Assembly: GCA_040414495.1 (NCBI GenBank)
Contig: JBEDUI010000054.1
Coordinates: forward strand, 15,253-79,252
Direction: 5' to 3'
Length of the DNA: 64,000 bases
DNA from: Mycobacteriales bacterium
Lineage (GTDB): Bacteria > Actinomycetota > Actinomycetes > Mycobacteriales > QHCD01
Below are positions 1 to 64,000 of this stretch, one piece after another (the first letter of the stretch is position 1; each line of letters opens with the position of its first letter). A program made the position numbers and the translations under genes. The notes under the pieces were generated by a model, which saw only the letters and a list, made by a program, of their open reading frames with translations, searched no databases and was not told the origin of the DNA.

Positions 1-383
1 GCGATCACCAACCGGTCGGCCCAACCCGGTCCGAGGCTGCCGACTACGGCCAGGTCGGCGTGTTCGGCCAGCCGCAGCATTTCCGCGGCGGGCTGGCCGC
101 TGGCCAGATGCAGTGCGGTACGTACGCCCGGGGCGGCTGCCTCCGCCTTGGCCCGTGCCCGAGCCAATACGTACTCGCCATGCTGCCGCGTACCGGCCGC
201 AAGATCGGGACTATCGAGCAGATGCGCGACCCGGTCCCCCGGCAGAACCAGGCACAGCGTCAGCAATTCGTCTCGCGCGACCGCGGCACGAGCCGCCCAC
301 ACGACGGCCGCATTGGTGATACGCGTGCCGTCAACCCGGACGACCACACCGCTGCGCCGCATGTCTTCGCGCTGCTCGGCCAT
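1..383 (-). CDS. universal stress protein (UspA family); 5' end complete, 3' end runs off the window
   Basis: Own minus-strand translation from ATG 383: MAEQREDMRRSGVVVRVDGTRITNAAVVWAARAAVARDELLTLCLVL...AEHADLAVVGSLGPG. Absent from the ORF track because no stop lies in the window. Confidence 0.6.
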   Translation of the reverse strand, partial: MAEQREDMRRSGVVVRVDGTRITNAAVVWAARAAVARDELLTLCLVLPGDRVAHLLDSPDLAAGTRQHGEYVLARARAKAEAAAPGVRTALHLASGQPAAEMLRLAEHADLAVVGSLGPGWADRLVI

Positions 384-467
384 GACGCACCCCCGCGCGG
401 CCAACCGTTTTATCCGACCCGCTCAGGCCACACCTTCAGCGTCGGCTGCCGGCGTTCACGATGCAAC

Positions 468-481
468 GGTCCTAAGTCCTG
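468..481. promoter_or_regulatory. loose DevR/DosR-like box GGTCCTAAGTCCTG, 85-98 nt upstream of the partial usp
   Basis: Resembles the GGGACTTTAGTCCC-type dyad. Single copy, not a strict GGWCCTT core. Confidence 0.25.
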
Positions 482-542
482 TTCCAGCCCAACGCTTTCA
501 CCCTTTCGCTTGTCCAAGTACGACACCATTCGCCTGGTCTTA

Positions 543-1046
543 TCAGGACAGTCGGGAATGGACACCAAAGTTGCGATCGGCATAGATCAATGGCTGACAG
601 GGCTGGTATTCCAGGTCATCGACCCGCCCGACGACGATCACATGGTCGCCACCGGGCATGAGGGATTCGACCGCGCACTCGGCCCAGCCGGGCGAACCAT
701 GCAGATACGGCAACCCGGCCCGGTCCGACCATTCGACGCCGGCGAATTTGTCCTCGCGTTTGGTGGCGAACAATGTGGCCAGTTCGGACTGCGCCGCGTC
801 GAGGATATTCACGCCGAAGCGACGGGTGCGACGTAGTCGGGCCAGCAGCCGCGACCGGCGATCCAACGCCAGCATGATCAGTCGCGGTTGCAGCGACAGC
901 GAGGTAAAGGCGCTGACCGTCGTACCGGCCGGCTCCGTTCCCTCCGCGGTCGTAACGATCACGACCGGCCCACACACCATGCTCATCAGGTCACGAAATC
1001 GTTGGTTGGATACGTCTTCCTGTGCGCAGGTCTGCGGCACGCTCAT
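543..1046 (-). CDS. flavin reductase (NAD(P)H:FMN oxidoreductase, HpaC/NtaB-like)
   Basis: 167 aa. Flavin_Reduct-like sequence FRDLMSMVCGPVVIVTT...SAFTSLSLQPRLIMLAL. The ATG overlaps the upstream stop (ATGA). Confidence 0.85.
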   Translation of the reverse strand: MSVPQTCAQEDVSNQRFRDLMSMVCGPVVIVTTAEGTEPAGTTVSAFTSLSLQPRLIMLALDRRSRLLARLRRTRRFGVNILDAAQSELATLFATKREDKFAGVEWSDRAGLPYLHGSPGWAECAVESLMPGGDHVIVVGRVDDLEYQPCQPLIYADRNFGVHSRLS

Positions 1047-1936
1047 TCGACCATCCCTGTCTCTCGAGCCACTTGGTCTCGCAATTCGCGCCGTCGTTCG
1101 GCATCGATGCTGGTCGCGGCGTTGATGCTCGGCACGGACGCGATCAGCAGCCGCGTATACGTGTGCCGTGGTGCGGTGAAAACGTCCTTTGTGGACCCAT
1201 ATTCGACGAGACGTCCGTGATACAGGACCGCGATGCTGTCGGTAATGCTGGCCAGCGCGCCGAGGTCGTGCGAAATCACGATGACCCCGACGCCCAATTC
1301 GTCCCGCAAATCGGCCAACAATTGCAGGATGTGATTGCGATTCGACACGTCCAGGGCGCTGACCGGCTCATCGCAGATCAACAGCCGCGGGCGCATCACC
1401 AACGCCCGCGCGATCGAGACGCGTTGCCGTTGACCGCCCGAAATCTGACCCGGCGTCCGGTCGGCCAAAGCCGGATCCAACCCGACCTGCTCCAACGCCG
1501 CCCGGACCGCATCAGCGCGCTCGGCCCGCGACACCCCGCGGACCGCCAGGCCCTCGCCGACGATGTCCCGTACCGGCAGGTCCGGGTCCAGCGACCGCAG
1601 CGGATCCTGGAACACGTACTGGATCTGGCCGGTCCGCCGGAAGGCGCGCAGCTTGTTCTCCCGCAGCGACGAGAGTTGCGTGTCGGCCAGCGTCACGCTG
1701 CCCGATCGCACCGGTACGAGGCCGAGAATCGCCCGAGCCAACGTGGTTTTACCCGATCCGGTCTCCCCGATCAGTCCGACAATTTCGCCGGCGGCCACGT
1801 CGAGGTCGACGTCATGCAGGATCGGTACGCCGTGGCCACGGCCGAGTGAGACGTTCAGCCCACGTACGCGTAACAACTGCGCCGTCGACGAGGTTGCTTG
1901 ATCCTTGCCGATCCGGGTGATTTCGGTGGCGCTCAT
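1043..1936 (-). CDS. ABC transporter ATP-binding protein (DppF/OppF-like)
   Basis: Walker A GETGSGKT, signature LSGGQRQR, Walker B LLICDEPVSALD. Start trimmed to MSATEITR (ATG 1936, ATGA overlap with the upstream stop). Confidence 0.85.
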   Translation of the reverse strand: MSATEITRIGKDQATSSTAQLLRVRGLNVSLGRGHGVPILHDVDLDVAAGEIVGLIGETGSGKTTLARAILGLVPVRSGSVTLADTQLSSLRENKLRAFRRTGQIQYVFQDPLRSLDPDLPVRDIVGEGLAVRGVSRAERADAVRAALEQVGLDPALADRTPGQISGGQRQRVSIARALVMRPRLLICDEPVSALDVSNRNHILQLLADLRDELGVGVIVISHDLGALASITDSIAVLYHGRLVEYGSTKDVFTAPRHTYTRLLIASVPSINAATSIDAERRRELRDQVARETGMVE

Positions 1937-2922
1937 GATGCCTCCCGTACCGGCACTGGGTGCTGGCATTGGAATCCATGCCCGCCGGCGGTACGCCACG
2001 GAATTCCGTCGCTGTGGCAATCCGCGGCGCTCGATGCGCAGCGATCGGCGAATGCACAGCCGGTCCAGGGCGTGTCCAATGCCGGCGGCTGCCCGGGAAT
2101 GACCGTGAGCCGGCGTCGATCCCAGGTGCCGGTATCAGCCGCGTCGAGTAGTGCCTGCGTGTAGCGGTGCCGCGGCGCCGCCAACACCTGCCCGGCTTCG
2201 CCCGCCTCCACCACCTGGCCGGCATAGAAAACGGCGATGCGATCACACAGCTCGGAGATGACGGCCAGGTCGTGCGAAACGAACACAATGGACAGACCGA
2301 GTTCGGCCCGCAGCGTCCGCAACAGATCGATCACCTCCGCCTGCACGGTGACGTCCAGCGCGGTCGTTGCCTCGTCGGCAATCAGCAATTCGGGGTCACA
2401 CGACACGGCGATCGCCAACAGCGCCCGTTGCAACATGCCACCGGAGAGCTGATGCGGGTACTGCCCCAGAACCCGTTCTATCCGGCGCATTCCCACCAGC
2501 TCGAGCAATTCGGCGGCCCGAATCCGGGCGGCTTTCCGGGCCAGCCCACCCTTGACCCGGAGCACCTCGCTCAGCTGGCGGCCGATCGTCAGCGACGGGT
2601 TCAGGTACGAGGCTGGGTCCTGGAACACCGCCCCAATATGGCGGCTGCGAATATCCGCCAGTTCGCGGCGGCCGGCACCGACCAGATCCTTGCCGGCAAA
2701 GCGGATCGAGCCACCGGTTACGACACAACCGGGAGCCAGCACGCCCAACACCGCCCGGCAGGTGAGCGTCTTACCGCTCCCGGATTCGCCCACCAGCCCG
2801 ATCGTCTGTCCCTTGTGGACATCAAACGACACGCCGTGCACTGCCTCCAATGCGCCGCCACCGACCGCAACACGGAGCTGATCGACACGCAGCAGCGGCT
2901 CGTTCTCAGCGAGCGCCGACAT
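1933..2922 (-). CDS. ABC transporter ATP-binding protein (DppD/OppD-like)
   Basis: GESGSGKT, LSGGMLQR, LLIADEATTALD, Cys-rich oligopeptide-type C-terminus. Start trimmed to MSALAENEPLL. Confidence 0.85.
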   Translation of the reverse strand: MSALAENEPLLRVDQLRVAVGGGALEAVHGVSFDVHKGQTIGLVGESGSGKTLTCRAVLGVLAPGCVVTGGSIRFAGKDLVGAGRRELADIRSRHIGAVFQDPASYLNPSLTIGRQLSEVLRVKGGLARKAARIRAAELLELVGMRRIERVLGQYPHQLSGGMLQRALLAIAVSCDPELLIADEATTALDVTVQAEVIDLLRTLRAELGLSIVFVSHDLAVISELCDRIAVFYAGQVVEAGEAGQVLAAPRHRYTQALLDAADTGTWDRRRLTVIPGQPPALDTPWTGCAFADRCASSAADCHSDGIPWRTAGGHGFQCQHPVPVREAS

Positions 2923-3781
2923 TCTGCACCCTCCCCAAACGTCGTCGCCCGGTCGTCTGCCGTACCGAATCCCCGGCGCTGTCGCGGATCGCATCCGCCA
3001 GCGCGTTCAGCGCGCCAACGGTGAGCATGATCACCAGAGCCGGAAAGATCGGTGCCCAACGCTGCTGGGCCAGATAGCTCAGGTCGCTGGCGAGCATGCC
3101 GCCCCACGTCGGTGTCGGCGGCACCACGCCGATTCCGAGAAACGTCAGCGACGAGACGACCAACAACGCACCGGCAATGTGATTAGCGGTGGTGATCGCC
3201 ACCGTCGGCAGCACCTTGTTCCAGATATGGGTACGGATCACCCGCCACGGCGAGGCGCCCAGCAGCTGGGCCGCCTCGACGTACTGGGCCTGGTTGAAGG
3301 ACCAGGCCGCCGCTCGCGTGATCCGGAAGAAACCCGGTGCCATCAATATGCCGACCGCGAACATCGCCTGATGCAGGCCATTGCCCAACAACGCGGCGAC
3401 CGCGATCGCGAAGATGATGAACGGCAATGCCATCAGCCCGTCCATCACCCGCTGCGACACCCACTCGAACGACCGTCCCAAGTAGACAGAGGCGAGCCCG
3501 GGGAAAACGCCGAGCCCGAACGCGATGCCGACCGCCTCCAGCGCGCTGAGTACGGATAACGCCGAACCGGCCAGCAACCGGCTCAGCACGTCCCGACCCA
3601 GATAGTCGGTGCCGAGCCAGAACCGTGAACTGGGTCCTTTGAGGATCTGGCCGTCGTGCTGCTGCAACGGGTTCATTGGCGCCAGCAGGTGTCCGAACAC
3701 GACAAGCACCACGACCACCAGCAAGATCGCGATCGAGATCTTGGCCGACCGCAGCTGCCAGCTCCGCCGGAATGTGTTCAT
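2906..3781 (-). CDS. ABC transporter permease (DppC-like)
   Basis: The real gene starts at MNTFRRSWQLRSAKISIAILLVVV (ATG 3781, ATGA overlap). The remainder of the 480-aa track ORF is a GC-rich N-terminal artefact. Confidence 0.85.
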   Translation of the reverse strand: MNTFRRSWQLRSAKISIAILLVVVVLVVFGHLLAPMNPLQQHDGQILKGPSSRFWLGTDYLGRDVLSRLLAGSALSVLSALEAVGIAFGLGVFPGLASVYLGRSFEWVSQRVMDGLMALPFIIFAIAVAALLGNGLHQAMFAVGILMAPGFFRITRAAAWSFNQAQYVEAAQLLGASPWRVIRTHIWNKVLPTVAITTANHIAGALLVVSSLTFLGIGVVPPTPTWGGMLASDLSYLAQQRWAPIFPALVIMLTVGALNALADAIRDSAGDSVRQTTGRRRLGRVQNVGAR

Positions 3782-4797
3782 TCCGCCCTCCCCGTACCGG
3801 GACGCAGCCGGCGCAGGCCGATATTGACCAGGAGGCTGGACACCAGCACCAGGCCGATCGTGACCAACAACGTCGCCTGCACGACCGGGACATCGCCCCG
3901 CAATGCGCTGTCCTTGGCCAACTGGCCAAGCCCCGGCAAAGCGAAAACCGTTTCGGTAATAACCGCACCGCCGATGAGCCTCGGCACATGCAGGCCGAGA
4001 ACAGCCAAGGCCGGACCAGCGCCATTGCGCAACGCGTGCACGAACACCACGCGCCGGGTCGAATACCCGCGCACAACGGCCCCGGTGACGTAGTTCTCCC
4101 GCAGCGTTCCGACCAGGCCATTGCGCAACTGGCGGGCCAGATCGGCGGCCGAATCCAGGCTGAGCGACAGGCACGGCAGGATCAGGAACTTCAGCCATTG
4201 CCCGATATTCACCGAGGGACCGACATACCCGCCCGAGGGCAGAATCGGCAGGCTCACCGCGAAGACCGTGATCAGCACGATCGCCGCCACGAAACCGGGC
4301 ACTGTGGACAGTAGCGAGCAGACGAACGTGACCGCACGGTCGAACCACCCGCCATTGTTCAGTGCCGCGGCAATGCCGACCAAGGTCCCCAGCACCACGG
4401 CGATTATCAGCGCGCCGACCGCCACCGAGAGGCTGACCGGCAGCCGCTGCTCAATGCTCTGCGTCACCGGGATATGGGTAAACCACGACGTCCCGAAATC
4501 GCCCCGCACCGCGCGGCCGACCCAGCTGAAATACTGGACGATGAACGGGCGGTCCAACCCGTACTGATGGTTCATCCGCGTGATATCGGCCTTGGTCGCG
4601 GTATCACCGAGCACAGCGTTGGCCGGGCTGAACTTGCTCAGCGCGCCCAGCCCGTACGTAATGAACGTCGCGATAAAAAGCACCGGCACCGCGACCGCAA
4701 GCCCACGCCCGAGCGATCGGAGCAGCCGCAACGACCGCCGGCGTGGCGACACGGCCACGCCGACATCGAGTGGTGCGCTCTGCTCAATGACCACCAT
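3778..4797 (-). CDS. ABC transporter permease (DppB-like)
   Basis: 339 aa, multi-TM, typical DppB-type N-terminus and EAA-loop region. Confidence 0.85.
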   Translation of the reverse strand: MVVIEQSAPLDVGVAVSPRRRSLRLLRSLGRGLAVAVPVLFIATFITYGLGALSKFSPANAVLGDTATKADITRMNHQYGLDRPFIVQYFSWVGRAVRGDFGTSWFTHIPVTQSIEQRLPVSLSVAVGALIIAVVLGTLVGIAAALNNGGWFDRAVTFVCSLLSTVPGFVAAIVLITVFAVSLPILPSGGYVGPSVNIGQWLKFLILPCLSLSLDSAADLARQLRNGLVGTLRENYVTGAVVRGYSTRRVVFVHALRNGAGPALAVLGLHVPRLIGGAVITETVFALPGLGQLAKDSALRGDVPVVQATLLVTIGLVLVSSLLVNIGLRRLRPGTGRAE

Positions 4798-4815
4798 GAC
4801 GTCGCTGCCTCTCGC

Positions 4816-6333
4816 TCACTTGACCGCAACGCCTTCCCAACGCTGCGTGTCGACCCACGGTTGCAGGCCGCTCACGTTCGGCTTATACGCGAAAATGCGC
4901 TTCCACGAGAACAGGAAGGTGTTCGGCATCGACTTCACCCCGGCCGCGGTGGCGGCCTGGATCGCCGCCGCGTATTTCGGCGAATCGAGCGGAGTGGCGC
5001 GCACGACGTTCAGCGCATTGTCGAAGGTGCCGCTCTTGGTCTTGCCGAGGTTCATCAGGCCCTTCTGTCCGAAGAGGACTGTCAGCGCCTGCACCGGCGA
5101 TTCGCGGCCGGAGAAGCTATCGAGAGCGAGCGGGTACTGCCGGGTCAAATAGTTGTTGATGCCGGGCTGCTCCACCTTCAGCGTCACCTTGATGCCGACC
5201 GCATTGAGCTGCTTCTGCAGCACCTCGGCGAGTGCGTCGCCGGCGTCGGCGACCCACAGCGTGATCTTCAGCCCGTCCGGGTGGCCCGCCTCGGCAAGCA
5301 GTTGCTTCGCCTTGCCCGGGTCGTACGAATACAGATTGTCCAGCGATGGGTCGTAGCCCACATATCCCTTCGGGAACGGCTGCCAGTCCGGCTCGCCCTG
5401 GCCGAAGAACGCGGTCTTGACCAGCTCTTTTCGGTTGATGGCATGGCTGATCGCCTGCATCACCTTGGGATTGTTGAACGGTGCGACCGTGCCGTTGACG
5501 TCGAGCGTACGGACATTGAACGTGGTGTTCGCCTCGATCTTCAGTCCGGCGGCCTTGGCGGCCTGGATCTGGCTGGGCGGAATTGTCGCCATGTCGTACT
5601 GGCCGGACTGCAAACCGGCTACCGCCACCGAGGGATCCGGGGCCTCTTTGAGCACGAACTTGTCGAGCTTGATGTCCTTGGCATCCCAGTAATTCGGGTT
5701 CTTTTTCAGCTCGGCATGCGAATCCGGTACGTAGTCGGTGAGGATGAACGGTCCCGCACCAACTGGCTTCGTGGCCAGACCGGCCGCGTTCTTCTTGGCC
5801 GCGGTCGGGCTGACCAGATCACCGGTCTTTCCGGCCAACAGCGCGGGAATTTGGTAATCCGGCTTGTCCAGGACCAGCGTCACCGATGTGGTGCCGGCCA
5901 CCGTCACGTCCTTCACTTCGGCCAACTGATCGGCGATATTGCTGCCCTTGCCGTCCCGGCCACGCAGAATGTTGTATTTCACGGCCTCGGCGTCCAGCGG
6001 CGTGCCGTCGCTGAACTTCAAACCGGGCCGGAGCGTGAACGTGACCTGGGTGCCGTCGCTGTTGTATTTCCAGGATTTCGCCAAGGCTGGTACGGCCGTG
6101 CCCTTCACGTCCAGCTTGGTCAGGGCAGCGTAGGTCAGCGCTAACGCGTGCGTGTCGTTGCCAATGGCTGAGGTGGCCGGGTCCCATGTGGACGGAAGGC
6201 CCCAGCCCCAGGTCAGCGTTCCCCCGGCGCCGCCGGTTCCGCCACTGCTCGCGGTGGCGGACCCACCGCAGGCCGCGGCCAGCGCGAGCATCGCGGCGCC
6301 CATTGTCGCGCCCAGGCTCCTGCGCGTATTCAT
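4816..6333 (-). CDS. ABC transporter substrate-binding lipoprotein, family 5 (peptide/nickel type)
   Basis: 505 aa. Lipoprotein signal MNTRRSLGATMGAAMLALAAACGGS. SBP_bac_5-like body. Confidence 0.85.
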   Translation of the reverse strand: MNTRRSLGATMGAAMLALAAACGGSATASSGGTGGAGGTLTWGWGLPSTWDPATSAIGNDTHALALTYAALTKLDVKGTAVPALAKSWKYNSDGTQVTFTLRPGLKFSDGTPLDAEAVKYNILRGRDGKGSNIADQLAEVKDVTVAGTTSVTLVLDKPDYQIPALLAGKTGDLVSPTAAKKNAAGLATKPVGAGPFILTDYVPDSHAELKKNPNYWDAKDIKLDKFVLKEAPDPSVAVAGLQSGQYDMATIPPSQIQAAKAAGLKIEANTTFNVRTLDVNGTVAPFNNPKVMQAISHAINRKELVKTAFFGQGEPDWQPFPKGYVGYDPSLDNLYSYDPGKAKQLLAEAGHPDGLKITLWVADAGDALAEVLQKQLNAVGIKVTLKVEQPGINNYLTRQYPLALDSFSGRESPVQALTVLFGQKGLMNLGKTKSGTFDNALNVVRATPLDSPKYAAAIQAATAAGVKSMPNTFLFSWKRIFAYKPNVSGLQPWVDTQRWEGVAVK

Positions 6334-6399
6334 GTGAATTCACTCCCCGATCAAAGGTCTGCTGGTTGCGCTGTCAGTTGCGTGTCGAGCGAGGTGAAC

Positions 6400-6444
6400 A
6401 ACAGGCAGCGCTGCAGATGCGTAGGAAGTCCACGTAGCGTCTGG
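6400..6444. promoter_or_regulatory. conserved 45-nt element, copy 1 (core AAGTCCACGTAGCG at 6425-6438)
   Basis: 34/45 identical (manual alignment) to 7752-7796. Lies about 95 nt upstream of the SBP start. Confidence 0.4.
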
Positions 6445-6468
6445 CGGTCAGTGGCGACATTGGGCGTA

Positions 6469-7575
6469 CTACGCGACCGAGGCGGGCTGGCGGCTACCGG
6501 CAATCTGCTCGCGTAGCAGCGGTACCAACCGCTCGCCCCACTGCACGACATCACCGAGCGGATCGAAGCCGCGGATCAGGAAGTTATCCACGCCGAGGTC
6601 GCGGTATTTCTGCAACGACTCGGCGACCTGCTCGGCCGTACCGACCAATGCGGAGGAATTGCCACCGGGACCGGTGAGCGCGGTGACCCCGAACCACAGG
6701 CGTTCGTCGTGCACCTCTTGCGTACGGGCCTGATCCTGCAGACGTTGGGCACCAATGGACGAGCTTTGCTGACCGGCCCGGCGGAATCGGTACAAGCCAT
6801 CGGGATTGTCGACCCGGGCCTTGGTGGCGTCCCGGATCTCCTCGGCCCGGGCCCAGGCCGCGTCCTCGGTGTCGGCCACGATCGGCCGCACCGACAGGCT
6901 GAATGAGACGTCCCGGTCGAATTTCGCGGCCTCGGTACGAACCTGCTCGATGCGCTCGGCGATCTGCGCCCGCGGCTCGCCCCAGAGCATGTAAACGTCG
7001 GTGTGCTGGGCTCCGACCTGCACGGCGGCCGGCGAAGCCCCGCCGAAGAAAACCCGGATACCGCCGGGCTGGACCGGCTTGACCGAGCTGAATGCGCCCT
7101 CAACGCGGTAGATCTCGCCGTGGTGGTCGAACGGTTCGGCCGAATTCCAGGTGCGGCGCAGTACGTCGATGAATTCACCGGTACGGGCGTAACGCTGATC
7201 GTGATCGAGGAAATCGCCGTCGCGTTTTTGATCGCGCTCGTCGCCTCCGGTGATGTGGTGAATGCCGACCCGGCCCCCACCGCTGAGGTGATCCAGCGTC
7301 GCCAGCTTGCGCGCCACCAGCGTCGGGGCGACAAACCCCGGCCGGTGTGCGATCAGCACCTTGAGTTTCGTGGTCACGTGCAGAACGTGCGCCGCAATGG
7401 CGAATCCGTCCGGCCCGGTGGCGCCGTAACCGATCAGAACACGGTCAAAACCGGCCGCTTCATGGGCCTGGGCAAATCTGGTGAGGTAGTCGGTGTCGAT
7501 CACCGAGCCGGTGAACGAGCCACGCGTTTCGGAGACCTCTTTTGTGCCGACCATGCCGAGAATTTCGCTGGTCAT
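6469..7575 (-). CDS. LLM-class FMNH2-dependent monooxygenase (alkanesulfonate-monooxygenase-like)
   Basis: Start trimmed to MTSEILGMVGT (ATG 7575, RBS GAAGGGAA). Clear paralog of 19402-20517. Shares AHRPG, GGRV..H.ITGG and MLWGEP blocks with SsuD-type enzymes. Confidence 0.8.
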   Translation of the reverse strand: MTSEILGMVGTKEVSETRGSFTGSVIDTDYLTRFAQAHEAAGFDRVLIGYGATGPDGFAIAAHVLHVTTKLKVLIAHRPGFVAPTLVARKLATLDHLSGGGRVGIHHITGGDERDQKRDGDFLDHDQRYARTGEFIDVLRRTWNSAEPFDHHGEIYRVEGAFSSVKPVQPGGIRVFFGGASPAAVQVGAQHTDVYMLWGEPRAQIAERIEQVRTEAAKFDRDVSFSLSVRPIVADTEDAAWARAEEIRDATKARVDNPDGLYRFRRAGQQSSSIGAQRLQDQARTQEVHDERLWFGVTALTGPGGNSSALVGTAEQVAESLQKYRDLGVDNFLIRGFDPLGDVVQWGERLVPLLREQIAGSRQPASVA

Positions 7576-7613
7576 GGAATTCCCTTCGTGGTGTCTGGAC
7601 ATGCGCATCACTC

Positions 7614-7656
7614 GTGCGCGCAGCGCACATCGGCGCGACTCACCACAATGTGAGTC
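7614..7656 (-). promoter_or_regulatory. two perfect inverted repeats in the 5' region of the LLM gene (GTGCGC-gca-GCGCAC; GACTCAC-n6-GTGAGTC)
   Basis: Read directly. Located 40-80 nt upstream of ATG 7575 and downstream of an AT-rich TTTATAAATAT tract (7672-7700). Confidence 0.35.
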
Positions 7657-7751
7657 CCGGCAGGAAGAACGATTTATAAATATGGCCGAGACAGATATAT
7701 TCGGTATCCGGTTGAAATAGGGCCGCGATCCCCGAATTCAGCAGGTCAGCG

Positions 7752-7796
7752 ACAGAGCGCGCTGGAGGTACGCACAAAGTCCACGTAGCGACAGGC
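7752..7796. promoter_or_regulatory. conserved 45-nt element, copy 2 (core AAGTCCACGTAGCG at 7777-7790)
   Basis: 34/45 identical to 6400-6444. About 200 nt upstream of the LLM start. Confidence 0.4.
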
Positions 7797-7910
7797 TACG
7801 AGGCGGCGGCGGCTGAATGACACGAGAAAAACGTTAACCGAGCCGCCGCAACAATGTCAATCGACACCTAGAAGTGTCCTATTCGGATCATCGCTCGTAA
7901 CGGCGTTGCT

Positions 7911-8762
7911 CTATCGGGTCAGCCGCCACAGCGTGCCGTTCCCGGTACGGTGCGCGATCGCACCGTCAGGTGGACATACGGCGCCGGTCAACAATTCCAG
8001 GTCACGAATCGTGAGGCTGCCGAACATCCGCAGCGCCTGCTCCGGCGAAAGCGCCGGTGGCCGCAACGTTATCGCCGGAGCCGCGTTGATCGCAGCTTGT
8101 TCGTACACCGAAATATGACGCCAACCCGGCACGACCCGGCGCCCGGCCGACCCCAGGAAAATCACCGTAGGCAATGCGTAACGGTGCCGTAACCCAACCT
8201 GCTTGGCCCGACCGTCATGCGGTGGCGGACCGTCCACAGTGAGCACTTCCGGGCACGGATTACGACACTGCTCCCAATCGGCCCGCACGGCATCACGAAT
8301 CGGCCGGCTGCGCAGGTCTCGCGCCAACCGATCTATATCCAGCCCATAAATATCGGATACCGAATTGAGCGCGCCATCGAGAGTGTCGGGCGGATCGCCG
8401 TCCAGGAAGGTTGTTTCCCGCAACCGACGCAGGACGCGCTCGGCCAGCACCTCACCCTGTTCCTCCGCGGCCTTGGCCGTGAGCGAAGCGGGCCAACTCG
8501 TCCGGGCCACCCGGCACAGCCGTTCCGGGATCGGAGCACCGGTCTCCTGCCCCACCCGGGCCAGAAACGCCGAATACCAAGCGGTTTCGGCCGCCGGATC
8601 CGGTGGCGGGTCCTCCGTGCTGTCGAACAGAATGCCGAATACCCGGCGCCAGTGAACCTGGTCACCCAAAGACAAGCGCAACCGGCGGAACGTCGGCTCC
8701 GATCCCCATGCCCACGGGCAAACCGGATCGGTGAACTCGAGCACCGTCAGCGGCGCGGTCAT
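7911..8762 (-). CDS. DsbA-family thioredoxin-fold protein (monothiol CPWA variant)
   Basis: Start trimmed to MTAPLTVLEFTDPVCPWAWGSEP (ATG 8762, ATGA overlap with the Rrf2 stop). DSBA-like thioredoxin fold. Confidence 0.7.
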   Translation of the reverse strand: MTAPLTVLEFTDPVCPWAWGSEPTFRRLRLSLGDQVHWRRVFGILFDSTEDPPPDPAAETAWYSAFLARVGQETGAPIPERLCRVARTSWPASLTAKAAEEQGEVLAERVLRRLRETTFLDGDPPDTLDGALNSVSDIYGLDIDRLARDLRSRPIRDAVRADWEQCRNPCPEVLTVDGPPPHDGRAKQVGLRHRYALPTVIFLGSAGRRVVPGWRHISVYEQAAINAAPAITLRPPALSPEQALRMFGSLTIRDLELLTGAVCPPDGAIAHRTGNGTLWRLTR

Positions 8763-9211
8763 TTCGCGGCGGCCACCCGGGCCCGGCGCCGCGGCCGGGA
8801 CTCGGCGTGCTGCACGGGTCCGGCGCACAGCTGGGCGATGGAGGTGTCCAGCGGCCCTTGCAACCGCTGTTCGACCGATTCCCACAGCGAGCCGAGGTGA
8901 CGCGCAGAACCGGAATATGCCAGCTCGTTGATCGGCTCGTTGCGTACGAGCAGAACATCGCCATCGACAGCCGCGATCGCGTCCGCCACGGTGATCAAGT
9001 CGGCGTCGCGGGCCAGCCAATAGCCGCCCTCGCAACCGCGCTGGCTCACAACCAGCCCGGCCTGGCGGAGTTCCTGCACGATCGACTTAAGGAAGCGGTA
9101 CGGAATCCCTTGCGCGGTGGCCATTGCCTCACAGGTCACCGGCGCCGCGTTGTCCGCAGCCAACTCGAGCAACACCCGAATCGCGTAATCAGCTTTCGCA
9201 GAAATTCGCAC
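8759..9211 (-). CDS. Rrf2-family transcriptional regulator
   Basis: Start set at GTG 9211 (V)RISAKADYAIRVLLELA, the canonical Rrf2 N-terminus. wHTH IPYRFLKSIVQELRQAGLV. Confidence 0.8.
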   Translation of the reverse strand: MRISAKADYAIRVLLELAADNAAPVTCEAMATAQGIPYRFLKSIVQELRQAGLVVSQRGCEGGYWLARDADLITVADAIAAVDGDVLLVRNEPINELAYSGSARHLGSLWESVEQRLQGPLDTSIAQLCAGPVQHAESRPRRRARVAAAK

Positions 9212-9318
9212 GGCCCCATCGTGCCCGCTGCTGCTTGACAAACGCAATTGGACCCATGCAGTGTCTATATCATCGCGACCGCGCTTCGCCGGCCACCAAA
9301 CCACTTGTAGGAGCCCGA

Positions 9319-10488
9319 GTGCCCTTTCCCGCAGGCGATGCGCGGACGTCGACGCTCCCCGAGCCGGCGTGGGACGACCTGGCCACGGTCTCGGGTCGGC
9401 TGGCCGAGCGGGCTGCCGAGCACGACGAGCGGGCCGACTTCCCAGCCGACGGAATCGAGACGGTCTGGCGGTCGGGACTGCTCACCGCGACCGTCGGGAA
9501 GCAGTACGACGGCCCGGGGGCCGGCGTGGCCAAAACCGTCGAGATCCTTGAGCAGCTGGGCCACGGTGATCCGGCGGTCGCGCTGATTTCGGCGATGACG
9601 CTTTTTCTGCACGCCGCCGAGGCGCAGCGACCGACCTGGCCGGAGCCGTACTACCGCCAATTGCTGGCCGATTCGGCCGGCAAGCCCACGCTGGTCAACA
9701 TGCTGCGCGTCGAACCCGAACTCGGCACGCCGGCCCGGGGTGGCCTGCCGGCCACCATCGCCCGCCGCAACGGCTCGGATTGGCTGCTCTCGGGCCACAA
9801 GATCTTCTCTACCGGCGCGGTCGGGTTGGATTGGATGGTGGTCTGGGCACGGACCGACACCGATCCGGTTCAGGTCGGCGGTTTCCTGGTCCGCGCCGAT
9901 TCGCCCGGCATCACGATCCGCCCGACCTGGGATCACCTTGGGTTGCGGGCCAGCCGCAGCGATGACGTGCTGTTCGCCGATACCCCGGTGCCGGGTGACG
10001 CGACGGTCGGTCTCGCCCCGGCCGGGACTCACCAGCCGCCACGTGGCGCCTGGAATTCGCTCGGTCTGGCCGCGCTTTATCTCGGCGTCGCCCGGGCCGC
10101 CCGCGATTGGCTGACCGGCTTTCTGCATGAGCGGGTGCCGACTTCCCTGGGCCAGCCGCTCGCGACATTGCCGCGCATGCAGAACGAGGTGGGCGAAATC
10201 GACGCCGCACTGATCGGCGCCCGCGATCTGGTTACTGGATTGGCCGTACGCGCCGACGCCGGCGACGAGACCGCCGTGGCGCACTCCCCGATCGCCAAAT
10301 TGATCGCCACCCGCGCCGCCATTTCCGCTGTGGAACGGGCGGTTGCGCTGGTTGGTAACAATGCGCTCACCCGAAATGCGCCTCTGCAACGCCATTTACG
10401 GGACGTGCTGTGCAGCCGGGTGCACACCCCGCAGGACGATTCGATCGTCCACGCCGCCGGCATGTCCGCCCTCTATCCGGACCGATAA
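9319..10488 (+). CDS. acyl-CoA dehydrogenase-family flavoprotein (possible SfnB/DszC-like sulfur-acquisition oxidoreductase)
   Basis: GTG 9319 preceded by GGAG. ACAD N/M/C-domain-like sequence. Context is the ssuD operon. Confidence 0.75.
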   Translation: MPFPAGDARTSTLPEPAWDDLATVSGRLAERAAEHDERADFPADGIETVWRSGLLTATVGKQYDGPGAGVAKTVEILEQLGHGDPAVALISAMTLFLHAAEAQRPTWPEPYYRQLLADSAGKPTLVNMLRVEPELGTPARGGLPATIARRNGSDWLLSGHKIFSTGAVGLDWMVVWARTDTDPVQVGGFLVRADSPGITIRPTWDHLGLRASRSDDVLFADTPVPGDATVGLAPAGTHQPPRGAWNSLGLAALYLGVARAARDWLTGFLHERVPTSLGQPLATLPRMQNEVGEIDAALIGARDLVTGLAVRADAGDETAVAHSPIAKLIATRAAISAVERAVALVGNNALTRNAPLQRHLRDVLCSRVHTPQDDSIVHAAGMSALYPDR

Positions 10489-10497
10489 GGACACCCG

Positions 10498-11226
10498 ATG
10501 TCTGTCGAAACCGCCGCGCTGTTCCGCTGGAATCCACCGTCGGCGATTACGCCGCGCGGCACGGTCGTCGTGATTCCCGGCCGGGGCGAGCATGGCGGTG
10601 TGTACGAGCGCTTCGGGCTGCGCCTGGCCGCCGACGGTTACGTGGTGACTGCGATAGCAGCCGACGGTGCGGGCGATGCGGTCGCCGACCTGATCGCGTC
10701 CGAGACTCCAGCTCCGGTCGTCTTGGCCGGTTCCGATACCGGCGCGCTGCAGGCCCTGCTCGTCGCCGCCGGTACGGATGCGGTCGCCGCCGTTATCGCC
10801 GCGGGGACTCCGACCGGGTCGGCCGTGGGCGACGCCGACTGGGAAACCGAGCTGGGCCAGCGTACGTCGTGCCCGACCCACCTGGCCCGGCTCGCCGCCG
10901 ACGCCGACCTCGGCCGCGGTGCGCTCGGGGCGGCGATCCCGGCCGAGTTGACCGACGCCGCGACCGCGGCCCGGCCCCGAGTGCCGGTCCTGTTCGTACA
11001 CGGCGCCGCCGATTCGGTGGCACCGCTGGACGGCGTCCGGGAATTAGCCGCTGTGCTGCCGGCGGCGCTGGTCGCCACCGTGCGAGATGGCCGGCACGAC
11101 GCATTCAACGATATTGCGCACCGCAGCGTCGCGGCCACCGTCGTCCAGTTCCTGGAGCGGGTCCGCGCGGATGCCAGCACGGAGCCGATCGTGACCGTCG
11201 AGTCCACCGGAGACTGGGTGGCGTGA
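10498..11226 (+). CDS. alpha/beta-hydrolase-fold protein with Asp at the nucleophile elbow
   Basis: 242 aa. IPGRGEHGG oxyanion region, elbow LAGSDTGA (D80, codon 10735-10737), C-terminal GRHDAF. Confidence 0.7.
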   Translation: MSVETAALFRWNPPSAITPRGTVVVIPGRGEHGGVYERFGLRLAADGYVVTAIAADGAGDAVADLIASETPAPVVLAGSDTGALQALLVAAGTDAVAAVIAAGTPTGSAVGDADWETELGQRTSCPTHLARLAADADLGRGALGAAIPAELTDAATAARPRVPVLFVHGAADSVAPLDGVRELAAVLPAALVATVRDGRHDAFNDIAHRSVAATVVQFLERVRADASTEPIVTVESTGDWVA

Positions 11227-12317
11227 CCCTCCGTCCACAGTGGTATCTGCCGACCTCAGGCGACGGTCGCGACATCGTCGGCTGGGTGCACGCCCGTACG
11301 GCCACCACGACGCCGCGCGACCCGGGCCGGGCGCCTGAGCTGGACTACCTGGCCCAGATCGCCGGCGCCGCCGACCGACTCGGTTTCGAATCAGTACTCA
11401 CCCCGGTCGGCACCTGGTGTGAGGATCCGTGGATCACCACGGCCGCGTTGCTGCGCGAAACCCGGCGGCTGGCGTTCATCGTCGCGCTGCGACCCGACGC
11501 CGCCACCCCGACCCTGGTCGCCCAAATGGCCGCGACCTATCAACGTTTCTCGGCCGGTCGACTGCATCTGAACGTCGTGGTCGGCAGCGATGAGGCCGAA
11601 CAGCACCGATTCGGCGACTGGCTCGAGCACGACCGCCGGTACGACCGGGCAGCGGAATTCCTGCGAATTCTGCGCGGCGCCTGGTCCGGTGATTCTTTTG
11701 ATATGCACGGCGAGCATTTCCGGGTCGCCGATGCCACCGTCGCTCATCCGCCGAGCCCACAACCGCGGATTTACCTCGGCGGCGCCTCCACCGCCGCCGT
11801 GGCGGTCGCGGCGCAGCACGCCGATGTCTATTTGATGTGGGGTGAACCGCCGGCCGCCATCGCCGAACGCATCGCGGATGTGCGGGCGAAAGCCGCCGAA
11901 CACGGCCGAACCGTTGAGTTCGGCATCCGGCTGCACGTGATCAGCCGGGACACCGCCGACGAGGCCTGGGCGCACGCCGATCGACTGCTGTCCACTGTGG
12001 ATCCGGAGGCGATCGCCGTGGCGCAGGAGCGATTCGGCCACAGCACCTCGGTCGGGCAACGCCGAATGACCGCGCTGCATGACGGCCGTACCGATTCCCT
12101 GGTGGTTTCGCCCAACCTGTGGGCCGGATTTGGCTTGGTGCGGCGGCATGCCGGCACGGCCCTGGTTGGCAGCCACGACGAGGTCGCCGACCGGTTGGCC
12201 GAATACCACGACCTCGGCGTCACCCACGTCATCCTCTCCGGACAGCCGCACCTGGAGGAGGCGTACACCGTCGCCGAAGGGCTCTTTCCCGCATTACAAC
12301 GGCGAAACCTACTGTGA
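11223..12317 (+). CDS. ssuD: FMNH2-dependent alkanesulfonate monooxygenase
   Basis: GTG 11223 (GTGA overlap). Collinear with E. coli SsuD as I recall it (WYLPTSGDG, EDPWITTAAL, LYLMWGEP, SPNLWAGFGLVR, SGQPHLEEAY). Confidence 0.85.
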   Translation: MTLRPQWYLPTSGDGRDIVGWVHARTATTTPRDPGRAPELDYLAQIAGAADRLGFESVLTPVGTWCEDPWITTAALLRETRRLAFIVALRPDAATPTLVAQMAATYQRFSAGRLHLNVVVGSDEAEQHRFGDWLEHDRRYDRAAEFLRILRGAWSGDSFDMHGEHFRVADATVAHPPSPQPRIYLGGASTAAVAVAAQHADVYLMWGEPPAAIAERIADVRAKAAEHGRTVEFGIRLHVISRDTADEAWAHADRLLSTVDPEAIAVAQERFGHSTSVGQRRMTALHDGRTDSLVVSPNLWAGFGLVRRHAGTALVGSHDEVADRLAEYHDLGVTHVILSGQPHLEEAYTVAEGLFPALQRRNLL

Positions 12318-12788
12318 ATTGCCCTCGTCGACCTCGCCGGTCGTCATGACCGGCCCGACCCAGCGCAGATCCGGCACGTTCACCACGATCGCCTCCTGAG
12401 TCGTACGGGCTATCACGACGACCGCTTCAGCATCGGTATCGGGATTCTCCTCGCGGTGTGGCACCCACGGCGGCACGAAGACGTAGTCCCCCGGCCCGGT
12501 GACGATCCGCGTTTCCTTACTCTCATCGTCCGGGTCGAGAAAGACGAAGACCGGATTCCCGCTCACCACGTAAATGGCGGTCTCCGAATGCCCGTGATGG
12601 TGATTACCCGAATTCGTCGATGCCGGGACATGCGTCTGTCCCATCCAGAGGTTCTTCGCCCCCACGGTCTTGCCGCTGATCGCCTCCAACCGCCGCATAC
12701 CCGACGTTTGAGCGGTGTCGGAGACGAGCCCCGAGGGCGCGATGTGATGCAAGCGCTGGTGAAATGCGTCGTGCGGCTCGTCGCTCAT
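12309..12788 (-). CDS. cupin-domain protein
   Basis: 159 aa. Cupin metal motif GNHHHGHSETAIYVVSG...PPWVPHRE. Last gene of the ten-gene operon. Confidence 0.75.
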   Translation of the reverse strand: MSDEPHDAFHQRLHHIAPSGLVSDTAQTSGMRRLEAISGKTVGAKNLWMGQTHVPASTNSGNHHHGHSETAIYVVSGNPVFVFLDPDDESKETRIVTGPGDYVFVPPWVPHREENPDTDAEAVVVIARTTQEAIVVNVPDLRWVGPVMTTGEVDEGNSQ

Positions 12789-14014
12789 ATGTTGTCGCTC
12801 CGTATCGTGTTTTTGCCCAATAACAGCGCCTGTGTCGTTACGGACTCGGCGAAGCTGGGGTCGTTCACGTGGGTATCAAGCAGTCTAAGCTCGATGTCCG
12901 CCCGCAGGTCTTGCTCGAGTGCCGTGACAAAGGCCGCATCGGCGACCGGATCGTGAAAAGGCTGGCCCGCCACCGAAATCTGGGAGAAGCCGCGCTGCGG
13001 CACGAGCACCGACACCGGGCCGCGGGCCCGATTCAGTTTCGCTGCCATTCGCCGGCCCAACTCGGCGCATTCCGCGGTGTTGGTGCGCAGCAGCGTGACA
13101 TTCCGGTTGTGCGCATGCAGCGTTCGGTCGCGAAATGCCGCTGGCACGGTCTCGGGCGGACCGAAGTTCACCATGTCCATAGCGCCGGGCACCACGACCT
13201 GCGGCACGCCGTGTTCGGCCGCGGCCGTGAGTCGATCCGGACCGGCCGAACACACGCCCCCCAGAAGGTCGTCGGCCAGTTCTGTTGTGGTCAGATCCAC
13301 GACGAGGTCGATTATGCCCGCGCCGATCAACGCCTCGAGCGTGCGGCCGCCGGTCCCATTGCCGGCGAACGTCACCACCTCGTAGGCGTGCTCCTCCAGT
13401 TGATGCCTGATCGCGGTGGCGGCCGTGGTCGTCACCCCGAATACCGTGATCGCCGCGACCGGCCGATTCTCCGATACGTCAAGGGAAGGACGGGTCGCCA
13501 TGCCAGCCGCCGCGGCCGCCGCATTGGCCAATACCTCGCGCGACATCCGGTTCAGACCGTTGATATCGACCACCGGATAAAGCAGCGCCAGGTCCGTCGT
13601 ACCGACATACGGCCGGGTGTCTCCCGCCGCCACGGTCGCCACCAGCAGCTTGGGTACGCCGAAAGGCAGGGTCGCCGCGACGGCCGCGAACATCACGGCT
13701 GTGTTCGACCCACCGACCGCCAGCGCGGCATCGAGCCGCCCCTCCGCGTGCAGCTGACGAGCAACCGCCGCGGCGCCGCGGGCCATCGCCGCCACCGCGG
13801 CACCCCGGTCGCCGGCCCGGACCAGATCGGCCAACGACACGCCGGCCGCGGCGGCCACCTCCTCGCGCGTCACGTCCGCCGCGATGGTCGGCGAGCCCAA
13901 CACGCCACAGTCCACAAGGGACACCTGACAGCCGTGTAACTCCACCCGTTCGCGTACGAACGCGTACTCCTCGCCCTTTGTGTCCAAGGGGCCAACGAGT
14001 ACGACCGAACTCAT
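12785..14014 (-). CDS. UPF0261 (Tm-1 N-terminal-like) ATP-binding-type protein
   Basis: 409 aa. MSSVVLVGPLDTKGEEYAFVRERV...VDCGVLG is typical of UPF0261. ATGA overlaps on both sides. Confidence 0.75.
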   Translation of the reverse strand: MSSVVLVGPLDTKGEEYAFVRERVELHGCQVSLVDCGVLGSPTIAADVTREEVAAAAGVSLADLVRAGDRGAAVAAMARGAAAVARQLHAEGRLDAALAVGGSNTAVMFAAVAATLPFGVPKLLVATVAAGDTRPYVGTTDLALLYPVVDINGLNRMSREVLANAAAAAAGMATRPSLDVSENRPVAAITVFGVTTTAATAIRHQLEEHAYEVVTFAGNGTGGRTLEALIGAGIIDLVVDLTTTELADDLLGGVCSAGPDRLTAAAEHGVPQVVVPGAMDMVNFGPPETVPAAFRDRTLHAHNRNVTLLRTNTAECAELGRRMAAKLNRARGPVSVLVPQRGFSQISVAGQPFHDPVADAAFVTALEQDLRADIELRLLDTHVNDPSFAESVTTQALLLGKNTIRSDNI

Positions 14015-15162
14015 CGCGCCATCAGGTCGTTCGGCCGGCCGAAATCGGGAACCGTAACGGCTTCCCCGCCGCGCATCGCCGAGGCGTGACCGGCAATACC
14101 CGGCGCGGTCCAGGTGGCGGCGGTTATCGCGTCGACCAACGGCGTGCGGTCCTCGACGATGCTGCGGACAAATTCATGCACCAGGTGCGGATGGGACCCC
14201 GAATGCGCGCTACCTACCTCAACCTCGGGCCGGCCGCGACCGGGGTTGTACCGGTGCGGTCGGGTAAACGGGGCGATCGGCGGAGGCAGCAGGTCGGCCC
14301 GGTCCGGCGTCGTCACCACACTCGCGGTCCCCGACCGGCCCCGTCGACCGGCGACCTGCGGCCGCAACTCGAAAAGCGTGAACTCGTCCTCGTTCGCTAT
14401 TTGCGGCCATTCCAGGCCCCGGTCCTGCCCGTAAACGCTGAAACCCTCCTGGTATTTACGCGCCACCTGGAAGAAGCTCACCGTCACCTCGGCCACCAGA
14501 TCGTCCCGATCAAGTTGGAACAACGCGGTCTGGAGTGGATACGGGTTGTCGAAGTCGCCGACCCGGTCCTGAGTTAGCCGGCCCGAACCCATTCCGTGTG
14601 CCTTCAGCACGCGGGCACCGGCCAGGGCCAGTAGCGGTGAAAGGGCGTGTGTGGAATACGTCATCGGCGGATATCCCCACCAGTAGCGGGGATATCCATC
14701 GAGATCTTGGATATGCGTACCGCGCAGGTAGGTCAGCGGGCCCAATTCGCCGCGTCGGTGCAGGTCTCGGGCATACAGAAATTCCCGACCGAAGACCATG
14801 GTCTCCATCATCATGTACCGCTTACCGGAATCCTGCTGCGCGGCGATGATCTGCTCGATCCCGTCGATACTCGTGGCCATCGGTACCGCGCAGGCAGCGT
14901 GCCGGCCACTACGTAATACCGCCACGACCTGCTCGACGTGGAAACGCACCGGGGTGGCTATATGCACGGCGTCGTATCCGTCGCTGGCCAGCAATTCCTC
15001 GATGCTGGCGAATCGATCGTCCACACCGTACCGATCGGCAACCTCGTCCCGTACCGCCGGATCGAGGTCGACCACGCCGACCCGGCCCACGTCAGGATGG
15101 CTCCGGTAGATCGGCAGGAATTCGCTCCCGAACCGCGCCCCCACCACCGCGACGTCGATCAT
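14011..15162 (-). CDS. Gfo/Idh/MocA-family NAD(P)-dependent oxidoreductase
   Basis: 383 aa. N-terminal Rossmann MIDVAVVGARFGSEF. Confidence 0.8.
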   Translation of the reverse strand: MIDVAVVGARFGSEFLPIYRSHPDVGRVGVVDLDPAVRDEVADRYGVDDRFASIEELLASDGYDAVHIATPVRFHVEQVVAVLRSGRHAACAVPMATSIDGIEQIIAAQQDSGKRYMMMETMVFGREFLYARDLHRRGELGPLTYLRGTHIQDLDGYPRYWWGYPPMTYSTHALSPLLALAGARVLKAHGMGSGRLTQDRVGDFDNPYPLQTALFQLDRDDLVAEVTVSFFQVARKYQEGFSVYGQDRGLEWPQIANEDEFTLFELRPQVAGRRGRSGTASVVTTPDRADLLPPPIAPFTRPHRYNPGRGRPEVEVGSAHSGSHPHLVHEFVRSIVEDRTPLVDAITAATWTAPGIAGHASAMRGGEAVTVPDFGRPNDLMAR

Positions 15163-15476
15163 GCCTGCACCGGAATCACGGTCTGTACCTCACCGTAGAG
15201 AAATGTAACCCCGCCGGTGGCGAAATTCTCCAGGTCCGCCGTGGATGCCCGCCCCTCCGGGGAATCGAAGATCGCCAGCAGCGCGTCCCGGCTGGGCGCA
15301 TACAGCTCGGCGATCAGATAGTACGGGCTTGGTCCCTCGCCCGGATCGACTTTCGTGATCGTCCAGCCGGTGAGGCCGCGCATCTTCCGCGCGATCGGAA
15401 TGTGGACCGAGTCGTAATACGAGTCGAAATGCTGCGGGTCCTTGGGGTGTCCATAAAGGATCGTCGCTTTGTACAT
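15159..15476 (-). CDS. EthD-family protein
   Basis: 105 aa. MYKATILYGHPKDPQHFDSYYDSVHIPIA is an EthD/TIGR02118-like signature. Confidence 0.75.
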   Translation of the reverse strand: MYKATILYGHPKDPQHFDSYYDSVHIPIARKMRGLTGWTITKVDPGEGPSPYYLIAELYAPSRDALLAIFDSPEGRASTADLENFATGGVTFLYGEVQTVIPVQA

Positions 15477-15479
15477 CGG

Positions 15480-16307
15480 TCAGCCTCCCAGCGGCAGCTC
15501 GACGAACCTGCGCATGTGTTCGGTCATCGCCACCTCGGTGGGCAGCCTTTCCATACTGGAGGCGCCGAGAAATCCGTGAATTCCCGGCACCTCGGCCAGC
15601 ACCCGCGCCGCATCGTCCGGCGTCGCGATCGGTCCACCGTGGGCGAAGATGAAGCTGTCCGCGTTGGTCGATCGCGCCGCATCCCGGATCCGGCCGACGA
15701 ACTCGATCGCCTCGTCCAACGACAGCGCGGTTTTCGCGCCTATCGTCCCCGACGTGGTCAATCCAGCATGCGCCACGACCGCGTCCGCGCCGGCCGCCGC
15801 CATAGCGCGGGCCTCGTCCTCGTCGTGTACGTATGCGACGGTCAGCAGGTCCAACTCGCGGGCCGAGGCGATCAGCTCCACCTCTTTGTCGAAGCCCAGT
15901 CCGGTCTCCTCGAGATTGGCCCGGATAATGCCGTCGAACAGGCACACGGTCGGGTAGTTCTGCACACCGGCACAGCCAAGCTCCTTCAGCTGACGCAGGA
16001 AATACGGAATTACGCGGAATGGATCCGTACCGCAGACACCGGCGACCACCGGAACCGTGTCCACCACCGGCAGCGTCTCGGTCGCCATTTCCCAGACGAT
16101 CTGGTTCGCATCGCCGTAAGGCATGAGTCCGGCCATCGAGCTGCGACCGGCCATGCGGTACCGCCCGGAGTTGTAAATCACGACGAAATCCAGACCAGCC
16201 GCCTCGGCGCACTTCGCCGAGATGCCGACTCCGGCTCCACCGCCGATGATCGGTCGTCCGGCGGCGACCTTGGACCGGAACGATTCCAGGATGTGCTGCC
16301 GAGTCAT
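15480..16307 (-). CDS. phosphoenolpyruvate-hydrolase-like TIM-barrel protein (Tm-1 C-terminal-like)
   Basis: 275 aa. PIIGGGAGVGISAKCAEAAGLDFVVIYNSGRYRMAG...GVQNYPTV. Confidence 0.75.
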   Translation of the reverse strand: MTRQHILESFRSKVAAGRPIIGGGAGVGISAKCAEAAGLDFVVIYNSGRYRMAGRSSMAGLMPYGDANQIVWEMATETLPVVDTVPVVAGVCGTDPFRVIPYFLRQLKELGCAGVQNYPTVCLFDGIIRANLEETGLGFDKEVELIASARELDLLTVAYVHDEDEARAMAAAGADAVVAHAGLTTSGTIGAKTALSLDEAIEFVGRIRDAARSTNADSFIFAHGGPIATPDDAARVLAEVPGIHGFLGASSMERLPTEVAMTEHMRRFVELPLGG

Positions 16308-16317
16308 GAAACGCCTT

Positions 16318-17184
16318 TCATTTCACGGCGCCGCTGAGCATGCCCTGCATCAGGCGGCGCTGACTGAAGATGAACAACACCAGTACGGGCAATGTGATCA
16401 GCACGCCTAACGCCATCAAGTGTCCCCATTCGGTGCCGTAGAGCGTGGTTTGCAACGCCAGCATCGCACCGACCGGATAAGCGTCCGGTTTGGACAGGAA
16501 CGTTGTGCCGTACAACAGCTCGCCCCAGGACTGCATGAAGATCATGATCGCGACCGTGATGATTCCGTTGCGAGCCAACGGCATCACCACTCTGGCGAAG
16601 ACCGACCAGATCGAGGCGCCGTCCATCGTCGCCGCCTCCTCCAATTCGACCGGCACACCGAGGAAAAAGGGACGGATCAGCAATATCGCGAACGGCAGCA
16701 CCATTGCGCTGGTGGCCAGCACGATGCCGAAGATCGTATTGGTCAGGTGCCATTGGGCGAGAATGCTGTACAGCGGCATGATCGTCATTGCCTGCGGAAC
16801 CATCTGCAGCACAATCAGCAGCCCCAACGTCACCGCGATGATCCGCGCCCACACCCGATTACGTCGGCGGGCCAACGCATACGACGCGGGGACGGCCACG
16901 GCGAGTGTCAGTACGGTTGTCCCGATGCCGATCTGCAGCGAGTTGAGCATGGCCGGCCACACCTGCCCGACCACACCGCGGTACTGGGCCAGCGTCGGGG
17001 TGAACGTCAGCCCGGACGGATTTTTCAGAATCGCGGATTCGGGCTTGAACGACGTGGCCAGCACCCACAACAGCGGAATTCCGTAGAGCAGGAAGATAAT
17101 GACACGCCCGATGCGCGGGCCGACACCCTGCCGATCGTGGACCGAAACCGCCGCCCGGCGGCGGGTAGCGAGCGAGCTGGCCAC
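16318..17184 (-). CDS. carbohydrate ABC transporter permease (CUT1, MalG-like)
   Basis: 288 aa, 6 TM, EAA loop LEEAATMDGAS. Confidence 0.85.
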   Translation of the reverse strand: MASSLATRRRAAVSVHDRQGVGPRIGRVIIFLLYGIPLLWVLATSFKPESAILKNPSGLTFTPTLAQYRGVVGQVWPAMLNSLQIGIGTTVLTLAVAVPASYALARRRNRVWARIIAVTLGLLIVLQMVPQAMTIMPLYSILAQWHLTNTIFGIVLATSAMVLPFAILLIRPFFLGVPVELEEAATMDGASIWSVFARVVMPLARNGIITVAIMIFMQSWGELLYGTTFLSKPDAYPVGAMLALQTTLYGTEWGHLMALGVLITLPVLVLFIFSQRRLMQGMLSGAVK

Positions 17185-17185
17185 C

Positions 17186-18109
17186 TCAGGCCTCCTTCCG
17201 GCTGGCCCGTAAATAGGCGAGCCCCAGCGCGGCGACCATGATCATGGACAAGATTGCCTCAACCGCTCCCCGGCCGAAGTCGAACTTGATGAACGCGTCC
17301 CGATAGGACAGATACGGCAGCGTGGTAGTGGTCGTGCCCGGCCCGCCGTGCGTGACGACGTAGATGTAATCGAAACTGCGGAAGCCGTACATCATGTTGA
17401 GGATCGTGAGAATAAGGAATGTCGGTCGCAGCAGCGGCAGAACGATCCGAACCCGGGTCTGCCAGCGGCTCGCGCCGTCCACCGCGGCCGCGTCGAGCAG
17501 TTCGGTCGGGATATTCAGCAGCGCCGCCCGGAATAGCACCACCGACAGAGGCAGGCTCGCCCAGCACGCGATCAACGAGACCGTCCAGATCGATAGCTGG
17601 GCGCTGCCGAGCCAGTTCACCGCACCCAGGCCAACCTCGCCGAGGAGCTTGTTGACGAAACCGTTGTCGGCAAACAGAAACCGCCAGATATTGCCCACCA
17701 CGGCCGAGGGCAGCGCCCAGACGAACACCATCAGCGCCTGCACGAACCGCGCATCCAGCGACCGGTAGGAAAGCCACGACGCGAAGACGAAACCCAGCGC
17801 CAGGTCCACCACCGTGACGCCGGCGGTGAAATAGACAGTGGTCTTGAGCGATCCCCAGAATTCGGCCGATGACAATACGGGCCCGAAGTTGTGGAAACCC
17901 ACCCAGTGCCAGCCGCTGAGCAGGTTGGTCGGGCCGACGTCGGAGAACGCCATGCGAATGAGCGTGATCAGCGGGTACAGCGAGAACACGACCAGCAGTG
18001 CCACCGCCGGCCCTAAAAACCACACCATCCCAGTGCGCCGTCGGCGCGGCCGCCGGATCGCGATTGATCCGCGCCGTGGCGGTGCCGAAAGCTCAAGGTC
18101 AGCAGCCAC
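17186..18109 (-). CDS. carbohydrate ABC transporter permease (CUT1, MalF-like)
   Basis: 307 aa, EAA loop LLDAAAVDGAS. Confidence 0.85.
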   Translation of the reverse strand: MAADLELSAPPRRGSIAIRRPRRRRTGMVWFLGPAVALLVVFSLYPLITLIRMAFSDVGPTNLLSGWHWVGFHNFGPVLSSAEFWGSLKTTVYFTAGVTVVDLALGFVFASWLSYRSLDARFVQALMVFVWALPSAVVGNIWRFLFADNGFVNKLLGEVGLGAVNWLGSAQLSIWTVSLIACWASLPLSVVLFRAALLNIPTELLDAAAVDGASRWQTRVRIVLPLLRPTFLILTILNMMYGFRSFDYIYVVTHGGPGTTTTTLPYLSYRDAFIKFDFGRGAVEAILSMIMVAALGLAYLRASRKEA

Positions 18110-19379
18110 CGCCGCCCTCCCGGAAATCCTGGTGAATGCGCTTGATTGCTTCCCGGGCCGCCCTGCCCGGCCCGTACGCGCCGGCCAACATATTGCTCTG
18201 GATAACGCCCAGATCCGTTTGCGCGTCCAGTGTCTTGGTGTTGTTCGGCCAGGGCATCAGGTGTTGCGGCTCGAGTTCGGTGACAAAGGGCGTTGAGATG
18301 GTGCTCTTGGTGATTTCCGGCGCTTTACGTGCGTCCAAGCGGGACGGGATCGCGCCCGAGGCCTGATAGGTGGCGATTTGGCCCTGCTTGGACATGAATG
18401 CGGTCTCGATGTATTTCCAGGCCGCATCCTTGTGCTTGCTGAAGGCGCCCATCGCGATGGACTCACCGGCGAACGAAACGTGGCTGCCGGCCTTGCCGGC
18501 AGGCATTATCGAGCTTCCCACCGTGAATTTGGGCTTGGCCTGGGCCAGGATCGGCGCTTCCCAGCTGCCGCCTTCGGCGAAGGCGTACTGCCCCGTGAGG
18601 AACCGCATGAATGCGTCGTTCATATTGAGCGTGGAGACGTCCGGCGGCAGATAGCCCTTCTTGCGCCAGCCGTCCACCATGGAAAAGACCTTGGCGGTGT
18701 CCGGCGAGTCAATGTTGCAGTAGTTCACGCCCTGGGCGAGCAACCACATCACGAACATCCAGGTGCTCTGCACGGTGGCGTCGCCGGACAGCGCAATACC
18801 TTTGTATTTTCCGCTCTTGGTGACGATTGCCATGTCGCGGTTGAGCTCATCCAACGTCGTCGGCGGTCGGAGGTGGAACTGGTCCAGAATGGTCTTGTTG
18901 TACCAGAAGCCCAGGTCGTTGAAGCGCCACTGCAGCTCCAACAACTTCTTGTCTTTTTTCCACAGACCGGCGGCCGGATAGACCTTGCGTACCGGGGACG
19001 CGTTCCAGTATTTCGAAATATCGGCGTAGGCGCCACCGGCCGCGGTCAGCGGGAAGTCGACCACCGGATTGCCGACGATCACGTCCGGCCCGTCGCCCTC
19101 GCCGGCGGCCGCGACCAGCTTCGGACCGAAATTATTCATGTCGACGTTGGCCTGCCGAACAATGATGTTCGGATACTTCTTCGCAAAGATCGCATTCAGC
19201 TGGGCGAACGATGGATCGTTGCCGACGTCCGACCAGAGCACGATCGTTGTTTTGCCTTTGGGCGTGTGGTCGAAGGCGTACGACGTGACGACGCAACTCG
19301 ACAGCAGCGTCGCGAGTACCGCGAGCAGGACCGACGCCAGCACCCGCCGGCGTGGCCGGGTCGCCCGGATGTACGACAC
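18099..19379 (-). CDS. extracellular solute-binding lipoprotein (sugar ABC, family 1)
   Basis: Start set at GTG 19379 (GGAGGA 8 nt upstream; the track start 19418 is possible). Lipobox LLSSC. Confidence 0.8.
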   Translation of the reverse strand: MSYIRATRPRRRVLASVLLAVLATLLSSCVVTSYAFDHTPKGKTTIVLWSDVGNDPSFAQLNAIFAKKYPNIIVRQANVDMNNFGPKLVAAAGEGDGPDVIVGNPVVDFPLTAAGGAYADISKYWNASPVRKVYPAAGLWKKDKKLLELQWRFNDLGFWYNKTILDQFHLRPPTTLDELNRDMAIVTKSGKYKGIALSGDATVQSTWMFVMWLLAQGVNYCNIDSPDTAKVFSMVDGWRKKGYLPPDVSTLNMNDAFMRFLTGQYAFAEGGSWEAPILAQAKPKFTVGSSIMPAGKAGSHVSFAGESIAMGAFSKHKDAAWKYIETAFMSKQGQIATYQASGAIPSRLDARKAPEITKSTISTPFVTELEPQHLMPWPNNTKTLDAQTDLGVIQSNMLAGAYGPGRAAREAIKRIHQDFREGGGGC

Positions 19380-19401
19380 CGAGAATTCCTCCGAATAGGG
19401 T

Positions 19402-20517
19402 TTAGTGCGCGGCGGCACGATCCCGACGGGCCAACTCGCTCTGAACGGCCGGGATCAAATGCCGGCCGTAATCGATGGCGTCGTCGAGCGGATCGAATCC
19501 GCGAATCAGGATCGATGTGACCCCGAGATCAATGTAGTCCAGGATTGCCTGGCCCACGGTCTCCGGTGTCCCCACCAGAGCAGTCGTGTTACCCGAGGCA
19601 TTTGTCGCCGCAGCCGTGGGCGTCCACAGTGCCCGGTCGTGGAGCTCGCCTTTTTCCGCCGCAGCCAACAGTCGCTGCGCCGCGACCGACTGCGGTGCGG
19701 CTTTGGTGCCACCCACCAGCGCCGCCGAGGAGACGAACGACCCTTTGCCGCCGCCGCTGGACCGGATTGTGTCCAGAATGCTATGGGCCCGCTCCCACGC
19801 CTGCTCCTCGGTCGCACCGAGGATCGGCCGGAACGAGACCGAGAAACGCGGCGCCGTGGCCCGACCGGCAGCCTCGGCCGCCTGACGCACCGCGGCGATC
19901 TGCTCAGCCGTCTGCGCCAGCGGTTCGCCCCAGAGCATGAAAACGTCGCTCTGCTTACCGCCGACACGATAGGCGGCTGGCGAAGAACCGCCGAAATACA
20001 GGGGAATGCGAGGCGACTGCGCCGGCAGCACGTCGCTGCGGAAATCCTCGAACCGATAATGCTTACCGCGATAGCTGAACGGATCCACGCTGGTCCAGGC
20101 CGATTTCAGTACGTCAAGGTATTCGTCGGTCCGCTCGTACCGCTCATCCTTGGACAGGAAATCACCCTCGCGTCGCTGGTCGGCGTCGCTCCCGCCAGTG
20201 ATGATGTGCACCGCGACCCGGCCGCCGGTGAATTGGTCCAGCGTGGCGAAGGTCCGCGCCGCCAACGTCGGGAAGACAAACCCCGGCCGATGCGCCACCA
20301 GGAAACCAAGCCGCTCTGTCTGCGATGCCGCGTACGCCGTGACCTGCGCACCGTCCGGAGAGGACGATCCATATCCAACCAGTACCTTCGAAAAACCGCC
20401 GTCCTCGTGGGCACGCGCAATTCGGGCAACGAAATCGGGCTGGATTACGGGTCCCTGCCGAGCGCGGATCTCGGACACCTCGTGGGTGCCAATCATTCCG
20501 ATGAATTCAACTGACAC
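19402..20517 (-). CDS. LLM-class FMNH2-dependent monooxygenase (alkanesulfonate-monooxygenase-like), paralog 2
   Basis: GTG 20517 with RBS GGAGGGA. MSVEFIGMIGTHEVSE aligns with MTSEILGMVGTKEVSE of 6469-7575. Confidence 0.8.
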   Translation of the reverse strand: MSVEFIGMIGTHEVSEIRARQGPVIQPDFVARIARAHEDGGFSKVLVGYGSSSPDGAQVTAYAASQTERLGFLVAHRPGFVFPTLAARTFATLDQFTGGRVAVHIITGGSDADQRREGDFLSKDERYERTDEYLDVLKSAWTSVDPFSYRGKHYRFEDFRSDVLPAQSPRIPLYFGGSSPAAYRVGGKQSDVFMLWGEPLAQTAEQIAAVRQAAEAAGRATAPRFSVSFRPILGATEEQAWERAHSILDTIRSSGGGKGSFVSSAALVGGTKAAPQSVAAQRLLAAAEKGELHDRALWTPTAAATNASGNTTALVGTPETVGQAILDYIDLGVTSILIRGFDPLDDAIDYGRHLIPAVQSELARRDRAAAH

Positions 20518-20556
20518 GTGAGGTCCCTCCGCGCAATTACGGTCAGACGGAAGATA

Positions 20557-20580
20557 GTACTAGCCAGTACAGAACGCAAG
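20557..20580. promoter_or_regulatory. candidate TetR operator: GTACT-agcc-AGTAC dyad plus AGTACAGAACG
   Basis: Lies between the TetR stop and the LLM start. AGTACA(R)AACG recurs at 21242-21252, upstream of the TetR gene. Confidence 0.3.
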
Positions 20581-20590
20581 GCTGACGAGA

Positions 20591-21232
20591 TCAGCGGGAG
20601 GGCACCCGAAAGCTGCGCAGATGGCCAATCGCCATCGCCAGCGCGTCCCGCAACGGCGTAACGTCCCGGCGTACGCGCGCCAATAACAATCCGCCTTGCA
20701 CGGCCGCCATCGTCGCCGAGGCCAGCGACGTCGGATCGGCATTCGCGCGCAGCTCGCCCCGGTTCTGCAAGGAGACCAGGCCGCGCTCCAGATAGGACTG
20801 CCACACCGAGAATGCCTCCGCGAGGTGCGCCCGCAACTCGTCTTCGGAATCCACCTCACGCGCAAAGCTGCCCAGCCGGCACGGCAGCGGACCATCATCA
20901 GTGCTGTGCCGGGCCAACAAGCCCGAGGCCCAGGCGTCGAAATCGGCCCAGGTCGTAATGCCGTGCAAACCCGGCTGACTCGCCAACACCTGGTCGAGCT
21001 GGTAGCCGATCACCGCCCGGACCAGGTCCTGCTTGTTGTTGAAGTAGTGGTAAAGCTGCGACTTACCGGCGCCGCAATAGGCCAGCACCTCATCCAGGCT
21101 CGTGGTCGCGATTCCCCGCTCGTACATCAACGCGGCCGCCGCCTCCACAATCGCCGCGCGACTGCGTCGGCCGCGGGCCGTGGCCGGCAGCCGGTCAACC
21201 GGCAGCTGAGCAGGCGTCCCCAATTGACTCAT
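20591..21232 (-). CDS. TetR-family transcriptional regulator
   Basis: 213 aa. HTH RGIATTSLDEVLAYCGAGKSQLYHYF. Confidence 0.85.
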   Translation of the reverse strand: MSQLGTPAQLPVDRLPATARGRRSRAAIVEAAAALMYERGIATTSLDEVLAYCGAGKSQLYHYFNNKQDLVRAVIGYQLDQVLASQPGLHGITTWADFDAWASGLLARHSTDDGPLPCRLGSFAREVDSEDELRAHLAEAFSVWQSYLERGLVSLQNRGELRANADPTSLASATMAAVQGGLLLARVRRDVTPLRDALAMAIGHLRSFRVPSR

Positions 21233-21303
21233 GGACTAGAGAGTACAAAACGAAGTCCAGCCAGAGCCAGACGATCCTCAGCAACAAACCTGATCGGCTC
21301 GCG

Positions 21304-21999
21304 TCAGACGATGGCCGGCACCCCGCGATCAGAGGGCAGCACGGCCTGCAGCGCGGCCGCCAGTTGCGCGGAATGCGCGGTCTCCAGCCCCGCCGCAGGG
21401 ACAGACAGCTGCAACAGACGGGTATTCGGGCTCCGGCGCCGTAGCGTATCCACATCGGACGGTGCGACCGGACTGGTCCGCGACCGGATCAGAATGCTGG
21501 ATGCCGTGGTAGCCAGGCGATCCCACAGCGCCGCGCCGCCGACCGCGGATTGATCCGGAATCGCGTCGACCATGACCAACGTCGTCAGCTGCGGCGCCAG
21601 CGCCGAAGCCGCCAGAGCCGTGAGCGCCCCGGAGCCGAGCCCGACAAGTGCGGTAGCGGCAGGAGCGAGCAGCGCGATCGCCTCGGCCAGGCCGAAAGCG
21701 GCCCGATCTGACGAGCCAACAGACCAGCCGTGGCCGGGAATATCGATGGCGGCGACCGGCGCTCCCAATCGCAGCGCCAGCTCGTCGAGTGAGCGAGCAT
21801 TGCTGCCCTCACGGTGCAGCAATACTGTTCGCGGGCTCAGCCCGGTCCACAGCACGCCGCTGGCCTGTCCCCCGGTGGACAGGTCGACCCAGCGACGGCT
21901 GACAGTCGGCGTCGTATGCGGCGCGATCCCCAGCGCCAGGGCAGTTTCCGGTAAGAGTGCGAATTCGTGATCCAGCGGACGGGCGAAAGACATGATCAC
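21304..21999 (-). CDS. alpha/beta-hydrolase-fold protein
   Basis: 231 aa. DIPGHGWS and LVGLGSGAL elbow region. The catalytic Ser assignment is ambiguous. Confidence 0.6.
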   Translation of the reverse strand: MIMSFARPLDHEFALLPETALALGIAPHTTPTVSRRWVDLSTGGQASGVLWTGLSPRTVLLHREGSNARSLDELALRLGAPVAAIDIPGHGWSVGSSDRAAFGLAEAIALLAPAATALVGLGSGALTALAASALAPQLTTLVMVDAIPDQSAVGGAALWDRLATTASSILIRSRTSPVAPSDVDTLRRRSPNTRLLQLSVPAAGLETAHSAQLAAALQAVLPSDRGVPAIV

Positions 22000-22309
22000 A
22001 TTCCTGACCTGTTTGGGTTCACCGTGGACAGAAATGGGCGCGACCAGGACAAAAGAATTACTGATACAGAAAGAATTTGGTCGGACCCAGAATGATCAGC
22101 GGGCCCGACAGATGCAGGCGTCGACCAACAACAGGTCGACATGCAACCTGCGGGTCAAAATCAGTGTGCCCATAGTTAATGCTTACCAGAGCACGTGCTC
22201 GTACGCCACGGCAAATATCGGCAGCTGTCGGTCCGGGGTGATGACGCTGCCCGAGCGGCTGCCTTCCGCGCCTCGCGACAGGTCGCACCGTCCACTGTCG
22301 ACACTGCGG

Positions 22310-22573
22310 TCAGCTCATGGCCTGCAGGCGCCTGATCACGTCGGTCGATTCGAAGTCGGCGATCTCCACCAGCTTCATGCGGCTGGTCGTGCCGTGGACC
22401 AGCCGCACATCGGCCGGCCTGACGCCCAGCGCCTTCGCCAGCGCGCGCAGTGCGGCCTCGGTCGCCTTGCCGCCGACCGCACGCTCGGTCACCCGAACGA
22501 CCAACGCACCGTCGTACTCGCCGCCGACGGCGGTCGCCGACGCGCCCGGATTTACGCGAATCTGAAGCCTCAT
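22310..22573 (-). CDS. DUF167 (YggU-like) protein
   Basis: Trimmed to MRLQIRVNPGASATAVGGEYDGALVVRV (87 aa). Confidence 0.7.
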   Translation of the reverse strand: MRLQIRVNPGASATAVGGEYDGALVVRVTERAVGGKATEAALRALAKALGVRPADVRLVHGTTSRMKLVEIADFESTDVIRRLQAMS

Positions 22574-22888
22574 CCTGCCGCTCCCCACCAGCGCGCTCCC
22601 GGTCTGCAAGTATCTACGACGGCACCCGAGCCACTTCAGCTGGGTATCGCTCACCCGGTCGTACGGATTCTCCTTACACAGCACGGGATCCCGCCCCGCA
22701 CCGTCAGAAAACCCCAGCCGTACAAGCGTTTCCGGACAAGACTGGGTTCGTCCGGTCGGCCGTCGGACTCGTAGGCAGCTAGCCGGCAAGGTAAAGCTTG
22801 AGTCAAATCGCCCGCTGAATTGGCGCCCATCCCCGTATCGGGTGCAAGATGACGCACTGTCCGATTCCCAACTGACAGGAGGAATGTC

Positions 22889-22948
22889 ATGTCGCAGCTC
22901 TCTGCCCTCGTATCCCTGATCACGGGGGCGTTCGGCGGCGCGTTCTAA
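22889..22948 (+). CDS. candidate 19-codon hydrophobic small ORF (MSQLSALVSLITGAFGGAF)
   Basis: AGGAGG at 22877-22882, 6 nt before the ATG. A strong hairpin lies 17 nt after the TAA. No homology claim. Confidence 0.3.
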   Translation: MSQLSALVSLITGAFGGAF

Positions 22949-22964
22949 GCGAGCCGACATAGGT

Positions 22965-22995
22965 GCGGGCCGCCGAGACTGCCTCGGCGGCCCGC
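22965..22995 (+). terminator. 13-bp perfect GC-rich stem-loop (GCGGGCCGCCGAG-actgc-CTCGGCGGCCCGC)
   Basis: Read directly. Followed by TCTCGG. This is an actinobacterial-style terminator without a long U tract. Confidence 0.5.
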
Positions 22996-23113
22996 TCTCG
23001 GTCCCGTTCCTGCCCGGGACGAGCCGGACGCTCACCGGCACCAGCCACTGTGGACTGACGGTGCCCAAAGAGCGTGCAAGAATGGTCCTTGGTTACACGG
23101 ATGGCGTGTGGCC

Positions 23114-23155
23114 CCGGACGAGATGTGCGCCGTACCCGGTCTGCCAAGACGACGC
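23114..23155 (+). promoter_or_regulatory. guanidine-III (ykkC-III)-like riboswitch aptamer
   Basis: CCGGACGAG-at-GTGCGCCGTACCCGGTC-tgc-CAAGACG-a-CGC versus the recalled T. fusca aptamer CCGGACGAGGUGCGCCGUACCCGGUCAGGACAAGACGGCGC. Both ACGR elements are present. CTCC (23155-58) can pair with SD GGGAG (23163-67). Confidence 0.65.
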
Positions 23156-23176
23156 TCCACAAGGGAGTGAGTCGTC

Positions 23177-23422
23177 GTGGGACAAACGGTGCAGGTCGTC
23201 GGTTCTGTGTTGGTACTGGCCGCTTTCGCCGCCGCGCAGCGCGGTTGGCTGAACGCCAAGTCCACGATTTATCTGGTGTTGAACCTGATCGGTTCGGCGG
23301 TGCTGTCGGTCGAGGCCGTACTGGAGCGGCAGTGGGGATTCCTGCTCCTTGAGGGCGTCTGGGCGATCGTGTCGGCGGCCGGCCTGATCGCGGCACTTCG
23401 CCGCCGCGCGGTTGCGAATTGA
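23177..23422 (+). CDS. small 3-TM membrane protein (not SMR architecture)
   Basis: 81 aa, GTG start, SD AAGGGAG. TM3 FLLLEGVWAIVSAAGL carries a membrane-embedded Glu. Confidence 0.65.
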   Translation: MGQTVQVVGSVLVLAAFAAAQRGWLNAKSTIYLVLNLIGSAVLSVEAVLERQWGFLLLEGVWAIVSAAGLIAALRRRAVAN

Positions 23423-23453
23423 AACGCGCGCCAAACAGACCGCGAATCTGGGG

Positions 23454-23822
23454 TTAGGCTCGGTCCTCGCCCGATGCTGTCTTGATCACGTCGGTGAGGA
23501 TCTCGCGAGAGTTGGCCAGGTCGGTGATCATCTGGTCGATGCGGTCTCGTTCGGCAACCAGGTCGTCAACCAGTTGTGGCGTCGCGATCTGGGACGGGCC
23601 GCCGTCGGTATCGCGCATGCATGGGAGCAGTTCGGCGATCTTCTTGCTGCGCAAGCCCGCGGCGAACAGTTCTTGAACGTGGATGACGCGGTCGACAGCC
23701 CGTTCGGAATAGTCACGCTGCCCGCCAGGCGTGCGGTTGGAGCTGAGCAGTCCTTGCTGCTCGTAGTAACGCAGGGAGCGTTCGCTCACCCCAGTCCGGC
23801 GGGCCAACTCACCTATCCGCAC
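23454..23822 (-). CDS. MerR-family transcriptional regulator
   Basis: 122 aa. (M)RIGELARRTGVSERSLRYYEQQGLL. GTG start. Confidence 0.85.
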   Translation of the reverse strand: MRIGELARRTGVSERSLRYYEQQGLLSSNRTPGGQRDYSERAVDRVIHVQELFAAGLRSKKIAELLPCMRDTDGGPSQIATPQLVDDLVAERDRIDQMITDLANSREILTDVIKTASGEDRA

Positions 23823-23853
23823 GCACGCTCCTCATCGGCATTTCCAACGGGAC

Positions 23854-23885
23854 TTGAACCTGACATTAGTGTCAGATCTTATCGT
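23854..23885 (+). promoter_or_regulatory. MerR-type promoter: TTGAAC, 19-bp spacer containing dyad CTGACA-ttag-TGTCAG, then TTATCG/TATCGT
   Basis: Read directly. The -10 element ends about 7 nt before ATG 23893, which implies a leaderless transcript. Confidence 0.5.
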
Positions 23886-23892
23886 CGCCGGC

Positions 23893-24774
23893 ATGACCAC
23901 AACAACCAAGAACGCGCTCTACGACTACTCCCCGATCATCGACCGTCCATCGATCCGCTGGCCCAATGGCGCGCGGGTGGCGTTCTACGTCGGCCTGAAC
24001 ATCGAGCATTTCCACATCGACAAGCCCTCAACCAGCATCAACGAGGCCACGGCGTCGCTGGTGCCGGACGCGCTCAACTACGGCTGGCGGGACTACGGTG
24101 CGCGCGTCGGAATTTGGCGGCTGATCGAGACCCTCGACCGGCATGGCATCCGAGCCAGCGCGTTGCTCAACTCCGAGGTCGCCGAACACTATCCGCAGAT
24201 CATCGAGGCCGGCCGAGCCCGGAACTGGGCGTGGCTCGCGCACGGTCAGACGAACTCGCGGCTGCACACGGATATGCCGGTCGATGAGGAGCGGGCCACA
24301 CTCACCGAGATCGTCGAGACCATCGAGAAGGCCACCGGGCAACGGCCCCGCGGCTGGATGGGTCCCGGCCTGACCGAGACGTTCCACACACCCGAACTGC
24401 TCGCCGGGCTCGGCCTGAGCTACGTACTGGACTGGACCAGCGACGACCAGCCGTTCGCGCTGAATGTGCCCGGAATGCTGAGTGTCCCGTACACCGTCGA
24501 ACTCAACGACCTCGGCATCTTCACCGCCAACGGTCACACCGGCCCGGAATTCTTGCAAATGTTCACCGACCATTTCGACCAGATATACGCCGACTCCGCG
24601 ACCAGCGGCCGGGTAATGGCTCTGGCCCTGCACCCATTCGTCATCGGGCAGCCATCACGCACCAAATACCTCGACCAGGCGCTCGCCTATGTCGCGGCAC
24701 ACTCCGGCGTTTGGCTCACCACCAGCGATGACATCGCCGAGCATTACCAGCGCGCCCTGCCGGCGACGAAATGA
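23893..24774 (+). CDS. polysaccharide-deacetylase-family protein (PuuE/allantoinase-like)
   Basis: Start trimmed to MTTTTKNALYDY. Collinear with PuuE-type deacetylase-fold proteins as I recall them. Confidence 0.8.
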   Translation: MTTTTKNALYDYSPIIDRPSIRWPNGARVAFYVGLNIEHFHIDKPSTSINEATASLVPDALNYGWRDYGARVGIWRLIETLDRHGIRASALLNSEVAEHYPQIIEAGRARNWAWLAHGQTNSRLHTDMPVDEERATLTEIVETIEKATGQRPRGWMGPGLTETFHTPELLAGLGLSYVLDWTSDDQPFALNVPGMLSVPYTVELNDLGIFTANGHTGPEFLQMFTDHFDQIYADSATSGRVMALALHPFVIGQPSRTKYLDQALAYVAAHSGVWLTTSDDIAEHYQRALPATK

Positions 24775-24777
24775 CGA

Positions 24778-26139
24778 CTAATCGGCCGGGCCGTCCGAAC
24801 CGGCTGGATATTCCCTGAGCGGCACCAGGTTTCGCGACCACGCGGAAAGTACCGGCGCCACGACTCTCCACGACTCTTCGGCCTCGTCGCCGCGGATAGA
24901 CAGAGCCGGATCGCCGTTCAGTACGTCAAGCAGCAGCCTTCCGTACGGAGGCAATTCGGGTGTCGCCAGTTGCGCGGTCAGCCGGAGCGGGGCGAACGTC
25001 CGCGCGCGGGCGCCGGTCCCGGTCAGGTCGAGCGTCAGGGTTTCCGGGTCGAGGCCGAAGCGCAGGATATTGGGCAGGACGTCCCCGCTGTGTCCGAACG
25101 GCATGTGTGGCACCGATCGGAAATGTACGGTGACCTCTTTCCGATCGTCGCCGAGCGCTTTACCACTGCGTAGTCGGAACTTCGTTCCGGCCCATCGCCA
25201 ATTGTCGAGTTCCAGGTCCATCTCGGCGTATGTTTCGGTGCCGCGATTCGGGTCCACTCCCTCTTCGTCGCGGTAGGCGGGGATTTCATGGTCACCGATA
25301 CGGCCCGCACCATAACGGCCCCGGCGCGTGCGATGTCGTACGTCGTTATCTGTGAGGGGACGCACGGACCGCAATACGTCGACTTTCCGGTCCCGTAGGT
25401 CGCGCTCGCCGAGGCTTATCGGCGGTTCCATCGCTACCAGGCAGAGCAATTGCAGCAGGTGATTCTGCACCATGTCCTTGAGTGCCCCGGCGCCGTCGTA
25501 ATATCCAGCCCTGCCCTCGAGCGTGAGGCGCTCGTCCCAGACAATCTCTACCTCGGAAATATGGGCGCTGTTCCACAGTGGCTCGAGCACCCGGTTGGCC
25601 AGCCGGCTGCCGAGCACATTCTCGACAGTCGTCATGGCCAGAAAATGGTCGACCCGGAAAACAGCGTCCTCGGGCGCCACATCAGCCAACAGCCGATTCA
25701 GCTCGATCGCACTGGCCAGGTCCACGCCAAACGGCTTTTCCAGCACGATCCGGCTGCCCGGCGGCAGGCCCGCCTCATGCAGCGTGTCTACGGCGCGCGA
25801 GAACAGCGCCGGCGGCAGCGCGAGGTAGACGGCGACGGGCCGGTCATCACCGGAGATGATCGACGCGACATCGGCGACCTGGGTGATATCCGCGCGCCGA
25901 AAGCTGGCCGATGCCGCGATGGCTTTGCCCGCATCGACCGGCCACGCGTCGGCATAACGGTCGAGCTGTGCGCTGACCCAGGACTGGAACTGATCATTGG
26001 TCCGCTCACCGCGGTCAGCGCAGGTCAACTCGAACTGGTCGGTGAGCTGCCCGGCCGCTCGCAGGGCAACCAGGCCGGGCAACAAATACCGCGCGCTGAG
26101 GTCGCCGGTGCCACCGAAAATAGCTAGCCGATCGATCAT
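24778..26139 (-). CDS. glucose-6-phosphate-dehydrogenase-family protein (divergent Zwf paralog)
   Basis: 453 aa. GGTGDLSARYLLPGL, EKPFG, RVDHFLAMTTVENVLG (canonical RIDHYLGKE lost its GKE), MVQNHLLQLLCLVAMEPP. Confidence 0.85.
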   Translation of the reverse strand: MIDRLAIFGGTGDLSARYLLPGLVALRAAGQLTDQFELTCADRGERTNDQFQSWVSAQLDRYADAWPVDAGKAIAASASFRRADITQVADVASIISGDDRPVAVYLALPPALFSRAVDTLHEAGLPPGSRIVLEKPFGVDLASAIELNRLLADVAPEDAVFRVDHFLAMTTVENVLGSRLANRVLEPLWNSAHISEVEIVWDERLTLEGRAGYYDGAGALKDMVQNHLLQLLCLVAMEPPISLGERDLRDRKVDVLRSVRPLTDNDVRHRTRRGRYGAGRIGDHEIPAYRDEEGVDPNRGTETYAEMDLELDNWRWAGTKFRLRSGKALGDDRKEVTVHFRSVPHMPFGHSGDVLPNILRFGLDPETLTLDLTGTGARARTFAPLRLTAQLATPELPPYGRLLLDVLNGDPALSIRGDEAEESWRVVAPVLSAWSRNLVPLREYPAGSDGPAD

Positions 26140-26615
26140 GTCGCCGCTCCTTCGGCTCGAGCTAGGTTGCGGACTTAGATACGCCGAGATCTCACTACGC
26201 CAATCTGGCGCGAAATAGCAGGATTTCTAGAGCGTAATGAAACAGGATCGCAAACTCTCTTCATAACTACTTTCATCCGCCATCATCGCCTCACACCCGT
26301 ATCTGACGGCTTCCGCGACCTCAGCGGAGGGCAACACGCAACGATACTGGTGTCCCGGGAGGCTGACCGCAAATCGGCCGCACGCTACTGGCATTACATT
26401 TCAGTGTCGAAATATCACCGTACGCCGGGACAAAATTAACCGGATATCGCCCAGGCCGCGCGCAAGGCAGACAGAGTCGGTCCTGGCCGGCGCGCCGGTG
26501 CGCGCAAACCCGCTTAAAGTGAGGGCTGTCCGTCGCCAGCTGCGTAAAGCCCGCGTTGAAATTCAGATTAAGTCCACTAATGGCGAACATTGTCGGGAAT
26601 CTGGAGGGAAAGCTG

Positions 26616-28355
26616 ATGGAAGAAGCCGTACCGCCGCTTCGCAGCCAGCGGCTCCGCATGGTCAACCATCAGGGAGACGCACTCCGGATGGGGATGAACT
26701 GGACCGAGGAAGATCTCGCCAAACCGCAGGTCCTGGTGGACAGCGCCTACGGTATGGGCCATCCAGGGACGTTTCACTTTCGCGAGCTGATCGAGGAAGT
26801 CAGCAACGGTGTCTATGAGGCCGGCGGGAAACCGGGAGTTTTTACGGTCAGCGACATTTGCGACGGCGTAGCCCAGGCCACCGACGGTATGAGCTATTCG
26901 CTGATCTCGCGCGACATTATGGCGGCCATGGTCGAAATCCATGCCCTGGGGCATCCTCACGACGGCATGGTCCTGATCTCCGGCAACGACAAATCGGTCC
27001 CCGCGCACCTGCTCGCCATCGCGCGTTGCAACCTGCCGGCCATCCACCTGCCCGGGGGCACGCAGCTGAACGGACCCGACTACCTCACTTCGAGCGAATT
27101 GTGGTCCATGGGGGCCGCCGTCGAGCGCGGCGAAATGCCCCGGCAGGATCTGGAGCGCGCGCAGCGGGGCGCCTGCCCGACCTGCGGGGCTTGCCAGTTC
27201 ATGGGCAGTGCCAGCACCGGACAGGTACTCGCCGAGGCACTGGGACTCGCGCTGCCCGGATCCGCCCTGATCCCGGCGCCGTTGACCAAGCTCCTGCGGT
27301 ACGCCCGCGCCACCGGCAAGCAGCTGCTGTCGCTGATCGAGCGGGACATCAAGCCGAGCGACATCCTGACCCGGGAAGCGTTCGAGAATGCCATTGTCCT
27401 GCATGCCGCCATTGGCGGGTCGACCAACGCGCTGCTCCATCTGCCGCCGATCGCCCGGGAGGCCGGGATCGAGGTGACCATCGACGACTTCGACCGTATC
27501 CACCGGCGGGTCCCGGTGCTGGCCGATCTCAAGACGATCGGCCGATATCCGGCCGAATACCTCTGGTATGCCGGCGGTGTCCCAGCCGTCATGCTCGAGC
27601 TACGAGATCTGCTGCACCTGGACTGCATCACCGTCACCGGCAAAACGCTCGGCGATAACCTCGACGAGATCGAGCAGGACCCGTTCTTCTTCGCCGAACG
27701 GCGCGGCTACCTGAACAATTACAAGACCAATAAAGAAGAAATCATCCGGCCCCGCTCGGATCCATTCGCCATGGACGGCGGGGTTGCCGTCCTGTACGGA
27801 AATCTTGCCCCCGACGGCGCCATGATCAAAACATTCTCGGTGCCCAAGGAAATGCACATTCACACCGGCCCTGCTCGCGTTTTCGAGCACGAGGATGATG
27901 CCGTACACGCACTGATACGGCGCGAACTGACGCCCGGCGACGTCATGGTCATCCGGTACGAGGGGCCGCGCGCGAACGGCATGCCCGAGATGTATTTCGC
28001 CGCCGCTATTCTCGCCGCCGATCGGGTCCTCAACACCACGACGGCGATCGTCACCGATGGTCGCTATTCAGGCGCGATGCGCGGGCCCTGCATCGGGCAT
28101 GTCGCTCCGGAGGCAATCGACGGCGGCCCCATCGCACTGGTGGCCGACCATGACCTCATCGAGATCAACGTGCCCGAACGCCGCCTGGCCATCGTCGGGA
28201 TTGCCGGTGAGCAGCTCCCAGCCGATCAGGTCGAACAGGTACTGGCCGAACGCCGCCGTGCCTGGAAAGCCGAGCCGCCGCGTCATCCCAGCGGAATTCT
28301 CTCGTTGTATTCGCGGGTCGCCCGCACCGCTTCGGAAGGAGCGTCGATCACCTAG
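26616..28355 (+). CDS. IlvD/Edd-family dehydratase (sugar-acid/dihydroxy-acid dehydratase)
   Basis: ATG 26616 with RBS GGAGGGAA. CDGVAQATDGMSYSL, GACPTCGACQFMGSA, TDGRYSGAMRGPCIGHVAPEA. Confidence 0.85.
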   Translation: MEEAVPPLRSQRLRMVNHQGDALRMGMNWTEEDLAKPQVLVDSAYGMGHPGTFHFRELIEEVSNGVYEAGGKPGVFTVSDICDGVAQATDGMSYSLISRDIMAAMVEIHALGHPHDGMVLISGNDKSVPAHLLAIARCNLPAIHLPGGTQLNGPDYLTSSELWSMGAAVERGEMPRQDLERAQRGACPTCGACQFMGSASTGQVLAEALGLALPGSALIPAPLTKLLRYARATGKQLLSLIERDIKPSDILTREAFENAIVLHAAIGGSTNALLHLPPIAREAGIEVTIDDFDRIHRRVPVLADLKTIGRYPAEYLWYAGGVPAVMLELRDLLHLDCITVTGKTLGDNLDEIEQDPFFFAERRGYLNNYKTNKEEIIRPRSDPFAMDGGVAVLYGNLAPDGAMIKTFSVPKEMHIHTGPARVFEHEDDAVHALIRRELTPGDVMVIRYEGPRANGMPEMYFAAAILAADRVLNTTTAIVTDGRYSGAMRGPCIGHVAPEAIDGGPIALVADHDLIEINVPERRLAIVGIAGEQLPADQVEQVLAERRRAWKAEPPRHPSGILSLYSRVARTASEGASIT

Positions 28356-28409
28356 GACGAATTACCTAGGGGAGAATGCGGCCATCCTTTCGCGTAAAGG
28401 TGATAAGAA

Positions 28410-29431
28410 ATGACCAACACGATGCAGCAAACCGTAGTCATCGCCGACTACGATTACGGCGACGTTGATATCGAACGCGCCATTATCGAAGGCGCCGGAC
28501 TCCGGCTCATTACCGCCCAGTGCAAGACCGAGGACGATGTCATCGAAACCGCCAGCGACGCGGACGCGATCATCGCCCAATACGCCACGGTCGGCGCGCG
28601 GGCTATCGACGCTCTTACCCGCTGCAAGGTCATCGCGCGGTACGGCACCGGCGTCGACATCGTCGACGTGGACGCGGCGACTCGACGCGGAATCCTGGTC
28701 ACCAACGTGCCCAACGACTGGTGCCAGAACGAGGTCGCCGATCACGCCATGGCTCTGCTTCTGGCCGCGGCCAGAAAGATCGCCACTTATGACCGGGCCA
28801 CCCGCGCGGGAGTCTGGCGATGGCAGTCCGGCGAGCCGATCCACCGGATGCAGGGACGGACCCTGGGGCTGCTGTCGTTCGGCGCGATCGCGCAGACGAT
28901 CGCCATCAGGGCGCACGCATTCGGCGTGCACGTCATCGCACACGACCCGTACATGGCGCCGGACGACGTGACCGCCCACGGCGCCACCCCGGTGTCATTC
29001 GACGAATTGATCGAGCAGTCGGACTACCTGGTGATCCAGGCGCCGCTGACCAAGGAGACCCACCACCGCATTGGCGAAGCGGAACTGCGGCGCATGAACC
29101 GACGCTGATTCTGATCAACACCGCTCGCGGGCCCATCGTCAGTGACGAGGCTCTGTACGTGGCGCTCAAGGAAGGCTGGATCGGCGGCGCTGGCCTGGAC
29201 GACATCGAGGAGGAACCGGCCAAGCAGCGGGACTGGACGCCGCAGAATCCGCTCTTCGGTCTGGACAATGTCGTCATTACGCCACATGCGGCCTATTACT
29301 CCGAGGAAGCCATTCACACGGTGCGCGATTTCGCGGCGCACGAGGTGGTACGGGTGCTGACCGGGCAGCCGCCGCAGTCGCCCGTGAACGCGGCCCAACT
29401 CGCGATCGTTCAGCCGCGCCACTCGACCTGA
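28410..29431 (+). pseudogene. D-isomer-specific 2-hydroxyacid dehydrogenase, interrupted by a -1 frameshift near 29097-29099
   Basis: Frame A ends ...AELRRMNRR* (29108). Frame B continues (K)PTLILINTARG...LDDIEEEP...ITPHAAYYS to 29431. Restoring one A/G after ATGAA gives AELRRMKPTLILINTARG. Confidence 0.75.
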
Positions 29432-29561
29432 ATCGAATCTGCAATCCGCGCTCGGGAATTGTTCGATCCGTCGCGGGAAGTATCACTCCCGAATTGACCG
29501 AGCGAGCCGGCGGAGGTCCGGGGTCCTGAGACGGGTCGACGCGGCGGAACAGGCGGATCAG

Positions 29562-30371
29562 GTGACATCGCTGTCATTGTCGGGCTCCGAGGTGGCGCAC
29601 AGCAGGGTTATGGCGGTCGCGGCCCGTGCTGGTCTGTTGGCGCGCGGCGTTGTCTATCTGCTCATGGGCTGGCTCGCGATCAAGATCGCTATGGGCCAGC
29701 GCAGCCGACAGGCCAATCAAAAAGGCGCACTGGCCGATGTGGCCTCGCATTCGGGCGGTACGGTGCTGCTGATCGCGCTGGCCGGTGGATTCGCCGCGTA
29801 CGCATTGTGGCAATTGAGCCAATCCATTTACGGCACCGCCACCGACGGCCGGAAAACGAGCGCCCGGCTCAGCTCACTGGTGCGTTGTGTGGGTTACGCG
29901 GGACTGTGTGCCACCGCGATCAGCGTCCTCACCGGGTCGTCCAACACCGGGCAGGATCAGCAGCAGGCCGGCCTCACCGCGCGCCTGATGCACCACACCG
30001 GAGGGCGTTGGTTGGTCGGCGTCATCGGCTGTGTCGTGGTCATTGTCGGGGCCACGATGATGGCCGACGGTCTACGTAGGACATTCGTCAAAGAGCTGCG
30101 GATCGCACGGATGGAGGCCACGACCCGGCGAATTGTGGTGGCGGTCGGGGCCATCGGCTCCACCGCCCGCGGAGTTGTCGTCACCCTCGCGGGCGTCCTG
30201 GTCGTGGACGCCGCCGCAACCGCGGACCCGGCGAAATCCACCGGGCTCGATGGCGCGCTTCGTACGCTGTCCCACCAAACCTACGGACCGTGGTTGCTGG
30301 GCAGCGCGGCGCTCGGTTTGATCGCCTTCGGCATTTACGGCCTCGCTTCGACAAAATGGACGAAGGTGTGA
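29562..30371 (+). CDS. DUF1206-domain membrane protein
   Basis: 269 aa. Three repeats of the ARGVVYLLMGWLAI-type TM pair. Confidence 0.7.
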   Translation: MTSLSLSGSEVAHSRVMAVAARAGLLARGVVYLLMGWLAIKIAMGQRSRQANQKGALADVASHSGGTVLLIALAGGFAAYALWQLSQSIYGTATDGRKTSARLSSLVRCVGYAGLCATAISVLTGSSNTGQDQQQAGLTARLMHHTGGRWLVGVIGCVVVIVGATMMADGLRRTFVKELRIARMEATTRRIVVAVGAIGSTARGVVVTLAGVLVVDAAATADPAKSTGLDGALRTLSHQTYGPWLLGSAALGLIAFGIYGLASTKWTKV

Positions 30372-30476
30372 AATACCACTGCGGGTTATCTCCAGTCGCT
30401 TCGCCCAGCCCGCGCGGCCAGAGCGCGGAGACCTTGATGATCGACTACCGTTCATCCGCTGTGGGGGGAACCACAG

Positions 30477-31193
30477 GTGACTGACGAGGACCGGCTGCAC
30501 AGCTTATGGCGCATAGTGCTCGTCGCCGGCCAACGGCCGAGCGAGGACGGTTGGGCGGCCGCGGTCGCTCGCGGATGCGCAGCGGTTTTGCCGAGCATCG
30601 ACAGTGTGGCGATCACCCTGCGAACCCGTACCGCCGGCCCCGAGGAGCTGTTCGGCGCCAGCGACCCGTGGGCAGCGCGCCTGGACGAAGCCCAATTCAC
30701 GATGGGCGAAGGCCCCGGCGCGGATGCCCACCGCCTGGGCAGCCCGGTCTTCGTGCCCGACCTCGTCGGGGACAGCGCCCGCTGGCCAGCTTTCAGCGAT
30801 GCCGCGCTGAGCGACGGAGCGGCCGCGATTTTCGCGTTCCCGCTCCACACCGGCGCCATCAAACTGGGAACGCTAACGCTTTACCGGTGCCGGACCGGTG
30901 GCCTGCCCCGACCCGAATCGGCCGACGCCGCCGTGCTGGCCGATTACGTGACCCACGCCGTTCTGGCCGACATGGCGCTGGTCCAGCTTGCTGGAGGACA
31001 GTGGGCACCGCCGAACGAGTCCTATCACCAGGTCAGCATCGCCACCGGGATGCTGGCCGCACGACTGCACATCACTTTGCCGCAGGCGTTCGCCCGGTTG
31101 CAGGCGCGCGCGTTCGCGGAGGGACGATCGCTTCGACAGGTCGCCGACGACGTCGTCGCCTGGCGTACCGAATTGAGTCAGTGGACGGAGTAA
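30477..31193 (+). CDS. GAF + ANTAR domain RNA-binding regulator
   Basis: 238 aa. C-terminal ANTAR VSIATGMLAARLHITLPQAFARLQARAFAEGRSLRQVADDVV. Confidence 0.75.
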   Translation: MTDEDRLHSLWRIVLVAGQRPSEDGWAAAVARGCAAVLPSIDSVAITLRTRTAGPEELFGASDPWAARLDEAQFTMGEGPGADAHRLGSPVFVPDLVGDSARWPAFSDAALSDGAAAIFAFPLHTGAIKLGTLTLYRCRTGGLPRPESADAAVLADYVTHAVLADMALVQLAGGQWAPPNESYHQVSIATGMLAARLHITLPQAFARLQARAFAEGRSLRQVADDVVAWRTELSQWTE

Positions 31194-31197
31194 TCCC

Positions 31198-31935
31198 GTG
31201 AGCACATCCGCGGCACGCAGCACCCTCGCCGAGACGCTCTCGGATATCACAACCGGGCTCGTCGTCGACCCCTCCGATACGTTCGGCTCCCTGTCCGCGG
31301 TCGTAGCCGCCTCCACCGAGTTGCTGCCCGCCGTGGCCGCGGGAATCCTGATCGCCGACCCGCGTGGTGGCGTCACCGTCCTGATCGCGTCCAACGAAAC
31401 CGCGCAGTTCATCGAGATGCTGCAGGCGCAGTACGAGCAGGGACCTTGTCTGGACTGCGTCACCAGCGGCCAGCTGGTCCGCTCGGACGACCTGACCCAG
31501 GAGGATCGCTGGCCCGATCTGGCCCAAGCCGCCCGCGATGCCGGCTACACGGCGGTCGACGCAATACCGCTGCGACTCGGGCGGAACACCCTCGGCGGCC
31601 TGAACCTCTTTTACAGCAATGACACCCAGGCGAGCGACGACGATCTCCTCATCGGCAAAACCCTCGCCGACCTGACCGTTCTCGCCCTGACCCAGGACAT
31701 CCCGACCCATCGGGAGGCGCTGTTCACCAGAGCCACGCTGAACGCCCTCAACGACCGCGTACTCGTGGGCCACGCCATCGGCATGATCGCCGGAACGCTG
31801 AACCTCACCCCCGACGCGGCCCGGCTGCGTCTGCAACACCATGCCAACGCCACCCAGATCCCGCTCCCCCGGCTCGCGGCCGCCATCACCGACCGGCGAC
31901 TGGCCCCCGGCGAGCTGGCGACTCCATCGCATTGA
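31198..31935 (+). CDS. GAF + ANTAR domain RNA-binding regulator (tandem paralog)
   Basis: 245 aa. ANTAR VLVGHAIGMIAGTLNLTPDAARLRLQHHANATQIPLPRLAAAI. Confidence 0.75.
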   Translation: MSTSAARSTLAETLSDITTGLVVDPSDTFGSLSAVVAASTELLPAVAAGILIADPRGGVTVLIASNETAQFIEMLQAQYEQGPCLDCVTSGQLVRSDDLTQEDRWPDLAQAARDAGYTAVDAIPLRLGRNTLGGLNLFYSNDTQASDDDLLIGKTLADLTVLALTQDIPTHREALFTRATLNALNDRVLVGHAIGMIAGTLNLTPDAARLRLQHHANATQIPLPRLAAAITDRRLAPGELATPSH

Positions 31936-31968
31936 GTCGTCCAGCCCGCCCGGGTGCAACTGCCCCAG

Positions 31969-32679
31969 CTAACCGACGGAAATGTCGTCCGAACGTCCGG
32001 CCTCGATGCGCGGCCATTGCGCGATCGGCCGACCGCCTGCCCGTACGAAGCCGTCAAACTCCTGGGGCCAACCATCCGGAGAGTCCTCCCACGGCTCCTG
32101 CCGTCCGTACACCGTGAGGTCCATCAACGCGTAGTTGTTGTCCATCGCCTCAACGCCACGACCGGTCGTCCAGTAGGTCTCAAAGACCCGGTCGCCGTCG
32201 CGTATATAGCTGGCCAACACGAACGGCGCGCGCCCGGCGATCAAGGTGTCGCGAGAGTCGCGGGCCGAATACCACGGAATATCCCAGCCCATGAAATCCC
32301 GGTATTTAACGCTTTCGGCGTACGGGCCCTGACACAGCACGGCGTACGTGATGTCCCGCGAGTGCAGGTACGCCAGCTCCATGACCTGGGTCGTGATCCA
32401 CGTACAGCCCTCGCATTGCCCGGCGGCGGGCTGCCCGTCGTGCCACATGAAGTAGTACGCGAGCAACTGCTGGCGGCCTTCGAACGCATCAAGCAGGGTG
32501 ATCGGCCCGTTCGGCCCGATCAACGGGGTGCTCGCGTCCACCTCGACCATCGGCAGCCGGCGCCGGGCCGCGGCGATCGCGCTGCCTTCGCGGGTGTGTG
32601 CCTTTTCCCTGATCCGCAGTTTGTCCAGTTCGGCTTGGTACGTGGCCCGGTCAACGATCGTGGGCAGTGGGTGAGTCAT
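31969..32679 (-). CDS. DUF899 thioredoxin-like protein
   Basis: Trimmed to MTHPLPTIVDRATYQAELDKLRIREKAHTREGSAIAAARRRLPMVEV. CEGC motif. Confidence 0.75.
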   Translation of the reverse strand: MTHPLPTIVDRATYQAELDKLRIREKAHTREGSAIAAARRRLPMVEVDASTPLIGPNGPITLLDAFEGRQQLLAYYFMWHDGQPAAGQCEGCTWITTQVMELAYLHSRDITYAVLCQGPYAESVKYRDFMGWDIPWYSARDSRDTLIAGRAPFVLASYIRDGDRVFETYWTTGRGVEAMDNNYALMDLTVYGRQEPWEDSPDGWPQEFDGFVRAGGRPIAQWPRIEAGRSDDISVG

Positions 32680-32759
32680 GACTAATTCCCTTCTCGTGTT
32701 CTCGATTTCGCCCCACTGACGAAGGCCGCGACGCGACATCGACATCGCGCCGAAAAAAG

Positions 32760-33986
32760 TTAGAGTTCCCCGATCCGCCCGGTCAGATAACGTCGTTCGG
32801 CCTCGGTCGGCGCCAACCCGAGCGCCTGCTCGTACGCCGCTCTTGCCTCGTCCTTGCGGCCGTCCCGTCTGAGCAGATCGGCCCGGGTCGCGTACAGCAG
32901 GTGATATTTCTCGAGCCGACCGGACTCGACCAGCCCATCCACCAGCGCGAGGCCGGCCGGAATACTCTCCGCCATCGCCACCGCGACGGCGCGATTGAGC
33001 TCGACCACCGGCGAGGGCGCCAGCCGCAGCAACTCGTTGTAGAGCCGGGCTATCTGAGGCCAGTCCGTATTCCCGACGTCGGCCGCGGTGTCGTGGCAGG
33101 CTGCGATCGCGGCCTGCACCTGGTACGGACCGCCGCGGCGCATGCTGATCGCGTCGTCCAACACCGCGACGCCTTCGTCGATCAACCCGCGATCCCACTG
33201 GGCTCGGTCCTGATGTTCCAGGGGCACTAACACGCCATCATCGGTACGGGTGGCCCGCCGCGCCTCGTTGAGCAACATCAACGCCAGCAGTCCGCGTGGC
33301 TCGGGTTCGGTCGGCATCAGCCGGGTCAGCACTCGGGCCAGGTGGATCGCCTCGGCCGCCAGGGCACGCGTCTCGTCGTGCTCGTCGTAGCCCTCGTTGA
33401 AGATCAGGTAGAGCACCGCGAGTACCGCCGCCAGCCGCTGCGGCAGCAGTTCGGCGGGCGGGACCCGGTACGGAATTCCGGCCTCGGAAATCTTGCGTTT
33501 GGCCCGGACCAGGCGTTGCGCCATCGCCGATTCGGCGGTCAGGAACGCCCGGGCGATTTCGCCGGTGCTCAGTCCGGTCAGCGTGCGCAACGTCAGGGCG
33601 ACCCGGGCCTCGAACGGCAATGCCGGATGGCAGCAGGTGAAGATCAGGCGCAGGCGTTCGTCCGGGATCTCCTCGATCGATGGCTCTTCTCGGACAAATA
33701 CGGCGAGTTGCCGCAGTTTCGCCCGGCCGGTGGCGTCGCGACGCAGGCGGTCGGTCGCCCGGTTGCGCGCGGTGGTGGTGAGCCACGCACCCGGATTGTT
33801 CGGAATGCCGTCGCGCCGCCACGTCGCCAACGCCGCCGCGAACGCATCCTGCGCGCAATCCTCGGCCAAATCCCAGTCCCCGGTCAGTCCGATCAGCGTC
33901 GCGACGACCTGACCCCAGGCATCCCGATATGCCGCGTCGACCGCGGTGCGTACGGCGTCATCGGACGCCCGCATTCCCACCGTCAT
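32760..33986 (-). CDS. ECF sigma factor with long C-terminal TPR-like extension (ECF42-type)
   Basis: Trimmed to MTVGMRASDD (ATGA overlap with the YciI stop). Sigma-2 and sigma-4 regions followed by about 230 aa of extension. Confidence 0.8.
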   Translation of the reverse strand: MTVGMRASDDAVRTAVDAAYRDAWGQVVATLIGLTGDWDLAEDCAQDAFAAALATWRRDGIPNNPGAWLTTTARNRATDRLRRDATGRAKLRQLAVFVREEPSIEEIPDERLRLIFTCCHPALPFEARVALTLRTLTGLSTGEIARAFLTAESAMAQRLVRAKRKISEAGIPYRVPPAELLPQRLAAVLAVLYLIFNEGYDEHDETRALAAEAIHLARVLTRLMPTEPEPRGLLALMLLNEARRATRTDDGVLVPLEHQDRAQWDRGLIDEGVAVLDDAISMRRGGPYQVQAAIAACHDTAADVGNTDWPQIARLYNELLRLAPSPVVELNRAVAVAMAESIPAGLALVDGLVESGRLEKYHLLYATRADLLRRDGRKDEARAAYEQALGLAPTEAERRYLTGRIGEL

Positions 33987-34318
33987 TCCCACAGTGGACG
34001 GATCTCGACACCGCCCCATTGCGCGTACGGATGGCCGGCGGCGATCACAATCGCCTCGTCGAGGTCGGCGCAGTCGATGACGACAATGCCGCCGACGAAG
34101 TCCTTCGTCTCGGCGTACGGTCCGTCCGAGACGAGCGTCTCCCCCTTGCGCACCCGCACCGACGTGGCATCGGCGATCGGCCGCAACCGCGCGCCGTACA
34201 GCCTGCCGCCCCGCCGGTCCAGATCCGCCAGCCACGCCTGGTGCACAGGATCGGCGTCCAGTTCCTCGTTGCTCGGAGACTTGGACTCGTCGTCGCAGAT
34301 CAGCAGCACATACTTCAT
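33983..34318 (-). CDS. YciI/DGPF-family protein
   Basis: Trimmed to MKYVLLICDDE... GPYAETKDFVGGIVVIDCADLDEAI. Confidence 0.8.
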   Translation of the reverse strand: MKYVLLICDDESKSPSNEELDADPVHQAWLADLDRRGGRLYGARLRPIADATSVRVRKGETLVSDGPYAETKDFVGGIVVIDCADLDEAIVIAAGHPYAQWGGVEIRPLWE

Positions 34319-34388
34319 ACGCCAGAGTCTGACACTCGAGTCCGACAACGGCTGCCGCACCGCCGTCGGCGCCAGCCGTCAGATTTCT

Positions 34389-34627
34389 CCCATGGTCGAA
34401 GCCCGTAGCACGCAGCTGATCCAGGCGAGCCCGGACCAGATCCTCGAATTCGTGATGGACATCGAGCAATACGCGCGGATCGACGCGAAAATCCGGCCGG
34501 TGCCGTGGAGTCGGCGCAACGAAATGTCACCGAATTCGGCCCGTTGTTGCGTCGCCGGCTACCCGGAGAAGTGGACGAGGAGCTCTTACTGGCCAAACGC
34601 GAACTGGAGAATTCGACTGCGCAGTAA
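34389..34627 (+). pseudogene. short, frameshifted remnant of an SRPBCC/START-like gene
   Basis: MVEARSTQLIQASPDQILEFVMDIEQYARIDAKIRPVPWSRR, then the frame changes to ..NVTEFGPLLRR.. and stops at 34627. This is far shorter than a normal SRPBCC protein. Confidence 0.3.
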
Positions 34628-34791
34628 GGGTTTCAGCGGGGCCCGGCTCTCACATTTGTTGACTCTGTCCACAAGGGACGATCAGTGGTCGGATAGGCGT
34701 TCGATACCGCCTTGCCTGTGCGTTGCAGACCTGCGGTAGGTACAGTCCCACCAGCGGCGACGACGCCGGTGGCTGCGGACTGGAGTCGTTC

Positions 34792-35622
34792 ATGACCGAA
34801 CATCCCTTGACACTGATGGCCGTACATGCACATCCCGACGACGAGGCCAGCAGCACCGGCGGACTGTTGGCCCGCTGCGCCGCTGAGGGAATTCGTACGG
34901 TGCTGGTCACCTGCACCGACGGGCAGTGCGGTGACGGCCCAGGCGGGGTCAAGCCCGGTGCACCCGGCCACGATCCCGACGCGGTCGCTGCCATTCGTCG
35001 GACGGAACTCGAACGCAGCTGCTCGATTCTGGGTGTCGATCACCTTGAGCTACTGGGTTACGTCGACTCCGGGATGATGGGCTGGTCGACGAACGAGGCG
35101 CACGGTTCGTTCTGGAGTACGCCGGTCCAGGACGCGGCCAGGCGGTTGGCCACGATCATGCGTCAGTACGAGCCAGATGTCGTGGTCACCTACGACGAGA
35201 ACGGTTTCTACGGACACCCGGACCATATCCAGGCGCACCGAATCACGATGGCCGCCGCGGATCTCCTCATCGACACCGGCGTCCCGGCGAAGCTCTACTG
35301 GAGCACGCTGCCGCAGACAACCATGGCCGAATTCGCGGAAGCTGTGCGTGCGGCCGGCGGCGACTGGGACGAGCCAAGCCCAGATGACCCGGTGATCGGC
35401 CTACCCGACGCGGACATCAGCAGCTGGATCGACATCCGAAAGTTCACTGAGCAGAAGTTTCATGCCCTCGCCGCGCACGCCAGCCAGCTCGACAACGCGT
35501 TCTTCCTCGGGCTCGGACAGGAAAGGTTCCGCGAGCTGTTCGGTACCGAGACGTTCGTGCGCGCCCGTGATACGACCGGCGCCCAGCTGCCGGAGGATGA
35601 TCTGTTCGCCGGTCTACGGTGA
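34792..35622 (+). CDS. PIG-L-family deacetylase (Mca/MshB-like)
   Basis: Trimmed to MTEHPLTLMAVHAHPDDEASS. YDENGFYGHPDHIQAH. C-terminal DDLFAGL. Confidence 0.8.
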   Translation: MTEHPLTLMAVHAHPDDEASSTGGLLARCAAEGIRTVLVTCTDGQCGDGPGGVKPGAPGHDPDAVAAIRRTELERSCSILGVDHLELLGYVDSGMMGWSTNEAHGSFWSTPVQDAARRLATIMRQYEPDVVVTYDENGFYGHPDHIQAHRITMAAADLLIDTGVPAKLYWSTLPQTTMAEFAEAVRAAGGDWDEPSPDDPVIGLPDADISSWIDIRKFTEQKFHALAAHASQLDNAFFLGLGQERFRELFGTETFVRARDTTGAQLPEDDLFAGLR

Positions 35623-35639
35623 ACGCTGGGCGGGTCAGG

Positions 35640-38552
35640 TCAACCAGCGACGCGGACCGCCAGCGCAGGACTGATCCGGGCCGCGCGGCGAGCTGGTCCG
35701 ATCGTCGCGAGCATTGAGGCGATAAAGGTCGCTACGAGCAACAGACCGATGGTCGCCCATTCAATCGGGAATCCGCCGTGCAGATTCGCGAATTGGGCGC
35801 TTTTCTGATACATGAGCCAGGTCGTCAGGACGCCGAGAATCGCACCGAGCACAATTCCCTGCAGCGCGACGAACGAACTCTCGGTCAGGAATGACTGTTC
35901 GATCGTGCGCGACTGGAAACCCAGCGCGCGCAGCACACCGATATCGCGCCGCCGCTCCCGTACCGCCCGCACCATCACAATGCCCAGACCGCTCACTCCG
36001 ACCAACAAACCCAGCGCGAGAAATCCCTGCATCAGGCGGAAGAAGGCGGTATTCGCGGCGTAAAGATGCCGAACATTGGTGGCGACCGGCGTGGCCACGA
36101 GGCTGGAGCCCAGATATCGGGCCTGCAGGCTGGGGGCGAGTCGATCGGCGGAGACGCCCGGCGCGGTGGTCGCCAACGCGCTGTTCACCTGAGCCGCCGG
36201 TCCGTACAACTGCCGTACCGCGGCGTCGCTGGTGACGAGTGGATAAACGGTCTGGCTTTCCCCGTTGGGATAAAAGATCATGCCATTAGTGAGAATTCCG
36301 GCGATGGTCTTTCGCTCGGACCGGCCCGTTGCGGGATTGACGAGGGTCAGGTGGTCGCCGGGTTTGTAATAGCTGCCGGCCGGCCCGCCGGTTGCCCCGT
36401 AGAACGGGTCGAGCACTACATAATCGGGGTGCTGTGCGAGCGCGGACCAGACGGCGGAATTCGAGCGCAGACCAGTCAGCCGCTTCCCAAAGCTCATCGA
36501 GGTGATGGCATTCGGTGGCACGCCTACGACCACGGTGTCGAGCAGGTCTTTGGTGCGGTGACCCGGGTCGGTGGATTCCCCTACGGCGCTGACCAATGGA
36601 GCGACCCGCGTCAGCCCTCCGGTTTCGGCTATGCGCGCCGGCGCGACGCCACCACCGGCCCGCGGATTAAAGTCCAGCCGCAGTGTGTATCCGGCCGTTG
36701 CCTCGGCCACCGACCGGTTGACGCTGGCGTTGATGACACCCGTGATTTCGGTGAGCAGCACGAGCACCAGCATGATCAGCGTGTACATCACCAGCGTCGC
36801 TCCGGTGCGAAATCGCTTCGCGAGCGGATACGCCACCGCCAACCGGGTGGCCAATCCGGCCTGACCGGGCCCGTTCGTCAACCGGCGGAACGGGCGCAAC
36901 AGAATTGCCTGATTTTCGCTCACCAGCACCACACCGGAAAACGCCGTGAGCGTACCCAGAATGACAAAGATCGCCATCGACGGCGTGTCGAATACGTGCG
37001 GTCGAACCACACTGGCCACCAGGCTCCACACGAGAATCGTCCCCGAGACCAGACTCAATGCCGCACGGCGCGGCATGATCCGCAACAACAGCGGAGTCGC
37101 GCAGGCGACCGCCAATGCCGGCAGGATAAATGTCAGCTCGGGCTGACTCCGTATGACCGCCGGCACGGCCGCTACAGCACAGAGAATCGCTGCCGAGGTT
37201 GAGAAAGCCAACGCCCGACGCCGTGGTTGCCGTCCCCCGTCAGTGGGCAGATCCCGGATCGCGGCGATAATGTTGAACCGGCTGATCCGCACACTGGTGA
37301 GCAGAATCGCCAGCAACGCGATGACCAAACCCAGCGCCGTACCGTTGATGATGCTGGTCGGTGTCACGGCAAACGCGATATTCAATCCGGTACCCGTTGC
37401 CGACCAACTCTTGAAGATCTGGGCCGCGACCAGGGCCACCGCGTACCCAACCCCAATACCAACGGCAATTCCCGGAATAGCCGACAGAATGGCGTAAGCC
37501 GCGCCTTCCATGGTGAAGGAACCGATCAGCCACGAACGCTTCATGCCGACCGCCCGCAGGACTCCCAGCTGCGACTTTCGCTCCTCGCCGAGCATGACGA
37601 AGATATTCACCAGCAGCAAGGCACCGGCGATAATGCTGAAACTGCCAATCATGAGGAAGACGCTGCCCAGCGCGTCCCCGGTCGTTTTCGCTGCTTTGAG
37701 TACGTCGTGTTTCGGTGTCGCCACCTGGGTGCTCGCGGCGAGCGGCCCCAGTGCGGTGCCGATATCGCGCGTCACGGTGCTGGTCAGGTGGTTGCCGCCC
37801 TCGACCGAGCCGCGGTTGGAGACGAATGTCACCGAGCGCGGCATGGTCCCGGCGGCCGCGGCGGCGGCATCGAGCGTGCCCGGCGCGACGAATATGTCTC
37901 GGTTGAGAGTCGCGCCCAAGCCCGCCCCGGCCAGCCCACGCTGCGCCAGCACCCGATCGATCCGTACCCGGAAGCCGCGTCCGTAAAGAAAGAGCGTCAC
38001 GATCTGTCCACGATGGACACCCAACGAATTGGCGAATGGCTCGTTGATGACCACGTGGCCCGGCTTCGGCGTCGGGCCGGAGATACCGGTGGCTCCGGCC
38101 GCGCCGCCGAACCCCGCCGCGGCGGGGAAGTCCAGTTGCCAGGCCAGCACCCGGGGTTCGGCCCGGGAGCCTCGAACCGCCGCGGCCTGGTCGACCGACG
38201 TCGTAAATACGCCGTCGACATTCGGGTTTCCCCGCAGCGTTGCCAGCCGCGCGTTGACTTGCCCACCTACCGCCGAATTCGGTGCGGTGATGCGTTCATC
38301 GATCGGACCGAGCGTGCGATAAGCCTCCTGCCGTACGGAAAAGTTCAGCGTGTCTCCGACCACGAGCGCACCGATGATGATCGCGGTGCCCAGAATCGAG
38401 CCGATAATCGCCAGGGACGCCTCAAGCGGCCGACGTGCGATCTGCCGTACCGCCAATCGCCGGGACACCGGCTGGCGCGCCGCGAAAAGGACCACGGCGG
38501 CAAGACCGATCAGGACGGTGATCAGCAGCGGTACGAGCAGGTTCGGGTACAT
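35640..38552 (-). CDS. ABC transporter permease with two FtsX domains (MacB-type)
   Basis: Trimmed to MYPNLLVPLLITVLIG (970 aa), 10 predicted TMs. One nt after the ATPase stop. Confidence 0.8.
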   Translation of the reverse strand: MYPNLLVPLLITVLIGLAAVVLFAARQPVSRRLAVRQIARRPLEASLAIIGSILGTAIIIGALVVGDTLNFSVRQEAYRTLGPIDERITAPNSAVGGQVNARLATLRGNPNVDGVFTTSVDQAAAVRGSRAEPRVLAWQLDFPAAAGFGGAAGATGISGPTPKPGHVVINEPFANSLGVHRGQIVTLFLYGRGFRVRIDRVLAQRGLAGAGLGATLNRDIFVAPGTLDAAAAAAGTMPRSVTFVSNRGSVEGGNHLTSTVTRDIGTALGPLAASTQVATPKHDVLKAAKTTGDALGSVFLMIGSFSIIAGALLLVNIFVMLGEERKSQLGVLRAVGMKRSWLIGSFTMEGAAYAILSAIPGIAVGIGVGYAVALVAAQIFKSWSATGTGLNIAFAVTPTSIINGTALGLVIALLAILLTSVRISRFNIIAAIRDLPTDGGRQPRRRALAFSTSAAILCAVAAVPAVIRSQPELTFILPALAVACATPLLLRIMPRRAALSLVSGTILVWSLVASVVRPHVFDTPSMAIFVILGTLTAFSGVVLVSENQAILLRPFRRLTNGPGQAGLATRLAVAYPLAKRFRTGATLVMYTLIMLVLVLLTEITGVINASVNRSVAEATAGYTLRLDFNPRAGGGVAPARIAETGGLTRVAPLVSAVGESTDPGHRTKDLLDTVVVGVPPNAITSMSFGKRLTGLRSNSAVWSALAQHPDYVVLDPFYGATGGPAGSYYKPGDHLTLVNPATGRSERKTIAGILTNGMIFYPNGESQTVYPLVTSDAAVRQLYGPAAQVNSALATTAPGVSADRLAPSLQARYLGSSLVATPVATNVRHLYAANTAFFRLMQGFLALGLLVGVSGLGIVMVRAVRERRRDIGVLRALGFQSRTIEQSFLTESSFVALQGIVLGAILGVLTTWLMYQKSAQFANLHGGFPIEWATIGLLLVATFIASMLATIGPARRAARISPALAVRVAG

Positions 38553-38553
38553 G

Positions 38554-39276
38554 TCATCGTGCCGCCGCCGGGACCGGGGACTGCCGGACGTCTTCGACCA
38601 GGCTGCCATCGCGCATGGTGACGACTCGCGGCGCGCGCCCACCAATGGTTGGGTCGTGGGTGACCAGCACGATCGTCTGGCCCTCCGTGGCGTTGAGCTC
38701 GCAGAGCAGGTCCATCACCTCGGTCGCCATTGTGCTGTCGAGGTTGCCGGTTGGTTCATCGGCCCACACGATCGCGGGACGGGCCACCAGGGCACGGGCG
38801 ATGGTGACGCGTTGCTGTTCCCCACCGGACATTTCGCTGGGCCGGTGGTTCACACGATGCCCGAGTCCAACGCGTTCCAACATGGACAGTGCGCGTCGCC
38901 GGGCTTCGGCCTGATGCGTACCGGTCAGCAACAGCGGTAGCTCTACGTTCTCAGCGGCGGTGAATACCGGGATGAGATTAAATGCCTGGAATACGAAACC
39001 CATCGCGTGGGCGCGGTGCTCGGTCCGTTCGGTATCCGACATGGCGAACAAATCCCGACCCTCGATCAGGACCTGACCGCCGTCGATGTCGTCCAATCCG
39101 GACAGACAGTTGAGCAACGTGGTCTTGCCTGAGCCGGAGGGACCCATGACCGCGACAAGCTCGCCGTGCCGGACGACAAAGTCGAGATGCCGCAGAGCCA
39201 GCACTTCGATCGACCCGGTGCGATACACCTTCCGCACGCCGGTCGCGACCAACAAAGGATTCCGGTCAACCACCAT
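38554..39276 (-). CDS. ABC transporter ATP-binding protein (MacB/LolD-type)
   Basis: GPSGSGKT, MSGGEQQRV, IVWADEPTGNLD. Confidence 0.85.
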   Translation of the reverse strand: MVVDRNPLLVATGVRKVYRTGSIEVLALRHLDFVVRHGELVAVMGPSGSGKTTLLNCLSGLDDIDGGQVLIEGRDLFAMSDTERTEHRAHAMGFVFQAFNLIPVFTAAENVELPLLLTGTHQAEARRRALSMLERVGLGHRVNHRPSEMSGGEQQRVTIARALVARPAIVWADEPTGNLDSTMATEVMDLLCELNATEGQTIVLVTHDPTIGGRAPRVVTMRDGSLVEDVRQSPVPAAAR

Positions 39277-39333
39277 GAATCAAGTCAATGCCACGCGGCG
39301 GGACCGGTATACGGCCGAAAGTCACGACGTGCG

Positions 39334-39347
39334 CAGCCCAAGGACCT
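39334..39347. promoter_or_regulatory. DevR/DosR-like box (minus-strand reading AGGTCCTTGGGCTG)
   Basis: GGWCCTT core. 122-135 nt upstream of the CtpF-like ATPase start. Confidence 0.3.
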
Positions 39348-39468
39348 GACACGATTCGGGCCCGCCTCGGTCGGACCGGGCATAAGCCATCAGCCGGCGG
39401 GCCATTGGCCTCTATATCAGCGCGGCCGATCGACCGACGGTGGACGGTGACACCAGGGAGCGTCACCA

Positions 39469-42198
39469 GTGCATGCGGATGGCAATACGCTTACGGCCGA
39501 CAAGGCCCCCAGCCCGGGACTGGATCCGCGGGAGCCGCTGTCGCTGCTGTGGCGCCATCTTCGCGCAACCGGCGCTGGCTTGACCAGCCGCGAAGCCGAT
39601 CGCCGGCTTGTCGCGTTTGGACCGAATGAGCTGTCGCGACGGCGCCGACGCCGTTGGCCGCGGGAATTGCTGAATCAATTCATCCATCCGTTGGCGTTGC
39701 TGTTAATTGTGGCGGCGGCCTTGGCCTGGATCGCGGGAACCCCTTTGCTGACCGGCGCGATTCTCGTGGTCGTTCTGCTCAACGCCGCGTTCGCGTTTAT
39801 CCAGGAACAACAGGCCGAGCGCGCGGTCGAGGCGCTCAGCGCATATCTTCCGCTCACCGCGCATGTGCTCCGCGATGGTCATGTGCAAGCGGTGCCGGCG
39901 CGCACGCTCGTACCCGGAGATGTCCTCCTGATCGAGGAAGGCGACCGGATTTGTGCCGACGCCCGATTGATCGACGGCGAGCTCGAGGTGGATCTGTCAA
40001 TGCTGACCGGTGAGTCGCTGCCCGCGTCCCGGTCGGCCGAATTCCTCGATACCGATCGTCCCGTGATTGATTCCCGCGACCTGATCTTCAGCGGTACCAG
40101 CGCTACAGCAGGCGAAGCGCGGGCGATCGTCACCGCGACGGGAATGCACACCGAAATAGGTCGAATAGCCGCGCTGTCGGAACGAACGACACAAGCCGAC
40201 AGCCCGTTGGAGCGGCAGGTCAAACGGGTCGCGTGGCTGATCGCGTTGGTAGCGGTGTGCGCCGGGCTGGTTTTCATGCCGGTCGGAGTTTTGGCTGGAC
40301 TGGCCTGGTCGGCCGCGGCAACGTTCGCGATCGGGCTCATCGTCGCCAACGTGCCCGAAGGACTGCTGCCCACGATCACACTCGCGCTCGCGATCGGCGT
40401 ACGCGATATGGCCCGACGGGGCGCGGTCGTGAAACGACTGTCCGCTGTGGAGACACTCGGCTCGACGACGGTCATCTGCACCGACAAGACCGGCACACTC
40501 ACGGAGAATTGGATGCGGGTCACCACGGTGTGGCTGCCCGACCGGGAGGTCTCGATCGAGAACCTCGAGGTCGCCCCCACCGCCGCGCTGCAACGGATCG
40601 CCCGGGCCGCGGCCCTGTGTACCAGCGCCCAACCGGCCATAGCCGATCAGCCGGCGACCGGCGATCCGACCGAGCTGGCGCTGCTTGACCTTGCGGCCCG
40701 GGTCGGCGTGCCGATCAGCGACCAGGGTCGGCAGCGTAACCGGCGTGCCATATTTCACTTCGACCCGCACGTCAAATGTATGTCCACAGTAGACGAGTTG
40801 CCCGATGGGCAATATGTACACACCAAGGGCGCACCCGAGACCGTTATCGGCTACTGCACCTCAATCGCCGGACACGGATCGATCGACGCCGCCGATCGAC
40901 ACCGCCTGGCGAGCATTGTGGACGACTACGCGACGCGGGGCCTGCGACTGCTGGCCGTGGCCACGCGAAAGCTGCCGGCATCACCCTCGCTGAGCCGCTC
41001 GGAGATCGAACGAGAGCTGTGCCTACTGGGCCTCATCGCAATGTTCGACCCGCCGCGGCCCGGTGTCGCCGAGGCGGTCGCGCAGGCCCATACCGCCGGC
41101 ATTCGAATCCACGTGGTCACCGGCGACAATGGACTCACCGCCGCCGAAGTAGCCCGCAGAGTTGGCATCGGCACGGCTGGTACGGAAATCATCACCGGTT
41201 CGCAATTGGATGCGATGGCCGAGCCCGCGCTCGACGACACTCTCCTGAGCGGGCGGGAGATTATCTTCGCGCGCAGCTCACCGGAGGCAAAGCTGCGTAT
41301 CGCGGATGCGCTGCGTGCTCGTGGTCAGGTGGTCGCGATGACCGGCGACGGGGTGAACGATGCGCCAGCGTTGCACCGGGCCGATATCGGCGTCGCGATG
41401 GGCCGTTCGGGAACCGACGTGGCGCGAGAGGCCGCCACAATGGTCCTGACCGATGATGACTTCGGGACGATCATCGCCGCGGTCGAAGCGGGGCGCCGCG
41501 TCTTCGACAATGTACGAAAATTCATTCTTTACATATTCACGCACGCGGTTCCCGAAGTGGCGCCGTTCCTGCTCTTTGCCCTCAGCGGCGGTCTGATCCC
41601 GCTGCCGTTGACCGTAATGCAAATTCTGGCCATCGACCTCGGCACCGATGTGCTTCCCGCGCTCGCGCTCAGCCGCGAGCCATCCGAACCGGGTTTGATG
41701 CACCGCCCACCACACCGTCGCGGTGACAGCGTGGTCGATCGGAGCCTGCTGGGCCGGGCCTGGGGATTTCTCGGTCTGATTTCGGCCGTGCTCGTTATTG
41801 GCGTATTTCTGCTAGTGCTATGGCAGGGCGGTTGGCATCCCGGGGCGGCAACCGGCCGGCACAGCGAACTGCATCAGACTTATGTGGAGGCAAGCACCAC
41901 GGCGTGGCTGGGGCTTGTGTCATGCCAGATCGGCACCGCCTTCGCGGCCCGGACCGAACACGCATCGCTGCGCTCGATCGGGATAGCGAGCAATCCCTGG
42001 CTGCTGTACGGAATTGCCGTGGAGATCGCGTTCGCGTTGACGCTCGTCTACACGCCATTTCTGCAGTCCATTCTCGGCACAACGAGCTTGTCGCCAAGCC
42101 AACTGGCGCTGGTATTGCCCTTCCCGCTGGCGGTGTGGGGAGCTGATGAGATCCGCCGGGCGTGGTATCGCCGATCGTCAGGTGAGTTGACGGTGTAG
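39469..42198 (+). CDS. P-type cation-transporting ATPase (type IIA, CtpF-like)
   Basis: 909 aa. [25 protein letters not shown] start with AGGGAG RBS. Confidence 0.85.
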
Positions 42199-42301
42199 CG
42201 GGCGTGACGTGCGCATCGAAACGGGCCGCGCGATCACGGGATGGCACGGAGACCTCGATGCCTATTCCTGGACCGACACACCGAGCACTCTTCAGTCTCG
42301 C

Positions 42302-42880
42302 TCAGCCACAAGCGGACGGCCGGAGTCCGTCCATCAGGAGGTTCAGCAGGCGCGCCGCCATCGCTTCGTGCTCCGGCGAACCAGCCACGGTGAAGATGCC
42401 GATGAGAGCGGCAGCGATGTCCTCGGCGGGGACGTCGGCGCGCAGTTCCCCGCTCGTACGCCCGGCGTCGAGGATGTCGTCAATGGCCGCGAGCAGCTCA
42501 GTCCGGGTGTGGGCATGGGCGATCTCCCCCGACTCGACCATCGCGAGCAGCGTGTCGAGCATCCCGTTCTTGGTCGCGATCCACTCCCCGAACAGGTCCA
42601 TCCAGCGTCGCAGCGCTGCGGGCGGGTCGAGTTGGGCGAGTAGCTCACGGGCACCGGCCGTGAGCCGCGAGACCTGGTCCCGATAGACCGCGTCGACCAG
42701 CGACTGGCGGGTCGGGAAGTGCCGGTAGAGAGTGGCGATGCCGACCCCGGCTTCGCCCGCGATCGCGCGCATCGACGGCTCGGTCTCGGCCGACGCGAAC
42801 AAGCCGGTCGCCACGTCCAGCAGCTGTTGGCGGTTGCGAGTCGCGTCCGCCCGCGGTCTACGGGTCCTTGCGTCGGCCAA
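42302..42880 (-). CDS. TetR-family transcriptional regulator
   Basis: 192 aa. HTH MRAIAGEAGVGIATLYRHF. Only a TTG start is available upstream of the HTH. Confidence 0.8.
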   Translation of the reverse strand: MADARTRRPRADATRNRQQLLDVATGLFASAETEPSMRAIAGEAGVGIATLYRHFPTRQSLVDAVYRDQVSRLTAGARELLAQLDPPAALRRWMDLFGEWIATKNGMLDTLLAMVESGEIAHAHTRTELLAAIDDILDAGRTSGELRADVPAEDIAAALIGIFTVAGSPEHEAMAARLLNLLMDGLRPSACG

Positions 42881-42940
42881 AACGGATCACGCTCCACTTG
42901 TGCTAGCTTGAGGTCACGCAAAACGAAGCGTAATCCGTTT
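42880..42940. promoter_or_regulatory. 13-nt inverted repeat AAACGGATCACGC (42880-92) / GCGTAATCCGTTT (42928-40) bracketing a TTGAGG-17-TAATCC promoter
   Basis: 12/13 complementary. The right arm overlaps the putative -10 of the oxidoreductase gene. The left arm overlaps the TetR start codon. Confidence 0.4.
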
Positions 42941-42976
42941 ACGTTGCCTCACGAGCCGCGCAAGAGACAGGTGAGC

Positions 42977-43924
42977 ATGAAAGAACCGAGCGTCAACACG
43001 AGCCGGGCGGTCGAGTTCGAGTCCTTCGGCGGACCCGAGGCCTTGAGCGTCCGCGAGGTACCCGTGCCGCGGGCCGGCTCGGGACAGCTCCGCGTGCGGG
43101 TCACCGCGGCTGGCCTGAATCCGATGGACTGGTTCATGACCTCTGACGCAGAGACCGCCGCGCGATTCGGCTTGAGCCTGCCGTGTGGGTTCGGCACCGA
43201 CTATGCCGGGGTCGTGGATCAGGTCGGAGACGGCGTGAGCGAGTTCGTGGTCGGTGACCGGGTGTTCGGCGGTGCCCTGTCCCGCGCGGTTGCCGACTAC
43301 GTCGTCGTGGAAGAGGCGGGGAGCATCGCGGTGGGCGGCGAGGCGCACCGGACCCCTGACGGCGTCGACGACCGCACCGCTGCCACCCTTGCTATTGCGG
43401 GCCGCACGGCGGCCGCAGCTCTCGCCGTGGTCAACCCGGGCCCGGGTGACACGGTGCTCATCGGCGGCGCGGGCGGCGGTGTAGGTGTGTTCGCTGTCCA
43501 GCTCGCGCGCATCGCGGGCGCGCGAGTAATCGGGACGGGGTCGGCAACCTCGGCCGATGCCCTGCGCACCCTGGGGGCCGAGCCGGTCGCCTATGGCGAT
43601 GGTCTCCTCGACCGGGTCCGTGCGCTGGCTCCCGCTGGCGTCGATGCGGTCATGGACCTGCACGGGACGGACACGGCGCAGGCGGCACGCGAACTTGGCG
43701 TACCTGACGAGCGCATCACCACGATTGCCGCCCAGGTCGACGGGATCACGCCGGCGAACGGCGCCAACGCCGCTCCGGGCGCCCTCGAGGAGATCGCCGG
43801 CCTGGTCGCGGCGGGTCGGCTCCGGGTGCCGATCGCGGCACGTTTTCCGGTCGAGCAGATCCGCGCCGCGGTCGAGCTTCAGGCGGCGCGGCACGTGCAT
43901 GGAAAGGTCGTCATCGACCTCTAG
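42977..43924 (+). CDS. NADPH:quinone-oxidoreductase / zinc-type alcohol-dehydrogenase-like protein
   Basis: Trimmed to MKEPSVNTSRAVEFESFGGPEAL. GGAGGGVGVFAVQLA Rossmann motif. Confidence 0.8.
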   Translation: MKEPSVNTSRAVEFESFGGPEALSVREVPVPRAGSGQLRVRVTAAGLNPMDWFMTSDAETAARFGLSLPCGFGTDYAGVVDQVGDGVSEFVVGDRVFGGALSRAVADYVVVEEAGSIAVGGEAHRTPDGVDDRTAATLAIAGRTAAAALAVVNPGPGDTVLIGGAGGGVGVFAVQLARIAGARVIGTGSATSADALRTLGAEPVAYGDGLLDRVRALAPAGVDAVMDLHGTDTAQAARELGVPDERITTIAAQVDGITPANGANAAPGALEEIAGLVAAGRLRVPIAARFPVEQIRAAVELQAARHVHGKVVIDL

Positions 43925-43968
43925 GAAAGCTCGGAACACGACGCTCTGCTCCTGGCGCCAAACACACC

Positions 43969-44157
43969 CTAATGAGTCGCGCCCATCTCGTGCAGCAGGC
44001 TGATGAGCTCCGCTCGGGTCGGTGCCATGGCAACGACGCCAACGGTATCCTCGGCCACCCAGACTGTCCGCTCGTCAATGGTCCGCGATTCGATTTTTAT
44101 ATGGCTGTGTACGACCCATTGCGGTAGGTCATGGTGGTGCTCAGGTTGATAAGTCAT
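43969..44157 (-). CDS. small hypothetical protein (possibly DUF1902/HicB-fold-like)
   Basis: Trimmed to MTYQPEHHHDLPQWVVHSHIKIESRTIDERTVWVAEDTVGVVAMAPTRAELISLLHEM (62 aa). RBS AAAGGTG. Confidence 0.4.
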   Translation of the reverse strand: MTYQPEHHHDLPQWVVHSHIKIESRTIDERTVWVAEDTVGVVAMAPTRAELISLLHEMGATH

Positions 44158-44183
44158 CTGATTTACACCTTTTGTTGCCCGGG

Positions 44184-44197
44184 CCGTACAAGGACCG
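44184..44197. promoter_or_regulatory. DevR/DosR-like box (minus-strand reading CGGTCCTTGTACGG)
   Basis: GGWCCTT core. GTACAAGGACC is identical to 62426-62436. A second, Mtb-consensus-like box GGGCCAATAGTCAC lies at 44362-44375. Confidence 0.3.
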
Positions 44198-44423
44198 ATC
44201 GCCGACGCCGCAGACGTGGAATACGGCTGGCGTCGAGGAGAGTCCGTCCGCACGAGCGGCTTGGAGATGGGTGGTGTGCGGAACACCCGCAGCTTCCGCC
44301 CCTTATCTTTCCGGCTCTCCTCGACAATTCAAGTAGATGCCGGTCCGCGACCATCGTGGTAGGGCCAATAGTCACTAGCGCAGTCATACGACACCAACGC
44401 ACGCCCGGTCGCGATCGCAGCTC

Positions 44424-44648
44424 CTATCTGGACCGAATGCGCGTTCGTACCGCACCATCTTCATGCGTCGAACGAACGCGAGCATCGGAGCCGGGAAAAA
44501 CCAGCGTCGTATCCCCGGTGTCAGACCACCGAACGACATAGGGCGGCTGCCCGCCTTTACCGTGGACTTCCAGGATTTCTCCATCGCGAATCGATCGCTG
44601 CAACCGGCTGGACATGATCAGCAGCTGATCACCAACTGTGGCGTACAT
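44424..44648 (-). CDS. DUF1918-domain protein (Rv0569-like)
   Basis: 74 aa. MYATVGDQLLI...RDGEILEVHGKGGQPPYVVRWSDTGDTTLVFPGSDA. Confidence 0.7.
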   Translation of the reverse strand: MYATVGDQLLIMSSRLQRSIRDGEILEVHGKGGQPPYVVRWSDTGDTTLVFPGSDARVRSTHEDGAVRTRIRSR

Positions 44649-44669
44649 TCTCAGCCCCTCCCTCGATCA

Positions 44670-46394
44670 TCAGATCTTCTCCGTTTGGTCGTGCCTACCG
44701 GCCTGCACCGTCCACCGCTGGTACGCCTCTACCGCAGTCGGCAAGGTCACGAAGATTCGATCGGCACCGATCTTGTCCGCCAGACCCGCAGCGGCCAGAT
44801 TGTCCCGTAATTCCTGCTTCACCCGCGCCATGGCAAACACAATGCCCCGGGTGTTCAGCTGACAGCGCAGTTTCTCCAACGCATCAACCGCAGTGATGTC
44901 GACCTCCACGTTCGCTTCCGCGTTGAGCAGGAACCAGCGCGGTGGGCACTTATCCACGGTCAGCGAAGCCAGCGCCCGGCGGCGGAAGTCTTCGGCGTTG
45001 GCGAAGCACAGTGGCGCGTCGTATCGATACACGATCAGCCCGGGGATAAGCGTTGCGTCGGCATAGTCGTCGATGTCATGCATGCCGGCCAAACCCGGAA
45101 CCTGCCCCAGAATCCCGTCGTGAGGCCGGGCCAGGCGTCGGAACAAGTCCAGAATGGACAGTCCAACCGCGACCAAGACGCCCTGCAGGACGCCGAGCCC
45201 GAGAACGGCTGCGGTCGTGGCCAATGCCAGCGCCAGCTCGCTACGGCGAAATGCGGCGAACCGCCGAAGCTCCGGTATGTCGATCAGCGTCAAAGCCGCG
45301 TAGACCACCAACGCGCCGAGCGCGGCGAGCGGAAACGCGGCGAGCAATGGGCGTGCGGCAAGCACTGTCACCAATACCGCCGCCAAACAAACCAGCGAGT
45401 ACAACTGCGTCCGGCTGCCAGTCGCCACACCGATCGCGGTCCGGCTCCCACTGCTGCTGATAGGGAAACCGTGTAGTGCACCGGCGGACCAGTTCGCAGC
45501 ACCCAATGCCAACAGTTCCTGGTTGGCGTCGATCGTTTCGCCTCTGCGATCGGCGAATGCGCGTGCGGTCAGAATGTCGTCGGAAAACCCGACAATAGCG
45601 ATGCCAATTGCCGGAAGGATGAGATGGCTGACGTCATGCAGGCTGAGGCCGTGCACAGATGGCCTCAGCACCCCCGCGGAAAAGTCACCGACAACCGCGA
45701 TTCCGTGGTTTTGTAACGAGAAGACGTAGACCACGAACGTGGCCAGCAACATTCCGATCAGCGGCCCCGGCACGTGCGGTTTCAACCGGGCCGCCAGCAG
45801 GAGAAAGGCGAGTACGCCGGCGGACAGCAATACGGTTGGCCAGTGCACCTGGTCCAGCTGGCTCAGGAAGGAACGGGCTTCGGGGACGAAGCTATCTCCG
45901 CGAACCGGCACCCCGGTAAGCTTTTTGAGCTGGCTGGTGATCATGATGACCGCCACGCCAGCCAGGTATCCGGTCAGTACCGGCTTGGACAACAGGTCGG
46001 AGAGAAATCCCAGCCGTGCCAGCCATCCGAGCACGCAGACTCCCCCAACCAGCAGCGCCAGCACGACAGCAAGCGACTCGTAACGCGCCGAGTCACCGGC
46101 CGCGAGCGGACCGAGCGCGACCGCGGTGAGCAGCGCCGTGGTCGACTCCGGACCGATCGAGACCTGCCGGGATGAACCAAGTAACGCGTAGATCGCGAGC
46201 GGACCGATTGCCGCCCACAAACCGGTGGCAGGCGGTAGTCCGGCAACGCCGGCATATGCCATCACCTGCGGGATGAGATACGTCGCGACGGTAACGCCGG
46301 CGATGACATCACCACGTAGCCACTCGCGCTTGTAGTGCCGGAGAACCCCTATTCCCGGTGCTCGCGGGACAACACCGTGCAGTACGGATGACAT
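44670..46394 (-). CDS. SulP-family anion transporter with C-terminal STAS domain
   Basis: 574 aa. Multi-TM core plus STAS (LNAEANVEVDITAVDALEKL). Confidence 0.85.
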   Translation of the reverse strand: MSSVLHGVVPRAPGIGVLRHYKREWLRGDVIAGVTVATYLIPQVMAYAGVAGLPPATGLWAAIGPLAIYALLGSSRQVSIGPESTTALLTAVALGPLAAGDSARYESLAVVLALLVGGVCVLGWLARLGFLSDLLSKPVLTGYLAGVAVIMITSQLKKLTGVPVRGDSFVPEARSFLSQLDQVHWPTVLLSAGVLAFLLLAARLKPHVPGPLIGMLLATFVVYVFSLQNHGIAVVGDFSAGVLRPSVHGLSLHDVSHLILPAIGIAIVGFSDDILTARAFADRRGETIDANQELLALGAANWSAGALHGFPISSSGSRTAIGVATGSRTQLYSLVCLAAVLVTVLAARPLLAAFPLAALGALVVYAALTLIDIPELRRFAAFRRSELALALATTAAVLGLGVLQGVLVAVGLSILDLFRRLARPHDGILGQVPGLAGMHDIDDYADATLIPGLIVYRYDAPLCFANAEDFRRRALASLTVDKCPPRWFLLNAEANVEVDITAVDALEKLRCQLNTRGIVFAMARVKQELRDNLAAAGLADKIGADRIFVTLPTAVEAYQRWTVQAGRHDQTEKI

Positions 46395-46412
46395 GCCATA
46401 CTCCCGGGCCGC

Positions 46413-47330
46413 CTATCCAACACCTCGGGCGTGCTCGCTCATTGGTTGATCGGGCCCTTTCACCACGGTGACCGGGCAATAGGCCTGGTGCAGAACACTT
46501 TGGCTGACTGAGCCGAGGAACAGTCCGATTCGCCCGCCCCGCCCGCGCGAGCCAACAACCAGCATCGGTGCGCCGAGCGATTGATGGATCAAGGCCGTGT
46601 CGGCCTCACCTTTCGGCAGTTTCTTGACGACTGGCACCGCGGGATATTTCTCGGTAAATCCGGACACATATTGCTCGAGCCACTGTTCCTGCTCGGCCGG
46701 CGGTCCCAGCTTGATCGATTCAGCGTATCCAGGCCTGCGATATACCGCCTCCCAGCAATGCACGATCACGACCGGGAGATCGCGCAATGACGCCTCGTCA
46801 AACGCGTATCCCAGCGCCTGTTCGGATGCGGCCGAGCCGTCGACACCGACCACAACGCCGGTTCCGGGAATGGGCTCGCACCGGTATGGTCGCGCCACCA
46901 TCAGCGGGCACCGGCAATGCGCGATCAGACCGGAGCCCACTGCCCCGAGCAGAGCGGAGACCGTCGCTCCGTGCCCCCGCGTACCAATGATCATCAGGCT
47001 GGCGTCATAGGACTGATCAACCAGGACGCTGCGGGGGTGACCGTTTATCGTGATTCCACTCACCCGATTGGGACCGATTTGCTCGCCGGCCAAGGCGATC
47101 GCGTTTCCGACGAGTTCCTCGCAGTTGTATTGCGGCACCGATTCGGTCGGTAGTGGATACGCTGCCGTCGCCGGAACGACGTGTGCCCGATGGTCGCAGG
47201 CGTGGACAATTCCCAGCGAACGTTGCCGCAGCGTCGCCTGCTCGATGCCGTGACGCAAGGCCAGTTGGCTCATCGGAGTTTCGTCGATGCCGACGACGAT
47301 CGGGTGCACCGCGTAGTCGATCATTCCCAT
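46413..47330 (-). CDS. universal stress protein (tandem Usp domains)
   Basis: 305 aa. Two Usp repeats (IVVGIDETPMS..., VVVGVDGSAASE..., VVGSRGRGG). Confidence 0.85.
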   Translation of the reverse strand: MGMIDYAVHPIVVGIDETPMSQLALRHGIEQATLRQRSLGIVHACDHRAHVVPATAAYPLPTESVPQYNCEELVGNAIALAGEQIGPNRVSGITINGHPRSVLVDQSYDASLMIIGTRGHGATVSALLGAVGSGLIAHCRCPLMVARPYRCEPIPGTGVVVGVDGSAASEQALGYAFDEASLRDLPVVIVHCWEAVYRRPGYAESIKLGPPAEQEQWLEQYVSGFTEKYPAVPVVKKLPKGEADTALIHQSLGAPMLVVGSRGRGGRIGLFLGSVSQSVLHQAYCPVTVVKGPDQPMSEHARGVG

Positions 47331-48535
47331 CAGCTCCTCAAGGTCCGCCGCGATGCCGCCATCGCCGGGTTGCCCGCATCGTTTTCGGCGGTACGGGCCG
47401 AGAGCCCGAGACGAATCCGCACCGATGCCTCGTTGATATCCGCCAGCGAAACGATGCCGACCAAGGTGTCGCCGGCGAATACCAACGCGTGCCGGGACGC
47501 TGAACGCGTCGTCATGCGGGCCAGCAGGTCGCCCAGCGGCTCCTCCGGATTCGCGGTGGCGACGCTTGTTCGAGGCAGCGCGACGGCATCGGCGCGCGTT
47601 GTCGCTCGCTGCCCAGGGGTGAGAGCGAGAATTCGGTCACGTTGCAAAAGCCCCACGATGTCGCCGTCACAATCCTGGACCGGGTAGGCGGTCGCGTCGT
47701 GCGTGCTGACAAACCGGGCGATGATCGCATCGACGGTCAACCAACCCGGAACCACGACCGGGTCCGGGTTCATGACGTCCCTGACCCGTAATCCGCTGAA
47801 TGTCTCGGTGATCTGCGCCTGTTGTTGTTCGGCGCGGGCCGCTCCGATGACAAAGACGCCGATCAGGGCTAGCCAAAGACCGCCCAACAAGGCACCCGCC
47901 AGCGCGTCGAAAACGCCAAATGCCACGAGAATCCAGCCCATGATCACGCCGGCCCGGTTGGCCGATTGGATGCCGCGTTGGCGATCCGCGGTTCGTGCCC
48001 ATACCGCGGCGCGTAGCACTCGACCGCCATCGAGCGGAGCGGCGGGCAACAGATTGAAAACGGCGAGGAAGATGTTGATCCAACCGAGCCAGAGCAGCGC
48101 CGCGGTCAGCAATTCGGGGCCGGCCAGCGATCGCGAGATGAGCCCACCGATGGTGATCAGCCCACCGATGAGCAGGCTGGTTACCGGTCCGGCGATCGCG
48201 ATTCGAAAATCCGCTCCGGGCGTGTTCGGCTCATCAGACAGTTTCGTCACGCCACCCAGCAGCCACAACGTGACACCCTCGACCCGTTCGCCTTCGTGCC
48301 GGGCAACGACAGCGTGCGCCAACTCATGGGCGAGCAGCGAGGCCAGGAACAGCGTTCCCACCCCGATGCCGACAAGCCAATATACGGCCCGATTCTGCCC
48401 GGCGACCCGGCTGGGAAGGTAGGAATCGGCCAGCAGATAGGCGACCAGCGCGGCCATAATCGCCGCCGTCCAGTTCACGCCGATCCGGACGCCGGCCATT
48501 CGCCCCAGCCGGAATGTCTCGTTCACCGAACCCAC
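47330..48535 (-). CDS. site-2 protease (M50) with CBS pair (Rv2625c-like)
   Basis: 401 aa. HELAHAVVARHEG. C-terminal CBS domains. TGATG junction with the usp gene. Confidence 0.85.
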   Translation of the reverse strand: MGSVNETFRLGRMAGVRIGVNWTAAIMAALVAYLLADSYLPSRVAGQNRAVYWLVGIGVGTLFLASLLAHELAHAVVARHEGERVEGVTLWLLGGVTKLSDEPNTPGADFRIAIAGPVTSLLIGGLITIGGLISRSLAGPELLTAALLWLGWINIFLAVFNLLPAAPLDGGRVLRAAVWARTADRQRGIQSANRAGVIMGWILVAFGVFDALAGALLGGLWLALIGVFVIGAARAEQQQAQITETFSGLRVRDVMNPDPVVVPGWLTVDAIIARFVSTHDATAYPVQDCDGDIVGLLQRDRILALTPGQRATTRADAVALPRTSVATANPEEPLGDLLARMTTRSASRHALVFAGDTLVGIVSLADINEASVRIRLGLSARTAENDAGNPAMAASRRTLRS

Positions 48536-48558
48536 CTCGTCTTACCTATCGGAACCGA

Positions 48559-49614
48559 CTACGGTGCTCGCGAATACCCGAGATACGGCCTGACCGGGGC
48601 CTGGCTGCACAGCACTTCATGGACCGCACGACGCGGTGTCAACGCCGGTTCCGGTCCCGGCCCGGGCCATCCGATCCGCAACAGAATCTGCGGCGTTCCC
48701 ACACCGCCCAAAACTCGGCGCATCAACGACTGCGGTCCGGGAACCTCCAGCGGCTGCGTATACGGCGAAGCGCTCAGCCCCAATTCCGTTGCCTCAACCA
48801 GGACTCGGCCCAGCGCTTCCCCGGCCACCAGCCGGTCCAAGCGACTGTCGCTACCCGTGCCGATCACCAGCATCAAAGGCCGCTCGATCTGCACGGGCGA
48901 GGGAACCGTCATCGTTCCAGGCAAATCGCGCAACGGCACATCACAGCGCCGATCTGGCAGATCGGGCACAGCCGAAACCGGGATGCCGTCGGGCGAATCA
49001 TCAGCTCGACCCGACCATCGCTTCAACTCCCGCGCATAGGACGGGTCGGCCGCCTCGATCTCGTTGGCCCGACCCGCGGCCACGGCCAGGATCAACCGGT
49101 CTTCCCGACGGCGCACCTGGTGTGCGAAAACGCGCTGCTCATGGGCGACTGCCTGCAGACGCGCCACTATTTCCGGTTCGACCGGACGGTCGGCGAATGG
49201 CCGGCGGTCCGTACGCCGCCGCCGCGCCGCCGCCGCCAGATGCAGCGATTCCTCCGAGACGGCAGCCCGTCCGCTGACCAGAATCGTCGCCAAATGATCG
49301 TCATTCAGTGGATTCGGCTGCCGGGTGACCGTCGTACGCCATCCGGCCGCCGCCAGCGCCAGCTGGGCCAGATACAGCGCGGCCCCGCAGCTGATCAACA
49401 ACGCCCGACTACCCGGATCGGCGACCCGCAGTTGCCGCGATCGGTCGGCATACAGATCGATGGCGCCCAGCCGCAGATCGCCAATGCCGGAATGCTCGTC
49501 GATCCGCCACCACCAGGGCTGCGTGTTGTGAATGGAGGGAGCACGAATTGCCAGTTCCACGGCGCTGGTCAGCACCCCGAGTCCCGGCTGTGCATCCGAC
49601 ATCGCGGTAGTCAT
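48559..49614 (-). CDS. Acg-family nitroreductase-like FMN-binding protein
   Basis: AIRAPSIHNTQPWWWRI. Start set at MTTAMSD (AGGAGG upstream). The track start 49629 is an alternative. Confidence 0.8.
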   Translation of the reverse strand: MTTAMSDAQPGLGVLTSAVELAIRAPSIHNTQPWWWRIDEHSGIGDLRLGAIDLYADRSRQLRVADPGSRALLISCGAALYLAQLALAAAGWRTTVTRQPNPLNDDHLATILVSGRAAVSEESLHLAAAARRRRTDRRPFADRPVEPEIVARLQAVAHEQRVFAHQVRRREDRLILAVAAGRANEIEAADPSYARELKRWSGRADDSPDGIPVSAVPDLPDRRCDVPLRDLPGTMTVPSPVQIERPLMLVIGTGSDSRLDRLVAGEALGRVLVEATELGLSASPYTQPLEVPGPQSLMRRVLGGVGTPQILLRIGWPGPGPEPALTPRRAVHEVLCSQAPVRPYLGYSRAP

Positions 49615-49699
49615 GACGCCTCCTGGCAATGGGCACAGTCTTCACTGCATTCCATCGCAAGTGGACAGCAACAGCCATGGCCCAAAGTCACCCGTATAC

Positions 49700-49738
49700 G
49701 GGACATTCGTCGGTTCGGAAGTTCAGGACCAATGGCCG
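49700..49738. promoter_or_regulatory. two loose DevR/DosR-like boxes (GGGACATTCGTCGG; AGGACCAATGGCCG) in the acg/usp divergent promoter
   Basis: Read directly. Both deviate from the strict GGWCCTT core. Confidence 0.25.
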
Positions 49739-49785
49739 TACCGGGTTCCGATCAGCAGATGAGACTGGAGGGAGGAGGAACTGCG

Positions 49786-50574
49786 ATGTCACAACCAGCC
49801 ACTAGCCCTAGCAGGATCAGCGTCGGTGTCGACGGCGGCACCGGCGGCTGGGAGGCACTTGCCTGGGCCATCGAGGAAGCAGCTCTTCGGCAGGCCGAAT
49901 TGCACGTGATCCACTGTGGTACGTCGAGGGCAGTTTGTGACACCGCACGGGACCAAGCCGAACAGCGTGCCCCAGAGTTGCCAATAATTACCGAATTAAG
50001 CGACAAGCCGGCTCCTGAGGCCCTTTTGGACGCAGCGCGGCACAGTTCCATGGTCGTCGTGGGGCCGCCGTCGACGTCCCATCGCCTCAGTCAGCTGCTG
50101 TCGCGCTCAACCGCATTACACGTCGCGGTACGCACACCGCGCACGACCGTGATCGCCCACCGCCGCGCAAGCAAACTCCATGCTCCGATCACCATGGGGT
50201 GGATCGAACCGTCGGAGCGGGCATCGGCCGCGCTGGAGGCCGCCTTTCGGGAGGCGGTATTGCGAGCCCGCCCGTTACTGGTGATGACGGTGAAAACCTC
50301 GGAACCCCACGCCATGCTGGATGAGGTCGAGAACCAGTACCTCACGATGGAAATCGAACCGTGGCGATCAAAATATCCGGACGTCGAGGTTCAGGTGGCG
50401 GTGCAGCACGGCCGGCCGTACCGGGTTCTCGCGGAGAATTCGGCTCAGGCCGAGCTCCTCGTGGTCGGCGAACGCAGTCGGTCGGATTACCTGGGCCTGC
50501 ACAGCGAATCGGCCCTGCCAAAGCTTGTTCATGACATCGATTGTCCGTTGATGGTCGTGCACAACAGAGTCTGA
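49786..50574 (+). CDS. universal stress protein (tandem Usp domains)
   Basis: Trimmed to MSQPATSPSRISVGVDGGTGG. Very strong RBS GGAGGGAGGAGG. Confidence 0.8.
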   Translation: MSQPATSPSRISVGVDGGTGGWEALAWAIEEAALRQAELHVIHCGTSRAVCDTARDQAEQRAPELPIITELSDKPAPEALLDAARHSSMVVVGPPSTSHRLSQLLSRSTALHVAVRTPRTTVIAHRRASKLHAPITMGWIEPSERASAALEAAFREAVLRARPLLVMTVKTSEPHAMLDEVENQYLTMEIEPWRSKYPDVEVQVAVQHGRPYRVLAENSAQAELLVVGERSRSDYLGLHSESALPKLVHDIDCPLMVVHNRV

Positions 50575-50586
50575 TGGGAGTGCACC

Positions 50587-51480
50587 ATGGCACATCGTCC
50601 GCCCTTGGGGCAGCTCGGGCTCAACACCGGCAAGAAAGCGCGCTTGCACCGAATCCTGTTCCAGAACGGGTTACACAACGGCACCGGCCTGTTTCTCCCG
50701 TACGATCAGGGACTCGAGCACGGGCCGCGGGACTTCTTCGCCAATCCGGCCGCCAGCGACCCGAAATACATCGTTCAGTTGGCGATCGAGGGCACGTTCA
50801 ACGGAATCGTGCTGCAGGTTGGTCTCGCGGAGAAGTTCTATTGGGACTACGCCGGAGAAGTACCCCTTATCTTGAAGCTGAACGGCAAGACCGACATACC
50901 CGCGGCCGATCGGGCCCGTTCCCCGCTGAATGCCAGCGTCGCCGACGCTATCCGCCTCGGCGCGGACGCGGTCGGCTACACGATGTACGTCGGCAGCCCG
51001 GCTCAGGAAACAGACTTCGAGGAATACCGGTGTATCCGCCATGACGCGCACGAATATGGCATGCCGCTCATAGTCTGGGCGTATCCCCGGGGTTCGGCGA
51101 TCGAGGCCAAGGGCGGAAAGGACTCGTTCTACGCCGTTGATTACGCCGCGCGTACCGCGAGCGAGTTGGGCGCCGATGTGGTCAAGGTCAACTTCCCGCA
51201 CCCGGAGAAGCGCACCGCGGTCCCCGCCAATTACGACAGCGAGTTCGCCTCGCAGGAGGCGATCAACGCGGTCGTCCGATCGGCGAATCGCACGCTGCTG
51301 CTCGTCTCAGGCGGCGAGCGGGCCGGTGATGACGCGATGCTCGAAAAGGCCCGCGAATCAATGGAGGCCGGCGCCACCGGGTTGATTTTCGGTCGGAACG
51401 TGTGGCAGCGCGGGCACGATGAGTCGTTGCGGTTCGTCGATGAGCTTCGCGAGATTCTCGGGAAATACCCGACCACGTGA
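50587..51480 (+). CDS. class I aldolase (DhnA/FbaB-type fructose-bisphosphate aldolase family)
   Basis: 297 aa. LFLPYDQGLEHGP, ADVVKVNFP (Schiff-base Lys region), GLIFGRNVWQ. Confidence 0.8.
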   Translation: MAHRPPLGQLGLNTGKKARLHRILFQNGLHNGTGLFLPYDQGLEHGPRDFFANPAASDPKYIVQLAIEGTFNGIVLQVGLAEKFYWDYAGEVPLILKLNGKTDIPAADRARSPLNASVADAIRLGADAVGYTMYVGSPAQETDFEEYRCIRHDAHEYGMPLIVWAYPRGSAIEAKGGKDSFYAVDYAARTASELGADVVKVNFPHPEKRTAVPANYDSEFASQEAINAVVRSANRTLLLVSGGERAGDDAMLEKARESMEAGATGLIFGRNVWQRGHDESLRFVDELREILGKYPTT

Positions 51481-51513
51481 CGGGGCTCGGCGACATGATC
51501 TGGGGACAACGTT

Positions 51514-52053
51514 ATGGATGTCCTTGTGGCCTACGCGACCGCACACGGGTCGACGGCGGGCGTTGCCCGCCACATCGGCCAACGACTAAGCGCCGCCGGC
51601 TACCAGGTTGCGATTCGACCGACGACCGAGATCGCTGATATTTCACCGTATTCGGCCGCCGTCGTCGGTAGCGCCATCCACAATGGCCATTGGCTCAAAT
51701 CCGGGGCCGACCTCATCGAGCAGAACCAGGTGTTCCTGCGCGAGCGGCCGGTGTGGCTGTTCAGCGTCAGCTCGCTGGGCGACCATAGCGGCGCTTTTGC
51801 CGACCCGATGAACCGATGGCTACGCAAAATGCGCAAGGAACCCACCCAGATTGCCGGATTCCGCGCAGCGATCAACCCTCGTGACCACCGCAACTTCACC
51901 GGTGCGATCGAGCCCTCGCATTGGTCCTGGTGGGGTCGGCTCGTATTCCGGATCTTTGGTGGACGTTTCGGTGATCACCGCGACTGGCCTGATATCGACC
52001 GGTGGTCGGACCGGATCATCGAGGAACTCGGTCGCGCCGGACTGGGACCTTAG
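51514..52053 (+). CDS. flavodoxin-domain protein
   Basis: 179 aa. MDVLVAYATAHGSTAGVARHIG. Confidence 0.75.
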   Translation: MDVLVAYATAHGSTAGVARHIGQRLSAAGYQVAIRPTTEIADISPYSAAVVGSAIHNGHWLKSGADLIEQNQVFLRERPVWLFSVSSLGDHSGAFADPMNRWLRKMRKEPTQIAGFRAAINPRDHRNFTGAIEPSHWSWWGRLVFRIFGGRFGDHRDWPDIDRWSDRIIEELGRAGLGP

Positions 52054-52057
52054 CCCG
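52044..52057. promoter_or_regulatory. DevR/DosR-like box GGGACCTTAGCCCG
   Basis: 11/14 match to the recalled Mtb core GGGACTTTAGTCCC. Spans the flavodoxin stop, 60-73 nt upstream of ATG 52117. Confidence 0.35.
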
Positions 52058-52116
52058 TAGCACCGGAGGGCTCATGCGTCACACACTGCAAGAAAGGCAC
52101 CACGAGGAGCGTAACG

Positions 52117-54765
52117 ATGTCCCAGGCGACCGAGTCCGTACGTGCGCTACTCGTCGACGGTGAGCAGATTGAGTTGCGTCCGGCCACTCACTCCGACGAA
52201 TACGCGCTTATCCGACTTCACGACGAGCTTTCCGAGCGCAGCGTATATCTCCGGTTCTTCACAACAAATCATGCCGCGGGCGCGGATTTCGTCCATCGAG
52301 TACTCCAGCTGGAATCCCCGTCCGGCTATTGTCTGGTGGCCGTTCTGGCCGGCGAGATCGTCGGCATGGTGTCGTACCAGACCTTGGATACCCCAGAACG
52401 CGCCGAGGTCGCGCTGAGCGTCGCCGACCGTTGCCAGTCCCGTGGTGTTGGGACGCTGCTGTTGGAGCACGTGGTTTCGTATGCGCGACAGCACGGCATC
52501 AATGCCTTCCATGCCGAAGTCCTGGCCGAGAATTCGCGCATGCTGAGGGTGTTCTTCGATATCGGGCTGACTCCGACGACGAGGCGGGTCGACGGCACGT
52601 TGCAGGTCGAAATCCCGCTGCGATACGACGAAAGCTATCTTGACGCGGTCACCGTTCGCGAACGTCGGGCCGATGTGGCGAGCCTGACGCCGTTGCTCGA
52701 GCCGACGTCCGTTGCGGTGATCGGGGTCAGCCATCGAGGCGCTGGCGCCGGGTACGCCGTGCTGACGCATTTGCTGGAATCCGGCTTTCATGGCCCGATC
52801 CATCCGGTGAATCCGCACGCGACGCAGATCGCCGGGCTGCGGGTCTACCCCTCGGTGAGCGAGATACCAGAACCGCCAGAGCTGGCGGTGTTGGCCGTTC
52901 CGGCCGCGCAGGTGCCGGATGTAGCTGAGCAATGTGGACGGTGCGGGGTCAGGGCGCTGGTGGTGCTTTCCTCTGGATTGACCACCGCGGCCGGCCGCCG
53001 CCTGATCGACATCGTGCACCAGTTCGGTATGCGCATGGTCGGGCCGAACTGCATCGGGCTGGCCAATACCGAACCGACCGTTGCGCTTGACGCCTCATTT
53101 ACCCGGCACACCGCGAGCCCGGGCCATGTCGGCATCGTGACCCAGTCCGGCGGTATTGGTATCGCGTTACTGGAGTCCTTGGCCCAGGCCGGATTGGGCG
53201 TATCGACGTTTGTGTCCACAGGCGACAAGTACGACGTCAGCAGCAACGATATGTTGCTCTGGTGGGGGCAGGACGAGCGGACCAAGGTTGGCGTGGTTTA
53301 CGTCGAATCCTTCGGCAACCCGCGGAAATTCTCCCGGCTGGCCCGGCAGTTGGCCTCGCGTACACCAGTTGTCGCGGTCCGGGCGGCAGCGTCGGCGGCG
53401 GCCCAGAAAGCAGCGCAATCGCACACCGCCGCCAGCGCCACTCCCGCGGTCACCCGGGATGCGCTGTTCCGCCAGGCTGGAGTCATCCCGACCGACGATC
53501 TACAAGAGACGGTCGACGTCGTCGCACTGCTGAGCTGCCAACCGATCCCCGACGGATCGCGGGTTGCCATCATCAGCAATGCCGGCGGCGGTGGCGTTCT
53601 GGCCGCCGATGCCTGTGAGCGGTACGGCCTGCAAATAGCGACGATCTCGAACCGTGATGCCTTGAGCGCATTGCTGGGGAAGGGAACCGCCGCAAGCGTG
53701 GTGAACCCGATTGACACCAGCGCCGGCGTAAGCCCGGATATCTTCGCCGACTGTATTGTCGCGGCCGCCGCTGACCCCAACGTCGACGCCGTCCTGGCGA
53801 TCATCGCACCAACCGCGTTGGGCGACCTTCGGGGTGCTCTCGATGTCGCGGCCGCCAAGTGCAGCAAACCGTTGGTGGGCGCGGTATTCGGCCAGCCTGA
53901 CACCGTCCACATCAGCCTCCGATCGGTGCCGGTTTACGGCGATCCGGCGACGGCATTGCGCGCCCTCGGTCACGCCGCCAGTTACGCCGCATGGCGTCGG
54001 CGCCCGAGCGGAACGATCCCCCAGCCGAGGGGCATCCGGCCGGATGAGGCGGCAGCCGCGGTCATGCGGTATCTCACCGAGCACCCGTCCGGCGGCTGGC
54101 TGGACTGGGCGACTCTGGGCGATATCGCGCAGGCTTACGGAATTCCGCTGCCGCAGTCCGTGGTCGTGACCGACGCCGCCAGCGCCCAGAGCGCACTGTC
54201 CCAAGTGGATGGACCAGTGGCGATGAAGGCCCTGGTGGACGACTTGGTGCACCGTACCGAGGAACATGCCCTGGAACTGGGGGTCGAGACAGGCGATCAG
54301 GCCCGGGCAATTTACGAGCGAATGAGCCGCCGGTACGGCTCAAAGCTGCGGGGTGTCCTGGTGCAACACATGGCCAGCGCGGGTCAGGAGTTTCTTATTG
54401 GGGTGGTGCAGGACAGTGCGTTTGGTCCGCTAGTGCAGATCGGCGCCGGCGGTACCGCGACGGAACTGTTGCAGGATCGGGCCACCCGGCTGCTGCCGCT
54501 GACTGACATCGACGCCACGCAAATGCTGCAATCGCTGCACGTCGCGCCGCTGCTGGCCGGTTTTCGGGGCTCCTCACCACTGGACTCCGCCGGATTGCTC
54601 GACCTTGTGCATCGGGTGGCGCGGCTGGCCGAGGACCTCCCGCAGGTGGTCGAACTCGACCTCAACCCGGTGATCGTGCGGCCCCGGGATTGCGTGGTGG
54701 TCGATATGAAGGTCCGGGTGGCGCCGGCGCACACAGCCGATCCATTTCTGCGTCGGCTGCGTTGA
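52117..54765 (+). CDS. GNAT acetyltransferase fused to ADP-forming acyl-CoA synthetase-like domains
   Basis: 882 aa. N-terminal GNAT (CQSRGVGTLLLEH), CoA-binding/succinyl-CoA-ligase-like middle, ATP-grasp C-terminus. Confidence 0.8.
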   Translation: MSQATESVRALLVDGEQIELRPATHSDEYALIRLHDELSERSVYLRFFTTNHAAGADFVHRVLQLESPSGYCLVAVLAGEIVGMVSYQTLDTPERAEVALSVADRCQSRGVGTLLLEHVVSYARQHGINAFHAEVLAENSRMLRVFFDIGLTPTTRRVDGTLQVEIPLRYDESYLDAVTVRERRADVASLTPLLEPTSVAVIGVSHRGAGAGYAVLTHLLESGFHGPIHPVNPHATQIAGLRVYPSVSEIPEPPELAVLAVPAAQVPDVAEQCGRCGVRALVVLSSGLTTAAGRRLIDIVHQFGMRMVGPNCIGLANTEPTVALDASFTRHTASPGHVGIVTQSGGIGIALLESLAQAGLGVSTFVSTGDKYDVSSNDMLLWWGQDERTKVGVVYVESFGNPRKFSRLARQLASRTPVVAVRAAASAAAQKAAQSHTAASATPAVTRDALFRQAGVIPTDDLQETVDVVALLSCQPIPDGSRVAIISNAGGGGVLAADACERYGLQIATISNRDALSALLGKGTAASVVNPIDTSAGVSPDIFADCIVAAAADPNVDAVLAIIAPTALGDLRGALDVAAAKCSKPLVGAVFGQPDTVHISLRSVPVYGDPATALRALGHAASYAAWRRRPSGTIPQPRGIRPDEAAAAVMRYLTEHPSGGWLDWATLGDIAQAYGIPLPQSVVVTDAASAQSALSQVDGPVAMKALVDDLVHRTEEHALELGVETGDQARAIYERMSRRYGSKLRGVLVQHMASAGQEFLIGVVQDSAFGPLVQIGAGGTATELLQDRATRLLPLTDIDATQMLQSLHVAPLLAGFRGSSPLDSAGLLDLVHRVARLAEDLPQVVELDLNPVIVRPRDCVVVDMKVRVAPAHTADPFLRRLR

Positions 54766-54768
54766 GCC

Positions 54769-55767
54769 ATGATGTTTTTCCCGGCCGCCGAGGACGAGTG
54801 GGACGACAAACCGTTCTCACCCGAGGATGTGGCAGTGCTGTTACGGGCGGCGTCGGCAGCGCCTTCTCTGTATAACAGCCAGCCGTGGCGTTTTACGGTC
54901 GTTGATCGCGAGATTGGCGTATTCGCCGATCCGGAGCGCGTCAGTCCCGTGGCCGATCCGGATGGCCGGCAACAAATCATCGCCTGTGCCGCCGCGGTAT
55001 TGAACCTGCGGCTAGCCGTTCGGCATTTGGGTTATCAGCCTCTGGTGTCGCTGTGGCCCAGCCGCGATGATCCCGGTCATCTGGCCACCATACGGCGGGG
55101 TCCCTCAACTGACAGCGGTGTCGCCGAACGTCGGCTCTATGCGCAGATACAGGCCCGGCATACCCATCGGCAGCGTCTGGACGAACGCCCGATATATCCG
55201 GCCGCACGGCAAGCCGTTCGATATGCCGCCGCTATTGAAGGCGCATGGCTGCGTCCCATTGCCGCCGCGGACGAGGTGCGGGACACCATCGATCTGACGA
55301 TTCGCGCCATACGTACGCAGCAATCCGACCCGCGGATTAATGCAGAAATGTGGCACTGGCTCAGCACTGATGCCGGGCCGCAGGGTATGCCGCTCGCGGC
55401 CTGGCGCGGTGCCGCATTTCCGGTACCTGGGTTGGATCAACGGCTCGAGGGTGACTGGCACGATGAGGTGGCCCGCCAGCTGAGCACGTATCCATTCTTT
55501 GTCTTGGCGACGCCGCACGACACCGCGACCGATTGGCTCGTGGCCGGTCAGGCCCTGCAGCGGGCGTTGTTGACCGCCACGGAATTCTATATTGCCGCTT
55601 CCTTTTTCAATCAGATCGTGGAGGTCCCAGCCTTGCGGGTCGAACTGGCCGAGCGGCTTTCGCTCAGCGCGTGTCCACAAATGATTCTTCGGCTGGGCTA
55701 CCGGGTTGCCGGCGTCGACCCGGCAACGATCAACGGTCGTAGGGACCTCTCGGACGTCATTTCCTAA
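54769..55767 (+). CDS. Acg-family nitroreductase-like FMN-binding protein, paralog 2
   Basis: 332 aa. AASAAPSLYNSQPWRFTV. Confidence 0.8.
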   Translation: MMFFPAAEDEWDDKPFSPEDVAVLLRAASAAPSLYNSQPWRFTVVDREIGVFADPERVSPVADPDGRQQIIACAAAVLNLRLAVRHLGYQPLVSLWPSRDDPGHLATIRRGPSTDSGVAERRLYAQIQARHTHRQRLDERPIYPAARQAVRYAAAIEGAWLRPIAAADEVRDTIDLTIRAIRTQQSDPRINAEMWHWLSTDAGPQGMPLAAWRGAAFPVPGLDQRLEGDWHDEVARQLSTYPFFVLATPHDTATDWLVAGQALQRALLTATEFYIAASFFNQIVEVPALRVELAERLSLSACPQMILRLGYRVAGVDPATINGRRDLSDVIS

Positions 55768-55798
55768 CCATCAGCTCCGGCGACATTCTCATCCCGAC

Positions 55799-56674
55799 TT
55801 ACCGGGCGACCGCTACCGGGCAATGCGCCAGTGCCAGCACATGCTGGCTGACCGATCCGAGTAGCAGGCCGGCGAACCCGCCCCGCCCGCGGGATCCCAC
55901 CACGATAAGGGAAGCCGAACGCGCCTTGTCGACCAGCACCCGCCCGGATGCGCCACGGACGATCTCTCGACACACCGGCACCTCGGGATATTTCTCAGCC
56001 CAGGGATCAACGATGGCGTTCATGGTCTCGACTACGGCTAATTGTGCCGCCGAATCGGGTCGGGTCATGACCTGCATGCCATGTCCCGGAAGCATTGGCG
56101 GAACGGTGAATGCGTGTATTACCTGCAGGGGCAGGTCCAGCCGCCTCGCGGTTTCGAACGCGAAAGCCAATACCTTGTCCGCGTGTTCGGAGTTATCGAC
56201 GCCGGCAATGATGGGTCCATCGACGGGAAATCCATCGGTCCGGGTCACCACGACCGGGCCGGACGCGTGTGCCGCCACCTGGGTGCTGGTCGCCCCGACC
56301 ATCAGCCGCTGCATCCGCCCCGACCCGTGGGCGCCCACCACAAGCAGATCGTGCGGCCCGGCAAAGCGGATCAACTGCTCGGCCGGCTGGCCCGAAACGA
56401 GCTCCGGTACCACGCGCAGCCGTGGATACCTTGACCACACGCGGTCGCGCGAATGCCATAAAACCTGCTCGCCACGGGCTCGCAGCTCGGCGGACAGGAT
56501 CGGCTCGGTGGGCAACCAGAATGCGCGATCGGACGGCATGACGAGGCAGAGAAAGAGAATGCGATCCAGCTCGGCGGCACTGCGGGCCGCCCAATCCACG
56601 GCCGACAGGCTGGCCTCGGAACCATCAACTCCTACCAATACCGCGGCATCCGACGGCGTGTGCTGCTCGGACAT
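55799..56674 (-). CDS. universal stress protein (tandem Usp domains)
   Basis: 291 aa. RBS AAGGAGG. VLVGVDGSEAS and IIAGVDNSEHA repeats. Confidence 0.85.
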   Translation of the reverse strand: MSEQHTPSDAAVLVGVDGSEASLSAVDWAARSAAELDRILFLCLVMPSDRAFWLPTEPILSAELRARGEQVLWHSRDRVWSRYPRLRVVPELVSGQPAEQLIRFAGPHDLLVVGAHGSGRMQRLMVGATSTQVAAHASGPVVVTRTDGFPVDGPIIAGVDNSEHADKVLAFAFETARRLDLPLQVIHAFTVPPMLPGHGMQVMTRPDSAAQLAVVETMNAIVDPWAEKYPEVPVCREIVRGASGRVLVDKARSASLIVVGSRGRGGFAGLLLGSVSQHVLALAHCPVAVAR

Positions 56675-56742
56675 GATCCGCCTCCTTTGTCCGCAGATCT
56701 ACTGTCATCAGATCGCAGACGGCTACCGGCCGTAAGAGACAG

Positions 56743-56771
56743 ATGTCCTTTCGCGCTGGGACTTTCGAACC
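56743..56771. promoter_or_regulatory. adjacent DevR/DosR-like boxes ATGTCCTTTCGCGC and GGGACTTTCGAACC in the usp/DUF1876 divergent promoter
   Basis: The second box plus its GAA flank (56758-56774) matches the recalled 17-nt core-plus-flank GGGACTWWAGTCCCSAA at 14/17 positions. Confidence 0.35.
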
Positions 56772-56891
56772 GAACATTCCGCCAAACGCGGCTGGATTGT
56801 TACGGGACTCAGCGAGTGACCAAGGTACCTACCGGCCCAGCCGGCTGCGCGTAATCGTTGCTGTGAAGGTGAATTGGTCGGGAGGTTGGCG

Positions 56892-57146
56892 ATGACGCAC
56901 GTACGAAAGTGGACAGTCGATGTGTTTCTGTTCGAGGACAATGACAAGACAACGGCCAATGCCGAACTGAAGACAGAAGCTGGGAACGTGGTGCGCGGCG
57001 TCGGAACAGCCCATCGCAGCGGCTCGGACCCCGTGGTGCCCGAGATCGGCGCCGAGTTCGCCGCAGGTCGGGCGCTACGTGATCTGGCGCGCAAGCTGAT
57101 GGGTTTTGGTGTCGATGATCTGCAGAGCGTCATCAAACGGCCGTGA
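56892..57146 (+). CDS. DUF1876-domain protein (Rv1738-like)
   Basis: Start set at ATG 56892 (GGGAGG 6 nt upstream). MTHVRKWTVDVFLFEDNDKTTANAELKT...PEIGAEFAAGRALRDLA. Confidence 0.7.
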   Translation: MTHVRKWTVDVFLFEDNDKTTANAELKTEAGNVVRGVGTAHRSGSDPVVPEIGAEFAAGRALRDLARKLMGFGVDDLQSVIKRP

Positions 57147-57158
57147 ACCGGCTCAGCG

Positions 57159-58496
57159 TCAGTCGCGTCCCGCCTGAGCCGGGACAAAGTGGACGGTGAA
57201 CCAGTCCACCGCCAACCAGGACACAGCTTCCAGCGCACCCGGCTCCTCAAACAGATGCGTCGCCTCCGGCACGATCTCGAGCCGGTTTTCGCACCGCAGA
57301 TGGCTCTTCGCTATCCGGTTGAGGTGCAGCACCACCTCGTCGGCACCTCCGACAATAAGCAACGTGGGAGCGCGCACCAGCGCCAGCCGGGGTATCGCAA
57401 GATCGGGCCGACCACCACGGGAAACGACCGCCGCGACCGGGCTGTCCGGTGCGCCGGCCGCCCAGAGCGCCGCCGCCGCGCCGGTACTTGCGCCGAAATA
57501 GCCAATCGGCAACTGGCTGGTCTCCGGCGCGGTACGCAGCCAATTGGTGACATCGGTCAGCCGGTTGGCCAAGAGCCGTATATCGAACACATTGCCACGG
57601 TCGGTTTCCTCCTCGACCGTGAGCAGGTCGACCAGCAAGGTTCCCAATTCATTGGCGTTCAACGCCGCCGCCACATGCCTGTTTCGTGGACTATGCCGCG
57701 AACTGCCGCTGCCATGGGCAAACAGCACCAAGCCGCGCGCCCGCTCCGGCACGTGCAGATGCCCGGCCAACCGGGTCGTGCCGGACGGGATCGAGACATC
57801 GTCATCGCGGTGCTGGGGCCCGACGTCGACCACCGGCTGCTCGACCGGATGCTGTCGCTCGCGCGCCCCGGCCCGCTCCAACAATTCCGTTACGCGCTCG
57901 TCCGGCACCTGATCGAAATGCCGATAAAACTCACCTACGGCGAAAAAGCGGGCCGATTCACGCAGGCATATAACGTCATCAGCGTCGGCTCGCACTACCT
58001 CGCCCAATCCGGCTGGAGCGACCGGAGTCGCGAGCACAATGCGGTTTGCGCCTCTGGCCCGCACGGCCTGGCAGGCGGCACGGGCGGTCGCTCCGGTGGC
58101 GATTCCGTCGTCAACCACAATCGCGGTCCGGCCGTCCAACCGCACCGATGCGCGGCCAGCGCGGAAACGTCGTGCCTGACGTTCGAGCGTTATGCGCTCC
58201 CGATCGGTAATTGCGGCAATATGCTCAGCATCGATCCTGGCCTGCTGAACGACCCGATCGTTGAGCACCCGTACGCCGCCTTCGCCGATCGCGCCCAATC
58301 CCAACTCATGTTGGAAGGGCACACCCAGCTTGCGTACCACGGTGATATCCAGCGGCAAGCCGAGCTTCAGGGCAACCTCGTACGCCACCGGCACACCGCC
58401 GCGGGGCAGTCCGATCACGACCGCGTCGCCGAAATGGTGCTGTTGCAGCTCGGCGGCGAGGCGACGCCCGGCCTGTACCCGATCGCTGAATCGCAT
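57159..58496 (-). CDS. phosphoribosyltransferase fused to dienelactone-hydrolase-like alpha/beta hydrolase (Rv0571c-like)
   Basis: MRFSDRVQAGRRLA... PRT motif IVVDDGIATGAT. C-terminal DLH-like half. GTG 58508 is an alternative start. Confidence 0.8.
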   Translation of the reverse strand: MRFSDRVQAGRRLAAELQQHHFGDAVVIGLPRGGVPVAYEVALKLGLPLDITVVRKLGVPFQHELGLGAIGEGGVRVLNDRVVQQARIDAEHIAAITDRERITLERQARRFRAGRASVRLDGRTAIVVDDGIATGATARAACQAVRARGANRIVLATPVAPAGLGEVVRADADDVICLRESARFFAVGEFYRHFDQVPDERVTELLERAGARERQHPVEQPVVDVGPQHRDDDVSIPSGTTRLAGHLHVPERARGLVLFAHGSGSSRHSPRNRHVAAALNANELGTLLVDLLTVEEETDRGNVFDIRLLANRLTDVTNWLRTAPETSQLPIGYFGASTGAAAALWAAGAPDSPVAAVVSRGGRPDLAIPRLALVRAPTLLIVGGADEVVLHLNRIAKSHLRCENRLEIVPEATHLFEEPGALEAVSWLAVDWFTVHFVPAQAGRD

Positions 58497-58780
58497 GAGC
58501 GGCCTCACAACTGCTGTGTCCTCCGACCTCCCGGTGCGGTCGTCTGATCGCGTCGTTGCACCACAAAGTCCACATAGGATTTTTCGTAGCTGAAATGGCG
58601 CATTCGGGCTCCTCTCGCCGACGGGGCAAGCAGGTAGGTTCAGACAATCTCGCCCACGCTCCGATGGGCAGAGTCTTTAGCCCTCGCTTCAACGGCAAAG
58701 GGCTGGAATTGCCCTGCATCCCCAGCTATCACGTTTTCTGGCATCCAACCCACGTCGGGTACGAAATCCGCGGCAACGTT

Positions 58781-58794
58781 GGGACCTTCGCCTC
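58781..58794. promoter_or_regulatory. DevR/DosR-like box GGGACCTTCGCCTC
   Basis: GGACCTTCGCCTC is identical to 62467-62479. 106-119 nt upstream of the CBS-BON start. Confidence 0.35.
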
Positions 58795-58899
58795 CTGAAC
58801 CACGGGGCTCTTCGGCTTTTACTGGGAGTTGTCAACCCGGAAGACCGACGTTGTCGCCCTTATGCAAGGCGATTCGCTCCAACACGAAGAGGGATCGAG

Positions 58900-59577
58900 A
58901 TGAGACAGGTAACCGCTGGTGATGTCATGACTCGATCGGTGGTGACGAGTCGAGTCGACGAGCCGCTGAAAATAGCCGTAAGCAGGATGATCGACAACAG
59001 GGTCGGCCTATTGCCGGTGACCGACGACGCCCGGCATGTCCTGGGCGTGCTCTCCGAGAGCGACGTCATCCGTAAGCAGGAAAGCCCGACCGGGTCTGAG
59101 CAAGGTCGCGGGCGGTGGCTACGCCGTTTTCCCGAGCGCCAGGTTCGCGGCTCAACGACGGGCGAGATCATGACCACTCCCACCTATACGGTCGAGGAGT
59201 CCACGACCCTGCCCGAGGCCGCGCGGATCATGGATCAGTACGCCATCACCCACCTACCGGTGCTCGACAGCGAGAACCGGTTGATCGGGATCGTGGCTCG
59301 CGCCGACCTGCTGAGCGTTTATCTCAAGAGCGACCAGGAGATTCATGACGCGATTTATCGCGACATCATCGACGAGACCATGATGCTCGACCGGACATCG
59401 GTCACGGTCGCCGTGGAGAACGGAGTCGTCACATTGGCCGGTCGGTTGGAGAGTAGAAATCTCGTTCCGATACTCGTCCAATTCGTCTCGATGCTCGACG
59501 GGGTCGTCGGTGTCAAAAACCACCTGACGTATCGAGAAGACACCGTGGGTCTCCTGCAACAACCGCCCGGCGGCTAA
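58900..59577 (+). CDS. CBS-pair + BON domain protein (Hrp1/Rv2626c-like CBS module)
   Basis: 225 aa. Two CBS motifs, then BON (VTVAVENGVVTLAGRLES...VVGVKNHL). Confidence 0.8.
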   Translation: MRQVTAGDVMTRSVVTSRVDEPLKIAVSRMIDNRVGLLPVTDDARHVLGVLSESDVIRKQESPTGSEQGRGRWLRRFPERQVRGSTTGEIMTTPTYTVEESTTLPEAARIMDQYAITHLPVLDSENRLIGIVARADLLSVYLKSDQEIHDAIYRDIIDETMMLDRTSVTVAVENGVVTLAGRLESRNLVPILVQFVSMLDGVVGVKNHLTYREDTVGLLQQPPGG

Positions 59578-59585
59578 TACGCCGG

Positions 59586-60383
59586 TCAACGATCGAGGGC
59601 GGCTCTGATCAGCCCGTAATGTCCGTCGTACCGGTGGTAGAGCACGCTGGCATGTTCGTCCGCACTGTCCACAAAGAACACGAACGGTAACCCGGCCAGC
59701 TCGAGCCGATCTTTCGCCTCGGCAACGGTGAGCCGTGCCGCAGGTTGCGGGCTCACGGTGATCCGACCCGACGGGTGCCGCGTCGGCGACACCACGGCGG
59801 CAAGGCGATAACCGGTCTCCCCCGACCGGTAGATCACCGATTCCAATCCGGTGTCGACGTCGGTGAACAGATAGAAGTCATAGTCCATCAGGTCCATTTC
59901 GGTGGCGGCGTCCGTGCACGACTCGGGTGTGAGCGCCAGCGATTTACGCCGCACAATTCGGCGCTCCCCAAAAGGCCTCGGGAAATACCCGGGTCGGCGC
60001 GTCGGCTCCTGGCCGTGCCGCCACTCGTGCTCCTCGCTCTTGGGCATGCCACCGCGGCGGGCCTCCCAGTGCCGGGCGAGCCGATCCAGCCGGCGGGATA
60101 ACCGCTCCCGCAACAGGTCGATTGCCTGAGTCATCGTGGGCGCCGCGACCTGCGCGCGTACCAAACGACCATCAAGGTCCAGGTTGGCCTGGGCTATTGC
60201 CGGTCGACTCACTGCCGGGTTCGCCGACTCGGTCAGCTTGGCGCGCGCGAAAAGGATCGGCTCATGGGCGTGATTGGCCAATGCCACAATCCGGGAACGC
60301 ACGTATTCGGGCATGTTTGGGCGCACCTGGCCACGAACCACGACCGCCACATCGGGCATCGGCTGACTCGTACGTTGTCGCAT
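59586..60383 (-). CDS. long hibernation-promoting-factor-like protein (Rv0079-like, S30AE + sigma-54-modulation C-terminal domain)
   Basis: 265 aa. RBS GAGGAGG 7 nt before ATG 60383. Lies 12 nt downstream of ftsH. Confidence 0.8.
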   Translation of the reverse strand: MRQRTSQPMPDVAVVVRGQVRPNMPEYVRSRIVALANHAHEPILFARAKLTESANPAVSRPAIAQANLDLDGRLVRAQVAAPTMTQAIDLLRERLSRRLDRLARHWEARRGGMPKSEEHEWRHGQEPTRRPGYFPRPFGERRIVRRKSLALTPESCTDAATEMDLMDYDFYLFTDVDTGLESVIYRSGETGYRLAAVVSPTRHPSGRITVSPQPAARLTVAEAKDRLELAGLPFVFFVDSADEHASVLYHRYDGHYGLIRAALDR

Positions 60384-60395
60384 TGTCGAACCTCC

Positions 60396-62360
60396 TCACC
60401 CTGAGGTGACTGGCGAGAGCGGCTTGGCTGGCCCACCGTGCACGACTTCGAGCACGACCGACCCGTCGATGGTTTCGTGATAAACGAGGAGGGCCGAAAG
60501 CCGATCCAATGCGTCGCGATGCTCCCGCAACATATCGACCGCCCGCTGCTCCGCCTCTCGCAAAAGCCGCGACACTTCCTCGTCCACGATGCGTTGGGTC
60601 TGCTCGGAGTACGGCCGGCGCACCTGGTCGGCCGCGCTTTCACCGAGGAACTGCGGCTCGCCGGTTCCGTACCCGACCGGACCGACCACTGTGGACAGAC
60701 CGAATTCACGTACCATTCGTGTCGCCACCTGCGTCGCACCGGACAGGTCGTTGGCGGCCCCGGTCGACGCCTCGCCGAATACCACCAGCTCCGCCGCCCG
60801 ACCGCCCAACCGCACGGTCAGCAGATCGGTCAGATAGCCCTCGCTGTACAAATGCCGCTCCGCCTCCGGTAATTGTTCGGTCGAACCGAGCGCCATTCCG
60901 GAGGGCAGGATCGTCACCTTCGCCACCGGGTCGGCGTGCTCGCACAACGCGGCCAGCAACGCGTGCCCGGACTCGTGCACCGCGACCGCATGCCGCTCCT
61001 CGGGCAGCAACGCGTTCGAGGTTTCGCGACGGCCCAGCAGAACCCGGTCGCGGGCGGCGTCGAGATCCTCGCGGGTCAGCAGAGTACGGCCGGCGCGTAC
61101 GGCGTTGATGGCCGCCTCGTTCAGCAGGTTGGCCAGATCCGCGCCGGAAAACCCCGGGGTCGCGCGGGCGGTCACGTCCAGATCGACGTCCTCGGCGAGT
61201 TGCTTGCCCAGCGCGTGCACTTCAAGAATCGCCGCCCGCTCGGCCTGATTCGGCAGCGGCACCACGACCTGCCGGTCGAACCGGCCCGGTCGCAGCAGCG
61301 CCGGATCCAGCGTCTCCGGCCGGTTGGTGGCGGCCAGCACCACGATCCCGCTGCTCTGGTCGAAGCCGTCCAATTCGGCCAGCAACTGGTTGAGCGTCTG
61401 CTCGCGTTCCTCGTGCCCGCCCTGCGCCATTCCGCGGCGACCGCCGATCGCATCCAATTCGTCGATAAAGATGATCGCCGGCGCGCGCTTGCGGGCTTCC
61501 TCGAACAGGTCGCGAACCCGGGAAGCGCCTACACCGACGAACATTTCCACGAACGCCGATCCGGTCACCGAGAGAAATGGCACTTCTGCTTCACCGGCTA
61601 CCGCGCGGGCGAGCAGCGTCTTGCCGGTTCCCGGCGGCCCGACCATGATCACCCCGCGCGGTCCCTTGGCACCAGCGACGACGTACCGGCCCGGATGGCG
61701 CAGGAAATCCACGACCTCGCTGATTTCCTGTTTCACACCGTCATATCCGGCCACATTGGCAAAACGCGTATCGGGCCGGACAGACTCGATGATTTTCGCC
61801 TTGGATCGGCCGAATCCGCTCATTCCGCCGGCCAGCGACCGTTGAGCGCGCCCGCCAATCCAGATAAAGAAACCCACCAGGATCAGGAATGGCAGAAACG
61901 CCAGCAGGGCCGACAGCCAGGCGCTGCCGCTGCTGCGGGTCGCGGTGATCGGCACCTGTTTGGTCCGCAACGCCTGCTGCAGCTGGGAAGTACCCAGCGC
62001 GGTGGGCAGTTGGCTGGTGAAACGCTCGCCGGTCTTCAGCTCACCGGTCACCGCGCCTTTGTCGTTGATCGACACCTCGGAAACGTTGCCCGCCTGAACC
62101 TTTGTGACCAGCGCGGTGTACGAGAGCGACGTCGTCTTATGCGTATTGCTCGACAGACTCGACACGACCAGCACCGCGACCGTTCCGGCGAGGAGAACCG
62201 CCCACAGAACCCATCGCCAGACCGGTGTTTTCGGCGGTGTTGCCGGTGGCGGCGGATCGCGTGGCGGGCCGGGCTTCGGGCTCACCGACAGGTGCCGGTT
62301 GGGCCACTGCGCGGCATTCAACATCCGGACCACAGCGCGTTCTCGCTTCTCATTCGGCAT
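60396..62360 (-). CDS. ftsH: ATP-dependent zinc metalloprotease FtsH
   Basis: 654 aa. Two N-terminal TMs, [26 protein letters not shown]. Confidence 0.85.
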
Positions 62361-62400
62361 TCCGTGTACTCAGTGTCAACGACCACTCGACCGGACGTCA

Positions 62401-62479
62401 GGGTCCTTGTGCCCTCGTTGCTGGGTACAAGGACCAACTGAGAGTCCTTCCGGCGCCCGGCGGCGAGGACCTTCGCCTC
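62401..62479. promoter_or_regulatory. array of four DevR/DosR-like boxes (GGGTCCTTGTGCCC, GGGTACAAGGACCA, GAGTCCTTCCGGCG, AGGACCTTCGCCTC)
   Basis: Box starts at 62401, 62423, 62442 and 62466. Located in the ftsH / 4Fe-4S-gene divergent promoter. Confidence 0.4.
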
Positions 62480-62542
62480 TGGCCGTAGCCGAGGTGGTCG
62501 GCGTTGAGTGCTGGCAAGGGCAGCCCGACCGAGAGGGTGCTG

Positions 62543-63655
62543 ATGGATTCGCCAACCGCGCTGCTCGACCGGGCCGGCCTGGACCGGTTGATCGAGGTCC
62601 TGCGGGCCGACGGATATACCGTGATCGGCCCGACCGTACGCGACAACGCCATCGTGCTGGCTGAGCTTGACTCGGGCGCGGGCCTCCCGGCTGGCTGGGG
62701 CGTACGAACCGGACCGGGACAATACCGGCTGTACCGACGCGACGACGCGGCCGTGTTCGCGCATTCAGCCGGCCCGCAGTCCTGGAAGAACGTGCTGCAC
62801 CCGGCGCGGCGGCGACTGTGGTCTTCGGACTCTCCCGATGAATACGAGCCGGCGCCGAAATACGCCCTATTGGGGGTACGCGGCTGCGATCTGGCCGCCA
62901 TCGGGACGCTCGCCGGAGTGCTCGGTGCGGGCGCACATCCCGACGGCGCATTTCGCCGTACCCATTCCCAGCTGTTTGTGGTGGCGGCCAATTGCACCGA
63001 GCCGGGCGAGGTGTGTTTCTGCACCTCGATGGGCACCGGCCCGGCCGCTGGTCCGGGCTACGACCTGGGCCTGACCGAGCGGATCGACGAAGCCGGTCAC
63101 CGGTTCGTGGTCGATATCGCCAGCGACGCGGGTGCCCGAATAATGGCCCGGATATCGCACAATGACGCGTCGTCTGAGGACATCGCGCAGGCGCGGGCGC
63201 AGGTCGCGGCCGCCGCCGGGCGGATGGGCCGGTCCATGCCCGAGGTCGATCTGCGCGCGCTGTTGCGTGACAACCGGGAATCCCCGCACTGGCAGGACGT
63301 TGCCGACCGCTGCCTGACCTGCGGCAACTGCACAATGGTCTGCCCGACCTGTTTTTGCACCACCACCGAGGATGTCACCGATCTGACCGGCGACCACGCC
63401 GAACGATGGCAACGCTGGGCGTCGTGCTTCGAGCTGGATTTCTCTTACGTACACGGCGGAAATGTGCGTCAGTCCGGCGCCAGCCGCTACCGGCAGTGGA
63501 TGACCCACAAACTCAGCACCTGGTACGACCAATTCGGCAGCTCCGGTTGCGTGGGCTGCGGCCGCTGCATTGCCTGGTGTCCGGTCGGCATCGACATTAC
63601 GGCCGAGGCCGCTGCCCTCGCCGCCGGGTCAGGCGCGGACGATGCGCACCGATGA
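62543..63655 (+). CDS. 4Fe-4S dicluster protein, AsrA/HydB-like (beta subunit of a group-3b-type hydrogenase/sulfhydrogenase module)
   Basis: Start set at ATG 62543 (GAGAGGG upstream; track TTG 62504 possible). [16 protein letters not shown] and [15 protein letters not shown]. Confidence 0.75.
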
Positions 63656-64000
63656 TCCGCTGGCCGGCATCGCGACGTTTTCTCATTTGTCGCCGGCCGA
63701 ACGCGCCGTGATTTCTGGTACCACCCGGGTCGTGCAATTTCCCGCCGGAGAACGCCTTTTCGACGAAGGAGAGTCGGCGGACGGTTGCTGGCTCATCCAG
63801 GAGGGCCGAATCGCCTTGGATATAGCCGTTCCCGGCCGCGGTGACGTCGTCGTCCAGACGCTGGGCCCGGGCGATCTGCTGGGCTGGTCCTGGCTGGTGG
63901 CGCCATTTCGTTGGCATTTCGGTGCGCGAGCTGTACAGCCGACGACGGCCGTCGCATTCGACACCGCACGGCTCCGGGAACTGGCTGAAGCGGATCCGGC
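63642..64000 (+). CDS. cyclic-nucleotide-binding-domain protein; 3' end runs off the window
   Basis: Own translation: [60 protein letters not shown]...[11 protein letters not shown]. Overlaps the upstream gene by 14 nt. Confidence 0.65.

Follow-up and report, generated by a model that had tools for sequence, protein, structure and literature searches.

Genes at the locus

The locus is a divergent intergenic region of 182 bp (62361–62542) within a 64-kb window, by which we mean the whole stretch of actinobacterial DNA (65% GC) that was analysed. To its left, a minus-strand gene (60396–62360) encodes an FtsH paralogue, 654 aa as called, with the Pfam domains FtsH_ext, AAA, and Peptidase_M41 and a score of 697 bits against NCBIfam FtsH_fam (cut-off 600). 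To its right, a plus-strand gene (62543–63655; Pfam Fer4_22) encodes the Fe-S (beta) subunit of a group-3b, Hyd3-like [NiFe] hydrogenase operon; its best NCBIfam similarity is to a sulfhydrogenase beta subunit and falls below the cut-off. The original prediction had placed a four-box activator array in a 182-bp gap between these genes, and the gap has that length if the genes begin where they were called on Logan contig L081 (ATG 62360 for ftsH, ATG 62543 for hyd).

Alternative starts for the FtsH paralogue are available at GTG 62336 and ATG 62324. Members of its family share a conserved N-terminal tail, ITR[IV]R..H.H....PGPP (loci L040, L047, L051, and L082–L094), and alignment to these orthologues favours ATG 62324 or GTG 62336 as the start of the protein over the called 62360. 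An S30AE/HPF-like gene (59586–60383, minus strand; Pfam Ribosom_S30AE_C and Ribosomal_S30AE) follows 12 nt downstream of ftsH and is probably co-transcribed with it. On the hydrogenase side, the beta-subunit homologue of a related Mycobacterium (L012) is followed by genes for gamma, delta, the NiFe large subunit, and a maturation protease. In the source organism, beta is followed first by a cNMP-binding gene and next by one that is NAD-binding and gamma-like. This cNMP-binding gene (63642–64000 of the window; 2040–2504 of L081) stands alone between beta and gamma, encodes 154 aa with no HTH domain, and is absent from the L012 operon.

Both genes belong to a dormancy-type island at 39–64 kb, recognised from Pfam and NCBIfam matches to gene families typical of DosR regulons. 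The island holds a ctpF-like P-type ATPase, a SulP transporter, an M50+CBS protease, two universal stress proteins (USPs), a DeoC aldolase, a flavodoxin, a GNAT/ADP-forming acyl-CoA synthetase, an Rv2632c-like gene, an Rv0571c-like PRTase, and a CBS/BON protein, together with the S30AE/HPF-like protein and the FtsH paralogue. It also includes two nitroreductase-family genes, one assigned to the Acg family by NCBIfam (54769–55767) and one with a weak Pfam Nitroreductase match (48559–49641, minus strand). No gene for a NarL-type response regulator or for a heme/GAF sensor kinase was found within the 64-kb window (the genome record is a 92.7-kb contig). Upstream of the island lie two adjacent GAF+ANTAR genes of the RNA-binding antiterminator type (30477–31935) and an ECF-type sigma factor fused to DUF6596 and TPR repeats (32760–34469).

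The pairing of this FtsH paralogue with the hydrogenase operon was conserved in none of 80 genome loci. Exact copies of the protein were confined to the source contig and one Logan contig of 3.3 kb, and the nearest homologue is 74% identical, with no closer relative on record. A metagenome scan with the FtsH N-terminus returned relatives with 51–57% identity over the N-terminal query (~70% over the whole protein), none of them paired with the hydrogenase operon. Since there is no close relative and the pairing is unconserved, phylogenetic footprinting of 62361–62542 was ruled out.

Motif discovery and the window scan

As an independent view of the regulator's sites, we collected the 300 nt upstream of the hydrogenase operon from 50 actinobacterial loci. 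Unseeded expectation-maximization (EM) with a zero-order background on these regions returned mostly codon-like junk and recovered a DosR-like motif, GGGACCTTCGGCCC, one time only; EM on the window's own intergenic regions gave GATC-rich junk in two runs and was set aside. Seeded EM refinement converged on [GT]GGAC[CGT]TT[CTA]GGCCC, with one strong site in 24 of the 50 loci, mostly 57–101 nt before the start codon. A weight matrix was built from those 24 sites of other actinobacteria and contains no sequence from the window.

The motif agrees with the OsdR consensus of Streptomyces, AGGGCCGATCGGCCCT (PMC5069765). A search of the window with the strict M. tuberculosis core, GGGACNNNNGTCCC, allowing up to two mismatches, showed no enrichment (45 matches versus 64 expected); unlike that core, the local motif has a right half of the GGCC type.

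In the window, the 99.9th percentile of matrix scores is 2.0 bits and the 99.99th is 8.9 bits. The highest-scoring promoter matches (given by the start of the 20-mer) lie at 39309 (19.5 bits, minus strand) in the divergent region between the ABC and ctpF-like genes, at 44359 (19.3 bits, minus strand) upstream of a small ORF, at 49722 (11.7 bits, plus strand) in the divergent region between the nitroreductase and USP genes, at 62463 (11.1 bits, plus strand), which is box 4 of the predicted array, and at 52041 (10.3 bits, plus strand) upstream of the acyl-CoA synthetase gene. They are followed by two plus-strand matches upstream of the CBS/BON gene, at 58802 (8.9 bits) and 58778 (8.8 bits), and by box 1 at 62398 (7.6 bits, plus strand). 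These are the best matches in island promoters, and a few positions in coding sequence also reach 10–11.6 bits.

The scan bears on one alternative, that such matches are chance occurrences in GC-rich non-coding DNA and that both genes are regulated in some other way. False positives certainly exist, because 15 of the 27 window matches of at least 7.6 bits fall in coding sequence. Yet only ~0.07 matches of that strength were expected in 182 bp and two were seen (P ~0.002), and their location, orientation, and gene context agree with those in other species; we regard chance as a very improbable explanation.

Several other features emerged from the scan. The sites at 39309 and 44359 are the two strongest DosR-type boxes of the window, with weak neighbours 22 and 19 bp off; the centre of the former is 42.5 nt from the ABC ATPase start codon (39276), a distance that points to a leaderless transcript. 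The segment that lies downstream of the 44359 box (43969–44340) holds only a small ORF, 62 or 105 aa long, which lacks a Pfam match and shows falling GC3; the minus strand of the segment contains, as read by eye, a long-range inverted repeat, GTCGAGGAGAG...CTCTCCTCGAC. This segment could be a DosR-regulated small RNA or structured leader instead of a protein gene. Within the glucose-6-phosphate dehydrogenase coding sequence, a cluster of matrix matches and GGGNC...GTCCC-like strings (24989–25107) ranks third in the window as a four-box array and is probably due to chance or codon usage.

The four candidate boxes

The boxes of the original prediction read as claimed, starting at 62401, 62423, 62442, and 62466, with start-to-start spacings of 22, 19, and 24 nt and centres at 62407.5, 62429.5, 62448.5, and 62472.5. 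They differ widely in quality when scored with the cross-species matrix, and only boxes 1 and 4 are distinguishable from chance by sequence.

Box 4 (AGGACCTTCGCCTC; 62466–62479, plus strand) is the best site of the four, its 11.1 bits placing it at the 99.99th percentile of the window. Its centre lies 70 nt from the hydrogenase ATG and its 20-mer starts at -80, within the -57 to -101 interval occupied by the strong sites of most of the 24 other species. A 13-mer, GGACCTTCGCCTC, is identical in box 4 (62467–62479) and in the box at 58782–58794, upstream of the CBS/BON gene. Box 4 is probably the primary box of the hydrogenase promoter.

Box 1 (GGGTCCTTGTGCCC; 62401–62414, plus strand) is a credible DosR-type candidate site for the ftsH side, at the 99.96th percentile of the window and with its centre 47 nt from the ftsH ATG. 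In the numbering of PMC3177182, both end boxes retain G5 and C7 of the better half-site. On the ftsH strand, box 1 reads GGGCACAAGGACCC, with the same halves as the Streptomyces sequence GGGCCGTT[CT]GACCC: each of the three Streptomyces loci with an FtsH paralogue has an OsdR-like box of 9.1–14.3 bits placed 77–100 nt upstream of that gene. A further counterpart, GGGCACAAAGACCC, occurs upstream of the hydrogenase operon of another Mycobacterium (L025), in a ctpF/hyd divergent region and 38 bp from the primary box. Soil-metagenome orthologues of the FtsH paralogue had no matrix match of at least 7 bits upstream. The soil loci L082–L094 carry a different conserved block ~80 nt upstream of the gene, GGGCATTAC(A)GAC...TGGCCGTTTAGGGTG, with a likely -10 hexamer TAGGGT, and regulation may differ in that lineage, where this block comes without a DosR-type matrix match.

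The inner boxes score as background. Box 2 (GGGTACAAGGACCA; 62423–62436, minus strand), an inverted near-copy of box 1, reaches -11.9 bits (92.7th percentile of the window), and the matrix does not recognise it as a site; its 11-mer GTACAAGGACC is found again, exactly, at 44186. Box 3 (GAGTCCTTCCGGCG; 62442–62455, plus strand) is a single half-site (GAGTC+CTT) with -5.2 bits in the frame of the original prediction and -4.2 bits one base rightward (98.4–98.8th percentile), not above chance, and is at best a candidate secondary site. Together with box 1 it forms a direct repeat, AGGGTCCTT/AGAGTCCTT.

Box 4 is followed, as had been noted, by the string TGGCCGTAG (62480–62488, plus strand). Related GGCCGTA strings, taken in the original prediction to flank boxes elsewhere, are indeed present at 44182, 49734, and 56728, as well as at 62481 and, on the minus strand, at 39310. 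At the 39309 and 49722 sites the string is the right half of the motif (GGAC.TT.GGCCGTA), and the copy after box 4 is displaced 6 nt beyond that box's own right half. We rejected GGCCGTA as an independent flanking motif: it is mostly the right half-site of the motif itself.

Tandem arrangement of the boxes

Tandem boxes are common in the island. A neighbour of at least 1.5 bits occurs 19–25 bp away from four of the five other primary sites of the island (binomial 4.5e-6), in the pairs 39309 + 39331 (22 bp apart), 44359 + 44378 (19 bp), and 58778 + 58802 (24 bp) and the triple 49675 + 49697 + 49722 (22 and 25 bp). The best of these arrays occupies the 144-bp divergent gap at 49642–49785 between the nitroreductase-family gene (48559–49641, minus strand) and a USP gene (49786, plus strand), with centres at 49684.5, 49706.5, and 49731.5 and scores of 7.5, 1.7, and 11.7 bits. 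Secondary boxes at these other promoters score 1.7–8.9 bits, versus background for boxes 2 and 3.

The predicted array had been called the densest cluster of the motif in the window, a description that survives for the half-site word and fails for the full motif. G[AT]CCTT occurs four times within 72 nt here, the sole cluster of three or more copies in the window (P ~0.002 by random placement, for a word picked post hoc after the data were seen). By matrix score, the four-box array at 62401–62479 ranks fourth in the window, is absent from the top eight two- and three-box arrays, and is exceeded by tandem arrays at 49.7, 44.4, 39.3, and 58.8 kb.

All DevR promoters of M. tuberculosis carry two to four boxes in tandem; binding is nucleated at a conserved primary box and extends cooperatively to secondary boxes 21 bp away, whose sequence is poorly conserved (PMC3177182). 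The four boxes here fit this geometry, with spacings of 22/19/24 bp, a total span of 80 bp, and the good boxes at the two ends. The original prediction of a cooperative, DevR-type multi-box array is supported as to the class of regulator, and the claim of four functional boxes is not, since boxes 2 and 3 lie at chance level (P = 0.16 for a neighbour as good as box 3). A cooperative four-box array is plausible by analogy with narK2-Rv1738, and the sequence statistics give it no support.

Boxes 1 and 4 could instead be the only regulator sites, one per promoter, with boxes 2 and 3 unbound and no four-box array. The percentiles of boxes 2 and 3 (92.7th and ~98.5th), the chance probability of a neighbour like box 3, and the single strong site found upstream of the hydrogenase operon in most other species all speak for this arrangement. 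It is, however, at odds with M. tuberculosis, where a lone box suffices at none of the DevR promoters and secondary sites may be almost impossible to recognise (PMC3177182); the presence of G[AT]CCTT four times in 72 nt is also unusual, and the 22- and 24-bp spacings are close to two helical turns. On balance we consider a two-site arrangement rather unlikely, if the likeliest of the alternatives to the reading favoured below.

The inverted repeat of boxes 1 and 2

Boxes 1 and 2 were described as near-perfect reverse complements, and they are: 12 of 14 positions match over the boxes and 12 of 13 over 62402–62414 and 62423–62435. With flanking TCAG/CTGA the repeat extends to ~17 pairs, forming a dyad or potential hairpin at 62398–62442 in which box 1 and box 2 are separated by an 8-nt loop. 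A 12/13 inverted repeat was reached in 2 of 400 shuffles and in 3 of 351 window tiles, and this inverted repeat exceeds what tandem boxes require. The predicted RNA fold is stable on both strands (plus, -29.3 kcal/mol, z -5.7; minus, -23.9 kcal/mol, z -4.5), and on the plus strand the sole mismatch becomes a G-U pair. A partial twin, CCTTTTGTTGCCC/GGGCCGTACAAGG, occurs at 44168–44196 with the exact 11-mer GTACAAGGACC and a different arm spacing; taken as a whole, 44168–44196 is an imperfect palindrome, CCTTTTGTTGCCCGGGCCGTACAAGG (73%), without a loop.

Known kinds of element were considered for the dyad and rejected. As an intrinsic terminator or structured RNA, it has a stable stem but no T-run after it on either strand, and an Rfam scan of the region gave sub-threshold noise only, with no relevant family. 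The Rex operator is TTGTGAA-N4-TTCACAA; read as a Rex or CRP/FNR operator, the TTGTG...TACAA dyad has a half-site spacing ~10 nt too long.

The strength of the repeat raises the alternative that 62398–62442 is a separate element, either the operator of another symmetric regulator or a DNA or RNA hairpin, which overlaps or mimics a DosR half-site and acts alongside box 4. The extent of the pairing, the fold of the plus strand, and the twin at 44.18 kb would fit such an element. Weighing against it, DosR geometry puts the dyad upstream of both predicted starts (given below), where neither transcript would include it; the dyad has neither a T-run nor an Rfam match, box 1 by itself, as a protein site, has counterparts in other species, and the twin is imperfect. 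We judge this alternative distinctly improbable. Nearly as doubtful, in our estimation, is the related idea that the 45-bp dyad is a distinct regulatory element on top of DosR control, either an operator for some further symmetric regulator or a pair of inverted boxes of the tetramer type, that specifically gates the dormancy-associated FtsH paralogue.

Discussion

Our data suggest that the region is probably a DosR-type divergent promoter with an end box on each side. Assignment to the DosR/DevR/OsdR class (NarL family) is well supported by the gene content of the island, the motif upstream of the hydrogenase operon, the boxes of Streptomyces FtsH genes, and the 19–25-bp pairs at four other promoters, and the targets themselves fit a hypoxia/dormancy regulon given that gene content, the precedent of Hyd3 (PMC5430705), and the boxes of the Streptomyces FtsH paralogues. 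With somewhat better than even confidence, we favour a bidirectional, activator-dependent promoter in which box 4 would be primary for the hydrogenase operon and box 1 would serve, as a moderate site, the operon of the FtsH paralogue and the HPF-like protein.

By inference from M. tuberculosis, phosphorylated dimers of the regulator would bind boxes 4 and 1, and the promoter-proximal dimers, centred near -42, would recruit RNA polymerase via sigma region 4 and the alpha subunit (PMC13486717). Box 4 would then drive the hydrogenase operon rightward from a predicted start at ~62515, and box 1 the ftsH-HPF operon leftward from ~62365. Cooperative binding may extend to the weak boxes 2 and 3 and yield a P-S-S-P array of ~80 bp, as at narK2-Rv1738. 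No sigma-70 consensus promoter or terminator was found in 62361–62542. A -10-like hexamer, GACACT, fits the predicted start on the ftsH side; for the hydrogenase, no convincing -10 hexamer was seen where one is predicted.

If this reading is correct, it widens the DosR/OsdR-type dormancy regulon in an actinobacterium that has been little sampled, and a single bidirectional region would join a fermentative Hyd3-like hydrogenase, a stress-specific second FtsH protease, and a ribosome-hibernation factor. The regulatory principle is already well established, and the sole fresh points are the candidate membership of the FtsH paralogue in the regulon and the dyad, which is unexplained. The paralogue is not known from any DosR or OsdR regulon and receives no mention in the OsdR paper (PMC5069765). 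The DosR/OsdR-like box that it carries, both here and in the three Streptomyces, is a modest lead, a hint that membrane-protein quality control is regulated during hypoxic dormancy.

The hydrogenase side most closely recalls Hyd3 of M. smegmatis (MSMEG_3931–3927), an operon of the same type with the Fe-S beta subunit first and with USP, nitroreductase, and ribosome-factor genes adjoining. Hyd3 is induced 67-fold by hypoxia (PMC2799521) and is in the DosR regulon list of M. smegmatis (PMC5430705). The window organism differs in having a cNMP-binding gene between beta and gamma and an FtsH paralogue as the upstream neighbour. Likeness to the Streptomyces OsdR regulon lies in the GGGCC/GGCCC half-sites, which resemble the right half of the window motif, and in the FtsH paralogues near the hydrogenase cluster that carry an OsdR-like box; the OsdR motif is, however, a symmetric 16-mer, whereas the window sites are asymmetric (GGAC.TT.GGCC).

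The closest parallel in promoter architecture is the narK2-Rv1738 divergent region of M. tuberculosis, a class III DevR promoter with the order P2-S2-S1-P1 and an 80-bp footprint (PMC3177182). Several differences are apparent: the spacings here (22/19/24 bp) depart from a regular 21 bp, the left-hand pair of boxes consists of inverted copies, the targets are an FtsH paralogue and a hydrogenase, and the boxes are candidates read from sequence, where those of narK2-Rv1738 were footprinted. The two regions nevertheless share a divergent pair of dormancy-regulon genes and four candidate boxes over ~80 bp that are better at the ends and poor in the middle, and the end boxes here stand 37–60 nt from the start codons, within the 17–114 nt range of M. 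tuberculosis (PMC3177182).
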